From an uncultured delta proteobacterium (GTDB lineage: Bacteria > Desulfobacterota > Zymogenia > Zymogenales > Zymogenaceae), in the NCBI GenBank assembly GCA_963792965.1, contig CAWBYW010000016.1, positions 32,001 to 96,000 on the forward strand: a DNA stretch of 64,000 bases. Direction: 5' to 3'. The notes beneath the pieces are model-generated. The model worked only from the letters and a program-made list of their open reading frames with translations. It had not been told where the DNA came from and did not search any database. Shown one piece after another: positions 1 to 64,000 of this stretch (positions are counted from its first letter, which is position 1; each line of letters begins with the position of its first letter). Both the position numbers and the translations under genes were made by a program.

Positions 1-1172
1 ATCACGTCGACGCCTATATCCCCTTTGACGAGCTCTTCCGGATCACGGGGGAACAGGTTATGCGCCAACATACCCTCTTTCGGCTCATCTGGCTGAGGCA
101 AAACGCCCCCCAAGCCCTCGAGCGGGCGCATAAGTACCTCATGGTGCCCGGCATCCTCAACCACCGGTTGACCGGGCAGATGACCAACGACCCCACCACC
201 GCCGACAGCATGATGCTGTTGGATATTAAAAAACGGGCCTACTCGGCGCTCCTGATGGGCAAACTCGGGCTTTCCGAGTCCTTTTTCGGTCCCCTCGTGG
301 AGCCGGGGACGGTCATCGGGACGTTGACCCTGAAGGCGGCCCGCCTGTTGGATCTTGCCGGGGATATACCGGTCGTCGCCGCCGGGCACGACACCCAGTT
401 TGCCGTCGCGGGCTCGGGCGCCGCTCCCGGCGAGGCCGTATTGAGCTCGGGGACGTGGGAGATCCTCTTTGCCCGCAGCAACTCCCCCGACACCTCCAAC
501 CGGGCCAGGGAAGCCGGGCTCAAGAACGAGTGCGATGCGGTGCGGGGCCTGTTCGACGTCGGGTTCCAATGGATCGGCTCCGGCGCCCTCGAGTGGGCGG
601 CAGACACCTTTTACCCGATCCGATCGAAAAAGGAGGCCCGCTACAACCTCATGATCGACGAGGCACGGCGTGTCCTGCCCGGCTCGGGCGGCCTCACCGT
701 GCACCCGTCGCTTTTGCCCGGCTCCGGCATCGCTCGTCGCCACCGGACCTCGGGGACAATCCTCGGCCTGACGCTGACAAGCTCCCGGGGCCAGATATAT
801 CGCGCGTTCCTGGAGGGGCTGTCGTTTCAGCTGCGCGAGGCGATCGATCTCCTGGGAGAGATTCGCGGCGCAAAGCTCTCGCGCCTGACGGTCGTGGGAG
901 GGGGCTCGCGCAATGGAGTGTGGAACCAGATCCGGGCCGACGTGACCAACCTCCCCATCCGCCTCACCCGTCAGGTCGAGAACACCGTCGTCGGCGCGGC
1001 GATCTTCGCCTTCATCGGCGCGGGTCTCTATCGGGACTACGGCCAGGCCGTGCGGAACATCGACTTTTTCCGGGAAGAGATCCACCCGTCGCCTGGACGC
1101 GAGGTCTATGACGAGCTCTACGATCGGTTCAGGGAGATCGGGCCCGCGCTGAAGGGGTTCTATTCTAAGTGA
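1..1172 (+). CDS. fucK: FGGY-family sugar kinase, L-fuculokinase-like (5' end outside window)
   Basis: AAGHDTQFA and VLSSGTWEILFARS match FucK-type motifs; VVGGGSRNGVWNQIRADV; frame is open from position 3. Confidence 0.75.
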   Translation, partial: HVDAYIPFDELFRITGEQVMRQHTLFRLIWLRQNAPQALERAHKYLMVPGILNHRLTGQMTNDPTTADSMMLLDIKKRAYSALLMGKLGLSESFFGPLVEPGTVIGTLTLKAARLLDLAGDIPVVAAGHDTQFAVAGSGAAPGEAVLSSGTWEILFARSNSPDTSNRAREAGLKNECDAVRGLFDVGFQWIGSGALEWAADTFYPIRSKKEARYNLMIDEARRVLPGSGGLTVHPSLLPGSGIARRHRTSGTILGLTLTSSRGQIYRAFLEGLSFQLREAIDLLGEIRGAKLSRLTVVGGGSRNGVWNQIRADVTNLPIRLTRQVENTVVGAAIFAFIGAGLYRDYGQAVRNIDFFREEIHPSPGREVYDELYDRFREIGPALKGFYSK

Positions 1173-1194
1173 GGTGAGAGAAAAGCCGGCGTCT

Positions 1195-2487
1195 CTATAC
1201 TACAACAAGGTTGACCGCATCCATGAATATGCCGATCCGGCGATCCACCACCCCCTTCCCGGGTGAGCCGCACCTCCTCGTCGCCGCTGATAGGGCCGCG
1301 CCGATCGAATCATATCGCGAAAAGAAGCCGACCTTTCCTTTTCGGTCGGCCTTCCCAAGATGGTCGGATACGACCATCATCCCGCCCCCCGACCGGATAA
1401 ACTCGAGGGGGTGCGTGAATTTGTGATCCCCAAGGCGGTATTCACCCCGAAGCCGATGTGCGATCGATTCGGTCTCATCCGACAGATTCAATGTCCCGGA
1501 AAAATCCGTGGGGCCCAGGCCGTCGACACAGGAGGCCACGAGGATGTATGTCCCCCCGGTCTTTATGGCCGATCTGATGTTCTCGAACGATTTCATCGCC
1601 TGGTAGAGCGTCCGGTCCATGGGGGCCACGGCGACTGCGACGGCGATATCGAGTGGGGGGCAATCCTTTTCTGTAGATCGCATCGACGTGACCGGACAAC
1701 CCCTCGGGGGAGTTAAGCGGGCCCACGACCAGGGAAAAGACCGAATCTCCCCTCCCCACGGCGTTGATAAATGAAATCCCCGTGTCGGACAAATATCGGC
1801 CGGCATGGCGCGCGATAGCGAGCCGCGCCGCCTCCATGAGATCTTCGTGGACGGGATTGCCGAGAGTCTCCAGGGGGGCCGCCCCGGTATGCGAGGCGAG
1901 GCGGTGGTTGTGTCTGATCGTCTCGAAGGCGGCGATGCCGGGGACGAGCGACTTTCTGCCTCCGGTATATCCCGCAAACCAGTGGGGCTCGATGCTCCCG
2001 ATCGCAACGACCGTCTCGTACTCAAGGAGTTGCTGCGAAACCTCGACCGGGGTGCCTCGGGAGGTGGTCCCAAGTTGCACCGTCGGGTCACGGGCCGCGT
2101 CGTGGATAAAAAACCTCTCGCCAAAAGATGGGGAGAGGTCGCCGAGAAGCGCTCTGTCGACGGCGTCGGCCGGATCGGTGATCCGGTGTGCGCCGGTCGC
2201 GACCAGGATCGTGCCCGCCGGCGCCCCCGGGTATCTGCGGGCCAGCATAGAGAGTATTCGTTTCGTCGGGGTGGGTCGGTCCAGATCATTGATGATAAAA
2301 AGCGTCCCCTTTCCCGGCGAAAAGGGGAGCGCCAGCGCGTCGAAGATTTCCCTGTCGGCCATGCCGCGAGCGGGCCACGACGGAACACGGGTGTGCACCA
2401 CCCAGCCCGGCGGCGCGTCAAGGGAGATTCCCTTTTCCCCATCCGCGGCGTCGTACCGGATGCTCGCACCCGCCCTTCCGTCGGCAT
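1195..2487 (-). CDS. LarA-family (nickel-pincer) lactate racemase-domain protein, frameshifted near 1655
   Basis: IINDLDRPTPT, ATGAHR, IEPHWFAGYTGGRKSLVPG, IRHNH in ORF 1475..2524; C-terminal LYQAMKSFEN...GGTYILVASC in ORF 1195..2487; switch at a G-run; start uncertain. Confidence 0.75.
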   Translation of the reverse strand: MPTEGRVRASGTTPRMGKRESPLTRRRAGWCTPVFRRGPLAAWPTGKSSTRWRSPFRRERGRFLSSMIWTDPPRRNEYSLCWPADTRGRRRARSWSRPAHTGSPIRPTPSTERFSATSPHLLARGFLSTTRPVTRRCNLGPPPEAPRSRFRSNSLSTRRSLRSGASSPTGLRDIPEAESRSSPASPPSRRSDTTTASPRIPGRPPWRLSAIPSTKISWRRRGSLSRAMPADICPTRGFHLSTPWGGEIRSFPWSWARLTPPRGCPVTSMRSTEKDCPPLDIAVAVAVAPMDRTLYQAMKSFENIRSAIKTGGTYILVASCVDGLGPTDFSGTLNLSDETESIAHRLRGEYRLGDHKFTHPLEFIRSGGGMMVVSDHLGKADRKGKVGFFSRYDSIGAALSAATRRCGSPGKGVVDRRIGIFMDAVNLVVV

Positions 2488-2502
2488 CGTCCGGCGATGC
2501 GC

Positions 2503-3162
2503 CTACTTCTTGGTCTGATCCCATGCGTCGGAAAAACGCTTCAGGCCGACATCGGTGAAGGGATGATAGAAGCTGTCCTTGAAGACCTGGAATCCCGCTG
2601 TCACGATGTGGGCGCCGGCAAGCGCCGCGTCGACGATCTGTTTGCCGTTCCTGAGCGCCGCCACGATGATTTCTGTATCAAACTCGTAGATATCAAATAT
2701 ATCCACGATGTCGGCGATGAAATCCGACGTGTCCTCTCCGCTCGATTCTTTCCATCCTACGAACGGGGAGACGTAGCGCGCGCCGACCCGGGCGGCCTGC
2801 AGCGCCTGTGAGGTGGAAAAGACCAGGGTCACGTTGACCTTGACGCCCGCCTTTGCCAGGCTATAGGCGGCAATAAGCCCTTCTTCGTTGCACGGGACCT
2901 TGACGACGAAGTTTTTGGAGATCTTGGCGAGTTTCTTTGCCTCCGCGACCATATCCTCGGCCTTGGTATGGTGCGGGTTGATTTCGACCGAGATGGGGAA
3001 ATCGACACCCTCGAATTCCTTGGCGAGCTCATCCATGACGGCGGCGGCCGTCTTCCCCGCGGCAAGGATATGGCGGGGATTTGTCGTGACGCCGTCGATG
3101 GCCCAGTTCTTATAGGCGTAGGTGATCTCGTCGAATTTCGCCGTGTCCAGGAAATATTTCAT
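2503..3162 (-). CDS. tal: transaldolase / fructose-6-phosphate aldolase family
   Basis: FLDTA, GVTTNP, VVKVP (Schiff-base Lys), NVTLVFS, YVSPFVG, HPFTD; GGAGG RBS. Confidence 0.9.
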   Translation of the reverse strand: MKYFLDTAKFDEITYAYKNWAIDGVTTNPRHILAAGKTAAAVMDELAKEFEGVDFPISVEINPHHTKAEDMVAEAKKLAKISKNFVVKVPCNEEGLIAAYSLAKAGVKVNVTLVFSTSQALQAARVGARYVSPFVGWKESSGEDTSDFIADIVDIFDIYEFDTEIIVAALRNGKQIVDAALAGAHIVTAGFQVFKDSFYHPFTDVGLKRFSDAWDQTKK

Positions 3163-3494
3163 CAGTTTCCTCCCTTTTTTATAGTCGTGTGATAGGTTTC
3201 ATAAAGGTGACATTGAATTATGAGAAAAGGCCTCCAGGTTCGGGGAGGGGTCTTAACGGCTTGTTCACGGCTCAGCTCTCCGCTCACACGGCGGCATCCA
3301 CATGGTATATACATACACAACTCCCGGGGATAAGTCAAGCAAAACGGGAGCGGCCCGACCTATCTTTATCCCGGTCGACGGGCCCTGCCCGGATCATCCC
3401 CGATACCAGGTCTTCAGCCTCAATTCCGTTTCAACGTAACCGGGCCGAAGCGCAGGCGCCGCTGTCGAAAAACGAGTGCACGAACAGAAAAGGC

Positions 3495-3524
3495 TTGACA
3501 ACCCTACACGAAATACCTTAACGT
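3495..3524 (+). promoter_or_regulatory. putative sigma70 promoter of tRNA-Lys/tRNA-Glu
   Basis: TTGACA-N18-TAACGT ending 20 nt before the tRNA. Confidence 0.5.
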
Positions 3525-3544
3525 ATAAGTTCGTGAAAAAATAG

Positions 3545-3620
3545 GGGGCGTTAACTCAGATGGTAGAGTATCTGCCTTTTAAGCAGAGAGTCACTGGTTC
3601 GAGTCCAGTACGCCCTACCA
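3545..3620 (+). tRNA. tRNA-Lys(TTT)
   Basis: GGGGCGT/ACGCCCT acceptor, TCTGC-CTTTTAA-GCAGA anticodon arm, GGTTCGAGTCC T-arm, CCA end. Confidence 0.97.
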
Positions 3621-3807
3621 GAATATTATATCAGGCGGGAGTAATCTCTCGCCGAGGATTTTTGAGATTGCCTCGGTTCCTTGGCACGGGGAGCGGCGCT
3701 GACGCGACACGGTCAGGCGAAAGTTGACCGTGATGAAACGCCGGAATACTCGGAGCTTTCCTCTATCGGATCAGGTGAGATAGAATAGTAACGGAAAATT
3801 GATTAGC

Positions 3808-3885
3808 GACCCCATCGTCTAGTCCGGCCCAGGACATCGGCTTTTCACGCCGACAACAGGGGTTCGAATCCCCTTGGGGTCGCCA
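3808..3885 (+). tRNA. tRNA-Glu(TTC)
   Basis: GACCCCA/TGGGGTC acceptor, TCGGC-TTTTCAC-GCCGA anticodon arm, GGTTCGAATCC, CCA end. Confidence 0.97.
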
Positions 3886-3894
3886 CTAAATCGG

Positions 3895-3924
3895 AAAGCC
3901 GCCCATAATCGGACGGCTTTTCTT
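3895..3924 (+). terminator. intrinsic terminator after tRNA-Glu
   Basis: AAAGCCGCCC-ATAATC-GGACGGCTTTT then T-rich. Confidence 0.7.
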
Positions 3925-4279
3925 CTCGGCGCCTTTTCACGGATCGCGGTCCTTCCTCAACGCCCCGGCCGAGGATCACGGCTAAAACACATCCGATGCC
4001 TTCCCACCACAACCACCGGCAAGGCCCCGTCCTCCCCGGGCGGAGTGGCTTCGGTTCGGGCCGACATGTCCAATAAGCTCTCGAAATGTGCTTCCAGACC
4101 GCATGATCCCCCAAGAAGTTCCCATATACATACAATATACAATTGCGGAATATACTTGACCCCCACGATATTAATTATAAAATATTAATAGTCCCTTCTG
4201 TCATTCGTGACTCATAGCGAGGCGCTCGACTCGGCCAACCACGACTCGCGGATGTCTGCTATTAATAATGAGGTGACCA

Positions 4280-4780
4280 ATGGACCTAAAAGCGGAGATC
4301 GAAAGGAGAAATGTGAACCAGCATAACGCCTTCCTCTTTGCCATATTCGCGGGGATGGTCAACCTCGGGCTTGTGAATCAGGGGGTGGTCAATGAACTGG
4401 CCAAGAAAGTGGCGGGGTACATGATAAACTACTACTCCACCAAAGATGTAGCCTTTGCCCCTCCAGACAGTCCACTGGAAAAGAACGTCTCGTCTCTATT
4501 CAACTTCTTTAACGGGGACCTCAACTTCGTGAAAGAATATGGGATCGAGAAGTCAGGCGACGGCGTTCGGCTTTCCATTGCCAGCCAGTTTTGCAGGATA
4601 TGCCCCAAGGGGCTCGGGGGGGCGGAAATAAAGGGCACACTTTGCCTCATACCCCACTTCTTCATGCACCTGATGAATCACTACCTCCCACCCGAAGAGC
4701 AGCTAATCCTCCCGAAGGGCCAGCCGAGCATCGTGAAAGAATCGGGCAACTGCATCGTCTCGTACGAGCTGATGAAATAA
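4280..4780 (+). CDS. hypothetical protein, V4R/methanogen-output-domain-like with Cys motif
   Basis: 166 aa; helical N-half, CRICPKG...TLCLIP...GNCIVSY four-Cys pattern; GAGGTG RBS. Confidence 0.6.
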   Translation: MDLKAEIERRNVNQHNAFLFAIFAGMVNLGLVNQGVVNELAKKVAGYMINYYSTKDVAFAPPDSPLEKNVSSLFNFFNGDLNFVKEYGIEKSGDGVRLSIASQFCRICPKGLGGAEIKGTLCLIPHFFMHLMNHYLPPEEQLILPKGQPSIVKESGNCIVSYELMK

Positions 4781-4849
4781 AGGTATCTCTGAAAAGTCGT
4801 TCGACATGGGATGACTTCGTGCCCCATTTACGTGAAGGGCCCACGATAC

Positions 4850-4903
4850 ATCTCCTCGGGGTCGCCAGAAAAAAAGACCGCCTGAAAAAAGGGCGGTTCT
4901 TTG
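4850..4903 (+). repeat. degenerate copy of tRNA-Glu 3' end (att-like) plus terminator
   Basis: ATCTCCTCGGGGTCGCCA vs tRNA ATCCCCTTGGGGTCGCCA (16/18), followed by AAGACCGCC-loop-GGGCGGTTCTTT. Confidence 0.65.
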
Positions 4904-5120
4904 TTTGAGTGGGATAATAATGGTAGTTTCTTTGCCTTAGAGTTTCGTTTTCCTAAGGCTAGGAATTGAATATTGTACAGTATAGTATTTCACTTACATT
5001 TATATTTTATTCTTGACTTATACGATCAAAGATATTAAAGATTTACTGATACTTATATCAGATTATCTTAATAAGTTATCTCTATATTCCGTTAACGCTA
5101 ATAGCGAAAGGAGGACTACT

Positions 5121-6197
5121 ATGGCAAGAGAAGTTACTCAAAGAACGCTTACGATAGATGAACTAAAAAGAATAAATAATAATCAGGACTATTCTCTAGA
5201 CTTTATAAGGCGACTTGAACATGTCTTACTGAAGCTTCCTTTGCCAGGTCAAGCAAGGCCGGGGGATTATACCCCCGAAGGAGAAAAAGGGGAGTTTTCC
5301 GAAGCACTCATTGAGGCCATCAAAAATTATCAAGGCGAAACGGAACTAGTAGAAGACGGGGTATTAGGGAAAAATACGTTAAGCTCACTGAGAAAGAAAT
5401 ATCCAGAATACTTAAGTGAGCCGCTTAGAATCATAAGCGGGAATCATAAGGATGGCAGGACAATAATACCCAAGGATACCTCAAAAAAGGATCGATATAG
5501 ATTCTATAAGGAATTGGCTTTAAATCGTTTTGGCATATGGAGAAGTGGTATAAATGAAGCAAACATCGTGGGAGTACGTAGCATGTTAGGCGGAATCCAA
5601 GGGCCAAATACGCCGGATGAATTTAACGATACCATTGCACTCCTGTGGTTCGATGAAAATAAAAAGGAATTCGTTGAAGAATTCGTAGGGAGCGTGGACC
5701 CAGGTAAAATCGCAAATGCAAACTGGATGTGTAAGGATGGATTAGCGCACATCAAGGATGGAACGTATTTTTACTTTATCGGAAGACACCATTCTCGCTA
5801 TCCAACGGCAAATAATAGGATACAAAAAGCAAATAGTGAAAACGAGGAAGGATATTTTGTTGACGTTGACAGTTATATGCGAGAGGGTTCAATGGACTAC
5901 AACTATGAAGCATTGAACTCACACAGACCTGTAAGAGTATATAGGGATATCGAAGTAGCCTACGACTATTTGAATGTGCCCGAGTTAGATAAAAGAGAGT
6001 TCATCGCAAGCGGAGTCGACATACACTTTGCGGCGGAGGGGGGTAAAGTGGGTGACTGGTCCCAGGGTTGCCAGGTAATTAGCGGTGGACCGAATTACGT
6101 GAAATTCATCGGGATTCTAAAAGAGCTGGAAAATAAGTATAGGATACCCTATACCGTCGTGGACGCATCGAAGGTTGAAGAATCCAAGCCTGCTTAA
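5121..6197 (+). CDS. peptidoglycan-binding domain + L,D-transpeptidase-like (YkuD-type) protein
   Basis: AGGAGG RBS before ATG 5121; EAIKNYQ...EDGVLGKNT PG_binding_1 motif; GVDIH...DWSQGCQV His/Cys motif; AT-rich. Confidence 0.7.
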   Translation: MAREVTQRTLTIDELKRINNNQDYSLDFIRRLEHVLLKLPLPGQARPGDYTPEGEKGEFSEALIEAIKNYQGETELVEDGVLGKNTLSSLRKKYPEYLSEPLRIISGNHKDGRTIIPKDTSKKDRYRFYKELALNRFGIWRSGINEANIVGVRSMLGGIQGPNTPDEFNDTIALLWFDENKKEFVEEFVGSVDPGKIANANWMCKDGLAHIKDGTYFYFIGRHHSRYPTANNRIQKANSENEEGYFVDVDSYMREGSMDYNYEALNSHRPVRVYRDIEVAYDYLNVPELDKREFIASGVDIHFAAEGGKVGDWSQGCQVISGGPNYVKFIGILKELENKYRIPYTVVDASKVEESKPA

Positions 6198-6282
6198 ATA
6201 GATATTAAGTGACTTCCGCCGAGGTTTGCCACTACACCTACTCGTGAAACTTCCTCTCACTCAACGCCGAAGGAGATATGAG

Positions 6283-6350
6283 GACAACAGGGGTTCGAAT
6301 CCCGCCGGGTCGCCAGCAATTAAAAGAAGCCGCCATAATGGGCGGCTTTT
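6283..6350 (+). repeat. second degenerate copy of tRNA-Glu 3' half (att-like) plus homologous terminator
   Basis: GACAACAGGGGTTCGAATCCC (21 nt identical to 3852-3872) + GGGTCGCCA; then AAGCCGCCATAATGGGCGGCTTTT, similar to the terminator at 3895. Confidence 0.85.
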
Positions 6351-6358
6351 GTGTTATT

Positions 6359-7663
6359 TCATAACCTTTTCTCTATCAGCTTCATTTGCCATTCTGAAAT
6401 ATCGCTTTCACTTAAATTTAAGTTAAAAACAGAAAAGATCTTCTTTACTATTTCAGCTGCGATTTCCTTGTAAGAAATGCTCAAATCAATTAGTCTTATA
6501 TCATCTCTAATAGGTATGATGCTCTCGTTTGAAATATGAAACGGCGTTAATCTAATAGGTCGATACAATGAAACTAATCTTCTTTCTTTATTACGATGCA
6601 TATCTATTCTAATACCTAAATTATCAAGGCTGGGTATCTGTTCATAGAATCTCTTTAGGAATAGGAAATATTCAGTAATCATAAGAATTACACCCAAATA
6701 ATCTAAAACAGGCTTCCCTTCAGAGCTTTTACCTTCGACATCTTCAGAATAGCACACTCTCCAAATAAACAAACCGCTTTGATATGCTCTGTAAGCTTCG
6801 ATAGACCTCCACGCGTTGCTAAATGATTCTCTACCCTTTAGGAAATTCTGTGAGTTCTTTTCATCAGTATTGGGAACAGGCCACCCACGAAGTCTTACCT
6901 CTGAGTTCCTTATTAGTGCTTTAATTCTTAATGCATCTGATATCCTCTTTGGGTCATACAACAGTGGGAATGACTGAAAATCAATAAATCCGTACTTATC
7001 AGTAGAGTCACCGATCTTTTCGATAAGAAAACCTTTTGTCTCCTCTATTTCAACTTCATACTCTTTTTCAGATTCCTTTGCACCTTTTGGCGGCTTCCCC
7101 TTTATCAAACGTTCTATCTGACTTAGTAGTTCGTTACCCTTTTTAGCAATCGCCCTTCCCAACAATTCCCTCATTTCCTCAGATGACGGAACTGCTTCAC
7201 TGGTTCCCTTTTCGGTTCTAATATATACTTGACCCTTCTTTAGGATTTGTTTCTTATTGTCTACCGAATAGGCATCATCCTTACAGATTATAGGGACTTC
7301 ATTAAACTCAGGTACGTCAATTGTTACGATATATCTTCCGTCAATTATATTTTTATAGACCTGGCACGAATATTTTGGGTCCGTAAACTTATGCAGGTAA
7401 TCATTCACTTTGGTTTGATCAAAGCAATTAAAGTCATCCTCTGACAAACCCTTTAACTCATACTGCTTGTTTTCAACTCCGAAGATTATCTTCCCGCCAT
7501 CTTGAGTATTAAACATAGCAAGAATGTCTTTTACTATTTTTGATTTTTCCTCATGCGAGTCTTTTCCCCAATTTAGTTTTTCTTTATATTCAAGATTCCT
7601 AGTCTCGCTTTTGGTAGCAAGCAAGGCTCTGATTTCCTCTTCCGGTAATTGTGAATTTTGCAT
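6359..7663 (-). CDS. Schlafen/AlbA_2 domain protein with uncharacterised C-terminal domain
   Basis: SETRNLEYKE, DILAMFNTQDGGKIIFGV, VYIRT motifs; AT-rich. Confidence 0.85.
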   Translation of the reverse strand: MQNSQLPEEEIRALLATKSETRNLEYKEKLNWGKDSHEEKSKIVKDILAMFNTQDGGKIIFGVENKQYELKGLSEDDFNCFDQTKVNDYLHKFTDPKYSCQVYKNIIDGRYIVTIDVPEFNEVPIICKDDAYSVDNKKQILKKGQVYIRTEKGTSEAVPSSEEMRELLGRAIAKKGNELLSQIERLIKGKPPKGAKESEKEYEVEIEETKGFLIEKIGDSTDKYGFIDFQSFPLLYDPKRISDALRIKALIRNSEVRLRGWPVPNTDEKNSQNFLKGRESFSNAWRSIEAYRAYQSGLFIWRVCYSEDVEGKSSEGKPVLDYLGVILMITEYFLFLKRFYEQIPSLDNLGIRIDMHRNKERRLVSLYRPIRLTPFHISNESIIPIRDDIRLIDLSISYKEIAAEIVKKIFSVFNLNLSESDISEWQMKLIEKRL

Positions 7664-7749
7664 AATATTTACTCTTAAATAGAGTATCCTATATTAGGCT
7701 TTTAAATAGTACACGCTATCAATAGACCATTTTAACTGACAAAGCAACC

Positions 7750-8542
7750 TTACTCGTTATCAAATTTCGGCTTCTTCTTCTCGATGAACGACCGCGGGCC
7801 CCTCGTGAAAGTCGTGGGTGGGAAGCAGCGTATTGAAGAGCATGCTCTCGATCCTGAGCCCCTCGGTCAGCGGCGTCCCGATGCCGCGCATCGCCGCCTC
7901 CTTGTCCACGCGGATCGCCCCCTGGGGGAACTCGCAGATCATGGACGCCAGCTCCCGCGCCCGCTCGATGAGGTTCCCTTCCACGATCTCGTTGACAAAC
8001 CCGACTCTCAGCGCCTCCGCGGCGTCAAACTCCTTTCCCGTGATGATATAGTACATCGCGTTGCCCAGCCCCATGATCCGGGGGAGCCTCTGCGTCCCGC
8101 CGTCGCCCAGCCCCACGTTCCAGCGCCGCTCCAGGCACCCGAACCGCGCGTGGGCGGCAGCGATCCTGATATCGGCCGCCGCCGCGACCTCCATCCCCCC
8201 GGCAAAACAGACCCCGTTGATCGCCGCGATGATCGGCTTGAAGATATCGATCCCCCGGGTGAAGCCGCCAAATCCTGGGCCGTCATAGGCCCGACGTCTC
8301 AGATAGGTGGGGCTCCCCGCGACCTTCGGGAGATAGCCTTTCAGGTCCGCTCCCGAGCAGAAGGCCCTGTCTCCCGCGCCGGTGATGATCGCCACGAAGG
8401 CGTCCTCGTCGTCCTTGAAGGCGTGCCACGCCTCAACCAACAGGTCCTCCGTCTCGGCGTCGATGCAGTTCATCTTCTCGGGACGGTTGATCGTAATCCA
8501 GAAAAGGTGCCCCTCCTTTTTGTAAAGGACTTTCTCGGCCAT
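7750..8542 (-). CDS. enoyl-CoA hydratase/isomerase (crotonase) family; probable 1-nt indel near C-terminus
   Basis: INRPEKMN, AFCSGADL, KPIIAAINGVCFAGGME; alternative frame gives typical end GPRSFIEKKKPKFDNE*. Confidence 0.9.
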
Positions 8543-8608
8543 CGGTGCCTCCGTAGCGCCCGCGGTCAGCGCGGCGCGCGTTTCCTGTATGCGGTTTAGC
8601 TCTCAAAC

Positions 8609-8633
8609 AAAAAGCCCCTCCTGAGGAGGGGCG
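8609..8633 (-). terminator. intrinsic terminator after VOC gene
   Basis: minus strand CGCCCCTCCTCAGGAGGGGCTTTTT. Confidence 0.65.
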
Positions 8634-8659
8634 TAACGACGTCTCACGCGATGCAAATC

Positions 8660-9034
8660 TCAGGACAGAAATTCGATCAGTTGTATCCTGACTCCGTCCG
8701 GGTCCTCGATAAAGGCGATTTTGCGGTCGGGCCTCAGCTGTATCGGCTCGAGGATGAACTTCACCCCCTCCCTGTGGAGCATTTCGGCCAGCCCCGCGAG
8801 GTCCTCCACCGCAAACGCCAGGTGATAGAGCCCGAAGCCCGTGTCCACCTTCATCATCTCGTCTCCGGGATTGGCCTCCTCTAACTCGATCCGGGTCCGG
8901 TCGTTCCCCACAAAGTAGAAGGTCCTGCCCACGAGGTCCACCTGTTCAAGGATCTCAAGCCCAAGCACCCGTGTGTAGAAATCTATTGACTTCTTGATGT
9001 CCGCGGACTTTATGCCGGAGTGATGCAGATACAT
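8660..9034 (-). CDS. VOC/glyoxalase family protein
   Basis: LHHSGI, FYTRVLGL, IELEE, YHLAFAVED, FIEDPDGVRIQL. Confidence 0.88.
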   Translation of the reverse strand: MYLHHSGIKSADIKKSIDFYTRVLGLEILEQVDLVGRTFYFVGNDRTRIELEEANPGDEMMKVDTGFGLYHLAFAVEDLAGLAEMLHREGVKFILEPIQLRPDRKIAFIEDPDGVRIQLIEFLS

Positions 9035-9037
9035 TTC

Positions 9038-10285
9038 CTATGCCCCCTTTGTGGCCAACTTCTCCCCGACGACCTTGAAGGCCTCGCGGGATACCTCGAG
9101 CGTCTTGCTGATGTCCGCTTCCGTGTGCGCGGCCGACAAAAACCAGTTGTGGTGGGGGTGGAAGAAGATCCCTCGCTTTGCCGCCTCGCCGCAGAAAAGC
9201 CGGTTGAGGTCAAAGACCGGGTCGTTCTCAAATCGCATGAAGGGGATCGGGTCCGTCCCCGTATAGACCACGTTGAGCTTGGATTCCTTGGCCAGCTCCG
9301 TGAGCCCCTTTCTGAGCGATGCCCCGAGCTTGGCGATCTTCTCGATGACCCCCTCCTCCTCGATGATATCCATCGAGGCCATCGCGGCCGCCATCGGGAC
9401 GGCCGAAAAGAAATGGGTCCCGGTAAAATAGACGCCGGAGGCCGCTTCCTTGAGCCGTTCGGTGCCGAGGGCCGCGGCGATCGGATAGCCGTTGGCCATC
9501 GCCTTTCCCATCGTCACCATGTCGGGCTTGGCGCCGAAGTAGGCATGGGAGCCGTTGATGGAAAGCCGGAAGTTGCAGCGGATGTCGTCGATGATCAAAA
9601 GCGAACCGTGCTTGTCGCACAGCGCGCGCACCGCATTGTAGAAGCCTTTTTCGGGCAGCACCTGGTCGGCCATCGCGGGGTGGTGGAACGGGGTAAGCAT
9701 AACCCCGGCGACGTCGTCCTTATGCTTTTCGAAGATCGCGGTCAGCCCCGCGACGTCGTTGTAGTTGAAGTGTTCAACGTACATCTGGTATTCCGGGGGA
9801 ATGCCGTTGGTGCTGTGGGTGCACCAGAAGTCGCTGCCGTGATACGCGCCGTTTGCCATGATGATGACCCTCTTCTTGGTGAAGTGGCGCGCCACTGCGG
9901 CGGCATACGAGGTCACGTCCGAGCCGTTCTTTGAGAAGACCGTCCAGTCCATGCCGGAGATGAGGCCCACGAGCCGCTTTGCCAGCTCGTTCCAGCGGTT
10001 TGAGGGGAGCGTGAAGCAGTTGCCCAGCTCGCGCTGTTTTGCGGCCGCCGCCTCGACGCCGGGGTGCCCCAGGCCGAGGATATTGGTGCCGAACGAGCAC
10101 ATGTAGTCGATGTATTCGTTTCCATCCACGTCCCAGATGTGGCAGCCCTTACCCCGCTCCAGGAAACAGGGGTAGGAGCCGAACGTCAGGAACATGGGGC
10201 TGCGGGGTCCGTAGATACCGCCGGGAACGTACTTCTTGGCCTCTTCCAGCATCTGATACGATTTGGTGAAGGTATAGGTCTTCAT
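9038..10285 (-). CDS. class III PLP aminotransferase (GSA-aminomutase-like, not canonical HemL)
   Basis: start MKTYTF at 10285 with RBS; WDVDGNEYIDY, GAYHG, IIDDIR, MGKAMANG (PLP Lys). Confidence 0.88.
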   Translation of the reverse strand: MKTYTFTKSYQMLEEAKKYVPGGIYGPRSPMFLTFGSYPCFLERGKGCHIWDVDGNEYIDYMCSFGTNILGLGHPGVEAAAAKQRELGNCFTLPSNRWNELAKRLVGLISGMDWTVFSKNGSDVTSYAAAVARHFTKKRVIIMANGAYHGSDFWCTHSTNGIPPEYQMYVEHFNYNDVAGLTAIFEKHKDDVAGVMLTPFHHPAMADQVLPEKGFYNAVRALCDKHGSLLIIDDIRCNFRLSINGSHAYFGAKPDMVTMGKAMANGYPIAAALGTERLKEAASGVYFTGTHFFSAVPMAAAMASMDIIEEEGVIEKIAKLGASLRKGLTELAKESKLNVVYTGTDPIPFMRFENDPVFDLNRLFCGEAAKRGIFFHPHHNWFLSAAHTEADISKTLEVSREAFKVVGEKLATKGA

Positions 10286-10382
10286 GGGTCGTCCTTTCCC
10301 CCAAACGGGGCGCGTGTTGATGGTATATGGGTCTCTCGTGGCCTCTCGGGCCCCGGAGAAACGGAGCCCGGGGTGGTTTCCG

Positions 10383-11603
10383 TTATCGTTTCTCGATTGG
10401 GATATAGGGGCGATTGTAATCGCCGATATACTCCTGGATCGGCCTGAATATCCGATTGGCGCCGACCTGCTCCATCCAGTGGGCGGCCCATCCCACCGAG
10501 CGCCCGATGGCAAATACCGGCGTGAAGAGGTCGATAGGAATGCGCAGCATCTCCAAGACGACCGCCGAGTAGAAGTCGACGTTGGGGTAGACCCTCTTAT
10601 GCGAGAGCTTGTTTTCCACCTCCGTCTCCAGCGCCACGGCGATCTCGTAGAGCTCCTTGAATTCCTCGCCGCCGACCTTGGCCGCGAGACCCGGGATGTA
10701 CGACTTGAGGACGGGCGCGCGGGGGTCGGTTGTCTTGTAGATACGGTGGCCGATTCCCATGATTTTCTTGGCGGTCTCAAGCATCTCGTCGACATATTTC
10801 GGGACGTTTTCAGCGCTCCCGATGGAGTAGAGCGTGCGGATGACCCGCTCATTGGCCCCGCCGTGGAGCGACCCGGAAAGCGCCCCAACCGCCGCCGAGA
10901 GGGCGGAATAGATGCTGGCGTTGGTAGAGCCCACCACGCGCGCCGTGAAGGTAGAGGCGTTGATCGTGTGCTCGGCCATCAGGATGAAACATTTGTCCAG
11001 CACCATCGCCACCGCGGGGTCGGCGGGGCTGCCCGTGAGCATGAAGAGGAAGTTCTCGGCGTGAGTATATCGGGAGACCGGCGGGAGGGGATCCTCCCCG
11101 TTTCGGCAGTGGTCGAAGGCCGCCACGATCGTCGGGAACTTGGCGATGAGCGAGATGGCCCGCCTGATGTTATGGATCGGGGACGATACGTCGTCGGCGT
11201 AGAAGTCTTCTCCCTGCAGGAGCGCCACGGCCGCCTGGAGGGCGAGCATCGGGTGCATCCCCACGGGGAATTTCTTGATGGCCTCCGATACCCCCAAAGG
11301 GAGGTTTCGCTGCCGCGCGATCAGCGTCGAGAACTCCTTGAGCTCCCTCTCGCTCGGGAGATGGTTGTAGAGGAGAAGATAGGCCGTCTCCTCAAACGAG
11401 CTGTGCTCGGCGAGCTCCTCGATGGCGATGCCGCGGTACGAGAGCTTCCCGTGCTCGCCGTCGATGTGGCAGATGGCCGACCGGGTGGCGATGACGCCGT
11501 CAAGCCCCGGGCGATACTCGAACGCCGGAGTCGCCTCGGAAATGACTTCGGCCCGGTTCTCGTTGTTATTATTGTTCGTCTCTTCGATTCCTTCCTTTTT
11601 CAT
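10383..11603 (-). CDS. citrate synthase / 2-methylcitrate synthase family
   Basis: GLDGV, EHTINAST, GSLHGGANE, MGIGHRIYK, YPNVDFYS. Confidence 0.92.
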   Translation of the reverse strand: MKKEGIEETNNNNNENRAEVISEATPAFEYRPGLDGVIATRSAICHIDGEHGKLSYRGIAIEELAEHSSFEETAYLLLYNHLPSERELKEFSTLIARQRNLPLGVSEAIKKFPVGMHPMLALQAAVALLQGEDFYADDVSSPIHNIRRAISLIAKFPTIVAAFDHCRNGEDPLPPVSRYTHAENFLFMLTGSPADPAVAMVLDKCFILMAEHTINASTFTARVVGSTNASIYSALSAAVGALSGSLHGGANERVIRTLYSIGSAENVPKYVDEMLETAKKIMGIGHRIYKTTDPRAPVLKSYIPGLAAKVGGEEFKELYEIAVALETEVENKLSHKRVYPNVDFYSAVVLEMLRIPIDLFTPVFAIGRSVGWAAHWMEQVGANRIFRPIQEYIGDYNRPYIPIEKR

Positions 11604-11819
11604 AACTCCCCTTCCCAGCCTTTAAAGGCGAGTTGCTTTAGGCACAACAATTTTAAAAAGATAGCAGATTCGAGCTAACTTTTGTCAAATCTTTACTCCC
11701 TTCACGCGCACACAAGAAAAAAGCCCGGCCTTCCATATGGGAAGAAGAGACAGGCACATCTTAATGCAATTCAGTCGTCATTTCGGGGGGATGAGGCTGC
11801 TTCCCGGTAGAAGAGTCAC

Positions 11820-12439
11820 TTACTCGGGCCGGTAGGTGATGGACCGGGACATCGGGTCCCCCTGGCGATGCGAGTGGGTCTCCTCGACTTTCGCGTCCTT
11901 CCCGAGTATCCAGGCGGGCGACGCCGAACTCGAACCCACCTCGCCCTGGCATATGTCCCCTTCGTCTTGAGCCCCATACACCAATAGCATGGCGACAGCT
12001 CAAGGCACCACCCCTCTTCAGTCGTGTAATAGGTATGTGAGGCCTTCAAGATATGCTTGCCGGCCTCGACCATGAGGCTTTCTATGCGCACGTATTCGTC
12101 GAAGAGCTTATCCGGCGAAACCTGCGAAACCTGGACACCGTCAAGGGCAAACAGGCTCGGCATGTCCCTGAGCATGATCTCGAAGGCCTTGAGGCCCGAT
12201 TGCAGCATGAGCGAGCGGGCGCCCATCTCGCCCATTACCTCGACCATGCCGGCAACAAACCGCGTAAAATCGGAGGCCGGGTGTTCCTGGTCAAATGTGT
12301 TCGGGGGGTAGCTGTCGATGTAGTGCTGGAGTTTCGTGTAATTCAGGATTGAATTAAGTCCGTTCTTCCCGAGCATCTCCTCCGTGGTGACGAACGCAAG
12401 GGACAAGAGCTGGTTTGGGAGTTTTTCTTTGAGCGGCAT
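11820..12439 (-). CDS. V4R (4-vinyl reductase)-domain protein, indels in C-terminal third
   Basis: EEMLGKNGLNSILN...YPPN N-terminus, CYWC, and out-of-frame remnants HIC / EETH-IARGD. Confidence 0.7.
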
Positions 12440-12692
12440 AGTAGCCTCCTTTAACGATGGCTCACGTACGGCATGTCATCTCAATATCCTGACATCTTTC
12501 TGCTATATGGCAGATGAGAAAAATTGTGGTCCGTTTCTCAAGGGCGCTCCTTCCAGGGCATGATAATTATCGAAAGGGGGGGCGGTTGCCCCCCGTTAAT
12601 GAGCAGTAGACAGTCCCCGTAAGCACGATCCCGTGAGGCGACCGGGTATAGGGCTGAAAGTCGAGCCCCAGGAACCCGGACCCGGGCTATCT

Positions 12693-13462
12693 TTAAGCCG
12701 GGAACGCCCAGTCGGCGCTCGTCAGTTGACCGCCGTCTACGGCGATAATTGCGCCGGTTACGTACGATGCCTTCTCGGAGCTCAGAAAGAGGATGACGTT
12801 GGCGATATCCTCCGGTTTGGCTATGCGGCCGACCGGGATCGTCTTGAGTGCATTTTGAAATACCTCCTCAAGCATCTTTCTCGGCACCCCGGCACGCTCG
12901 TAAATCGGGGTATCGACCCAGCCGGGCATGATGGCATTTGCGCGTATGCCGCGCAAATCCCGTGCCAGGTGTTTGGTGTACTTGAGAACAGCAGCCTTCG
13001 TTGTCGAATAGAGGAAGGGATGGTTACCGAGCTCGACGACGGCCGCGGTCGGATGAGATATTGACGATCGAAGCATGAGACGAATTCCTCAACAATGGCA
13101 GGCAATTCGTGATCATGAGCATTGGCCCCTTGACGTTGATCTCGTAATGGTAGTGAAAGTCTTCCTCCTTCATGTATTCAATCCCGGTAAGCCTGCCGAC
13201 GCCGGCATTGTTCACCAGCACGTCGAGCCTGCCCGAACGTGTCGCTGACGTACTTGCTCACCCCGGCGACCTGGTCCGCCTTCGATATGTCGCACAGCTG
13301 AGCGTGATAGCTCTTCCCGAGCTTTGCCGCCGCGGCTTTGAGTGCCTTTTCATCAAAGTCGACGGCGACGACGTCGGCGTGATTCTCAATGAACTGCGTT
13401 GCCGCGCCGAGCCCGATTCCCGAAGCCGCGCCCGTCACCAGGACAACATAGTCTTTAAACAT
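12693..13462 (-). CDS. SDR family oxidoreductase, split over several frames
   Basis: TGAASGIG, LVNNAG, IVNISS, YSTTK, IRANAIMPG, VDGG found in successive frames. Confidence 0.8.
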
Positions 13463-13536
13463 CGAACCCCCCTATTCGAATTAGTGAGTGGATATATCGT
13501 TTAACAACATTGCACATAACGATGAGACGGCCGCCT

Positions 13537-14726
13537 TTAAACGACGAACGGACGACATGACCACGTCCGACAGCCGCTGGAGAGTCAGAAAGCTCCTTCA
13601 TTACTCATCAATCCCGCCGAGAGGAAAATAAAGCTGAGGTCCCTTCCGGGTAACCTAGAACATGGTGGAGCCGGCGCCAGCTCGCCTTACGTACCGGGCG
13701 ACGTGCCCAGGACGAAAGGATGCGGGAAGTAGGTGCCTTCCCCTCAGGAAGAAGCTCAGCCCGAGGTATGAGGGATACTGGGGCAACCCGTAGATTTCGC
13801 GCATGTAGTCCAAGAGGTGATTGACCATGGTACCGGTCTGGTTCGTCGTGGCGAGCTTATCGTCTCGGGGCTTAGAATCCGCGCGCCGTTCAGCTCTCCC
13901 CCGCGTCGCAGCATCTCGGAAAAGAGATAGATACCGTGCGCCGTCGGAGAGACGCCTCCACCGGCCGGCAGCTCCATCTCCTCGTTGGCCAAAAAATTCA
14001 TGGCCTCGATCAGCGAGGGATCGAAAATACCGGGAGTCTTGTCCCTCATGACGACGGGCACGATCCTTTCTTTGAAGCGATCCTGCAGCGTAAAGGCCGT
14101 GTCCTTCATGACGAGCGGCAAAAACACGTCTTCCATCAGAATCTGGCGAAACGGGCGTTCTTCTCATCGAGCCGCTGCACCATGGCCGCGACGATCGCGT
14201 GCGCCGTTGTGGCGTTATAGGTCATCAGGGTTCCGGGAAGATAGAGCACGCGCTCGTTTGATAGCGTGGCGACGACCTGCTCTATGACGCCGAGCTTATC
14301 CAGGGGAAGAGTAAAAGGGATCTCCGTGTTCAGCCCGCTGGTATGAGTAAGAATGTGCCATACGGTGATGTTCTGCTTTCCCTTGATGCCGAATTCCGGG
14401 ATGACGTCTTTGATCGGGGTGGTCAGATCGAACTTTCCCTTTTCGATATCCATCAGCACGCGCACCACGGTCATCTGCTTGGTGAGCGACATGATAAAGA
14501 AATAGTCGTCTATTTTCGCGGGACGTTTTTTCGCGAGGTTGGTGCTGCTGACCGCCTCGTGCACGGCGATCGTCCCGTGCCGTGCCACGATAAATACCGC
14601 CCCGTCGTATAGACCCTTGGCCGTATCCTGCTCGATGACGCGCTTTACCTGGCTCAGGCGATCCGGATCCAGGCCCAGCTTGCGAACCTCGGCGGCGTCG
14701 ATTTTCACCTGCTTTGTCTCTGACAT
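13537..14726 (-). CDS. serine hydrolase (beta-lactamase class C-like), split over several frames
   Basis: MSLTK SxxK motif, HILTHTSG, YNA, GAGST, DLSFIFLSAG in successive frames; end approximate. Confidence 0.75.
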
Positions 14727-14819
14727 ACGAAAACCTCCCTGTTATGGATAATCGGACGGAATCGATAAGTTGAACAGAGGTCACGACACAAAAACGAGAT
14801 ATATGTTTTAGAGCTATTC

Positions 14820-15742
14820 TCATGCGCTCTTTTTTGTTCGAGCTTTACCGACCTCTCTTTCCAGGATCCACCGATCGGGCGTGATTACTTTTTCAAAGCC
14901 CTTGCGCTTTGATTTCTCCTTTTCCAGGCTCTTCATGCCCGATGCCGCCATGGCTGAGTAGAGCGTGCCGCTCAGCCTCGGGAAATTGCCTCCAAATCTG
15001 GATAGCCATCCCCTGTACGCCGGTATTGCGACTTCCAGCGATTTCTTCTTAAGGACTTTCTTCAGTATGACCTTTTCTATGTCTTGGACCGTAAGGATCC
15101 TGGGCGCTGAAAAACCGACGGCCGCCGCCTTGTCTCCGTAGATAAGCTGCGTCTGGAGCTTGGCCGTATTGACGAGATCGGGCTCGACGAGCGTTACGTA
15201 GATGCCGTGCGGCTTGAGCTCGTAATAAGCCGCCAGCGAAAAGCCGCGCAACGCGAATTTTGAGGCACTGTAAAGGCTGATACCGGGAACGGGGGCCAAG
15301 CCCGCCAGCGAGCACATATTGACGATGTGCACGTACCCCTGTTTTACCATCTGCTGGGCCGCGAACTTCGTCCCGAGTATCGCGCCCTTTGTGTTGATGT
15401 CGATATGGAGGTCGATATGCTCCAGGGGAAAATCCGTCACAAATCCCTGGACCGCAAACCCCGCGATATTCATGCATACGTAAGCTTGCCCCACTTCTTG
15501 ATAATCAGGGACATCGCCGCCCGCCACTCGCCGGCCTTCCTGAGATCCAGCTTCTTTAAGATCACGTGCCGGCGATCCCACTTTGATTTCTTCGCGCTTT
15601 TTTCCAGCGCCTGCGGATTTATATCCGTCGCGAGAATATCGTAGCCTCGCCCGGCCAGCACGGTCGTCAGATGCCGGGCGATGCCGCTTGCGCATCCGGT
15701 GATGAGCATAACCTTGTTACGGCTCTTTTTCGTTTCTCTCAT
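14820..15742 (-). CDS. SDR family oxidoreductase, frameshifted near 15480
   Basis: ITGCASGIA in ORF 15470..15742; NIAG, SLAG, YSASK in ORF 14820..15695. Confidence 0.82.
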
Positions 15743-16436
15743 TTCAGCCCCTCGAATGATAGTTAATATAGGAATGATTTATCAGGCACGTATAGAGTAT
15801 CGAAGGCTTTCTGCGTCGCGCTCAGCTGGTCATTTAATCATGTCACCGTGGCGGGAGGTGTCCGATGCGCACTTATCGACGCGGCACAGGCCCACCTCGG
15901 CCCCGGCTCGGACAAACGCCACCGTTCTCGTATATGCTCGTGAGTGTCGTGAGTGATTTTCAGTTCGTAGGACATTTTCTCGCGCCACGATTCAGGATGA
16001 TCTCGAGTCGCAGAGAGTCTTGGGTAGTTCTCAAATTGTAAGAAAAATCGTTTCTACCGATTCCATATTTCAAATCCTTTCTCTTGTCAATATAAATAGT
16101 TCATTTATGAAATAAATCGGACGCGGTCAACGCCCGGACACGCACATCCTTCCTCACCGTCGTTCTTATCCACCCTCTCGATTTGCGTCTTATGCCGAAG
16201 CGTTCCGCCGTAGCTCCGGATGACACCTCAAAGAGTGACGCTTCGAATTGAAAGGGAAGCTTTTCAGCCATCTCCTCCTATTTGGATCCCCGGGAGGAAA
16301 AAATCCGCTCATCGATCCTCGTCCTTAACATCTTTGTCTAGAGTAGCTGGACAACGATTGTTTATGATGATAGAATGAATTCATAGAGTCAGGTTATAAG
16401 GCCGAAACGATAACTCCATTCCATTCGGAGGTAGCT

Positions 16437-16994
16437 ATGGACGTAAAGCAGGCAATCAAAGAGCGCCGGGCGTACCGTTCCTTCGTGCCGGTGAAGATCA
16501 CCAAAGAGCTGGTGGACGACCTGGCGGGCTCTGCGCAGATCGCCCCGTCGTGTTTCAACAACCAGCCGTGGCGCTTCGTCTTCGCCTACGGCCCCGAGAC
16601 GCTCGAAAAGCTCCACGCGGCCATCCCGGAGGGGAACCGCTGGGCGTGGGATTCCTCGCTTATCATCGGTGTCTTCTCGAAAAAGGAAAACGACTGCATG
16701 ATCGCGGGGAGAGACTACTTCCTCTTCGACACGGGCATGGCCGTGGGCATCATGATCCTCAGGGCGACGGAGCTGGGGCTGGTGGCCCACCCGATCGCCG
16801 GCTACGACGAGAAGAAGGCAAAAGAGGTCCTCGGCGTCCCGGATGACATGCAGCTGATCACGCTGGTCATGGTGGGAAAACACACGACGGAGCTCAAACC
16901 GTACCTCAACGAAAAACAGGTCCAGGCCGAGCACGAGCAGCCGCCGCGAAAGTCCCTTTCCGAGTTCGCCTTCATCGACCGCTACACGGGCTAA
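16437..16994 (+). CDS. nitroreductase family protein
   Basis: RRAYRSF, APSCFNNQPWRF, DTGMA, ATELGL. Confidence 0.92.
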   Translation: MDVKQAIKERRAYRSFVPVKITKELVDDLAGSAQIAPSCFNNQPWRFVFAYGPETLEKLHAAIPEGNRWAWDSSLIIGVFSKKENDCMIAGRDYFLFDTGMAVGIMILRATELGLVAHPIAGYDEKKAKEVLGVPDDMQLITLVMVGKHTTELKPYLNEKQVQAEHEQPPRKSLSEFAFIDRYTG

Positions 16995-17024
16995 CATATA
17001 CTATTCGACAAGGGGGAGCAGAAT

Positions 17025-17489
17025 ATGGCCGACGAGCTGAAGGACTACCCGGTGGTTGTCACGATTCCCGTGGCCTGGGGCGAGATGGACGCCCTCGGGC
17101 ACGTCAACAACGCCATGTACTTCCGCTATTTTGAGACGGCGCGTATGATCTATCTTGAGCGGGCGGGACTGCTGGAGATCATGAAGGAGATCCTGATCGG
17201 CCCGATCCTCGCCAGGACCTCCTGCACCTTCAGGGTCCCCATCTATTACCCCGATACCCTCGAGGTCGGGACCCGGGTCAAGACCATCGGCAACACCCAT
17301 TTCAACATGGAATATCTCGTAGTGAGCAAGAAACACGGCGTGAGCGCCTACGGCGACGGGGTCATCGTAACCTTTGACTACAGCAAGAACACCAAGGCGC
17401 CCGTCCCCGATCCGATCATGCGGGCCATCGAGAAGCTGGAGGGGTGCGCCGCCGGGTCCAAGTGCGTGGTGGAAGAGATCGACATTTAA
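17025..17489 (+). CDS. acyl-CoA thioesterase (4HBT/YbgC-like)
   Basis: WGEMDALGHVNNAMYFRYFETAR. Confidence 0.92.
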   Translation: MADELKDYPVVVTIPVAWGEMDALGHVNNAMYFRYFETARMIYLERAGLLEIMKEILIGPILARTSCTFRVPIYYPDTLEVGTRVKTIGNTHFNMEYLVVSKKHGVSAYGDGVIVTFDYSKNTKAPVPDPIMRAIEKLEGCAAGSKCVVEEIDI

Positions 17490-17667
17490 GGGACGAGACC
17501 ACGACACTTTGAGGGCACATTGACATCATCTGAAAGATGTATTCATCTCTTCCTATTAGGAAATGGTAATACTCCCACAATGATCCGGTAAGGAACATAC
17601 GATATACTTTCTCATGCGAAGTGGTTGTATGTTACTTTTTTGGATATTGATTGGAAGGGAGTAAGAA

Positions 17668-18078
17668 ATGAAGTTTAAAGTTGTCTCGATTTTTGTCGTT
17701 TTGGCGTTCCTTGCAGGGGCCGTTACTCTTATTGCAGCCGAGGGAGCCGCAAAGCCTTTCGTCGCTGATCCTAAGGCAAAGGATATCACTGTCATAGTCA
17801 AGATCGCCGAAAACGGATTCAGCCCCAAAGAGATCACCGTCTATGAAGGACAGAAGATAACCCTTGAGATCAGTGCTCCCGGTGAGACTAACGCCTACAC
17901 CTTTACGCTTCCCGAATTCAAGATAAACAAGGTTATCGAGAAGGGAAAGACCGAAAAGGTCACTTTTGAAGCCGGTAAGGTTGGAGTATTCTCGTTCGCG
18001 GCTACGGAAAAGGAAACCACGGAAAAGGCGGAAGGCACTTTCGTGGGGAACCTGAAGGTTGAGAAACCGACGAAGTAG
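17668..18078 (+). CDS. secreted cupredoxin-fold protein lacking copper ligands
   Basis: signal peptide; GFSPKEITVYEGQKITL, VTFEAGKVGVFSF, GNLKV pattern; no His, Cys or internal Met. Confidence 0.65.
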   Translation: MKFKVVSIFVVLAFLAGAVTLIAAEGAAKPFVADPKAKDITVIVKIAENGFSPKEITVYEGQKITLEISAPGETNAYTFTLPEFKINKVIEKGKTEKVTFEAGKVGVFSFAATEKETTEKAEGTFVGNLKVEKPTK

Positions 18079-18244
18079 ATGCCTCGAAAGTGACCTGTGC
18101 TTTGCAGTCAGGGATTTTGGCTTTTTGCCGAAATCCCTTCTTTTTCCCACTTTTCTTGCATGTCGATGCGGATAGAGATCCGTAAATCCAATTCGTCGGT
18201 CCCTTAAAGACGACCAAGAGGATTAGTAGTCCCACGGGGGCTGA

Positions 18245-18273
18245 TTGACGTGTTCTTACAGAGGTGCTATCCT
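18245..18273 (+). promoter_or_regulatory. putative sigma70 promoter of PsbP-like/ABC operon
   Basis: TTGACG-N17-TATCCT with extended TG. Confidence 0.55.
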
Positions 18274-18310
18274 AAGAACAGGTAAGACATTATTTTATTG
18301 AGGGAAAGCT

Positions 18311-18949
18311 TTGCCAAAAACCGAATCAAAGAGAAATCTGAAGGTCATCGTTATCCTGTTGATGACGGCGGTCGCCATTATTGTGCTGGCGCTCTACACC
18401 TTCGGCCCCCTTTCGTATATCAGGGGCGAGCATAAGACAAACCCGGAGTCTATAAAGCCCGCCGGTTCGGAGAAGGTGAGCATCAACAGCAAGGATATGG
18501 TCTTTCGCCAGTATCACAACAAGGACGTCACGGAGAACTATTACGGCGTTGGGCTCCCCGCGGGAGCCGGCGTCCGGCCCGATACGTCTTCGCCGGGCAC
18601 TTACATCGTCGACTTCCCTCCGATAAAGGCGACGATAGGGTTGATGGATGTGCCTGACAACACGACCCTCGAATTATACGTCCTCGGGCAGGAAGAGCCG
18701 AAGTTGAGTAAAAGCGTTCCCGGTTATCGCAAGACTGATTTTCAAAAACTGACGATCAATGGGGCCGAGGGATACGAGCTGGCTTATATCGGCACGATTA
18801 ATGCGATAGAGTACCGCACGGTACGCACGTATGTCACCGGGCCCGACCGTGCGGGAGTCATTACCCTGTCATGCAAAGAGAGTGATTATAAGGATACAAG
18901 CTCAATTTTTTCCACGGTCGTCAATAGTTTCCGCTGGGAGAACCGGTAG
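18311..18949 (+). CDS. membrane-anchored PsbP/DcrB-like protein
   Basis: N-terminal TM; TINGAEGYELAY and FSTVVNSFRW ending typical of PsbP-like fold. Confidence 0.6.
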   Translation: MPKTESKRNLKVIVILLMTAVAIIVLALYTFGPLSYIRGEHKTNPESIKPAGSEKVSINSKDMVFRQYHNKDVTENYYGVGLPAGAGVRPDTSSPGTYIVDFPPIKATIGLMDVPDNTTLELYVLGQEEPKLSKSVPGYRKTDFQKLTINGAEGYELAYIGTINAIEYRTVRTYVTGPDRAGVITLSCKESDYKDTSSIFSTVVNSFRWENR

Positions 18950-18950
18950 C

Positions 18951-19148
18951 ATGAAACAGATCTTCTTCTTCGTTTCTCTGTTCGTCATCGGTATCGGGGT
19001 ATACCTGAAGTTCTTTTACGACGTGCCGGATAGCCAGGAATCGATCAATTTCTTTGTGAGCTGGTTCCTCATTATCATCGGCGCGTCGAGCCTGTTGATC
19101 AATCTGGTATGGGATACCTCGAGGAAGGACGACGGTGATAAGGACTAA
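18951..19148 (+). CDS. small two-TM membrane protein
   Basis: 65 aa MKQIFFF..., tightly packed between flanking genes. Confidence 0.65.
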   Translation: MKQIFFFVSLFVIGIGVYLKFFYDVPDSQESINFFVSWFLIIIGASSLLINLVWDTSRKDDGDKD

Positions 19149-19150
19149 CC

Positions 19151-20074
19151 GTGCGTGAGATCATCAATACGAGGAACGTGACCAAGTCGTACGGACGGGT
19201 AAGGGCCGTTGACGGCCTGAGCCTGACGATCCGGGAGGGGGAGTTCTTCGGGTTTCTCGGACCCAACGGCGCGGGCAAAACCACCACCATCCGCATCCTC
19301 ACCGGCATTATTAGCCCCGATCACGGTGAGGTCACTATCGGCGGCCTTACCCCGCAAGAGAAGCGGGAAATCGGGCGTATTATCGGCGTCGTCCCGGAGA
19401 GCCGGGGCTTTTACGACTGGATGACCGCGGAGGAATATCTTGATTTCTTCGCCGCTCTCTATGGAATTAAAAAGGACGAGAAGGTGAAGCGTATTTCCTC
19501 CCTCCTCTCGGACACGGGTCTGCTCTCGGCAAGAGACAAGACAATCGGCGCATACTCCCGGGGGATGCGGCAGAGACTCGGACTTGCCCGCGCCCTGATC
19601 AACGGGCCGAAGATCCTCTTCCTTGACGAGCCGACCCTCGGGCTCGATCCCCAGGGCCAGGAGGATATTCAGCGTCTCCTGATGAATATGAACGGTCAGG
19701 GAGTAACGATCTTTTTGTCATCTCACCTGTTGCATGAGGTGGAAAACCTCTGCTCCACCATAGCGATTATCGATAAGGGACGCCTTGTTGCTCAGGGGAC
19801 AATAGACCAGCTGAGGCAAAAGACGCCTATGAGCGAGACGTATTATTTAAGGATAAAGGGTAGCGGCGCAGTTCTATTAAGGAGCGAGTTTTCGTCTTAT
19901 ATCGACAGCGTAAAGGAGAGGAGGGACGTTACCGACTTTATCTTTCATGGAACGTCGGAAGGGGCCAACAGGCTCCTTGATAAACTGCGGCAGAAGAAAA
20001 TCCCGGTTCTGGAATTTCGCACCCAGACAGAATCACTGACGGATATTTTTCTTAACCTGACCCCAAAATCATAA
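19151..20074 (+). CDS. ABC-2 type exporter ATP-binding protein
   Basis: GPNGAGKTT, YSRGMRQR, ILFLDEPT, SSH. Confidence 0.95.
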   Translation: MREIINTRNVTKSYGRVRAVDGLSLTIREGEFFGFLGPNGAGKTTTIRILTGIISPDHGEVTIGGLTPQEKREIGRIIGVVPESRGFYDWMTAEEYLDFFAALYGIKKDEKVKRISSLLSDTGLLSARDKTIGAYSRGMRQRLGLARALINGPKILFLDEPTLGLDPQGQEDIQRLLMNMNGQGVTIFLSSHLLHEVENLCSTIAIIDKGRLVAQGTIDQLRQKTPMSETYYLRIKGSGAVLLRSEFSSYIDSVKERRDVTDFIFHGTSEGANRLLDKLRQKKIPVLEFRTQTESLTDIFLNLTPKS

Positions 20075-20075
20075 T

Positions 20076-20846
20076 ATGTTTACAGAGATCTGGAAAAAAG
20101 AGGTCAAAGGAGAGCTGTATACCTGGAAGAGCATGCTCTGGCTCGTTATCGCATCTCTGCTCTTCAGCCTCACCAGCTATCTCCTTCTCACCGACAAAGA
20201 GCTGAGTCTGCTTGATCAGACCGAGATGCTCTGGATCCTGGCCAAAATAATCATCGCGACGGCTCTTTTGATTATAACGATCGACGCCTCATCGATAATC
20301 GCGGCCGAATTCGAGAAGGAGACTGCGGAGAGCCTTTTCCTTTCGCCCCTGAAGCTTTCCGACTTTATCCTCGGCAAATTGCTCGCGTGCCTTACCCTCT
20401 GGCTGTCGATATACGTCGTCGCGGTCCCCTATATCATCGTCACCTCCATGGGGACCAACCTGACCGTGCCCTTTCTCTGTTATGCCGCTCTCCTGGGAAC
20501 GCTCGGGGTTACGCCCCTGATCATCGTGATCTTCGGCATCTCCTTTTTGTTTCGCTCAAGCAAGAACACGCTCACCACGTCGCTGGTCATTCTCATGCTC
20601 TTTTCGGTCCCCGCACTCTTCTCCTCGACGCTAAAGAACAGCTTATTCTCACTAATTCTCGGAACGGTCAATCCCGTCGAAAATATCTTTGCGTCACTCG
20701 ATAACGTGCTGGTGGATTACCACGTTTCACTTGCCCGCAATCTGGTATATATAATTCCGTTGGCCATATTCCTGATTCTGGGGTTTGCTTTTCTGGTCTT
20801 TGCCGCGTGGCGCTTTCAAAGAGAGGGAGTTATCAAAAGCGGGTAG
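20076..20846 (+). CDS. ABC-2 type permease
   Basis: multiple TMs; EFEKETAESLFLSPL...ILGK motif. Confidence 0.88.
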   Translation: MFTEIWKKEVKGELYTWKSMLWLVIASLLFSLTSYLLLTDKELSLLDQTEMLWILAKIIIATALLIITIDASSIIAAEFEKETAESLFLSPLKLSDFILGKLLACLTLWLSIYVVAVPYIIVTSMGTNLTVPFLCYAALLGTLGVTPLIIVIFGISFLFRSSKNTLTTSLVILMLFSVPALFSSTLKNSLFSLILGTVNPVENIFASLDNVLVDYHVSLARNLVYIIPLAIFLILGFAFLVFAAWRFQREGVIKSG

Positions 20847-20853
20847 CCTCTAT

Positions 20854-21411
20854 ATGTCAATAAATAGGTTGGTCAGTATTACGCTGGTCTGTCTCATCGC
20901 GCTTGTCTCGCTCGGGACGGTGCTCGTTTTTGCGGCGGGCCGGCCGGCCGATGCCCCTTCTGTGTTGGTACTGGAAATCCTGTCGTCAAAGGATCTGAAC
21001 GGGACGGCCGGAGATTTCGTGACGGTAAAAGCGCGGATTACTAATAGAAGCGGTTATCCTATATCGGACGTAACTACCTATCTCTCGCTGGTCGATGCGG
21101 AAAATAAGCTCCCCGTCGATCTGGAGGATTGGAGCGTCGAAAGGGGTCTGTACATTGGAACCATCGGCCCTGGTCAAAGCTTTCCGCTGAACTGGAGGAT
21201 TCACTTCGTCAAAGCGGGCCGGTTTTCACTGGTGGTCATCGCCGACGAGGGGGACTCAGCCGTGCCGGTAGTAAGTGACATCACCCGTTTCACGGTTAAG
21301 CCGAAACGAAACCTCAACCCCGGGATGGTGCTCCCGGTCGCCCTCGGAACGCCCGTGCTGCTCGTCCTTCTCCTGTTTATCGTCAACGTCTCGCGAAAAA
21401 AGCGCCGATAG
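20854..21411 (+). CDS. exported Ig/CARDB-like protein with C-terminal TM and basic tail
   Basis: signal peptide, beta-rich core (VKARITN...IGPGQS...W), C-terminal TM + SRKKRR. Confidence 0.6.
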   Translation: MSINRLVSITLVCLIALVSLGTVLVFAAGRPADAPSVLVLEILSSKDLNGTAGDFVTVKARITNRSGYPISDVTTYLSLVDAENKLPVDLEDWSVERGLYIGTIGPGQSFPLNWRIHFVKAGRFSLVVIADEGDSAVPVVSDITRFTVKPKRNLNPGMVLPVALGTPVLLVLLLFIVNVSRKKRR

Positions 21412-21456
21412 GCTTTGAACGCCACACCGCACACGGAGCGGCGACCTTTTATATCT

Positions 21457-22470
21457 CTACCTCAGCTTGATCGTCTTTCCCCCCTGCCGCATGGATTTGT
21501 CCCCCGCCGTCAGCACACGCACCACCTCAAGCCCCTGCCGTGCGTCCGAGGCCGGCCTCTTTTTGTTCATCACGCAATCGACGAAGTGCCGTATCTCCAC
21601 CATCAGCGGCTCCTGAGTGGGAACCAGCGGGATGTTGATGTCGCCGTGGCGAATCGAGATGCTCTCTACGAAATCGGCCGTCGCCTTCACCTGCGCCCCT
21701 TTGTCGTAGATCCGGATCTTTTCGTTTGCCTCCATGTCGTCGAAGACGAGCATCTTCTTGGAGCCGACGACGACCGCTTTTCGCTCCTTGTGGGGGTCAA
21801 GCCACGACACGTGTATCTGGGCCATCCTGTCGCCGGGGAAAAAGAGGGTCATAAAGGCGACGTCCTCCACCCGCTTGTTGAGATATGCGCTCCCGTTGAC
21901 GGTGATAGACTCGGGTGTCTCTCCCATAAGGAACAACACGATCGATATATCATGGGGGGCCAGCGACCAGAGGACGTTCTCGTCTTTTCTCACGACGCCC
22001 AGGTTAAGGCGCTTGGTGTACATGTAGTAAATTTCCCCGATCTCTCCCCGCGAGATGATATCGGAGATCATCGACGTCGCCGGATGGTAGATGAGGAGAT
22101 GCCCCACCATGAGGGGAGGCGCTCCGTCTCTTTCCGACATCTTGACCAGTCTCTCGGCGTCTTTAAGAGAAAGCGTCATCGGTTTTTCTACAAATACCGC
22201 CTTACCGGCCCCAAGAAACCGCTCGGCGAGCCCTGCGTGGGTCGGGGCCGGGGTGGCGATCAGCACGGCGTCGATATCCTGGCTCTTAACCACGATATCG
22301 GGATCATCGATAAAGTCGACGCCGGGATACTGCCCCGAGAGCGCCATGCGCCGCTCGGGGTTGATGTCGCATACGTATGCCAGGCGCACGGAGTCTATGC
22401 GCGCAAGCGTCCTGAGGATATTCGAACCCCACCCGCCTGCGCCGATCAGCGCGGTCTTAAGCTGCTGCAT
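21457..22470 (-). CDS. Gfo/Idh/MocA family oxidoreductase
   Basis: GAGGWG, FVEKP, SLAPHDISI. Confidence 0.92.
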   Translation of the reverse strand: MQQLKTALIGAGGWGSNILRTLARIDSVRLAYVCDINPERRMALSGQYPGVDFIDDPDIVVKSQDIDAVLIATPAPTHAGLAERFLGAGKAVFVEKPMTLSLKDAERLVKMSERDGAPPLMVGHLLIYHPATSMISDIISRGEIGEIYYMYTKRLNLGVVRKDENVLWSLAPHDISIVLFLMGETPESITVNGSAYLNKRVEDVAFMTLFFPGDRMAQIHVSWLDPHKERKAVVVGSKKMLVFDDMEANEKIRIYDKGAQVKATADFVESISIRHGDINIPLVPTQEPLMVEIRHFVDCVMNKKRPASDARQGLEVVRVLTAGDKSMRQGGKTIKLR

Positions 22471-22471
22471 C

Positions 22472-23455
22472 TCACTCCCAATATTGAGTATGATATTTCC
22501 GGTAATAATCAACCGTCTTTTCGAGCCCCTCCGCAATGCCGGTCATCGGCTGCCACCCGACGATCCTCCTGATCTTGGTGATGTCGGAGTAGAAGTGCCC
22601 GGGCTCAAGGGCCGCCCGATCCGGGGTCGGCGGGACAAAGATCAGCTCGGCACCGGTGATCTCGGCGATTGCCTCGCACAGTTGCCGTATGGTCGTGGGG
22701 CTGTCCACCCCGACGTTGAACACCTCACCCACCGCGCCCGGAGCGGTCGCCGCAGCTATGATTGCGTCCACGCAATCCTCGATATAGAGGAAATCCCTGA
22801 TCATGCTGCCGTCCCCGAATATGGTGATCGGCTCCCCGGATAGGGCAAGCCGCACAAACCAGTTTACCACCCCGAATCGCGAGTGCTTCATCTGGCCGCG
22901 TGGTCCATAGGTGTTGGTGATGCGGAGCATTACGCCCGGTATCCCGTGGGTATCGTTGTAGGCCTTGACGATCTTCTCGGCGGTGAGGTTTGAGATCTCG
23001 TAGATGCCTTTGGGGTTGGTGGGGGTCTCCTCGTCAACGGGGAGCTTCGTCACGGAGCCGTACTCCCCCCGGGTGCCGGTGTAGATCACCTTCGCGCTTG
23101 GGTTATATTTTCTCAGCGCCTCCATGACAACCGTCGTCCCTTTGATGTTGATGTCTATGTCGGGGAAGGGGTCATTGAGGCTCATGACGTGGCAGACCTG
23201 GCCCGCCAGGTGAAAGACGTAGTCGACGTCTGCCGCCAGCAGGTTCATCGCGTTGACGTCCCGGATATCGGAGAAGTTAACCCGGACCCTGTCCTTGATC
23301 GGCTCGATGTTGAAGAGGTTTCCGCCGTAGTCCGGGAGCATCGCGTCGACGAGCGTCACGTGGGCCCCGAGGCCGACGAGCCGAATGGCGAGATTGCTCC
23401 CGGTGAACCCGAGCCCGCCGGTGATGAGGACGTTCTTGTCTTTAAACGTGTCCAT
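22472..23455 (-). CDS. NAD-dependent nucleotide-sugar epimerase/dehydratase
   Basis: TGGLGFTG, FHLAG, RITNTYGP, RDFLYIED. Confidence 0.92.
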   Translation of the reverse strand: MDTFKDKNVLITGGLGFTGSNLAIRLVGLGAHVTLVDAMLPDYGGNLFNIEPIKDRVRVNFSDIRDVNAMNLLAADVDYVFHLAGQVCHVMSLNDPFPDIDINIKGTTVVMEALRKYNPSAKVIYTGTRGEYGSVTKLPVDEETPTNPKGIYEISNLTAEKIVKAYNDTHGIPGVMLRITNTYGPRGQMKHSRFGVVNWFVRLALSGEPITIFGDGSMIRDFLYIEDCVDAIIAAATAPGAVGEVFNVGVDSPTTIRQLCEAIAEITGAELIFVPPTPDRAALEPGHFYSDITKIRRIVGWQPMTGIAEGLEKTVDYYRKYHTQYWE

Positions 23456-23465
23456 GCCCGAGCGG

Positions 23466-24032
23466 TCATCCCCTCTCGATACGGTAGCGCCTTCTCCCCT
23501 CGGCGAAAATGTCGTTGCCCAGACAGTCCATCGCAACGATCGCGGGAAAATCGCGGACGACGAGCTCCCTCACCGCCTCAGGTCCCAGGTCTTCCAGCGC
23601 GATCACCCGGGCGGCCGTGATAGAGCGCGCCAGCAACGCGCCGACGCCCCCGGTGGCCGCAAAATAAACAGCGGTGTGATCCATGAGGGCCTGTCTGAGT
23701 TCAGGTGTTCGATCGCCCTTCCCAATCGTCCCTTTGACGCCCAGCGAGTGAAGCCGGGGGGCAAACGAGTCCATCCGGCGCGCAGTCGTGGGGCCGGCCG
23801 ATCCGATCACGGAGCCGGGTGGCGCCGGCGTCGGCCCAACATAATAGATTACGGCGCCAAAGGGGTCAAACGGGAGCGGCTTTCCCCGATCGAGGAGCTC
23901 AATGAACCGGCGGTGTGCGGCGTCCCGCGCCGCATAGACGATCCCGGATATTGCGACGAGCGTGCCGGCCGTCAGCTTTCTGACGACCTCATCCGAAAGC
24001 GGTGTTTTTACGGAAACGATATTCTCGCCCAC
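23466..24032 (-). CDS. Fe-S hydro-lyase beta subunit (fumarate hydratase/tartrate dehydratase type)
   Basis: ARDAAH, GSAGPTTARRM, IGKG, DLGPEA. Confidence 0.92.
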   Translation of the reverse strand: MGENIVSVKTPLSDEVVRKLTAGTLVAISGIVYAARDAAHRRFIELLDRGKPLPFDPFGAVIYYVGPTPAPPGSVIGSAGPTTARRMDSFAPRLHSLGVKGTIGKGDRTPELRQALMDHTAVYFAATGGVGALLARSITAARVIALEDLGPEAVRELVVRDFPAIVAMDCLGNDIFAEGRRRYRIERG

Positions 24033-24210
24033 TGGACCGGTTCCCCCGCCAAAAACGGCTTGTTTAGCGTATCATACTCCGTAAGAAAAGACAATCCCCG
24101 ATCGTTGAGCGGTGCGGCTTGGTAGAAGACGTTCTCCAGCACAAGTACGACCCGATCGTTTTCGGCTGGGTCAAGTGATCGTTCATGGTGACCTCCTGAG
24201 GCCGTACGCC

Positions 24211-24269
24211 GGCTAACGATTGAACTATACGGCGCGGCCCTTTGCGTCCGCAGCAGTGAATGGTTAGGC
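24211..24269 (-). mobile_element. integron attC site (59 bp)
   Basis: minus strand GCCTAAC...GTTAGCC, overlapping the methyltransferase stop; opposite strand folds with extrahelical G and T. Confidence 0.8.
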
Positions 24270-25010
24270 CATCCCAACGCCAGAGACAACCATGCGATAC
24301 CCAAAGTCGGTTTCATTTTTTTCAAGAAGATCGGCATATCTCTCGTGCCACAGACCGGTAGATATATCGGTCTTCAAGCGATCCAGCCCTTCTTCAACAT
24401 CATGGACTCTCGAAAACGTTGAAATGGCGCTCCTGACTCCTTCATCGAGGTAAGCCTCGGGACGGCGCCAATAAGCACACAAAAACCCGTCAGTACAATC
24501 ATGCGGTATTGGCACCACGACAGACCGAACAGGACCTATCCAGGATGACAGCTGTTTTATTGACGGGAACATCGATTCATCGATCGACTTAATCTGGGGC
24601 AGATAGTCTAAAAGCCAGAAGTGGGAGGCAAACCCGATCCATGTCAGCAGGATTATCTTCCCCTTTGCGACCCGCAGTGCCTCTTTCAGGCCTCTTTCGA
24701 CGTCTGACCAATGATGAATTGTCAGAATAGCCATGGCACAGTCGAATGTGTCTTGCCGGAAAGGAAGAGCCTCTGCGCGGGCACAAACGATAGCGGCCTT
24801 GTGCTTCCTTCGCTGGTCAATCATCACCCGAGACGGTTCAACTGCAGTCACCTCTCTATCATTAGGTTCATAAGAGCCCACTCCGGCACCAATGTTCACA
24901 ATTGCGCGAGCATCGGCGAGTTCCCGGGAGAGAACAGCTATAATTCTATTATCAGGCAACCGATAGTCGCGATATTGCTTTCCGATGCTGTCGTACAGAA
25001 CTGTTGCCAT
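24264..25010 (-). CDS. class I SAM-dependent methyltransferase (gene cassette)
   Basis: NIGAGVGSYEP, AVEPS, AEALPF, TIHHW, DGFLCAYWRRPE. Confidence 0.9.
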   Translation of the reverse strand: MATVLYDSIGKQYRDYRLPDNRIIAVLSRELADARAIVNIGAGVGSYEPNDREVTAVEPSRVMIDQRRKHKAAIVCARAEALPFRQDTFDCAMAILTIHHWSDVERGLKEALRVAKGKIILLTWIGFASHFWLLDYLPQIKSIDESMFPSIKQLSSWIGPVRSVVVPIPHDCTDGFLCAYWRRPEAYLDEGVRSAISTFSRVHDVEEGLDRLKTDISTGLWHERYADLLEKNETDFGYRMVVSGVGMA

Positions 25011-25030
25011 CGGGAACTCCATTTCGGGAT

Positions 25031-25095
25031 GCCTGACGTTTACATAACGTGCGGCGCGGCTTGTCCGCAGAGTTACGTTGAAGCGATTGTTGGAT
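25031..25095 (-). mobile_element. integron attC site (65 bp, core GTC variant)
   Basis: minus strand ATCCAAC...GTCAGGC; CATAACGT/ACGTT[G]AAG L-box with extrahelical G; 8 nt downstream of the dinB-family stop. Confidence 0.72.
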
Positions 25096-25103
25096 ATTTT
25101 CCC

Positions 25104-25619
25104 CTAAACTAAATACGCGAGACTGCTATAGTCGTTTTCTATTCCCAACATTTCCAAGTATATGGATATCATACCTCTGTGATGTGTCTGATGGTTAAAC
25201 ATATTGAGGACTAATCCGCCAAAACTGCGATTATGTTCCGTTCCCCTCAGATCCGTATATTTTAAATCCCGTTCCAGATCGGCTTCCGTTATCTCATTTA
25301 TAAACCTAATGATGAGCTTATCCAGATATTCTCTTTTAGATAGATATTCTTTTTGGGTTTCGAATGCATCCGCTCCAAAAGCTATTTCATTTAGAAATAC
25401 TCTGTCCGTTATATACTGAAAATCTCGCAATTTGCTGAAACGCTTTAACCAATTGAAATCTGCGACATAGATATGGTTACACATCTTAAAGATACTGGGG
25501 AAGAAGGTATTAAAATTACGATTCCACTGACTCTCATCCAATTGAGAGATAAATCTATTCATTTCACTATTTGTCTTTTCATTATACGTGGCTAAGAGCC
25601 GAACAGTATTGGTATCCAT
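25104..25619 (-). CDS. DinB family protein (gene cassette)
   Basis: YNEKTN, FFPSIFKMCNHI, FNHQTHHRG; AT-rich. Confidence 0.9.
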   Translation of the reverse strand: MDTNTVRLLATYNEKTNSEMNRFISQLDESQWNRNFNTFFPSIFKMCNHIYVADFNWLKRFSKLRDFQYITDRVFLNEIAFGADAFETQKEYLSKREYLDKLIIRFINEITEADLERDLKYTDLRGTEHNRSFGGLVLNMFNHQTHHRGMISIYLEMLGIENDYSSLAYLV

Positions 25620-25805
25620 TTGTTCTTCACTCCTTCGCAGATAGTCTTGATGTTTTAAGGGGCGCGATAGCGTCCAGCTAAAGCCCATCGACCGGACTGC
25701 GAACGGCCGCCGGGCCACGGTTGAGGGCGAGGGTGCGTATCGGTTCGGCGAACGGCTTCCGGCGCATCCATTGCGCGAGTCCCAGGGGCCGCCGGTTTCT
25801 ACCGC

Positions 25806-26240
25806 CTATTTCTTTTCGGCCCGCGCCTTCAGCGCCTTATTCATTGCCAGGAAGCCATTTCGCGTCTTGGTTTCGAGCATCTTCCGAAGAAAAGGGACGA
25901 GGATTCCGCGGAAACGCTCCCGCTGAACGAAAAGCACCGAGCTCCCACCCGCCGGCTCGATAGTAAAGATATGCTCCCCGTCGAAAAGCCCTCCGACGAA
26001 GAGCTTGCCTTTCCATCTGAGCTCGCGGTTGGGCCTTACCCTCAGTACCTTCGGGGTGAAACGCGCGGGCTTGCCGCCCGGCTGCGTCATCGTTACATCG
26101 AGGCGGGAACCGACCCTCAGCTCTCCGATGATCCTGCTGATAAACGGATTCCACGAGGGATATGCGTCAAAATCGGTGAGTATTTCCCAGACGTGGGGGG
26201 GCCGCGCCTTGATTTCGATTTCAGTTGTGATCTCCCTCAT
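25806..26240 (-). CDS. SRPBCC domain protein
   Basis: VWEILTDFDAYPSWNP, LFDGEHIF, MNKALKARAE. Confidence 0.88.
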   Translation of the reverse strand: MREITTEIEIKARPPHVWEILTDFDAYPSWNPFISRIIGELRVGSRLDVTMTQPGGKPARFTPKVLRVRPNRELRWKGKLFVGGLFDGEHIFTIEPAGGSSVLFVQRERFRGILVPFLRKMLETKTRNGFLAMNKALKARAEKK

Positions 26241-26317
26241 CGCTCTGTCCTCCGTTTTTTCTCTGCGTTTCCGCCGGTTCATGGGCGGGCGCCTTTAGGT
26301 AAACTCATCCGCCGACG

Positions 26318-26352
26318 AAAAAGCCCCAAGAAACGGCGTCTTCTTGGGGCTT
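26318..26352 (-). terminator. intrinsic terminator-like hairpin
   Basis: AAGCCCCAAGAA/TTCTTGGGGCTT inverted repeat with T-run on minus strand. Confidence 0.55.
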
Positions 26353-26666
26353 CCGGCACGATACATCCGAAATCCCAAACGGACACGAACATCCAAAAGC
26401 ACGCTATCGTCTCGGCGTTCTAAAGGAGATGTCGCATGACACATAAGGGGTTCTCTTGTGCACGCCCCGCCTAAAACGAAATCCCGGGTGAGTGCCGACT
26501 CACCGGCAAGCCGCACCCGCCGGTGAGTCCGGTCTGTGTCTTCTCAATAAGTCTGTTGGGGATGCGAGTCTTCAGTTGAGATAAGCGTTCACTTTTGCCC
26601 TGACCCGCGCGAGACTGCGTTTCATCTCGCCGGCTTTCCCTCCGAAAACGAAGTTTCCCAGGGGTA

Positions 26667-27059
26667 CTACGCGAGGGCGATCTTCTTGCTCGACTCCCAG
26701 AGTCCGTGGATGTTACACAGGGCTACGGCGTGGAGCGTCCCGGGCTTGTTGGTCTTGAACGAGAACGTGGCCTCATGGTTGGTGTAGACGGGCCCCTGAT
26801 TGGCGCCGGCCACGGCCTCGCCGTGCGCGTTGAATTCGAAGCGTCCCAACTCGTAGATATATTTATCGTCGTCAGGGGAGAAGAAACACTGAATCCACCT
26901 GATGTGGTGCTCGGTGGTGTTGGGATGCGCGACGGCCTTCCCGAGGGAGACCGTTACTTTCACGAATTCATCCGCCTTGACTTTGTCGGGACAATCGATA
27001 ACGGGGACGTGCTTTTCCTTTTGCCAATCGGCCTCTTGGATCTTTTCGGATATGCGCAT
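26667..27059 (-). CDS. sor: superoxide reductase (neelaredoxin-type, single catalytic domain)
   Basis: EKHVP, HPNTTEHHIRW, CNIHGLWE. Confidence 0.93.
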   Translation of the reverse strand: MRISEKIQEADWQKEKHVPVIDCPDKVKADEFVKVTVSLGKAVAHPNTTEHHIRWIQCFFSPDDDKYIYELGRFEFNAHGEAVAGANQGPVYTNHEATFSFKTNKPGTLHAVALCNIHGLWESSKKIALA

Positions 27060-27100
27060 GGGTTCCTCCAGATATGAATGGATAAGAAAAAACACCGGTT

Positions 27101-27115
27101 TTTTAATTATTATAC
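27101..27115. promoter_or_regulatory. PerR/Fur-like box overlapping the -10 of sor
   Basis: TTTTAATTATTATAC, 13/15 to TTATAATnATTATAA; contains minus-strand TATAAT. Confidence 0.5.
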
Positions 27116-27338
27116 CGGTGTTTATCCGAAAAGAAAAGGGCCGCCCTTCACTTTTTTGGCTTCGTTTGATACGTCGTGAGCTCTCCTGATGACAAAATAG
27201 CGGACCGCGGGGGCTCCATCTCGAGACGTGGCAGAGATGTACCGTTCTGGCATATGGCCCGGATCGAGGATGATGAGCGTGCGTCCACCGGCGGACTCAT
27301 CGAATATGCGGCGTACCGGAAGCGATATGCGCCGCCCG

Positions 27339-28367
27339 TTATGACGGATCGGGAAGGCCAAACAGCGCCTTCGCGTTGAGGCCGAGGATCTTTTCCTGGT
27401 CGGGTGCCGAGAGCCCAAGCTCGTTTGTGATGATGTCGATGTGTTCCTTCGGGCTGATCGGGACCGGGCCATAATCCGTTCCCAACAGAACGTGATCGAT
27501 GCCGAAGACCTCGATGGCGTGTCGAATGCCGGCGGGGTCAAAGCCCATGGTGTCGACCCACAGGTTGTGTCTGACGTACTCGATCGGGTCTTTTTCGTTT
27601 TTCGGCTTCTGGTAATTCAGGAAGCCGTCATAGCCGAGCCGGTCGCCGAACCGAAGCCTGGGCAGGCACATGGTAAAACCGCCTCCCATGTGGGCCAGGA
27701 CCAGCCTGACGTTCGGGAATCGGTCAAAGAGCCCCGTCATGATCATCAGCGAGACGCACAGCGCCGTGTCGGCGGGGCGGCCGACGGTCTCCTCGAATTT
27801 ATACCGGTCCATCCACTCCCAGCCGTAGGGGAGAAAGCCGGGATGCAGGTAGACCGGTATCCCTCTGTCGTTGACGAATTCCCAGAAGCGATAGGTTGCC
27901 GCCGTATGGCTGTAGACGAGGTCGGTCGTCCCGTAGCTCGTGTCGACGGCAAGGCCCAAAAAGCCGAGCTCATCGACACACCGTCGGGCCTCCCGCACCG
28001 CCTTCCTCCCGTCGTGAGGCTTCACGGTGCCGTAGGGGAAGACGAGATCGGGATAGTCGTCCCGGATCCGGGCCATCGCGTCGTTATGCGCCCGGGCGAC
28101 GGCGATCGTCTGCATATCCAAGAGCTCCCCGCCCATGGTGACGATCATCGCCTGGTGGAGCATGACGTGGGTGAGCCCCGCCTCCCTGCAGACCCGCATA
28201 TGGAGGTCGACGTCGATAAAATCCTCCTCGCTTTTGTAGGAGACGCCGCGCCAGCGGACGACCGGGGCGCCGCTGGAGAAATCGAGCACGCCCGATCCGG
28301 TAGCGACCTCCGCCAACTCCCGCGGCAGCACGTGATTCTGCACATCGACGATGATTTGTTTTTTCAT
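27339..28367 (-). CDS. amidohydrolase_2 family protein (ACMSD-like)
   Basis: DVQNH, YLHP, LAHMGG, LLGTDY, ILGLNA. Confidence 0.88.
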   Translation of the reverse strand: MKKQIIVDVQNHVLPRELAEVATGSGVLDFSSGAPVVRWRGVSYKSEEDFIDVDLHMRVCREAGLTHVMLHQAMIVTMGGELLDMQTIAVARAHNDAMARIRDDYPDLVFPYGTVKPHDGRKAVREARRCVDELGFLGLAVDTSYGTTDLVYSHTAATYRFWEFVNDRGIPVYLHPGFLPYGWEWMDRYKFEETVGRPADTALCVSLMIMTGLFDRFPNVRLVLAHMGGGFTMCLPRLRFGDRLGYDGFLNYQKPKNEKDPIEYVRHNLWVDTMGFDPAGIRHAIEVFGIDHVLLGTDYGPVPISPKEHIDIITNELGLSAPDQEKILGLNAKALFGLPDPS

Positions 28368-28427
28368 GGGTATGATCCTCAATAATTTAGGTGGACAGGA
28401 AACGTACTGAGAATCATTGCATTTGCG

Positions 28428-29868
28428 TTAGAGACTTGGAATTGCTGGGAATACTACGATTTCACCTTCCGTATTCTTTATCGCTTCTCGACACTTTCGA
28501 GCAAATTCTGGATCATCATTCTCCTTGAGATACACGTGCGACAAGAAAAGAGATCGGGGGTTCTTACTAATGCAATTTTTGATAATTTTGCTGTTGTAAT
28601 ACATTTAGTCGTAAAGAAATCTATCTCTTCCTCAAGTGGCCTCAGTCGAAAGGCGTTATCCAAAGAGTGACCCCTTTGGCGTATTCATTAGTATCTTCCT
28701 TATTAAAGTCCTCATCGAGGTTCGTCCTGAGCTGTCTGATTTTTTCTACGGCTATCGCGCTATTATCCTTACCTTCTGCTTCCCCAAGAAACCTTCCCTC
28801 CGGGCCTGTAAAGATTGAATCAAACTCTGAGGACTCGTCTGCGTAGTTATCGGCCATAAAACCGAGTATTTTTAGAGCCTCAATAACCGACAATTCTAGA
28901 GGCTTTCCTGTTTCGTATAGCAGTCTCTTTAGATTCGTCTCTCTGTCTATCTCCCCCTCTAACACTTGAATTCTACTTCTTATCCCATTTATTCTCATTT
29001 GGAATTCTGCTATTGCCTTTTCCTCCCTATCTATCTCTTGGACGATCCTCAATTCACTTATCAGTTCATAGTCTTCTGACGAAACCCAAACCGGTTGTGT
29101 TGTATTCCGATCATTTAAATGCAGTAGCTTGTGGATTTCTAAGAGATTTGATCTTAATATTCTTCCGACTTCCACCGCTTTCTCGTAATCTACCGGCCTG
29201 TCTTCGTACGGATCGTATCCTACTATCTCATCTTCAATGTCACGAAGCATCGGCAGAAAAACAAAACAGCCCTTTCCAATTCTTTTGTAGCCACCTAGCA
29301 CCTTCTTGGTATCTTTAGTAGTGAGCAGTGGCTCTATAGTAGCTTTTTCTATATAGATCTCACTCTCAGTCCACGGTCCGAAACTATCCCAGTAGCTGTT
29401 TATAATTTGTGAATCCTTTACTTTTAAGATTTCCTTGGCGCTCTTAGGAACTATATTTCCTATCGAAATTGGTAAGATATCATAATTAGAGAATATCTTT
29501 GATTCGAAAGGATCATTGATAAAATGACCAATATATGGATGGTTTCTTTTAACATCCTTATGAATAAATACCTCTTGGATTTTAGATAAAAAAACGATTA
29601 TTGTTTTTCCTGATTTAATCGCCTCTTCAATTTCAGATTTCCACTGATAACAATCCTCCAAGAGTTCTACCGAGCTATTTATGCTAAGCTGAGGCTTAGC
29701 GCTGCTTGCCATTCCTATTTCCCTCGAACTTGTAAAATATGGGTAGATATCCGGCTGAAAAACAATTATATCCCCATCAAGTAAAGACTGGTTCGATTCT
29801 AAAGAATGGCTCTCTATAACCTCTCCCGGCCACTCAAAACCTATAGAAATTATCTTCTTCTCGGCCAT
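28428..29868 (-). CDS. AT-rich hypothetical protein with coiled coil and C-terminal restriction-endonuclease-like domain; indels near 3' end
   Basis: start MAEKKIISIG; heptad-rich segment; LELSVIEALKILGF...EFDSIF...FLGEAEGKD; continues in other frames (NAFRL...RTPDLF...ARKCREAI...PSL*). Confidence 0.6.
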
Positions 29869-29995
29869 TCCTTTTCTCTTTGCTTGCTTTGTAGTTGTTT
29901 TATTATATAAGTAACACAAAATAAGACACCATGTCAAGGCGGCATCGTAACAGCCCGAGGCTCGCGCCCCCCATATGGAAGGCAACGACACCATT

Positions 29996-30121
29996 CCGTC
30001 ATTGCGAGGAGCGAAGCGACGTGGCAATCCCCTGACTATTGAGAAGGAACGCCTTTTCAACCTGCGTTCTTACGTGTAATATGGGGATCGCCACGCCCCC
30101 TTCGGGGGCTCGCGATGACGG
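29996..30121. repeat. palindromic REP/RPE-like element
   Basis: CCGTCATTGCGAGGAGCGAAGCGACGTGGCAATCCCC ... GGGGATCGCCACGCCCCCTTCGGGGGCTCGCGATGACGG inverted arms. Confidence 0.75.
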
Positions 30122-30207
30122 TGTGTTGAATGATCTGCATTCCCAAACCCTCCTTGATCATCGGATAACCTCTCTTTCCTAGACCACATGAATTCCCAAA
30201 AATCATC

Positions 30208-30236
30208 TTGACAAGTTTCCCCTCCCATGTTAATTT
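30208..30236 (+). promoter_or_regulatory. sigma70 promoter of tRNA-Lys/Leu-tig
   Basis: TTGACA-N17-TAATTT with extended TG. Confidence 0.65.
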
Positions 30237-30262
30237 TTCAGGATATGGATTAATACTTCTCC

Positions 30263-30338
30263 GGGCCATTAGCTCAATTGGTAGAGCAACTGACTCTTAA
30301 TCAGTAGGTCTCAGGTTCGATCCCTGAATGGCCCACCA
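30263..30338 (+). tRNA. tRNA-Lys(CTT)
   Basis: GGGCCAT/ATGGCCC acceptor, ACTGA-CTCTTAA-TCAGT, CCA end. Confidence 0.97.
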
Positions 30339-30366
30339 TTTTTCTTCCGGTACGTTCCGCCGAGCA

Positions 30367-30452
<86 letters not shown>

Positions 30453-30519
30453 CTTTCCCGCCCGCATCATTTTGCACTCATAACAATCATCCCATACACA
30501 TAACGAGGAGTTCGATCTC

Positions 30520-31854
30520 ATGAAGGTAACCGTGGAAGACGTGTCGAGCGTCAAGAAAAAAATCACCGTCACCGTCCCCAAGGACGCGGTCAACGCCGCC
30601 GTCGAGGATGCCTATACCGCTATCAATAAGAAGGCCAAGGTCAAGGGCTTCAGGCCCGGCAGGGTCCCCCGTCCCATCCTGAAATCTCTCTTCAAGGATC
30701 AGATGAGGGAGGACGCCGCCGAAAAACTCTTCGGCGACACCTACCCCAAGGCGCTCGACGAGGCCGGCGTCCACCCGGTCTCTTACCCCGAGGTCGACAC
30801 CAAGGGCGTCACCGAAGACGAGGAGTTTATCTACTCCGCGGCCGTAGAGATCATGCCGGCCCTCGAGCTTTCCGATTACAAACAGATCGAGGTCGAGCGG
30901 CTGAGGGTCGATATCGGGAAAAAAGAGATCGAGGACTTCCTGAACAGACTGGCCGATTCCCACGCAACCCTTGAAGCGGAAGAAAAGGAGCGACCCATAA
31001 AGAAAGGCGACATCGTCACCGTCAGCTTCGAGGGATTCATCGACGGCAAACCCGCCAAAGACACCAAGGCCGAGAACTATCCCGTTGAGATCGGAGCGGG
31101 AAGATTTATCGAGGATTTCGAGAAGAACCTGATCGACAAAAAGCCCGGCGAGCACCTCGAGTTCGAGGTCACCTTCGGGGCCGATTACCATAACAAGGAC
31201 CTCGCCGGAAAAACCGTGACGTTCCATGTCGACGTCAAGGAGATCAGGGTAAAGAAGGTCCCCGAGATCGATGACGAATTCGCCAAGGATGTGGGCGAGT
31301 TCGCGGACCTCAAGGCCCTCAAGGAAGACGTGAAAAAGCGCCTCGAGGAGGCCGCCGCGAAAAGGGAGGACCAGGGGATACGGCAGCGGATCGTGAAGCA
31401 GCTCGTTGAAAAGAACCCCGTGGATGTTCCCAAGGCGCTCGTCGAGGCCCAGAGCGTCGATATCATCAGGGACACCGAGATGCGTCTGCGCTCCCAGGGG
31501 CTTTCCCTTGAGATGATGGAGAGCAAGCCCGAGGAGATGTTCCAGACCGTCCGTCCGCGCGCGGAGTTCGAGGTAAAGGCACAGCTGATCATCGGCGAGA
31601 TCGCAAAGCGCGAGGGCATCACGACGACGAGGGAGGAGGCCGAAGAGCGCCTGAAGAACGATGCCGAGTCGCTCAGGATGAAATATGACGAAATAAAGAG
31701 ACGGTATGACAAGAACGACTCCTGGGACGAATTGACCACCCGGATGACTGAGGAAAAAACCCTTGATTTTCTGGCAAAGCTTGTTAAAATAAAAGAGGTG
31801 AAGAAGCTGTCGAAGGAATTTGAGACCGATGAGGGGGCTGAAGACGAGAAATAG
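30520..31854 (+). CDS. tig: trigger factor
   Basis: GFRPGRVP signature, FKBP domain, context before clpP. Confidence 0.97.
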   Translation: MKVTVEDVSSVKKKITVTVPKDAVNAAVEDAYTAINKKAKVKGFRPGRVPRPILKSLFKDQMREDAAEKLFGDTYPKALDEAGVHPVSYPEVDTKGVTEDEEFIYSAAVEIMPALELSDYKQIEVERLRVDIGKKEIEDFLNRLADSHATLEAEEKERPIKKGDIVTVSFEGFIDGKPAKDTKAENYPVEIGAGRFIEDFEKNLIDKKPGEHLEFEVTFGADYHNKDLAGKTVTFHVDVKEIRVKKVPEIDDEFAKDVGEFADLKALKEDVKKRLEEAAAKREDQGIRQRIVKQLVEKNPVDVPKALVEAQSVDIIRDTEMRLRSQGLSLEMMESKPEEMFQTVRPRAEFEVKAQLIIGEIAKREGITTTREEAEERLKNDAESLRMKYDEIKRRYDKNDSWDELTTRMTEEKTLDFLAKLVKIKEVKKLSKEFETDEGAEDEK

Positions 31855-32047
31855 GCCTTTCCGGAAGACGGGAGGACGATTTTTCGATAGCGGATCCGAA
31901 AGACAGCTTCTGGGACCGAAAAACGACGTATTTCTTAGTTTATGGAGGGGCGTGCGCCCCGGAAAGTGAAGAACACGCATAAACGATAGCGGCACGGCGA
32001 AAATGAGGGGGGGGGCCATCGCGGCGGCAAATACTATCCCCCGCCAC

Positions 32048-32076
32048 TTGACGAAACCGTGAGCAATTATTATCTT
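32048..32076 (+). promoter_or_regulatory. putative sigma70 promoter of clpP
   Basis: TTGACG-N17-TATCTT. Confidence 0.55.
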
Positions 32077-32155
32077 ATCATCAAGGGGGCTTTTACAGGA
32101 GGCGCTAGCCGTCACGATGGAAAGCCCCTTTATACTGTGTAAGAGGATCACCGGT

Positions 32156-32740
32156 ATGTCACTTATTCCGATCGTGGTGGAACAGGATGGCCGCGGCGAG
32201 CGGGCATTCGATATCTACTCGCGTCTCCTCAAGGACCGGGTGATATTCCTGGGCACCGTCATCACAGACGAGATCGCAAACCTCGTCATCGCTCAATTGC
32301 TCTTCTTGGAGGCCGACGACCCTGACAAGGATATCAGCCTCTATATCAACTCGCCGGGCGGAAGTGTGACGTCGGGCATGGCCATCTATGACACCATGCA
32401 GTATATTAAACCATCCGTCTCCACCATCTGCGTCGGTCAGGCCTCGTCCATGGGGGCGGTCCTGCTGGCCGCAGGCGCCAAGGGAAAGCGACTTGCGCTC
32501 CCCCATTCGCGTATCCTCATCCACCAGGTCATGGGTGGATTCGAGGGGCAGGCCTCGGACATCGACATTCACGCAAAGGAGATCCTCAGGGTCAAGGAGG
32601 AGCTCAACCTTATCATCTCCCGTCACACGGGCCAGCCCATCGAGAGGATCGTTGCGGATTCTGACCGCGACTTCTTCATGACGGGTATCCAGGCCAAGGA
32701 ATACGGCCTCGTGGACGAGGTGATCGAGAAACGCAAATAG
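32156..32740 (+). CDS. clpP: ATP-dependent Clp protease proteolytic subunit
   Basis: [29 protein letters not shown]. Confidence 0.98.
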
Positions 32741-32834
32741 TTTTGACGGGATGCGGTATGATGTGAGATAATAGACGTACGTAGGGATATGCGACATCAT
32801 ACGCGGTTTTATGTAACATAAGGGCAGCAACATA

Positions 32835-34082
32835 ATGGACGATCTCAAAGAAAAAGAGCGGGAACGAGGGATGTTTTGCTCGTTCTGCGGCAAGAGTCAG
32901 AAAGACGTAAAGAAGTTGATTGCGGGGCCGACGAGCTTTATCTGCGACGAGTGCGTGGAGCTCTGCAACGATATCATCGCCGAGGAATATGAGCGCGAGG
33001 AGCTCAACAAGACGCACTCGGAGATCCCCAAGCCGGTCCAGATAAAGGCATTCCTCGATGAATACGTCATCGGGCAGGAGCGCGCCAAGAAGATCCTTTC
33101 GGTCGCCGTGCATAACCATTACAAACGAATAGACTGCGACACGCGGGGCAGCGACATCGAGCTGCAGAAGAGCAATATCCTGCTCTTGGGACCCACCGGG
33201 TCCGGCAAGACGCTGCTGGCGCAGACGCTTGCGAAATTCCTCAAGGTACCCTTCACGATCGCCGACGCCACGAGCCTTACCGAGGCGGGATACGTGGGAG
33301 AGGATGTCGAGAACATCATCCTCAACCTCCTACAGGCCTCGGACTACGACCTCGAAAAGGCCTCGCGTGGGATCGTTTATATTGACGAAGTGGACAAAAT
33401 CTCCCGCAAGAGCGAAAACCCGTCGATCACCCGGGACGTTTCCGGCGAAGGAGTACAGCAGGCCCTCCTCAAGATCATCGAGGGAACCATCGCCAACGTG
33501 CCCCCCAAGGGCGGCAGAAAACACCCCCAGCAGGAGTTTCTCCCCGTCGACACGACCAACATACTCTTCATCTGCGGGGGAGCCTTCACGGGACTGGAAA
33601 AACTCGTGGAGAGGAGGCTGCATTCCAAGACCCTCGGCTTCGGGGCGGATATCAAGAGGAAAAAGGAGATGGATATCGGCGAGACCCTGGCCCAGGTGCA
33701 GCCTATGGACTTGATCAAATACGGGCTGATCCCGGAGTTTGTGGGGAGACTCCCGGTCATCGCCTCCCTCACCGATCTCTCGGAGGAGGCACTCATCAAG
33801 ATTCTGACCGACCCGAAGAACGCCCTGGTCAAGCAGTACCAGAAGCTTTTCGATTTTGAGAAGGTGAAACTGAGATTCACCGACGGCGCGCTGGCGTCGA
33901 TAGCCAGACTCGCCATCGAGCGCGGCTCCGGAGCGCGGGGACTTCGCTCGATCATGGAGAACATCATGCTCGACTTGATGTATGAAATCCCCTCGCAGAA
34001 GAACATCAAGGAATGCATCATCAACGATGGTGTCGTTATGAAAAAGGAGAACCCGATCATACTCTACGAGAAATCGGCCTGA
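32835..34082 (+). CDS. clpX: Clp protease ATP-binding subunit
   Basis: CSFCGK zinc domain, [22 protein letters not shown]. Confidence 0.98.
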
Positions 34083-34121
34083 GCGGCCGATTCCGAACCC
34101 GATACAAGGAGAACGTAGACA

Positions 34122-36572
34122 ATGTTTTTCAAGAATGAAAAAGATGAATTATCTCATACCGCCCAGGGGGAGAACCTCATACCTCTGCTTCCCCTGAGGG
34201 ATATTATCATCTTCCCCCATATGGTGGTTCCGCTTTTCGTTGGAAGGAAGAAATCGATCAACGCCCTGGAATCGGCGATGTCCGCCGATAAGAGCATCCT
34301 CCTTTCGGCGCAGCACAACGCGAAGACCGATGATCCCGGGCCCGACCAGATCTACCAGATCGGCACGGTGGGCATCATCATACAGCTGTTGAGGCTCCCC
34401 GACGGGACGGTCAAGGTCCTCGTCGAGGGAAAGCAGCGGGCGCGCATCAGACGGCACGTCCCTAATGAGGACTATTTCCTGGTCGATGCCGAGCTGATTG
34501 TGGAGAACAACGACGTCACTCCGGAGACGGAAGCGCTCATGCGCTCCGTCAACAGCACCTTTGAGACCTACGCCAAGCTCAACCGGAAGATCCCGCCGGA
34601 GATGATCCTTTCGGTGGCCTCGATCAGCGAGTCGTCTCGGCTCGCCGATACGATCGTCACCCACCTCAATCTGAAGATCGAGGAGAAGCAGTCGGTTCTC
34701 GAGCTCGAACAACCCGCCAAAAGGCTGGAAAAAGTCCTCTCGTTCATGCAGAGCGAGATCGAGATACTCCAGATCGAGCGGCGCATCAAGAACCGCGTCA
34801 AAAAGCAGATGGAGCGGACTCAGAAAGAATACTACCTCAACGAGCAGATGAGGGCCATCCAGAAGGAGCTCGGCGAGAAGGACGAGTTCAAGAGCGAGCT
34901 TAAGGAGATCGAGGATAAGATCAAGAAGAAAAAGCTGTCCGCCGAGGCGCGCGACAGAGCAGAGAAAGAGCTGAAGAAGCTCAAGATGATGTCTCCCATG
35001 AGCGCGGAGGCGACCGTCATCAGGAACTACCTCGACTGGATCCTTGCCCTCCCCTGGGGCGAATATACCGAGGACAAGCTCGATATCGACGAGGCCGCCC
35101 GGATCCTCGAAGAGGACCACTATGGGCTCAAGAAGCCCAAGGAGCGGATCCTTGAATACCTCGCCGTCAAGCACCTGAAAAAGGACATGAAAGGCCCCAT
35201 CCTCTGTTTCGTCGGCCCCCCGGGGGTCGGCAAGACGTCGCTGGGCAAATCCATCGCTCGTGCCACCGGCAGGAACTTCGTGCGGCTCTCGTTGGGCGGC
35301 GTTCGGGACGAGGCGGAAATCAGGGGCCATCGGCGCACCTACATCGGCGCGCTTCCCGGCAAGATCGTCCAGTACCTGAGGAAGTCGAAGTCCTCCAACC
35401 CCGTCTACCTCATGGACGAGGTGGACAAGATGAGCACCGATTTCCGCGGTGATCCGTCGGCGGCGCTCTTGGAGGTGCTGGATCCCGAGCAGAACAGCAC
35501 GTTCAACGACCACTACCTCGACCTTGATTACGATCTCTCGAAGGTGATGTTCATCACGACGGCAAACCTGCTCTACAACATCCCGAGACCGCTGCAGGAC
35601 AGGATGGAGATCATCCAGATCGACAGTTACACCGAGATCGAAAAGCTCAACATCGCCCAGAAGTTCCTGGTCAAGAAACAGGCGGCCGAAAACGGGCTCA
35701 AGGAGGCCGGCATCTCGTTTACCGATAAGGCCATGCTTACCGTCATCCGGAACTACACCCGTGAGGCCGGCGTGAGGAGTCTCGAGCGCGAGATCGGCTC
35801 CATCTGCCGCAAGGTGGCCAAGGAGGTCGTCAGGCACGGGCCCGAGTTTACGATCCTCATTACGCCAAACAGGGTCCGCAAGTATCTCGGCATCCCCCGC
35901 TTCCGCTACGGCAAGCTCGAGGAAGAGGATACCATCGGCATCGCGACCGGCATGGCCTGGACGGAGGTCGGCGGTGAGCTCCTCACCATCGAGGTGAGCG
36001 TTGTGCCCGGCAAGGGGAAGCTGACCATCACCGGCAAGCTCGGCGAGGTCATGCAGGAGAGCGCCCAGGCGGCCATGAGCTACGTCCGGAGCCGCGCCGA
36101 TGAATTGGGGCTTGACCGCGACTTCTATCAGAACATCGACCTGCACATCCATGTCCCCGAGGGCGCCATCCCCAAGGACGGCCCGTCGGCGGGCATCACC
36201 ATGGCCACCGCCATCGCCTCGGCCCTCACGAAGATCAAGGTCAGGCGCGACCTCGCAATGACCGGGGAGATCACCCTGAGGGGCAGGATACTCCCGATCG
36301 GCGGCCTCAAGGAGAAGCTCCTGGCCGCAAACCGCGGCGGCATAAAAGAGGTCATCATCCCCTCCGAGAACGAGAAGGATCTCGAGGATGTCCCCGATCG
36401 GATCAAGAAATCCCTCAAGATTTCCCACGCCGATCACATGGATCAGGTGTTGAGAAAAGCCCTGGTCCTGAGCGACGCCGATGAGTTCTTCAGGAAGAAC
36501 AGGGAAAACAAGGAAAAGGAATTCGTGAAGGTGGAGCATCCTTCACCCGAGGAGCGGGTGGCCGCCCACTAA
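34122..36572 (+). CDS. lon: Lon protease
   Basis: [31 protein letters not shown]. Confidence 0.98.
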
Positions 36573-36589
36573 TAGATCGTCGGATCGAT

Positions 36590-36622
36590 AAAAAGGGAGA
36601 ACGTTTCGTTCTCCCTTTTTTT
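36590..36622 (+). terminator. intrinsic terminator after lon
   Basis: AAAAAGGGAGAACG-TTT-CGTTCTCCCTTTTTTT. Confidence 0.85.
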
Positions 36623-36814
36623 ATTCTGGCACATCGGTTTTCGTCCCTGAGACCAAAGGGGAGAGGCGACGGCGTCTCTCAGATTGACTGCCGACGAAAG
36701 GGGGCGGCGCTCCAGCGGCCGGGTGCTTCTCCGTTTTCGGCCTGCCCGTTTCCCTTTTTTCTTGACAACAAAATCGGCCCATGAGAGTATTAAAGTTCTG
36801 GCGGCAGGGCCAAT

Positions 36815-36890
36815 GGGCGGATAGCTCAGCTGGTAGAGCACCGGCCTTACAAGCCGGGGGTCACAGGTTCAAACCCTGTTCCGCCTACCA
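36815..36890 (+). tRNA. tRNA-Val(TAC)
   Basis: GGGCGGA/TCCGCCT acceptor, CCGGC-CTTACAA-GCCGG, CCA end. Confidence 0.97.
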
Positions 36891-37015
36891 TATCATACAT
36901 ACCCGGGAGGACGGAGAAGAGCGAGACACGGTCGGTTTCCCCAAGACATAACGACCGCCGCGATTGCCGGTGCATCAGATAGAAAGAGGAGCTCGGGAAA
37001 CAGAAATAAGAAAGA

Positions 37016-37092
<77 letters not shown>

Positions 37093-37100
37093 GAATAAAG

Positions 37101-37128
37101 AAAAGCCCTCGCATCGCGAGGGCTTTTT
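37101..37128 (+). terminator. intrinsic terminator after tRNA-Asp
   Basis: AAAAGCCCTCGC-ATC-GCGAGGGCTTTTT. Confidence 0.85.
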
Positions 37129-37248
37129 CGTATCCATCACGTTCTCTCTCCTTGGCGCTGCCTCTTCTTCCTCTTTTCCGCTCTCTCCCGCGTGTCAAAA
37201 CCTCTAGCGAAAGGCCCACGCGCGTGGGCGTCTGAACGACGTGTGTCT

Positions 37249-38283
37249 CTATCGTGATATCATTCTTCCCTTATACGTGATCGACTCGATAATCCGCTCG
37301 GCCTTCTTTTGCATATCCGGCGTCAGCGGGGCGTACTGGAGTGGCTCGCAAAACCGTTGCCCGTCGTGGGTCATCCACCAGACGAGATCGACCAGCGCCT
37401 TGGCCCGTCTCTCCGACATCTTCCGAGCGCCCAGCTCCCGATTGAGGACGATCCAGGTGAACCCGGCGATCGGATAGCCTTCTTTCTCGTCGGTATCGAC
37501 AAGTGAGATCACGGTGTCATTGGGGATCTCTACCCGGGCGCAGGTATCCAGAGACTCAAGAGTCGGGAGGACGAAGTTACCGTGCTTGTTCTCGATCATC
37601 GCCCGCGGCAGGTCGTTGATGAGCGCGTATGAGAGTTCGACGTAGCCGATGCTGCCGGAAAGATTCTTGACCAGACCCGTCACGCCCGCGTTCCCCTTCG
37701 CCCCAACGCCTGTCGGCCACCGGATGGAGAGCCCCGTCCCGACGTGCTCTTTCCATACGGGACTGACCTTGCTGAGGTACTGGGTAAAGATGGCGGTCGT
37801 CCCGCTGCCGTCGCTCCGGTATACCACGGCGATGGGTCGGTCGGGGAGGTCCACGCCCGGATTTGCGTCGGCGATGGCCGGGTCATTCCAGCTCTTAATG
37901 AGGCCGGAAAAAATATCGACCAACACCGGGCCTGAGAGCTTCAATACGGGATTCCCGGGGATATTATAGGTGACCGAAACGCCTCCCACGGCAATGGGAA
38001 CGTAGACAAACCCGTTTGCCCCATCGCCCGTGATCGGCACGTCCGTCCCTCCAAAATCGACGGACCTGGCCAAGAGCTGTCTGATACCTCCCCCCGAGCC
38101 TATGCCCTGATAGTTGACCTTCACCTGATAGAGCCGATAGTAGGCGTCGAACATCTTGGAATAGAGGGGATGGGGAAAGGTGGCGCCCGCCCCAAGCAAC
38201 TCCTCGCTGGACAAAAGGAAAGGGAGTGCGATGACGGCACCCGCGACGGCCAGTGCGACGATAATCAGAAGTCTCTTTACCAT
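37249..38283 (-). CDS. pstS: phosphate ABC transporter substrate-binding protein
   Basis: GAGATFP, YQGIGSGGG, RSDGSGTT, YPIAGFTW. Confidence 0.93.
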   Translation of the reverse strand: MVKRLLIIVALAVAGAVIALPFLLSSEELLGAGATFPHPLYSKMFDAYYRLYQVKVNYQGIGSGGGIRQLLARSVDFGGTDVPITGDGANGFVYVPIAVGGVSVTYNIPGNPVLKLSGPVLVDIFSGLIKSWNDPAIADANPGVDLPDRPIAVVYRSDGSGTTAIFTQYLSKVSPVWKEHVGTGLSIRWPTGVGAKGNAGVTGLVKNLSGSIGYVELSYALINDLPRAMIENKHGNFVLPTLESLDTCARVEIPNDTVISLVDTDEKEGYPIAGFTWIVLNRELGARKMSERRAKALVDLVWWMTHDGQRFCEPLQYAPLTPDMQKKAERIIESITYKGRMISR

Positions 38284-38422
38284 TGTCCTACCATGTTATG
38301 TCTTGACGGTCCCCAGCTAAAAGTGCTCCGCATCTTTAGACGCTTTGGCGCCGCCGGGCTCCGCTCCGCGCGAGTCTTCTCTCTCATCGGTACCCCCGGT
38401 AAAACGCGCTGTCCTCGTGGTG

Positions 38423-39032
38423 CTATACGGTCGTGGGCCCCTCGCCGGTGCCGACCACCGCCTTCTTCTTTTTCTGGCTCCTGACGATCAGCACCACGAT
38501 GACGATCAGGCCCGCGACCACCAACAGGAAGATCACGCCGATGACAGGCAAGGATCATCCCCACCGTCTTGAAAGCCGTCTCCGGGCTCATCTTGTCGAT
38601 GATGTTTGTGTCATAGATATAGAAATAGTAGCCGACCCTTTCCACCGTGAAGGTCGCCGACAGGCCGGAGACATTCCATTGGGGCCCTTGGGCCGAAAAG
38701 GTCCCCGACACCTCGTACATGACCCCCGGCTTGATCTCCTTGATGTTTTCGTCGGAGAGATTCGGATAAAACGAGAGTTTCACCCCGCCGGAGGCGATCC
38801 GCGCGTAGAGCCCGTTGGTCAGCGCCGTGCGCCTCTCCGGGGGCATGTTCGGAGAGAAGAGGCTGATAATCTGCTGGGTGTTACCCTGGTTGACGTAGGT
38901 CTCGAAGTAGCCGAAGAGCCACTTGAGCTGCTCTTTGTCCTGCGGCGTCAGAGACACGCCGACGGCGCCCTGGGCCGCGATACCGAGTACGATGAGTGCT
39001 CCCAATAAAACCGCGATCGCTTTTGTTTTCAT
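38423..39032 (-). CDS. exported protein with C-terminal TM anchor, frameshift near 38550
   Basis: signal peptide; corrected frame ends PVIGVIFLLVVAGLIVIVVLIVRSQKKKKAVV...TV*. Confidence 0.6.
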
Positions 39033-39050
39033 CCCGATCTCCTCGTTGGT

Positions 39051-40403
39051 CTATTTATTATTCTTTGTTTTAAGACTCTTTTCGTGCCGTGCCCTCAGAG
39101 CCGAGAGCCGCCGTTTGATCTCCTCCTCAAAGCCCCGGTCGGTAGGGTGATAGTAGACCCTCCCCGCGAGCTTTTCCGGGAGCCGATCCTGGTCGACCTT
39201 GGCGTCCTGGTAATCGTGCGCGTATTTATAGCCTTTCCCGTAGCCGATCTCCTTCATGAGGCGGGTGGGCGCGTTGCGAATGACCAGCGGCACCGGCAGC
39301 GCCCCGTACCTTTTAACGTCCCCGGAAGCCTGGCCGAACGCGGCGTAAACCGCGTTGCTCTTGGGCGCGCATGCAAGGTAGACAGCGGCCTCCGCCAGCG
39401 CGATCTCCCCCTCGGGGTGGCCCATGAAGTGGTAGGCATCCTTTGCCGCCACGGCCACGCTGAGCGCCCGGGGGTCGGCAAGCCCCACGTCCTCCATCGC
39501 CATACGGATGAGCCGGCGGGCGATATAGAGGGGATCCTCGCCCCCCTCGATCATCCGGGCCAGCCAGTAGAGCGCCGCGTCCGGGTCGGAGTCCCGGACA
39601 GACTTGTGCAGCGCCGAGATGATGTTGTAGTGCTCCTCGCCCCCCTTGTCGTACATGAGGGCGCGCTTCTGCATCGCCTCCTCGGCGATGGGAAGGGTGA
39701 TGTGGATGGTGCCGTTCGGCTCGGGGGCGGTGTTTCCCACGGCGATCTCGATGCCCAAGAGCGCAATCCGCGCGTCCCCATGGGCCTGAGAGGCCAGGTG
39801 GGCCAGGGCGTCGTCATCGATGGCAAGCGGGAGGTTCCCGAGCCCGCGCTCTTTATCGGCAACGGCGCGCCGGACGATTGTCAACAGGTCCTGTTCCTCG
39901 AGCGCCGCGAAGACGTAGACCCGCGTGCGGGAAAGGAGCGCGGAGTTGACCTCAAACGAGGGATTTTCGGTGGTGGCGCCGATGAGGGTGATGGTGCCGT
40001 CTTCAACGTACGGCAGGAACACGTCCTGCTGCGCCTTATTGAAGCGGTGGATCTCGTCGATGAAGAGGATTGTCTTTTTACCGGAGTACTTGAGGTCGTT
40101 CTTGGCCTTCTCGATGACCTCCTTGACGTCCTTGATCCCGGAGGTGACGGCCGAAAACGAGACGAAGTCCGCGTTTGACCGCTCGGCGATGACGCGGGCA
40201 AGCGTCGTCTTGCCGGTGCCGGGCGGGCCCCAGAAGATCATCGAGGTCAGCTCGTCGGCCTCGATGGATTTACGCAGGAGTTTTCCGGGCCCGAGGATAT
40301 TTGCCTGCCCCACAAACTCGTCCAGGGTCTTGGGCCGCATGCGGTCTGCCAGCGGTGCACGCTTTTCCCGCCGCTTCTTTTCGGAATGGTCAAAGATATC
40401 CAC
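39051..40403 (-). CDS. rarA: replication-associated recombination protein A (MgsA)
   Basis: PLADRMRP, GPPGTGKTT, DEIHRFNKAQQD, ISALHKSVRDSD. Confidence 0.96.
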   Translation of the reverse strand: MDIFDHSEKKRREKRAPLADRMRPKTLDEFVGQANILGPGKLLRKSIEADELTSMIFWGPPGTGKTTLARVIAERSNADFVSFSAVTSGIKDVKEVIEKAKNDLKYSGKKTILFIDEIHRFNKAQQDVFLPYVEDGTITLIGATTENPSFEVNSALLSRTRVYVFAALEEQDLLTIVRRAVADKERGLGNLPLAIDDDALAHLASQAHGDARIALLGIEIAVGNTAPEPNGTIHITLPIAEEAMQKRALMYDKGGEEHYNIISALHKSVRDSDPDAALYWLARMIEGGEDPLYIARRLIRMAMEDVGLADPRALSVAVAAKDAYHFMGHPEGEIALAEAAVYLACAPKSNAVYAAFGQASGDVKRYGALPVPLVIRNAPTRLMKEIGYGKGYKYAHDYQDAKVDQDRLPEKLAGRVYYHPTDRGFEEEIKRRLSALRARHEKSLKTKNNK

Positions 40404-40666
40404 AGGTTCCCTCTTTGACGTAATTATAGTAGGAATATACCGGTGAGGCAAGGGATTATTATTACCGGAATGGTCCGTGATATGAGTAGGCAGATTGATG
40501 GTATCAGATTAATTAGAAGCCCTGATCTGAGAAAGCACTTGTAATTGGGCCTATCATCTGATACTATTTATTAAGAATTAATACGCAGGGTCAAAAGCGA
40601 GTCCATGGAAGTTATATCTCGCGTTACGTTGCTCTTAGCTTTCCCATTTAGTAATTGATTAGTTTT

Positions 40667-41942
40667 ATGCCCAAAACAAAGCCCATCCCCGAATACGATG
40701 CTCCGCCCCAACAAGACATCCCCTCCGCCGAATCGTTTGACCGCTTGAATCTCGACGAGCGCGTCTTTTCCGGGGTTCATGACCTCGGATTCGTCATCCC
40801 CACCGAGATTCAGAAAAAGGCCCTCCCCTATACCCTCTTGGGATATGACCTGATCGGCCAGGCGCAGACCGGCACGGGCAAGACCGCGGCCTTTCTCATC
40901 ACGATCTTTGACCGGCTCCTCAAGAATCCGCCTCAGACAAGCATTTTACCCCGGGCGCTCATTATCGCGCCGACCCGGGAGCTCACCGTCCAGATCGAGC
41001 GTGAGGCCCATGATCTCGGCACCCACACGGGACTTGCCACCACCTCCGTCTTTGGAGGGGTCGATTACAAAAAGCAGGCCGACACGCTCAGGGCGGGCGT
41101 CGACATCGTCGTGGGGACACCGGGGCGCCTTATCGATTACATGAAGCAGGGCATTCTGAAGACGGACGGCATCGAGATCCTCGTCATCGACGAGGCCGAC
41201 CGCCTCCTCGACATGGGCTTCATCAAAGACCTCCGCTTTGTCCTCAAGAAGCTCCCGCCGTTTGTCGGGCGCCAGACGCTCCTCTTCTCGGCCACGATCA
41301 CGTTTTCGGTCATCGAGGCGACGTATGCCTACATGAAAATCCCCGTCGAGGTCTCCGCTACCCCCGAGAGCATCACCGTCGAAGAGGTGACGCAACAGCT
41401 CTACCACGTCGGGAAGCGTGAAAAATTTCGGCTGCTGCTTGGGTCTCATCGGAAAAATCGACAGCGAAAAGATCCTGATTTTTGCCAACACGAAGAGCGG
41501 CGTGATGATGCTCAAGGAGCGGCTCGTCAGAAACGGGATCTCCGCGCAGGCCCTCTCGGGCGACATTCCCCAGAGGAAGCGCCTTTCGATCCTCGAGCGT
41601 TTCATGAGGGGAGAGCTCAGGGTGCTCATCGGCACGGACGTGGCTTCCCGGGGCCTCCACATCGAGGACGTCGACTGCGTGGTCCTCTACGACCTGCCCC
41701 AGAATCCCGAGGATTACGTCCACCGTATCGGGAGGACCGCCCGGGCGGGAAAGAGCGGGATCGCGATCTCTATCGCCACCGAAAACGACGCCCACCTCCT
41801 CGAGCCCATCGAGCGGTTCATCGGCCAGAAGCTCCCCTTTATCGTGGTAAACGAGACCGATCTCGGGGAGGAGACGGATGTCCAGCAGGCCGACGAGAGG
41901 AAGCAAAACCGCGGCAGACCGGGAAATAGGAAGCGGTGGTAA
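40667..41942 (+). CDS. DEAD-box RNA helicase (RhlB-like), frameshift near 41440
   Basis: AQTGTGKT, PTRELT, DEAD, SAT in frame 1; TDVASRG, YVHRIGRTAR in frame 2. Confidence 0.9.
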
Positions 41943-42047
41943 GACGGTGAAGCGGCTCACGTCAAGTCACTCGGCCCGCGGCCAATAAGCCTCACTCTTC
42001 GCCGCGGCCCGATCGGCCCCGATCTCGCCTCAGGGCTCCGGCCCCTA

Positions 42048-43414
42048 CTATCTACCCGCCTCGATTTTGTACAGCTTGATCTTCTTGTGGAGGTGGCTAC
42101 GCTCCATGTTGAGGACTTTGGCGGTCTGGCTGATGTTGAAGTCGTTTTCCCTGAGCTTTTTCTCGATAAAGATGCTTTCGAACCGATCCCGCGCCTCCCT
42201 GATGTCGTCGGTGGCAAAGAGCGATACGTCGGTTCCCTCTTCCCGCTTACCCCTGATGTAATCCGGGATATCCTCGGGGCCGATGGTGCTGTCCTTGGTC
42301 ATGATGGTGAGCCGCTCGACCAGGTTCTTCAGCTCGCGGACGTTCCCCGGCCAGTGGTAGCCCTTGAGGATCTCGATCGCTCCGCGGGTCTATTGTCTTT
42401 TTCCGGCGCTGTTCTCCCTTTGCAAACTCCTCGATAAAATGATTCACGAGGAGCGGGATGTCCCCTACGCGCTCTCTGAGCGGGGGCACGTCAAGCGGAA
42501 TCACGTTGAGACGGAAGTAGAGGTCTTCCCGGAAGGTGCCCGTCCTCGATCTTTCTGATCAGGTTCTGGTTGGTCGCCGCGACAACGCGCACGTCCACCT
42601 TTATGGTCTTTGCCCCCCCCACCCGATCGAAGCTCCCCTCCTGGAGGATCCTGCAGGATCTTGGCCTGGGTCTTCAGGCTCATGTCGCCGATCTCGTCCA
42701 GAAAAATCGTCCCGCCGTCGGCGGCGTCGAACTTCCCGAACTTCCTGGCATGGGCGCCGGTAAAGGCGCCCTCGCTCGTAGCCGAAGAGCTCGCTCTCGA
42801 TGAGCTCCTCGGGGATCGCCGCGCAGTTGACCTCCACAAAGGGGGAGTCGCTGCGCGTGCCCATGGCAAACAATGCCCGCGCCACGAGCTCCTTGCCGGT
42901 GCCGTTCTCCCCGGAGATCAGCACGTAGCTGTCGGTGGGGGCGGCCATCTGGATTTCTTCCTTCAGCCTCATGATCGGCGGGACTCTCTCCGACGATCGT
43001 CATGCTCACGTCGAAGCGGGCTCGATAGAGGCTTACCTCGGTTTCGAGGCTTTTCTCCCGCAGGGCGTGGTCGATGGTAATGATGATCTTTTCCAGCGAC
43101 AACGGCTTTTCGATGAAGTCGTATGCCCCGAGCTTTGCCGCCTTGACGGCGGTCTCGATGGTGCCGTGCCCGGATATCATGATCACCGCCACCTCCGGGA
43201 AGTCTTCACGAAGCCTCCTGAGGACCTCCATACCGTCCATCTGGGGCATCCAGATATCCAGGAGGATCAGGTGCGGGCGCGTGGTCTCCACCAGATCGAG
43301 GGCCTCGTTCCCGTCCTGGGCGGTAAAGACTTCGTACCCCTCGTCGGAAAGGGCGCCCAGCAGCGATTTTCTGATGCTCTCTTCGTCGTCGACGATCAGT
43401 AAGCGTTTTCTCAT
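42048..43414 (-). CDS. ntrX: sigma54-dependent response regulator NtrX-like, several indels
   Basis: [38 protein letters not shown], Fis-type HTH across frames. Confidence 0.82.
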
Positions 43415-45646
43415 GAGGTCCCTATCGGAAGGTCGATGATAAACTTGGTGCCCGCAGGCGTGTTGCTGAAGACGCGGATGTCGCCCCGGTGGTCCGAGAT
43501 AATCGTGTTGACGATCGTCAACCCGAGGCCCGTCCCGCTCTTTTTGGTGGAATAGTAGGGCTCAAATATCCGGTCCTTTGATCTCCGGGGTCACCCCTCG
43601 GCCGGTGTCGGCGATGGTGAGCCGCGCTTTGCTCTGTTCTTTGAGAAACGAGGTCTGGATCTCTATCGTGCCGGTGTCGTCGATCGCCTCGACGGCGTTT
43701 TCCAAGAGGTTAATGAGGACGCGCTTGATCTGCTCCCGATCGATGTTGAGGAGCGGGAGCTCGTTGTCCTCGGAGAAACCATACGTGATGTTCTTATGCG
43801 CATCCCTATAGAGGGCCAGCGTCTCTTTGACGATATCGTTGAGATCGTTGGGCCGGGGCCGGGTGGACGGCATCCGTGCGAACTGGGAGAACTCATCGAC
43901 AAGGGTCTTCATCTCCTCCACCTGCGTGATGATGGTCCTCGTGCACTCATCCAGCACTTCTCCGTCTCCCCCGAGCCGATCGAGATATTTCTTCCGTATC
44001 CGCTGGGCCGAGAGCTTGATGGGGGTCAGGGGGTTCTTGACCTCATGGGCGATGCGCCGCGCCACCTCCCGCCAGGCGGCGATCTTCTGGGCCCGCATGA
44101 TCTCCGTGATGTCGTCAAAGACCGCCACCATCCCGAGGTAGTTGGCCTCCTCATCGACGAGGTAGTTGAGGTTGGCCATCAGAACCAGCGTCCTGTCTTC
44201 CAGCGGTATCTCGACCTGTCGCTGGATGAAGCCCTCTTTGGAGGCCTTCAGGTCTTCGACGATCCCCCTGACGATGGAGTAGTGTTTTTCACGCAGCACC
44301 TCTTCAAAGGGGTGCTCGAGCACCTTGGGCGTCTTGATGCCGAGCATACGCTCGGCGGATTTGTTGATCGTCGTGATGACGCCGTCCTTGTTCACGGAGA
44401 TGACGCCCGCCGCCACGTTTTTCAGCACGATCTCCATATAGCGTCTGCGGCTCTCCAGCTCGAGGTTTGAGCGTGACAGCTCGTTGTAGGCGCGCTCGAG
44501 CCTCCGTGACTGGGTCTTGAGATCCTGGGTCATCTTGTTAAACGAGTCCACGAGGATCCCCACCTCATCGTCGGTGGACACGTCCACGTAGACATCAAGA
44601 TTGCCGTCCGCAACCTTCTTGGTCCCTTCGGCCAAGAGCGAGATGGGGACCGTGATCCCCTTGGCCAGATAGAAACCGAGCCATGTCGCGGTAAATACCA
44701 GAAGCAGCGCGATGATGGCAAGCGTGATGAGATAGGACGCGACGATCGGCTCTTTGAGGAGCTTGTTCTTCTTGTACCCCTCAAGGAAGTTGCCGATGTT
44801 CAGCATCTTTGAAAGGAGCGATTTCGGGACGAAGTTCGCGGTCATGACCAGAGATTCCACCCCGGCGCCGCCGGCGATCGGATAGAGCGCCCAGACCACG
44901 TCACCGTATCCGATGGTCTGGATAGTCGAGACGGGCTTACCGGAGAGCGCTTCTTCAAAGAGGTCTGCCTTGAGGTGTTCGAGCGAGTTTTCCTTGATCT
45001 GATCCCCGAAGGACGACGCCAATTCCTCCATTTTCGGGCTGAATATCTTGACCAGCCCGAGGTTTCTCGCCCTCCGCTGGCTGTCGACAAATGTTCGCAA
45101 GCGCTCCCTGTTCTCCTGAGTGAGCATATCGTTTGCCGCCGCCTCTTCGCCGATCTCGCGGGCCGATTCGAGGACCGTGTTGGTCGCATCGGCGTAATAG
45201 GTCTGCGCGATATCCATTGCTCCCTCCAGCGAGTTTTCGACCTGCACGTTGAAAAAGAGGTCCATACTCGTGGAGAAAAAGAGCATCGCGGCGATGAACA
45301 TGACGACGGTGGGAAACAGCGTCAGCCCCGCAAAGGAGAGGACGAGCTTGGTCCTCAGCTTGGCGGCCTCTACGTGTCGTTTTCTCTCATAGACGAGCTT
45401 AACGAGGTTCCTCAAGACCAGGAAAATAACGAGGATCAACAGGATGATGTTGATATCGATGAGGGTAATGAGGAGGACATTTTCCGCGCCACCGATGTTG
45501 AGGTCCTTGGTGGTGATATAGGTGCCGAAGATGGTCAGGATGACGATCACGATGACCGATACGACGATGATAATCCTCTCCCTCCTCTTCCTGATCTCCT
45601 CAGGGGTCAGCTCTTTCCTCCTTTTGTTCACATTATCCTTTTTCAT
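43411..45646 (-). CDS. ntrY: NtrY-like HAMP-PAS sensor histidine kinase, frameshift near 43570
   Basis: WREVARRIAHEVKNPLTPI; GTGLGL G2 box in shifted frame whose stop overlaps the ntrX ATG. Confidence 0.85.
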
Positions 45647-45664
45647 TGTCCGCCCGGCGAACCA

Positions 45665-46225
45665 TCAATAGGAAAACTCCTCTACGTACCAGGGCGTCTT
45701 GAAATCCCAGACGCCCACAAAAAAGAGAACGTAATGGAGCGGTTTCGGGATTTGCACCTTGTCCAGCTCCGCCTTGATTTCGAGGCGATAGGTCCTGCCC
45801 TTCTCGAGGGTGGTGAGCGTCACCAGCGGGTAGAATTTCACCTGCGCCATGACCCGCTTTGCCGTTTCGTAGTCCTTGGTGGTAAAGGGTCGGGCCCCTT
45901 CTTCGTCACGGGTCACCGTATACTCCTGCTGGAGCGTGTCGTATTTTACGGTATGCTTGATCATCCGATCAACGATCGTCGGATCGCGTAAGATGCCGCC
46001 CCGATGTTGTTTGAGGACGACGTAAAAGGAAAAGGTCGTCTCGATCCCGCTCTTGATGGCCTCATCCATCTCGGGCGAATACGGGCCCTCGAGGGTAAAG
46101 TAGATATAGACGTTGTTCTGGTATTTGGTGATGACAACGTTGTTTATGGCTGCATCCTGACAGAGCGCCTGCGCCGCGCCCACGAGGAGAAACAGGATGG
46201 CAAAAATGAGACAGCGTATCTTCAT
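45665..46225 (-). CDS. DUF4390-like exported protein
   Basis: signal peptide; EAIKSGIETTFSF, VKYD, WDFKTPWY; usual neighbour of ntrY. Confidence 0.75.
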   Translation of the reverse strand: MKIRCLIFAILFLLVGAAQALCQDAAINNVVITKYQNNVYIYFTLEGPYSPEMDEAIKSGIETTFSFYVVLKQHRGGILRDPTIVDRMIKHTVKYDTLQQEYTVTRDEEGARPFTTKDYETAKRVMAQVKFYPLVTLTTLEKGRTYRLEIKAELDKVQIPKPLHYVLFFVGVWDFKTPWYVEEFSY

Positions 46226-47073
46226 TGCGTTACGATCTCGTAGGCTTTTTGGACGAAGAGCTCCCGCACGAGGAGATGGTTGAGGCGGTGGCCCGATTTG
46301 TGCGCCGTGAATTTTCCGATCAGCGGCATGCCGAAGAGGGATAAATCCCCGACGGCGTCAAGGCACTTGTGCCGAACGCACTCGTCGGGAAACCTGAGCC
46401 CCTCGGGGTTGAGGACACCGTTATCGCCGATCACCACCGCGTTGGCGAGGCTTCCGCCGAGGGCCAGCCCCCGTGCGTACATGCCGTCGATGTCATTAAA
46501 GAGCCCGAACGTCCGTGCGGGCGCCACCTCGCGGATGAAGACGTCGGGGTCCACATTACAGCAAAAGCGCTGCGTACCGACATGGGGATTCTCGTAGACG
46601 ATGGTATAGTCCATCGACAGCCCGCCGCCGTCCGGGCCCAGCTCGGCCCAACAGTCGCCCGATTCTACCCTGAGTGGCCTGACGATTCGCGCGGCCTTCC
46701 CGGGCTCTCCCGCATCCACGATCTCGGCAGACTCAAGAAGTTCCACGAAAGGCTTTGCGCTCCCGTCCAGTATCGGCACCTCGGGCCCGGTGAGCCGAAC
46801 GGTGACGTTGTCCACCCCGAGGGCAAACAGGGCCGCCGCCACATGCTCCACCGTCGCGACGCTTACCTCTCCCTCCGAAAGCGTCGTGGCAAGCTCCGTG
46901 TTCCTGATGCGCGAAAAGAGGGCCGGAATGCGGACCTCTTCGTCTACGTCCTCCCGTATGAAACCCACACCCTGGCCGGGCCGCGCGGGCGCGATCGTCA
47001 CCCTCACCGGCTTTCCCGAATGGATCCCGACCCCGTCGGTCCATACGGTCTTGCGTATCGTTTTCTGCTGCAT
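46222..47073 (-). CDS. lpxC: UDP-3-O-acyl-N-acetylglucosamine deacetylase
   Basis: GVGIHSG, TVEH, EVPILDGSA, ARTFG, HKCLDAVGD, KSGH. Confidence 0.95.
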   Translation of the reverse strand: MQQKTIRKTVWTDGVGIHSGKPVRVTIAPARPGQGVGFIREDVDEEVRIPALFSRIRNTELATTLSEGEVSVATVEHVAAALFALGVDNVTVRLTGPEVPILDGSAKPFVELLESAEIVDAGEPGKAARIVRPLRVESGDCWAELGPDGGGLSMDYTIVYENPHVGTQRFCCNVDPDVFIREVAPARTFGLFNDIDGMYARGLALGGSLANAVVIGDNGVLNPEGLRFPDECVRHKCLDAVGDLSLFGMPLIGKFTAHKSGHRLNHLLVRELFVQKAYEIVTQ

Positions 47074-47127
47074 TGTCGCTATTATATATCGGGCAGGTTT
47101 TCGAAACAAGCCTTTTTCACGTCGTCG

Positions 47128-47799
47128 TCAGGGGACGAATTGGGCGGACTCTTTACCGGCGAGCTTCTGCGGAATGGTAATGGACCCGGTAATGTCCTGA
47201 AAGTCGCTTCCCTGTTCCCGGAAGGGCATATAGACGAGCCCGGGCGCCTCAAGCGTCAGGGTGAGCCCCTCGACGAACTCCCGGGATCCCTTTCGCTCCT
47301 CCGACAGGGTTGAGATAAAGACGACGCGGGCGTAGTGTGCCGCGGTATTTTCGTCGATACAGGGCCCCCAGATCCGGCCACCGATCGGCCCGCCGGCTTT
47401 CAGGACCGGCTGCATATAGGTGAAAAGGCGCGAGATCGAGAGCCGAAAACGCTCGACGGAAAGCTCCGCCGCCACGACAAAGAGGGACAGCGGTCGGTTC
47501 TCCAGGTCTTTAATCGATTCGAGAAAGGCGATATGCTCACAATATGAGGAGTAGTCGTCTATCGTCCCGAGGGGAGTATGTGCCGTCATCCGGAATATCC
47601 AGACAGGGATGTAGTTGACGGTGGTTATGTCCCCTTCGATCCAGGTGAAGGCCTTCCTGACGAGCTTTCCCTCTTTCTGTTCCCAGAGCGAGAGACACCG
47701 CCGACACAGAAAGGCCCGGTCATGTGTCCCGATACCGACATCGTGGCCGCACCCCGGGCAGCGCAGAGGGACCAGCACGATGGACGGCTGTCTAACCAA
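47128..47799 (-). CDS. zinc-ribbon protein, YdjG-like paralog 3 (no TM)
   Basis: TTG start after GGAGG, overlapping upstream stop; CPGC...CRRC, YIPVW, LVYMPF. Confidence 0.65.
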   Translation of the reverse strand: MVRQPSIVLVPLRCPGCGHDVGIGTHDRAFLCRRCLSLWEQKEGKLVRKAFTWIEGDITTVNYIPVWIFRMTAHTPLGTIDDYSSYCEHIAFLESIKDLENRPLSLFVVAAELSVERFRLSISRLFTYMQPVLKAGGPIGGRIWGPCIDENTAAHYARVVFISTLSEERKGSREFVEGLTLTLEAPGLVYMPFREQGSDFQDITGSITIPQKLAGKESAQFVP

Positions 47800-48832
47800 T
47801 GGCAACCTCCCCGCCGGCCCATGGCGTGACGAAAAGGCGAAACATCGTCCCCCAAAGCCAGTTCCACCCCCTGAAGACGAGCAGGTAGAGGGCGACGGCG
47901 ACCACGAAGACGAGGGCGACGGGGGCCGTCGTCGCGACGAAGGCGATGAGGGCAAGGATCAACAGTCCGGGCAGCGCACGGACACCGCCCTTTTTCGGGA
48001 CGCGGGCAAAGAGAAGATCGCCGCTCAGACCGTCCACCACCGCCCGGGTGGGGGAGCCTTCATACAGAAACCGGACGATCCAGACCGGGTAGTGGATCGT
48101 CGTAATCTCCTCGGTCACCTTCTCGGCCTCGAAATAGTCAACGGATATCGCGGCGGGTCTGCTAGAGGCGATAAGCATCGCCCATGCCTCCTTTGCCGCC
48201 GCCTCATGATCCTTCAGGGGCGTAAAGACCTCTCCGTCCGTGACGGCGTCCGGATCGAAGGGGAATAGCTCCAGCGCCGTCGACCGCGCCCAGAGTCCGA
48301 CGAGTCCCATCTCCGAGACGTCGACAGCGGGGGTGAAGTAGCTGAGATCCTTGAAGAAGCCCTCCATCACCGACTTCTTCACCTCATGGGGAATAACGAT
48401 TTCCTGGTGATTACCCGACTCCTTCCATTGGTAATCCAATCCCGCCATTCGGCCGATGTACCACCCGCCGCCCAAGACGGAGGCCCGGAAGAAGGGGACA
48501 TAGACGAGGCGCGAGTCAATGAAGTGCGCCGGCCTCCCCGTGCCCTCCTTCGTCTTTTTACCGCTTACGAGATCCCTGACGCGATCGGCCGCCTCGTGCC
48601 TCGCCAGTCTGTTTGGGATCCAGTAACTGAGCTCTCCCCTTTTCCCCACGACCATGTGGGCAAGGCCGCAGTGATCGCAGACGACCCGCGTGCTTCCCTC
48701 CACAAACCCGAGCCCGGCCCCGCACGAGGGGCACATCAGCGCGACCGTGAAGAGGCTTCCCGACGGTTCGGGGATTATCCCATGCTCGCTCGTAGCATGA
48801 GGATACCGATCGGCGGCGCCGTTACTTTTCAT
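47792..48832 (-). CDS. zinc-ribbon membrane protein, YdjG-like paralog 2
   Basis: ATGA overlap; CPSC...CDHC, LVYVPFF, HYPVW...VVDGLSG, C-terminal TMs. Confidence 0.7.
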   Translation of the reverse strand: MKSNGAADRYPHATSEHGIIPEPSGSLFTVALMCPSCGAGLGFVEGSTRVVCDHCGLAHMVVGKRGELSYWIPNRLARHEAADRVRDLVSGKKTKEGTGRPAHFIDSRLVYVPFFRASVLGGGWYIGRMAGLDYQWKESGNHQEIVIPHEVKKSVMEGFFKDLSYFTPAVDVSEMGLVGLWARSTALELFPFDPDAVTDGEVFTPLKDHEAAAKEAWAMLIASSRPAAISVDYFEAEKVTEEITTIHYPVWIVRFLYEGSPTRAVVDGLSGDLLFARVPKKGGVRALPGLLILALIAFVATTAPVALVFVVAVALYLLVFRGWNWLWGTMFRLFVTPWAGGEVAIG

Positions 48833-49557
48833 GGTTTCCCATCTCCGGGTCCGATCGCCCGGGTTGATACGATCAGACAAATAAGGGCGGCCGCCCCAAT
48901 GGCGGCCGCCCGATAGATAATTTCGTCAAAAAGGAGCCCCGCGACGACGAAGAGGCACGCGGCTCCCGCAAAGAAGACCAGCGGTCTGATGGGGATCGTA
49001 CTTTTCGGCACCGGTATGGTGTCGGAATAGACTCTCGACGAGTCGCCCACGAGCCAGCCCGTGTAAGTGCCGCGTCCGCCAAAGGAGCGCATGGCGTAAA
49101 GCGGGAGGTAGACGAGATCAAGACGGCGCACGTCGCCCGCGGCGATCACCGCCTCCGGGGGAATCGTGGGGTCAACGACTGTGGCGGTCGGCCGGGAATT
49201 CTCCTCGAAGAAAACGAGTCGGCCCGGAGGAACCTTCACCGGGCCGAGCTCCATAGAGGAAATCTTCGCCGCGAGAGCGGCGGTAACTGTGCCGTCCGTT
49301 CGTCGGATCATCCAAAACGGGACATACGAAAACTCGACGCCGATGTCCGCATCGGCGCGCGCGACCCCCGCGTCTGTGAGCCGCTGAAGGAATACCCCTT
49401 TTGCCCAGAGGTCATTGGGGGCATGCCGCATGATCAGGCGCCCGAAGGTGCGGTCTCCCTCCAAAACGAGGGACGATTTACAGAAGGGGCAGGCGAAGAA
49501 GCGGCGCTCATCGGTCCGATCTATCTTTGCCCCACACTGCGAGCACCCGACAATCAT
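48829..49557 (-). CDS. zinc-ribbon membrane protein, YdjG-like paralog 1
   Basis: CSQC...CPFC, YVPFW, LVYLPLY, two C-terminal TMs. Confidence 0.7.
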   Translation of the reverse strand: MIVGCSQCGAKIDRTDERRFFACPFCKSSLVLEGDRTFGRLIMRHAPNDLWAKGVFLQRLTDAGVARADADIGVEFSYVPFWMIRRTDGTVTAALAAKISSMELGPVKVPPGRLVFFEENSRPTATVVDPTIPPEAVIAAGDVRRLDLVYLPLYAMRSFGGRGTYTGWLVGDSSRVYSDTIPVPKSTIPIRPLVFFAGAACLFVVAGLLFDEIIYRAAAIGAAALICLIVSTRAIGPGDGKP

Positions 49558-49614
49558 GTTGCGTCGTCTCTATCCATCAGCTTGACCACGGACACGCGAT
49601 GCCCGCACACGGAT

Positions 49615-50809
49615 TCACTTCCCTGTCTTCTTCCCCGTTTTCTCCCCGTCTTCTGCTGTATTCTCGCCCGTCTTCTCGCCGCACTCCGTGCAGAACTTGG
49701 CCCCGTCGGCCAGTTTCGCGCCACACTTGGGGCACTTGGTCTCTTCGCCCACGGTCTTGCCGCAGACGGGGCAGAACTTCGCCTCCGGCGGCAGGTCCTT
49801 GCCGCACTGCGAGCATTTGTTGACGACCACCAGCTGTGTCCCGCAGCTGGTGCAGAACCGCGCGTTGAGCGGCACCTGGGCGTGACACTTCGGGCACAAC
49901 ACGTACCCCTGTTTATCCGGGGCATCGCCGCCCGCCAGGGTCTGGTAGAGCATCCCCGGTATCATCCCGCCGAGCCCCACGCCGACGATGGTCCCCACGC
50001 CGCCGGCGGCCCCGCCGGCCGCCGTTCCGCCCGCCGCGCCCGGCCGCGGCGGCGCCGGTGCCGAAGTTGCCGATGGCCTTGGCGGCCTCGAATTTAAGGA
50101 ATTTGTTCATGTCGCCGACGACGCCCATGCCGGTCCGCTCGTCGATGACCTTCTGGACTTCGTCGGGCGGGGTGATCTCGTTAACGAAGAAATCGATCAG
50201 CTCGATCCCGTACTTGTTGAAATCCTCCTTGAGCCTGACCTTAGCCACCACCGAAAGCTCGTCATAGTTCTGGGGCAGGTCCAGTATGCTCTTCATGTTT
50301 TCGCCGAGGAAGTCGTTGAGACGCGAGACGATGACGTCCCTCAGATACCCCGAGATGTCGTCGGTAGTGAAGATCGCCTTTGTGGCCACGATCGTATTGA
50401 TGAAGAGGAGCGGCTGGGTGATCCGCACCGTGTAGTTGCCGAAGGCGCGCAGCCGCACGACCCCGTACTCGCTATCCCGGAAAGCGACCGGGTTTCTGGT
50501 GCCCCACTTCATGTCGGTGAAGACCTTCATGTTGACGAAGAGGACCTCGCACCGAAAGGGGCTTGTCCCGCCGAAGGGGAGCGCCAGGATCTTCGTCAAA
50601 ATCGGCAGGTTCATGGTGGTCAGCGTATGTCTGCCGGGGCCGAAGACGTCAAGCCCTTTCCCGTCTCGGAAGAAGACCGCCGACTCATTTTCCCGGATAA
50701 TCAGCTGAGCGCCGAGCTTCGTCTCGCCGGAGCCGGACTCGGGAATGCGGTGCACCATCTCGTTCTGGTTTTCAAAAAAGTATTCGATGACTTCAAGATA
50801 CTGGGCCAT
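49615..50809 (-). CDS. SPFH/band-7 protein (YdjI-like) with three C-terminal zinc ribbons; frameshift in Gly/Ala linker near 50045
   Basis: AVFFRDGK...FGPGRHTLTTMNLP, KWGTRNP, VRLRAFG; three CxxC-x10-FCxxCG repeats in ORF 49615..49998. Confidence 0.85.
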
Positions 50810-50824
50810 GGGTCTGTTCCTCCT

Positions 50825-51412
50825 TTACGAAACGGGCGTGCCGCCTTCCGGCTTGTCGCCCCCCGGCTGGGGCGCCTCTGTTGCCCCCTTGGTGACTACG
50901 TACTTCCTCTCCTCGAGGATCCTCTCCATATCATCGGCAAACGACGTGAGGGCACCGATCTCTCCGTCCACTTTCGCCGGGTCCGAGAGAATATCCTTCA
51001 TCGCCGAGAGGCGCTTGTCCATCGCCTCGACCTTTGCCAGGATATCCAGGTCGTAGGTCATGAGCGCTTCAAGCTCGGCATCCAATATCCTCACACGCTC
51101 AAAGAGCCCCGAATATCCGTGCGCCGAGTATTTGATCGTGTCCCGGAGCTTGTCGAGCTTACGGTTGAGGCGGTCCAGCTTATCCAGCCCCGTGAGAATC
51201 TTCTTTTCGGTCATCGCCTCCATCACCGTCATCACCGAGCCTTTCAGATGATCGAAGCGCTCGGCGATATGCTCCCGAATGATCTTATCCCGCTCCCGGG
51301 CATTTTCGCGCTTGAGGTAGCTCCCGAGGAGCGGTATCTCCTGGACCATTTTCTCCAGCTTCTGGGCCATCCCCTCGGATATCCCCTCCCAGAATACGCC
51401 TTTTTCCGGCAT
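50825..51412 (-). CDS. conserved alpha-helical hypothetical protein
   Basis: IPLLGSYLKRENARERDKIIRE, HGYSGLF; helical and charged; first gene of SPFH operon. Confidence 0.75.
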   Translation of the reverse strand: MPEKGVFWEGISEGMAQKLEKMVQEIPLLGSYLKRENARERDKIIREHIAERFDHLKGSVMTVMEAMTEKKILTGLDKLDRLNRKLDKLRDTIKYSAHGYSGLFERVRILDAELEALMTYDLDILAKVEAMDKRLSAMKDILSDPAKVDGEIGALTSFADDMERILEERKYVVTKGATEAPQPGGDKPEGGTPVS

Positions 51413-51534
51413 GGTCTGTTCTCCTTTATAATACCGTTATGATTAAGGATAGCGCCTCGACCCGACACCTCCGAAGAAGAGACATTGATGGGCGCGGCCG
51501 TTACCCCTCACCCGCGCCCCGCCGTGCGCCGAGC

Positions 51535-51765
51535 CTATTTTCGCACAAATAACAGGATGAGCGAGATGATCGCGCTGATGATCAGCATGCTCACGATGGG
51601 AAAATATAGGGTGAAATTTTCCCGCCTGATGATGATGTCGCCGGGGAGTTTCCCGAGAAAGGGGATCTTCCCCTCGAAGATCAGCAGCGCCCCGATCACG
51701 ACGACCACCAACCCAATGATGATGAGCACCCATCCGAACTGACGTATCTCTTCCGGGCCGGCCAT
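51535..51765 (-). CDS. DUF2905 family small membrane protein
   Basis: LGKLPGDIII...YFPIVSM. Confidence 0.85.
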   Translation of the reverse strand: MAGPEEIRQFGWVLIIIGLVVVVIGALLIFEGKIPFLGKLPGDIIIRRENFTLYFPIVSMLIISAIISLILLFVRK

Positions 51766-51772
51766 GGCTTCC

Positions 51773-52177
51773 CTATTTGGTCATCCCCTCGAAGGCGACC
51801 CAGAAAGAGGTGAGCTTGCCCCGATGGCTGATGGGAACCACGACCGCGTAGGTCAAGGGAAGGTCCACGACGGCGAAAAAAGAGCTCCCGTCGTAGTGAA
51901 AGGCGTACGCCTTCACCTCATAGGGGTCAATCCGTGGAGCCAGCACGATATCAAGGCTCCCTCCCGGCTCGATTCTCCCCATAAAGTAGTCGTCGACCAC
52001 GACGTTGAGGGTGACGGGTCCCCGTGCGGTAGGGGACGTGTCCGTGTCATTAAAGACCGTCCCTGCGACGAGCCCGCTGTCGACCTGAGAGATCCCCCCG
52101 TAGGGAATCGCGACGAGCGCAAACACTGAAAGGATAAATAAGAGCGCCCTAAATATCTGTCGTTTCTGCATCATCAT
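51773..52177 (-). CDS. exported hypothetical protein
   Basis: signal peptide; start overlaps queH stop; GAAGGAG RBS. Confidence 0.6.
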   Translation of the reverse strand: MMMQKRQIFRALLFILSVFALVAIPYGGISQVDSGLVAGTVFNDTDTSPTARGPVTLNVVVDDYFMGRIEPGGSLDIVLAPRIDPYEVKAYAFHYDGSSFFAVVDLPLTYAVVVPISHRGKLTSFWVAFEGMTK

Positions 52178-52764
52178 GCCCTCCTTCTTCCCTCCACGAG
52201 GGCTTCTATCTTTTTCTTGTAACGTTCCTCTTCGCTGAAGATACAGCCGCAATATTTTTGACGATACACACCCATGGCACGGGCACGCCGTTGACCCTCA
52301 TGCCAGCCGGTTCGGAAATCCTCGTAGTATACATCGACGCCGCTGTCCGCCGATTCCTCTCGCGCGATCCCCCTGAGGGTGTCGTGATCCTGGTAGATCG
52401 AATAGAAGAGCGTCGTGGTGACGGCATCGACCCCGATCTCTTTCCCTTTGACGAAGGCGGCCTTAAGCCGCATCCGCCAGCAGGTCTCACACCGCCTTGT
52501 CGTCGAGGCGAAAACCTCACGGAGGAAGTCTCCCACGTTGTATGAAGGATCGACAATGAGGCCCACCTTCGTGACCCGGTAGTATTCCGAGACGGCCGCG
52601 AGCCGCTTCTCGAACTCCGAGAATGGGTGAATGTTCGGGTTAAAGAAGAACCCGGTAACGGCAAACCCCTGCGACATGAGCCGCGCCATCGGGTAGAGCG
52701 TACAGGGGGCGCAGCAGCTGTGCAGGAGGATCCGCGACGATTTCGATGTCTCATCAAATGCCAT
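52174..52764 (-). CDS. queH: epoxyqueuosine reductase QueH
   Basis: LLHSCCAPC, FNPNIHP, RCETCWRMRL, YRQKYCGCIFS. Confidence 0.92.
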   Translation of the reverse strand: MAFDETSKSSRILLHSCCAPCTLYPMARLMSQGFAVTGFFFNPNIHPFSEFEKRLAAVSEYYRVTKVGLIVDPSYNVGDFLREVFASTTRRCETCWRMRLKAAFVKGKEIGVDAVTTTLFYSIYQDHDTLRGIAREESADSGVDVYYEDFRTGWHEGQRRARAMGVYRQKYCGCIFSEEERYKKKIEALVEGRRRA

Positions 52765-53079
52765 CCGGTCACCTGCGGGCGTGTACACCTTAACAAAAGT
52801 ATCAGATTTCTTTTCCCCTGTCAAGGGCGCCCGGCTTCAAGCATAAGAATAGGTTTCTTTTTGAAAACGTGTGCTCATCACGTACAGCGACGTGGTATCG
52901 TCCCTTCAATGCGATTGTCGTGCATCCCATGACTGCCAGGTGCGCCCCGATATATCGCGCGCCCGTTACAAAAAAACCTTGATTAGTAGGGAATTCTATG
53001 ATAAAAGTATTTTTGCGTCTTTTTTGTCAGGTCTTTTTATATAATGATCTCATGAGCGATAGAGGGGAGGTGAAGGTCG

Positions 53080-53280
53080 TTGGAGGTCAAGGTTCTCGAT
53101 AACGACATTGAGAAGGCCATCAAGATCCTGAAGAACAAGCTTGCAAAAAGCGGGTTTTTCAAGGAGATGAAAGAGCGCCGATTCTACGAAAAACCGAGTG
53201 TGAAAAAGAAGAGAAAAAGGGCCGAGGCCAAGAAGCGGTCGATCAAGTCGATGCGCCGGAGACGGGACTCGGAATATTGA
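53080..53280 (+). CDS. rpsU: 30S ribosomal protein S21
   Basis: IEKAIKILK...RRFYEKPS; GGAGGT RBS, TTG start. Confidence 0.95.
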   Translation: MEVKVLDNDIEKAIKILKNKLAKSGFFKEMKERRFYEKPSVKKKRKRAEAKKRSIKSMRRRRDSEY

Positions 53281-53441
53281 GCACCGGTCTTCCGGATGTT
53301 CTTGTGACGGATCGGGAAGTGCCAACAGAAGAAGCGGACCGACTCAGCGACGATTAACACGCCGCGGTGTGGACACAATCGATCGGCCCGCCGTGTGAAG
53401 CTTCTTGCTCCGTCCGGGATTGCACCGCGATCGATAACATG

Positions 53442-53470
53442 AAAAAGGGGGTATCAAACCCCCTTTTTTT
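53442..53470 (+). terminator. intrinsic terminator downstream of rpsU
   Basis: AAAAAGGGGGT-loop-ACCCCCTTTTTTT. Confidence 0.75.
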
Positions 53471-53604
53471 ATTTTTTATATGCGCACGGCCATCAGACGA
53501 CAGAGTCCTCATCGGGCCGGCGGACCCGCTACGTCCGCGCGTATCCGAGGCGTATGATCGGCCCGCGCCCCCGCCGAGATCGATGAATGACCCGTCGCCC
53601 CTAC

Positions 53605-53853
53605 CTAAGTCTTCCGCGGGTTAAACCGCTCTTCATAGATCTTATCGATAAAGATGGTCTTTTCCGTATGGAGGATCGCCACGCTCCAATTACTGCCTTC
53701 GTAGATAATCTTGTGGTGTGTGGCGTACCTGTTCCTTTCGTTGGTCTGGGGCAACAACCCCTGTGACCGGATCTCGTGAAAGAACTTTTCAGTCGCTTCG
53801 GCATCAAGGTGCGAGTAGACCTTGAAACCGTCCACGACGTGGAACGTCGGCAT
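53605..53853 (-). CDS. small hypothetical protein (82 aa)
   Basis: ATG with AAGG upstream, protein-like composition, fills an intergenic gap. Confidence 0.45.
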   Translation of the reverse strand: MPTFHVVDGFKVYSHLDAEATEKFFHEIRSQGLLPQTNERNRYATHHKIIYEGSNWSVAILHTEKTIFIDKIYEERFNPRKT

Positions 53854-54084
53854 AGCGCGCCTTCTTACTTTCGCTTCTATTACTATTCCTATTACATGAT
53901 TTCTTTCATTGCTGCAATAGTTTTCTCATCTTTTTCTAGCCATGCGTCTCGTGAAAACCGGTCCTTAGGCAAGGACAGGAAACATGGAACGGACAGTGTC
54001 AAAGAGCTCCCGTAACATGAGGCTCTTTCTGCTCTTCCTGAATCGGGTGACCAGGGGTCGAGCGCAAAAAAGGACAGGCCGGTT

Positions 54085-55580
54085 TCAAAATATCGGGGGA
54101 CGTCGGTCAAACCAGGGCGCCGCCTTCTCGAGCTGGGCCGCAAGGCGCAGCAGCACGTCCTCGCGCCCGAACGGCGCGGTGAAGTGCACCCCGCACGGGA
54201 GATTGTCCTCCGTCCAGTGCATCGGCACCGACATCGCCGGAAGCCCCGTGAGATTCGGCAGCTGCGTGAACGGCGTCGCGGCGAGGTTTTCAATGGCGAG
54301 CTTCTCCACGATCCCGGTGGCCTTCAGGAGCTTTCCCGCCCCGAGCCCGTTGACGATCTTCATCAGCACCACTTCCGCGGGCTTAGGCTTCAGCTCCCCG
54401 ATCTTGACCGGCGGGCGCGCCGTCGTCGGGGTCAGGTAGAGGTCGTATTTCTCAAAGAACGTCCCCATCACGCGCGCCGCCCGGTCCCACTCCCTGATAG
54501 CGGCCACAAACTCGCCCGACGAGACGGCCCTGCCCAAAAGCCCTAAGGTCCGGGTGACCAGCTCCACCTCGTGCTTGGCGGCTCGTCTGCCGTAGGTCTC
54601 CTTGATGATCTTAATGTCCGCGGCCATCTCGCCCAGATACATGATGAAATAGCCGATCGCCAGCGCCTCGAAGGCCACCGGCGGGCTCGCCTCCTCGACC
54701 GCGATGGCCGAGGCCGGAAAGGAGCTTTGCCGTCTTTTTGACGGCCGCCACGCACTCCTTGTCCACCCCCTTGCCGACGGGGGATGCGGTGTCAAAGGCG
54801 ATCCTGAGCTTGCCCGGGTCCTTCTTGATCTCCTGGCTGTAGGGCCGCTCCGGCGGCGCAATCACGTAGGGCGCACCGGGGTCGGGGCCCTCAAGCGCAT
54901 CCAGCGCCGCGGCGCTGTCGCGCACCGAGCGACTCAATACGTGCCCCACCACGGCCCCCTGCCAGAGCTCGCCCCAATCCGGGCCCGGTGGGGTTTCGCC
55001 CGCGGGAGGGCTTGAGCCCGAAGAGCGCGCAATTGGACGACGGTATGCGGATCGACCCTCCGCCGTCGCCCCCGGAGGCCATGGGCACGAAGCCCGCGGC
55101 CACCGCCGCCGCCGATCCGCCGCTCGATCCGCCCGGCGTGTGCTCGAGGTTCCAGGGGTTGCGGCACGGCCCGAAGAGGTCCGGCTCCGTATAGGCGACC
55201 AGCCCGAACTCGGGCAGGTTGGTCTTGCCGATGACGACCAGGCCCGCACGTTTGTATCGGGCCACCATCTCGCTGTCGCGCTCGGGGACGAAGTTTCGAT
55301 AGGCCCTGCATCCGCTGGTCAAAGGCACCCCGGCATAGGCATCCAGGAGGTCCTTGAGCAGAAACGGCACCCCGGTAAAAGGGCCGTCGGGGAGCTTGCC
55401 CTTGGCACTCTTTCGGCCGATGTCGTACATGGCGTGGATGACCGCGTTGATCTTCGGGTTTCCCCGCTCGATGCGAGAGATCGCCTCCTCGACCAGCTCG
55501 GCGGCCGAGACTTTCTTCTTCTTCACGAGCCCCGCCAGCCCCAGAGCGTCATATTTCTCGTACTCTTTAAAGCCGCTCAT
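54085..55580 (-). CDS. amidase signature family protein, split over frames
   Basis: [32 protein letters not shown]; C-terminal [15 protein letters not shown]. Confidence 0.88.
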
Positions 55581-55612
55581 TTCTTTTCTCCTTGCGTTCG
55601 GAGGATTATATA

Positions 55613-56841
55613 TCAGGCCCGCTCTTTCTTTTTCTTGATCTCCAGCGCTGCTTTAAGGCCCTTTTCCCTGATCACCTTGATCTTGAGCCCCGTCTCGGTG
55701 AGCCTGAAGAACCGCTTCCCGTATTTACCGCAGCAGCCTCTTGTCTATCTCGAAGCCGAGCCCCGGCCGCGAAAAGGGCGCCAGCATCCCGTTTCCGTCC
55801 GGGATGATGGGCGCGATGATCCCCTCCCGAAATTCGGGCACCCACGAGGGCTCCTCAAGCGGGTACTCCAGCGGGAGCTTGTTGCCCCTATCTGCCAGCA
55901 CCATGTTCCAGTTGACGTAGAACCCGATGCCGTTGGTCCAGGTGTGCGGGGAGTATTCGCGTTTGCGGGCATGGCAGGCGTCGATCACCTGCTTGACCTG
56001 AGCTGATGCCGCCGGCGAACGTCGCGTCGGGCTGGTAGACATGGAAACAGTCCTTCTCGAGCATGATCTTGATCTCGTCCCAGCCGTAGTTGAGCTCGGC
56101 GCCCGCGATCTTGACCTGGCTGACCTTCTTGAGCGCGGCGTTGCCGTCATAGTCGCGGGAGTCCAGCGGCTCTTCGAGCCATCGGATCCCGTTGGCATGG
56201 CAGGCGGCCGCGAACTCTTTTGCGCGCTTAAGGTCCCAGGCCGGGATGCGGTCGACGATCGAGACGAGCCAGCCCTGGTTTGCGTCCACGCCGAGGGCAA
56301 GCCTGTCTCCGACCCCTTTCTTGATGATCTCGATATGCCGGATATCGTCTTTGAGCGTCTTGTTCTTGACCCGGAGCTTGGCCGTGCAGAACCCGCGCTC
56401 GTGCATCGCCAATAGCTCCTCGACTCGCCTTTTCGGCTCGTGCATCTCGCCGGTGGAGCAGTAGACCTCGATGGGCCGCGCCTTGCCGCCGAGCAGCTCG
56501 TAGACGGGCTTGCCCCGTGCCTTGCCGATGATGTCCCAGCAGGCGGGCTCGATCCAGAAGTTGCGCCACCCCAGGTATCCCGCCTGCTTGAGCAGGCTCT
56601 GCATCCTCTCGATATCGGTGGGGTCGGCGCCGATCAGATACCCGCCCATGAGGTCGCCCAGCCCCTCGCGCTCGCGCCCCATGGCCGACCCCGCACTGAA
56701 GCCTTCGATACCCTCGTCGGTGATGAGCCTGACGAGGGTGAAGCGGTTATGCGTCTGCGGGTAGCCGGGGATCCAGGTGGGCCAGAAGGTCTCTTTTAAG
56801 GGTACGGATACGTGGTAAAGCTCGACGGCGGTGATCTTCAT
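55613..56841 (-). CDS. mandelate racemase/muconate lactonizing enzyme (enolase superfamily), frameshifted
   Basis: WDIIGK, VDANQ, WLEEP, QPD, PHTW, RPGLGFEID. Confidence 0.87.
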
Positions 56842-56921
56842 GCGCGCCTCCTCACGAAGTGCCGGGTACATGCTCGAGAGAGGGGAGGCTCCGCTCGCCG
56901 GCCCCTCCCCTCCCAGGGATG

Positions 56922-57483
56922 CTATTGATATATGATCGGTGGGTAAAAGGTATAGGACCCGGAGTCCGAAAAGCCACCCGATCCCGAGACCGACCAGTTT
57001 ATGCGCACGGCGGCCTTGATGATGCCCAGGCCGATCATCGATTTGTAGTCAAAAACGGGGACGTCTGCCCATTCCAGCGAATCGGAGCCGCCGACGTTGC
57101 CGATGAAGGCGCACCCGTGGGGCGGAAGTAAGCTCAGGACCGCGGCGTCACACGTGCAGCAGTCCGGCGATATACGAACCTTCTCGAAGAAGTTGAGGTT
57201 CGCGCCGGTCAGCACCTGGTCGCCCTTTTTCGTCTGGACGATGAGGACAAAGGAGACCTTGCCCGCGGTGATGGTCTTGTCGGACGTATTGGTGGCCTTT
57301 ATGTACCACTGGTCCTGCTTCTCCTTTCCGCACAGGACCACGTAGCCGCTACTCGAACAGGCACTGTTGAAGTATACCTCATTTGGCGTAAACTGAAGCG
57401 TGTTGCCCGAAAACGCGGGGATCGAAAAAGACAGGGTAACCAGAGGAGCCGCCAACTACGACTAATAGGCCTTTTCGTGACAT
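56922..57483 (-). CDS. exported Cys-containing hypothetical protein (indel in signal peptide)
   Basis: GGAGG + ATG at 57483 (MSRKGLLVVV) joins ORF 56922..57455. Confidence 0.55.
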
Positions 57484-57659
57484 TTCGCTACCTCCGTATT
57501 GATCGGCACGGGGCCTTTTCGCGATATTGTATAAGAAAACCGGGCCGCGGGCAAGAAATAACCGCCCGGAGCGGTATCTTAGGGGATCGGGGGCGGATGT
57601 CGGTATGCGTGCCCGGGGGGAGAGAGCCCGGGTCGGATCGCCTCGCGATGAAGGTCCTG

Positions 57660-58237
57660 TCATTTCCTGAGGGCGAGTATCTCGTAGCGACACGTCGCGG
57701 CGCCCGTCGCCTTGCATCGGGTCTCGACCGTCCGGACTCGACAAGGCCCGCCCACGCCGCCATGCTGTCTAAAAAACCGTTCAGTATCGTGCAAATCGCC
57801 ACGTCGCTCTTGATATTGTAGCAAGTCGTGCATGCATCATTGTCATAGACGACGGTATCGCCCTCGATGAGCGCTCTGCCCCGGCCGGAGGCCATCGTGT
57901 AGAGCTCGATGGCCTTGAAAAGGCGCTCCCGTGGGGGGAGCCCGTTGAACGACTCGAATAACCCGAGGTTCGTCGCGTGCTTGGCGATGGCCTTCCCGAT
58001 AACGCGGAAGATGGCCTTGGCCCCCGGGACTCCCAACAGCTCGTAAAAGCTGACGATGATCCTGGCGTACTCTATGTCAGTGTAGGTCTTCTCAAATCCG
58101 TAGCCGGGTCTGTCCTCGATAAGGGAGGACATCATGGCGAAGTTGAGCAGCGCCTTGAGCCCGTTTGTGCCGATCACCTCTTCAGTGGCGTCCATGAGGA
58201 TCCTGACGGTGCCACTGGCAACGGTTTTTTCATCCAC
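57660..58237 (-). CDS. V4R-domain protein, frameshift near 57740
   Basis: EEVIGTNGLKALLN, CTTC, AICTI, corrected end VETRCKATGAATCRYEI. Confidence 0.75.
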
Positions 58238-58393
58238 GTGTTCACCTCGGCATGCGGGCGGCATTAAAGATCGTACCGCAGCGTGTTTGAGGTATTCAGG
58301 TCGTCCGCGTTTCTCACGGAGCGATCATCCTACCCGTCTCCGGCTCGATCTCGTTATGACGGCTCACCCGACGACAAGATGGGTCCGTCGCGG

Positions 58394-60016
58394 TCAGAGA
58401 GACTTCCCCTCCAATCCCGCTATTTTCCCCTGTTTGGCCGTGCTCTTCTTCCCGTACATTTCTTTATCGGCCGACGTGATCAGCTCCTCGATGGAAATAT
58501 CGTCAACCAGCCAGGAGATCCCGTAGCTGATTGTCACCCCGTGTGTCTTTTCGGTTACCTTCATGTTGATCCGTTTGATGATATTTTCGGCTATCACCGG
58601 GTCTGAGTAAGGGAGGATCAGGGCGAACTCGTCGCCCCCGTAGCGGTAGCCGCTGTCCACCTCATTCCTGATGGAGCGCAGCGTTATCTCGCCGATCGCG
58701 CGCAGTATCTGGTCCCCTTTGAGATGACCGTGCAGGTCGTTGTAGGTCTTGAAGTTGTCCACATCAAAGATGACCAGGCACAACGGATAGCGCATCCTCC
58801 TTGCCCGCTCCACTTCTTCTTTGATTTTCTTCGTGAAATGGCGCTGGTTGAAGAGCCCCGTCAAGTTGTCGGTGATGGAAAGCCGTATCAGTTCGCTTTC
58901 CAGTTGCTTTCTCTCCGTGATCTCCTCATTATAGATCGCCCATCGGACCACCGTCCCGTCCGAGTCGATGACCGGATGAACGCGAATATCGAACCAGCGG
59001 CCGCTCACCTCTTCTTCGAACCGCACGGGTTCCCGACTCCTCAAGGCGATTTCTGTCCTGTCCTTCATGCTCCGGGCAAGGCCCGGCGCGAGCAGGGAGT
59101 AAATATCCTTTCCGATGAGATCCGCGGAGCTTCTCTTGAAGTCCATTGCCGCGTTATCGTTGAGAGCCGCGATCTTCCCGTCCGTCGAAAGGAGAACGGC
59201 CCGGTTCTTCGTGGCGTTCAGGAGCACCCGCTGCGTCTCTTCGTTCTGCTTGAGATTATGGAACAGCACGGCATACGGCTCGATGAGTGTCGTCTGGACA
59301 ACCGCCTTATACATAAAATAGAACGACGCGATCTTCAGCAGGTGGCCGAGCATGTTGCTAAACCCGTAGGGGCTTGTATAGAGGGTAAACAACACTTCGG
59401 AGACGACGGCCAGGCCCACAGAGATGCTCAGGAGGGAAAAAACGCTCGTATCGAAGAGCGCGCGCCTCCGAGCCAGCAGGAAGATCGAGGCCGAGAAGAA
59501 GAGGCAGATCACGTATTCGGCCACTTTCTTGAAGGGTGTCAGACCCACTCCGTCGACGAAACAAACCGGAAAGATGCCCCAGATAAAGATCGAGGAGAGA
59601 ACCAGCGTGACAACCGCGAAATAGGAGAGAAACACGATCCGGGCCCGTATTTTCCTGCCGATGTAGAAAGGAGCGATAAAGAGGGAAACGGCCTGTATCG
59701 AGCGGGCGGTGATCCACAGCTGGGTGGCGGTGTTTGCCCCAAACCCGGGCAGGACGCGCATCCCCTCGTAGGCGAGCATATGGACGAGGTCAATCAGACC
59801 GACAAAGAGAAACGCGATCCCGATGAAAAGGAAGTAAGTATTCTCCCCGATCTTCCGGGTGTTCCAGAAGACGATGAAGACGGCCCATGCGACGACGATG
59901 CTGAACATCTCCGCCAGGACGTGGAAGAGGAGGTAATTATCCCGACTTATGAGGTAAAGTCCGGCGGCGGCCGCCGTCCCCACGAGGACCCGTATGATCA
60001 GCTCATACCGTTTCAT
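58394..60016 (-). CDS. MASE3-PAS-GGDEF diguanylate cyclase
   Basis: NYLLFHVLAEMFS (MASE3), PAS, TDNLTGLFN, YRYGGDEF. Confidence 0.92.
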   Translation of the reverse strand: MKRYELIIRVLVGTAAAAGLYLISRDNYLLFHVLAEMFSIVVAWAVFIVFWNTRKIGENTYFLFIGIAFLFVGLIDLVHMLAYEGMRVLPGFGANTATQLWITARSIQAVSLFIAPFYIGRKIRARIVFLSYFAVVTLVLSSIFIWGIFPVCFVDGVGLTPFKKVAEYVICLFFSASIFLLARRRALFDTSVFSLLSISVGLAVVSEVLFTLYTSPYGFSNMLGHLLKIASFYFMYKAVVQTTLIEPYAVLFHNLKQNEETQRVLLNATKNRAVLLSTDGKIAALNDNAAMDFKRSSADLIGKDIYSLLAPGLARSMKDRTEIALRSREPVRFEEEVSGRWFDIRVHPVIDSDGTVVRWAIYNEEITERKQLESELIRLSITDNLTGLFNQRHFTKKIKEEVERARRMRYPLCLVIFDVDNFKTYNDLHGHLKGDQILRAIGEITLRSIRNEVDSGYRYGGDEFALILPYSDPVIAENIIKRINMKVTEKTHGVTISYGISWLVDDISIEELITSADKEMYGKKSTAKQGKIAGLEGKSL

Positions 60017-60299
60017 CTGCTGCGCGGGGCATAATATCCCGTTAAGAAGAGATGTTGTCAAAACTGATATGTATTTTGTCTATTATAGCAAAAGTTTCAA
60101 GAAATCGAAAGAGAATCTAATCGACACGGGTAAAGATGTGGGACCGGCAACGACGTGCAACAATGGAATAGAACGGGCAACGAGGATGGGGCTCCTCATC
60201 GAGGAAGCGGTCGATACTCACGGGGCGGCCTCTCTTTCGTCCAGATTTTAGTGCCGAGACCGGTGACTACTCATGTAGTACGGCGGCCGAAAGACGGCT

Positions 60300-63200
60300 T
60301 CACTGTCCCAGCACCTGGTTCAGTATTCTCAGAAACTCATCGATCTTGAAGGGTTTCGCGATGAATTTATTACCGGTCACCTCCAGAAACGTCTGGGTCT
60401 CTTCGCTGAGGGTATCTCCGGTGATAAAGAGCATCCTCTTGGCGATACTCGGGTGTTTGTTAATAATATACGCATAGAGCTCCATTCCCCCCATACCCGG
60501 CATCTTTATATCGGTGACGATCGCGTCAAACTTTTCTTTCTCGATCAATTTGACGGCCTCTGCACCCGACGACGCCGTCTCCACGGAGCTCCCACTGTCA
60601 CAGAGAACCCGGGAAAGGAGATTCCTGAGGTATTCCTCGTCGTCTATGACGAGGATCCTTTTCCCCGCCTGACCGGTCCCCGGTAGGGTGCTCTCTTCGT
60701 TTTCCATTTCCTGGCTCCTGACAATAGGGATGGTTACCGTGAACTTCGCCCCCTTTCCGAGCTCGCTTTCCACATCTATTGTTCCCCCCTGCTCGTTGAT
60801 AATGCCGAAGGCCATGGAAAGGCCAAGTCCCGTGCCCTTGCCCACGTCTTTCGTGGTGAAGAATGGATCGAAGATTCTTTTCAGGTTTTCCTTCTTGATC
60901 CCCGGGCCGTCGTCTTCGAACTCGGTGAAAAGGACATTATCTCGGTCGTAGGTGCGAATGGTCAGCGCGCCTCCTCCCTTTTCAATGAGTGCGTCCCGGG
61001 CGTTGTTAATGATATTAGTATAGACCTGCTGGAGTAGGTACGGATCGGTATGTGTGAGCGGTATGCCGGGTGAAAGAGACAACTTCACTTCGATATTGCT
61101 CGTTTTCAAATGATACTCTCTCAGCTTATAGGATTCCAAAATGATATCGTTGATGTTTATCGTTCTCCTCTCCGAGCGATGCTCTCGGGCGAACGTCAAA
61201 AGGCCGCTGACTATCCGCGCCGCCCTGTCCGATTCTTTGTATATCACCTCCAATGCGTTGACGATATTCCGAGGGATGGTGCTATCCCTGAGCAAGAGCT
61301 CCGCGTTTCCCATAATAGCGGTCAATGGGTTATTCAGCTCATGGGCAACCCCGGAGATCATCGTTCCCAGGCCGGACAGTTTTTCCGACTGCACCAGTTG
61401 GAGCTCCAGCCTCTTCATCTGCGTGACATCCTTGACGGTTCCCTGCAGGCCGATAACGTTTCCGTCCCCGTCCCTTCTGGCCACCACCGTCAGGAGGACG
61501 TCGACCGGCGTACCGTCTTTCTTCTTGAGCCTCAGCTCGTAATTTTCCACGGACCCCTCACTCATCACCTTCTTTACGATCTTCTCCCTTTCCTCCGGGT
61601 ACGCATAAAGATCCCTCAGGTTCAGGTTCAGAATCTCTTCGTCCGAATAGCCAAAAAAGTCCCTTCCGGACCTGTTATATTCGAGGATTTTTCCGTCCAG
61701 CGAGGCGATGTAAAGGAAATCACGGGACGTCTCGAACATATTCCTGAATTTCTCCTCGGACTCCCTGAGGGCCTCCTCGGCCTTCCTGCGCTCGGAGATG
61801 TCTCGGGTGATGCCGAGAATCCCGGTCAGACCGCCCCGTTCGTCCCGCAGGGACGAAAACGTGGTCTCGGTCCAGATAGTGGAGCCGTCCTTGCACGTCT
61901 CTTCCATCTCCAGCGTCCTGGTGCGGGTAAGGTCCTTGGGTAGTTCCGCCTCGATTTTCAGCTCTTCGCCCAACACATCCAGCGCAACTATTAGGGAGCC
62001 CGGCGTCAGGGCCTCGGCCGCGGTTTGGGCGAGCGCTTCCTCTACGGTGAAGCCGCGAATGCGTGTCACCGATGGGCTGATGTAGGTAAAGTGGAGGTTC
62101 ATATCGGCGGTGAAGATAATATCGTTAGCGTTCTCGGCAAGTAAGCGATATCGCTGCTCGCTGTCCCTGAGCGCCGATTCGGCTTTTTTCCGCACGGTAA
62201 TGTCTCGCATGATCTCCATCGAGCATGAGTCTCCGTCGGGCATCTTAATCGGCGATGAATGCACCTCCAGGTATGTGCCGTCCTCAAGACGGATTTCTCT
62301 CGACAGACACCTCTTTTTTGTAACGGCCTCCGGAGCCATACAATATTCGCACGGGGCAACTATCCCATGGTAAAACTCGTGGCACTTTTTCCCTACTCCT
62401 TCCCCAAATCTCTTCTTTGCCGTCGAATTTTGAAAAATGATCGTGTAGTCCTTATCGATAATATCTATCGAATCGACCATACTGTTGATAATGGTCTCAT
62501 TGAATTCTTTCAGGTAGAGTATCTGTTCCCGCGCCCTTTTCTCCTCGGTGATGTCCTGTAAGAATCCCTCAACGTACTGGAATGCTTCCGTGGAGTCAAA
62601 TACGAGCCGTATGTGTACCCTTGCGGTGATAACGGCGCCGTCTTTTCGACGCCAGTCGGCCTCAAAGAATCCCCATCCTTTTTGTTGGGCCATCTCTTCG
62701 ATGGCCTTTACCCGATCTTCCGGGTTGGCGTAGAGATCTTTTTTGAAGTCCCTTACGGACGATATTACCTCTTCCGGTGAATCGTACCCAAGAATCCGGG
62801 CAAGAGCGCTATTGACGCGGAGGAACCTCCCATCGGGATGTGAATGAAAGATGCCGAAAGCGGCGTTTTCGAAAAGCGCCCGGTATCGTTCTTCCGACTG
62901 CCGAAGCGCCTCCTCGTTACGCCTGCGCTCTGTGATGTCTCTTCCCACTCCAAGGATCTCGACGGGGTCCCCTTTTTCATCGGATATCAACGACAACGAG
63001 ACTTCCGACCAGTAGGTCGTGCCGTCTTTTCGGAACCACTCGAGGCTGACCGTCTCCGGCAGCCTTGTCTCCCCTCCCCCGACCTTCTCTTGAGACAGCA
63101 TATCCAGGACGGCCTTAACCATCGTCTCATATGATTCAGACGTCAGGTTTTTTTCCAGCGGCAGCGCCTTGAGCTCCTCAAAGGTGTACCCCCGCGCGCG

Positions 63201-64000
63201 TTCCACGGAGGGGCTTATAAAAACAGGCTTGAGGTTCCTGTCCAAGACCCAGACGGTGTCCCTCATATGCTGCGTGATGATACGGTAGCGCTCCTCGCTT
63301 TTCCTGAAAGCCTCGTCGGCTTTTTTTCGCTCCGTCACGTCCCGCGCGATTCCGTGAACCTCGACAACCCTTCCCTTATCCCATACGAGCCGCTCCCTGG
63401 TCTCGATCGTTCTGACGCTTTTGTCCTTGTCGTATAATTGAATCTCATAAGCCCCGATCTCCTCTCCCTTCAACCGCCTCATGAAAAGCCGCACGGTATG
63501 TTCATACGATTCGGGAGTGGCCAGGTCCTTGAAATTCATGCCGACGAGCCTGTCGAGGGGCTCGCCGAGGCTCTCGCAGGCGGTCCTGTTCAGAAACTTG
63601 ATGTCGCCCCCGCCGTCCAGCACATAGATAAAATCACTGGTGTTCTCAACCACCTCCTTGTAGAGATCTCTCGCTTCTTCTACGAACCTCTTTTTTTGCA
63701 GGGCAATTTCAATAGTAGCTTTCAGCTCCGCGGATTTGAACGGCTTGAGGATATACCCGTCCGCTCCCGCGTCCTTCACCCGTTCGATCACTGTCTCTTC
63801 ATCATGGGAGGTCAGAAAAACGACCGGTATGTGGAGTTCTCTGCCGATTATTTGCGCGGCCCGGATGCCGTCCATCTCTCCGGGCATGACGATATCCATG
63901 AGGATCACGTCCGGACGTGCTTCCCTTGCACGCAGCACCGCTTCTTCCCCAGAATTTGCCCTGGCAACCACCTCATAGCCGGACGAAGCAAGGCTGTCTT
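60300..64000 (-). CDS. hybrid sensor kinase REC-6xPAS-HisKA-HATPase-REC (5' end outside window)
   Basis: DVILMDI REC, six PAS/PAC repeats ending D(I/V)(T/S), GVAHELNNP, GTGLGL, C-terminal REC. Confidence 0.93.
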   Translation of the reverse strand, partial: DSLASSGYEVVARANSGEEAVLRAREARPDVILMDIVMPGEMDGIRAAQIIGRELHIPVVFLTSHDEETVIERVKDAGADGYILKPFKSAELKATIEIALQKKRFVEEARDLYKEVVENTSDFIYVLDGGGDIKFLNRTACESLGEPLDRLVGMNFKDLATPESYEHTVRLFMRRLKGEEIGAYEIQLYDKDKSVRTIETRERLVWDKGRVVEVHGIARDVTERKKADEAFRKSEERYRIITQHMRDTVWVLDRNLKPVFISPSVERARGYTFEELKALPLEKNLTSESYETMVKAVLDMLSQEKVGGGETRLPETVSLEWFRKDGTTYWSEVSLSLISDEKGDPVEILGVGRDITERRRNEEALRQSEERYRALFENAAFGIFHSHPDGRFLRVNSALARILGYDSPEEVISSVRDFKKDLYANPEDRVKAIEEMAQQKGWGFFEADWRRKDGAVITARVHIRLVFDSTEAFQYVEGFLQDITEEKRAREQILYLKEFNETIINSMVDSIDIIDKDYTIIFQNSTAKKRFGEGVGKKCHEFYHGIVAPCEYCMAPEAVTKKRCLSREIRLEDGTYLEVHSSPIKMPDGDSCSMEIMRDITVRKKAESALRDSEQRYRLLAENANDIIFTADMNLHFTYISPSVTRIRGFTVEEALAQTAAEALTPGSLIVALDVLGEELKIEAELPKDLTRTRTLEMEETCKDGSTIWTETTFSSLRDERGGLTGILGITRDISERRKAEEALRESEEKFRNMFETSRDFLYIASLDGKILEYNRSGRDFFGYSDEEILNLNLRDLYAYPEEREKIVKKVMSEGSVENYELRLKKKDGTPVDVLLTVVARRDGDGNVIGLQGTVKDVTQMKRLELQLVQSEKLSGLGTMISGVAHELNNPLTAIMGNAELLLRDSTIPRNIVNALEVIYKESDRAARIVSGLLTFAREHRSERRTININDIILESYKLREYHLKTSNIEVKLSLSPGIPLTHTDPYLLQQVYTNIINNARDALIEKGGGALTIRTYDRDNVLFTEFEDDGPGIKKENLKRIFDPFFTTKDVGKGTGLGLSMAFGIINEQGGTIDVESELGKGAKFTVTIPIVRSQEMENEESTLPGTGQAGKRILVIDDEEYLRNLLSRVLCDSGSSVETASSGAEAVKLIEKEKFDAIVTDIKMPGMGGMELYAYIINKHPSIAKRMLFITGDTLSEETQTFLEVTGNKFIAKPFKIDEFLRILNQVLGQ

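Follow-up and report, generated by a model that had tools for sequence, protein, structure and literature searches.

Relics of a tRNA-Glu 3' end in an uncultured delta proteobacterium probably mark eroded tandem islands

In the 64,000-nt stretch of an uncultured delta proteobacterium genome analysed here (the window), a tRNA-Glu(UUC) gene is followed by what look like copies of its own 3' end, which raises the question of how the genes between these copies came to be there. A sequence-only reading had described the locus as single-gene intervals separated by repeated units of tRNA 3' end plus terminator, and had proposed either heavily eroded tandem islands or cassette-like stacking by an integrase acting in trans. 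The anchor of the array is a tRNA gene with an encoded CCA at 3808–3885 on the plus strand (ARAGORN; Rfam tRNA, 60.3 bits), downstream of its partner tRNA-Lys(UUU) (3545–3620, +), and this pair is kept in five relatives (G002, G003, G005, G007 and G009).

By comparing the locus with the tRNA-Glu gene, we could confirm that the 3' end recurs twice, as had been claimed. The first relic, c2 (4850–4867, +), matches the last 18 nt of the tRNA at 16 positions, and its identity is limited to those 18 nt, the sequence upstream being unlike tRNA. Apart from tRNA-Glu itself, c2 is the sole match in the 64-kb window with at most 3 mismatches to these 18 nt; shuffled sequences are expected to give 0.08, and none of 100 shuffles gave two matches. 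Across the 3.36 Mb of the genome, searched on both strands, we found eight other matches, each with 3 mismatches, and no further site with at most 2. The second relic, c3 (6283–6315, +), is identical at 6283–6303 to tRNA-Glu 3852–3872 (21/21; chance expectation 0) and then continues with GGGTCGCCA. After the 21-mer it reads GCCGGGTCGCCA where tRNA-Glu reads CTTGGGGTCGCCA, that is three substitutions and a 1-nt deletion, followed by an exact 9-mer (9/9), so that four changes are clustered in 6 nt with perfect blocks on either side. The 21-nt block is that of this lineage's tRNA-Glu; at these positions, other genera within the family have a different sequence. While c2 resembles tRNA-Glu on the 3' side only, c3 is perfect on the 5' side and damaged mid-way, and the three copies are unequal (a 78-nt gene, 18 nt and 33 nt). 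Both c2 and c3 are beyond chance.

A hairpin scan and folding energies agree with the earlier observation that a GC hairpin and a T-run follow each copy. T1 (3893–3922, +; -16.1 kcal/mol, z -4.2) has one internal mismatch, T2 spans 4876–4908 (+; -14.7 kcal/mol), and T3 (6325–6350; -17.3 kcal/mol) is a bidirectional hairpin of 10 pairs, 9 nt from the stop codon of the Schlafen gene described below. The simple scan listed 4876–4898 and 6325–6350, the latter on both strands, and T1 was unlisted. The proposed homology of the terminators at 3895 and 6326 also held, their hairpins being alike, and T1, T2 and T3 each look like the terminators that follow tRNA-Glu in relatives (AGCCGCCC-loop-GGGCGGCT). 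The hairpins have probably stayed well formed because they now terminate neighbouring genes, T3 serving both strands. In this genome family GCCGCC/GGCGGC hairpins are frequent; the start of L046 has one, for instance.

As had been stated, each interval holds exactly one supported gene. The three intervals are not equivalent, since the first contains one host-like gene whereas the two other genes lie in one foreign block. The first gene (4280–4780, +; GC3 0.71) encodes a four-cysteine protein of 166 aa and is preceded by a promoter-like region at 4120–4190 (+), with TTGACC-16-TAAAAT at 4156–4183. It is syntenic in G009, a related genus, and in L037, a metagenomic contig, with protein identities of 76–77% and 77–78%, respectively; by eye, the same TATACA..TTGAC motif block can be recognised upstream of the gene in both. 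Being host-like and in the same place in G009 and L037, the gene is therefore old and inherited, and the module has been kept across lineages 23% apart at the protein level. Its earlier label, V4R-like, found no support: the Pfam V4R profile (PF02830) matched none of seven family members, and hhalign against true V4R proteins of relatives gave a probability of 0.1%. The predicted fold (pLDDT 77.5) found weak matches to BcsD, H-NOX, Bet3/TRAPP and the MopR sensor domain (TM 0.5–0.6, best E 2e-3), which weakly suggests an H-NOX/Bet3/BcsD-like fold.

Just past T2 starts a foreign AT-rich block of 2.85 kb (about 4900–7748), which holds a PG-binding gene (PGB) and a Schlafen/AlbA_2 gene (SLFN) and is divided by c3. 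The unit c2+T2 lies exactly at its left edge, and c3+T3, GC-rich and host-type, lies inside it. GC3 is 0.42 in PGB and 0.35 in SLFN versus 0.71–0.84 in neighbouring genes, and when the genome was cut into 5099 windows of 1.3 kb, just 0.5% of these had a GC content of 0.42 or less. In trinucleotide use, the PGB and SLFN modules correlate with each other (r=0.90) and both are negative versus the core. Foreign composition together with presence or absence in relatives singles out 4900–7748 (GC3 0.35–0.42; missing in L037 and G009) and not the 166-aa module. By sequence and by comparison with G009 and L037, the right edge (7664–7748) is AT-rich, with neither a tRNA fragment nor a GC hairpin, and no tRNA fragment was found beyond SLFN. 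Both comparators become similar again from about 7749 on, 11 nt beyond the stop codon of an enoyl-CoA hydratase gene (ECH1; 7760–8542, -), the conserved right flank with 85–87% identity in G009, L037 and G004.

PGB (5121–6197, +) encodes a 358-aa protein that had been called PG-binding and L,D-transpeptidase-like. The first half of this label stands on an N-terminal PG_binding_1 match barely above the cut-off (23.8 bits versus 23). The second half does not: Pfam found only PG_binding_1 and no L,D-transpeptidase (YkuD) domain, and PDB sequence searches returned PG-binding domains only, with E >= 0.2. The C-terminal domain matches phrog_3000. Only three homologues were found among 5.8 billion proteins (36–38% identity). 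An alignment shows a conserved H...S-x-G-C, which resembles the YkuD motif. SLFN (6359–7663, -; 434 aa) is the AT-rich Schlafen gene that had been placed after the last copy (PF04326, E 1.9e-16). Its N-terminal 145 residues, and these only, match the candidate defence family PDC-S50 (PADLOC model PDLC05032, E 6.7e-14), of which, judging from sequence, it is a predicted AlbA_2-domain member. A 45%-identical Schlafen homologue in G004 is likewise an AT-rich islet with one gene, and lies at an unrelated position of its contig.

We could locate tRNA-Glu(UUC) in eight relatives of the family. In two of them a recombinase gene abuts its 3' end, and the site is therefore a genuine integration hot spot. 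In G004 this gene encodes a large serine recombinase of 503 aa, and MerR, a type I restriction-modification system and GmrSD come after it; in G006 it is a tyrosine integrase frame of 399 aa that contains a single in-frame TAG. Moreover, an independent, decayed 3' half of tRNA-Glu with a terminator is found 1.1 kb downstream in G005 and G007, where it bounds a V4R-domain gene. The cargo of the interval differs in each relative examined, being hemerythrin, a V4R-domain gene, rhomboid-TPR/CdhD/methyltransferase, or none. In G009, a hemerythrin gene stands in place of the AT-rich block and no tRNA fragment follows the 166-aa gene. In L037, the order is tRNA-Glu, terminator, 166-aa gene, second terminator copy and ECH1, the AT-rich block being missing; the 166-aa gene is thus flanked by two tRNA-Glu-type terminator copies, and after it the terminator is recognisable but the tRNA part is not. 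The comparison did not show gene content varying in units bounded by tRNA fragments. The sole difference seen among the comparators is the whole AT-rich block, and no single-module difference was seen between the window, G009 and L037, because the latter two both lack the entire block.

The locus is indeed free of integrase genes, as first reported: PF00589 and PF00239 had no match in the 64-kb window, and tblastn of the relatives' recombinases (G006 integrase, G004 serine recombinase) against 3800–7800 gave trivial matches only. Neither search found, in any interval, the integrase remnants that were to identify ordinary decayed islands, and we therefore infer the island origin of each module from repeats and composition alone. 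A tRNA-Glu-targeting tyrosine integrase was not found in the 88.85%-complete assembly, whose only full tyrosine recombinases are XerD (373 bits, above cut-off) and a XerC-like protein, next to fragments; it has no serine recombinase, and integron-integrase models scored far below their cut-offs. The only sequencing run holding the stretch gave short contigs covering 3615–4501, with no valid junction in them. Same-strand copies of tRNA 3' parts occur, likewise integrase-less, at seven further tRNA loci of this genome. One of these, tRNA-Pro(GGG), has an array of two copies that include the terminator of that tRNA as well, and no recombinase was found among the 51 + 15 ORFs scanned at the other footprint loci. 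None of the eight footprint loci in total has an intact integrase, and several repeats are perfect over 45–47 nt; by our expectation, eight out of eight is more than random decay would give. This genome-wide lack beside eight footprints is the one point that might merit a population-level look, the rest being ordinary.

Elements that target tRNA genes recombine with the 3' part of the gene, bring a replacement 3' end and displace the old fragment. We consider it likely that the stretch from tRNA-Glu to ECH1 is a site-specific integration hot spot with eroded tandem islands, that is CIME-like remnants. An element would have recombined with the 3' part of tRNA-Glu and brought a replacement 3' end and terminator, while the old ones would have stayed as a displaced fragment on the far side. 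Its recombinase and mobility genes would then have been lost through internal deletions, leaving a short cargo remnant between decaying att copies, CIME-style. At least two layers are probably present in the window: an old, now host-like module with the 166-aa gene, common to G009 and L037, and a recent 2.85-kb AT-rich gain with the PG-binding and Schlafen/AlbA_2 genes. The module next to the tRNA is the oldest, whereas simple accretion at a tRNA would give the opposite order; this speaks against the model unless integration took place at a relic site, and the second layer would have entered at the relic downstream of the 166-aa gene and not at tRNA-Glu itself. Recombination between a good element site and such an older relic could have given c2 its 3'-side match and c3 its perfect 5' side and damaged middle. 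Eroded tandem islands fit the non-uniform relics of differing length and quality, the recombinase-bearing islands at tRNA-Glu in G004 and G006, and the decayed copies in G005 and G007. Against them count the intervals without any integrase remnant, the eight footprints that all lack an intact integrase, the Schlafen gene without a distal tRNA fragment, the changes in c3, clustered between perfect blocks unlike uniform decay, and the site after the 166-aa gene, which has no tRNA fragment in G009 and the terminator only in L037. The locus is probably an ordinary scar of gene transfer and no new cassette system. On a small scale it illustrates cleanly how hot spots linked to tRNAs in an uncultured lineage keep gaining and eroding foreign genes, the single-gene remnants here being a Schlafen/AlbA_2 gene of defence type and a phage-like protein, rare and cell-wall-binding.

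The hot spot could also have turned over without site-specific recombination, c2 and c3 being scars of older, unrelated integrations and the AT-rich DNA having come in as one piece or as two, either through illegitimate recombination or through homologous recombination at the conserved tRNA/ECH1 flanks. This is in line with the shared composition of PGB and SLFN, the right edge without a repeat, the different interval genes in every relative examined and the islet-like Schlafen homologue elsewhere in G004. However, we consider it rather unlikely, as the GC-rich, host-type c3+T3 lies inside the AT-rich block, c2+T2 lies exactly at its left edge, a co-location with both units that is improbable if they are unrelated, and the 21-nt block of c3 equals the tRNA of this lineage but not that of other genera in the family. 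That c2 is a chance match beside an ordinary terminator, leaving c3 as the sole true relic of one island and no array, appears highly improbable. Although c2 has only 18 nt with 2 mismatches, unlike tRNA upstream, and such hairpins are common in the family, no equally good site exists on either strand of 3.36 Mb, 0.08 matches with no more than 3 mismatches are expected in 64 kb, and c2 lies at a composition boundary, on the same strand and with the same spacing to its hairpin as the end of tRNA-Glu.

An active cassette or CIME-like system, in which minimal one-gene modules between units of tRNA 3' end plus terminator are integrated, excised or shuffled by a trans integrase from a helper element outside the assembly, is in our view quite unlikely. 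The modules do measure 1–1.5 kb with one gene and its own promoter region each, the assembly combines eight footprint tRNA loci, several perfect over 45–47 nt, with no recombinase other than Xer proteins, the unit architecture occurs again at tRNA-Pro(GGG) and, decayed, in G005 and G007, and cis-mobilisation of integrase-less elements is documented (PMC5704250). Yet stacking in trans gained no support from an old, syntenic first gene, one uniform block and an 88.85%-complete assembly without a candidate integrase. The three copies are unequal and damaged instead of uniform sites, the 166-aa module is host-like in composition and has stayed fixed in lineages 23% apart in protein, and the Schlafen module has no distal site. 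The comparators were seen to differ by the whole AT-rich block only, and neither module-by-module exchange nor uniform recombination sites nor a trans integrase was found in the G009/L037 comparison and the assembly. Very unlikely, too, is a broader scheme in which these units would be reusable recombination sites where a trans recombinase from an unbinned helper stacks and exchanges minimal promoter-bearing modules of one or two genes, including defence-type ones, at many tRNAs simultaneously (Glu, Pro, Leu, Thr, Arg and others); if true, it would explain eight integrase-less footprints out of eight alongside still-perfect repeats.

Integron cassette arrays likewise have short, mostly single-gene units, structured repeats between them and a fixed anchor adjoining. 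We rejected an integron, as the assembly has no IntI and only XerD and the XerC-like protein as full tyrosine recombinases, the repeats are tRNA fragments with plain terminators and not attC sites, and, in contrast to promoterless cassettes of uniform orientation, the genes have AT-rich leaders that are promoter-like, and Schlafen is inverted. As described in the relevant part of PMC3146451, several tandem islands lie downstream of ssrA in Dehalococcoides, with 20-bp direct repeats of the 3' end of this small-RNA gene as boundaries and strain-variable cargo, an integration module being present in only 16 of 31 and lacking in 15. The tRNA-Glu locus is alike in these respects, but its modules are far smaller (1–1.5 kb, one gene each), its repeats are unequal and damaged and include the terminator hairpin of the tRNA, its proximal module is old and host-like, and no module of the genome has kept a recombinase. 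In the sections of PMC5704250 that define CIMEs and set out a three-step accretion scheme (ICESt1/ICESt3-type), integration and transfer genes are lost, flanking att sites (attL and attR) are kept, and newcomers enter a resident remnant's att site to form tandems. Here such genes are absent and att copies are present but degenerate, c3 having a 1-nt deletion; there is no known helper element, and it is a tRNA gene of an uncultured lineage that serves as target. Finally, Islander (PMC4383910), in its account of the displaced-fragment principle and tandem arrays, marks island end points by an intact tDNA and same-orientation 3' fragments, with identity blocks beginning in the variable/T-arm region. 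The tRNA-Glu locus likewise has an intact, regenerated tRNA gene at one end (3808–3885; ARAGORN, Rfam) and displaced fragments in the same orientation (c2 and c3, both +), with no integrase inside; since Islander requires an integrase gene per island, these intervals would be filtered out. A displaced tRNA fragment together with a duplicated tRNA terminator makes recognisable those integrase-less remnants that integrase-requiring island finders discard.

On the + strand, ARAGORN placed tRNA-Lys(UUU) at 3545-3620 and tRNA-Glu(UUC) at 3808-3885, and these two tRNAs were the only Rfam matches above threshold. The sequence-only reading had claimed that the tRNA-Glu 3' end recurs downstream, and we could confirm two copies beyond shuffle expectation. 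The first one, c2 (4850-4867), has 2 mismatches to the last 18 nt of tRNA-Glu. It is the sole further match in the 64-kb window at up to 3 mismatches (shuffle expectation 0.08), and two matches at that tolerance were reached in none of 100 shuffles; across the 3.36-Mb assembly there were eight other matches, each with 3 mismatches. The likeness of c2 to the tRNA is limited to its 3' side, the 21 nt upstream being at chance level. The second copy, c3 (6283-6303), is identical over 21 nt to 3852-3872 (chance expectation 0), and past this exact stretch reads GCCGGGTCGCCA where tRNA-Glu reads CTTGGGGTCGCCA; its 5' side is perfect and its changes are clustered in the middle. In Rfam it reaches 9.7 bits, as part of a tmRNA/tRNA T-arm. 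Since the variant 22-mer of c3 had no match in the genome_contigs collection, no real tRNA of those species genomes has it as its 3' end.

All three 3' ends are followed by a GC hairpin and then a T-run, as had also been proposed, the hairpin being set off by an A-rich spacer (about 8-10 nt). The hairpins T1, T2 and T3 (after tRNA-Glu, c2 and c3) have folding energies of -16.1, -14.7 and -17.3 kcal/mol, respectively, with z between -3.7 and -4.2. A simple hairpin scan picked up T2 and, on both strands, T3; it missed T1, a hairpin with an internal mismatch. In an alignment that included the tRNA-Glu loci from four relatives, T1-T3 formed one family, AGCCGCCC-loop-GGGCGGCT, and the tRNA-Glu terminators of the family species G009, G005, G007 and G002 belong to it. 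Thus, the repeated unit consists of the 3' end of tRNA-Glu and the terminator of that tRNA, in line with the earlier proposal. T3 is a two-way hairpin located 9 nt from the stop of the Schlafen gene, and the corresponding hairpin in the metagenome contig L037, being placed between the 166-aa gene and the enoyl-CoA hydratase gene ECH1, probably serves as terminator for both sides, which would explain why the hairpins are better preserved than the tRNA parts.

The three intervals between tRNA-Glu and ECH1 (7760-8542, - strand) are unequal in kind. In a genome of 57.6% GC, GC3 is 0.71 for the 166-aa gene (4280-4780, +), 0.42 for the PG-binding gene (5121-6197, +) and 0.35 for the Schlafen/AlbA_2 gene (6359-7663, -), against 0.77-0.84 for neighbouring core genes; a GC of 0.42 or less is found in 0.5% of 1.3-kb genome windows (n=5099). 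Trinucleotide use of the PG-binding and Schlafen modules is highly similar (r=0.90) and correlates negatively with the core, that of the 166-aa module positively (about 0.6).

We then compared the locus in nine other species of the family, none of the same genus, with tRNA-Glu(UUC) located in eight of the nine. In G009, the order is tRNA-Lys, tRNA-Glu, terminator, 166-aa gene (76-77% identity), a hemerythrin gene, ECH1 (87% identity), a second hydratase, a glyoxalase and an aminotransferase, and no tRNA fragment was found at its tRNA-Glu locus. A search of metagenome contigs with the tRNA-Glu 3' half (45 nt) returned two loci, L036 and L037, and one with the tRNA-Glu end plus CTAAA (25 nt) returned none. 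In L037, tRNA-Glu and its terminator are followed by the 166-aa gene (protein at 77-78% to the window and 88% to G009), a second tRNA-Glu-type terminator and, about 65 nt on, ECH1 (85%), with the AT-rich block absent. MAFFT pairs this second terminator with c2 and T2, while its role as ECH1 terminator argues for T3. In L036, from the same clade, tRNA-Glu and its terminator lead directly into AT-rich DNA (GC 0.32-0.43) with a 203-aa ORF without family and a DUF2085 membrane protein, and the contig ends after 1.3 kb.

G005 and G007 carry a V4R-domain gene on the other strand, then a decayed but clearly recognisable 3' half of tRNA-Glu that starts at the anticodon loop, with the terminator, and then a paralogous hydratase gene and the glyoxalase gene. 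The interval of G002 holds an AT-rich rhomboid-TPR gene and two others, and the G003 and G008 loci added nothing further to the comparison. In G004, a 503-aa large serine recombinase adjoins the tRNA-Glu 3' end, and behind it come MerR, a type I restriction-modification system and a GmrSD fragment; the recombinase frame (L033, 10915-12426) overlaps the tRNA gene, on its complementary strand, by about 40 nt. In G006, a tyrosine-integrase frame of 399 aa, with a single TAG in frame, takes this place next to the tRNA-Glu 3' end. The region from tRNA-Glu to the glyoxalase gene is hypervariable, and the recombinases next to tRNA-Glu in G004 and G006 show that elements of this family do integrate at this tRNA. 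tRNA sublocations were reportedly treated by Williams in 2002.

Searching the 49 tRNAs of the assembly for copies of their own 3' part within 40 kb, we found the same scar, that is same-strand copies outside tRNA genes 1-23 kb downstream, at seven loci besides tRNA-Glu, all outside the window on contigs C7, C9, C10, C12 and C13 (L038-L045). The tRNA-Leu(UAA) copy matches at 59/60 positions and includes about 50 nt of the downstream hairpin (repeat about 110 nt, 3.9 kb away), and tRNA-Pro(GGG) (C12:26581-26658) has one copy at 1.1 kb and another at 4.5 kb, both of which include the terminator hairpin of this tRNA. Perfect copies of 45 nt and 47 nt lie 13.4 kb from tRNA-Pro(UGG) and 23 kb from tRNA-Thr(CGU), respectively. 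The others are an internal 47 nt for tRNA-Arg(UCG), with an integrase fragment beside the tRNA, about 55 nt for tRNA-Leu(CAA), with compensatory T-stem changes, and 16/18 only for tRNA-Val(CAC). The blocks hold ordinary cargo and no integrase: no recombinase turned up in or beside them in Pfam scans that took 51 of the 87 listed ORFs (E<=1e-5) and 15 ORFs (E<=0.5), the omitted ORFs lying mostly mid-block in the largest two. Hence the tRNA-Glu array exemplifies a pattern that extends across the genome and is not a special device. The window also holds the tRNA pairs Lys(CUU)-Leu(UAG) at 30263-30452 and Val(UAC)-Asp(GUC) at 36815-37092, for which the same scan gave no 3'-part copies.

Two origins had been put forward for the array, either eroded tandem islands or one-gene modules stacked at the tRNA by an integrase acting in trans. 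The array indeed lacks an integrase, as no recombinase was found by profile search of the window, and tblastn of 3800-7800 with the G006 and G004 enzymes gave nothing real. For the helper that stacking in trans involves, the assembly (88.85% complete) offers two full tyrosine recombinases, XerD (above cut-off) and a XerC-like protein, plus three fragments on contig C10, with no serine recombinase and no intact non-Xer integrase; in the other members of the family, PF00589 matches number 2 to 11, some of them frames of non-Xer size (365-448 aa). Nor was gene content seen to vary by modules bounded by tRNA fragments: compared with its two closest comparators, G009 and L037, the window differs visibly only by the whole 2.85-kb AT-rich block (about 4900-7748), intergenic DNA at that distance being too diverged for base-level breakpoints. 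Similarity to both returns at about 7749, 11 nt past the ECH1 stop, a point at which no repeat lies. For excision or circle junctions, one public read run with 6% of the words covers 3615-3767, 3826-4008 and 4351-4501 without differences and leaves the AT-rich part uncovered; it also gave tRNA matches from other organisms, and its two candidate joints are tRNA-to-tRNA cross-matches. A cassette system with a trans integrase is improbable rather than refuted, having gained no support among the other-genus relatives compared. The repeated unit equals what the primary transcript of the tRNA carries at its 3' end, and for this reason we also considered reverse transcription, an idea dropped as the assembly has no reverse transcriptase (PF00078).

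Eroded tandem islands are supported by the repeats, the relatives' recombinases at tRNA-Glu, the composition and the same scar at seven other tRNAs. An old insertion with the 166-aa gene would have duplicated the tRNA end with its terminator, two terminators persisting in L037, and the AT-rich DNA would have entered later, at the distal relic. Recombination between a good element site and the old relic would fit the identity pattern, with c2 tRNA-like on its 3' side only and c3 perfect on its 5' side. The Schlafen gene, without a distal repeat, falls outside this two-layer account; it may have arrived in a separate event, or have belonged to a larger element that was deleted. The array falls into an established class, that of tandem islands in decay, or CIME-like remnants, at a tDNA. 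As described in PMC4383910, tRNA-targeted elements restore the gene with their own copy of its 3' part, the old 3' part staying as a displaced fragment; PMC3146451 reports Dehalococcoides ssrA islands as tandem arrays bounded by such repeats, about half of them without integration genes, and PMC5704250 gives a three-step scheme in which integrated elements decay to CIMEs and newcomers accrete at the resident att site.

The 166-aa protein fell into no family of Pfam, NCBIfam, PADLOC or PHROG, and four cysteines are invariant among its relatives (alignment A2). It had been called V4R-like, and we rejected this homology at the sequence level, since the V4R profile matched none of seven family members and an hhalign comparison with true V4R proteins from relatives gave a probability of 0.1%. 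Foldseek with its AlphaFold model (pLDDT 77.5) returned weak matches (best E 2e-3, TM 0.5-0.6) to BcsD, H-NOX, Bet3/TRAPP and the MopR sensor domain, folds that are grouped with V4R, so that the label may stand at best as a fold-level hint. True V4R-domain proteins (PF02830) come first after tRNA-Glu, on the opposite strand, in G005 (L019, 3130-3747) and G007 (L020, 2176-2664), and another lies near tRNA-Glu in G008 (L035, 810-1571) beside a sigma-54 activator and a 166-aa-family fragment; no sequence relation between these proteins and the 166-aa protein of the window was detectable. Upstream of the 166-aa gene, a TATACA(A/G)TATAC..TTGAC block conserved in three lineages (window 4120-4190, G009 and L037) resembles a promoter combined with a palindromic operator.

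For the second gene, read as a PG-binding L,D-transpeptidase, the first half of the name held, with PG_binding_1 at threshold in the 358-aa protein (23.8 bits vs 23), and the second did not, no L,D-transpeptidase match being obtained in the Pfam scan and PDB sequence searches. Its C-terminal domain resembles phrog_3000 (3.1e-16) and, at 24-25% identity only, hypothetical proteins in seven phage records. Only three homologues (36-38% identity) were found among 5.8 billion proteins, and none was confirmed in genome_contigs or viral_contigs. The AT-rich Schlafen gene reported after the last copy was verified: its 434-aa product has a Schlafen/AlbA_2 domain (1.9e-16), matches the candidate defence family PDC-S50 and has 175 homologues (top identity 56%) from several phyla by source names. 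A homologue at 45% identity in G004 (L046, contig C43, 183-1475) forms a single-gene AT-rich islet (GC 0.25-0.34) amid normal-GC DNA, and a GCCGCC...GGCGGC hairpin lies ahead of it where the contig begins.
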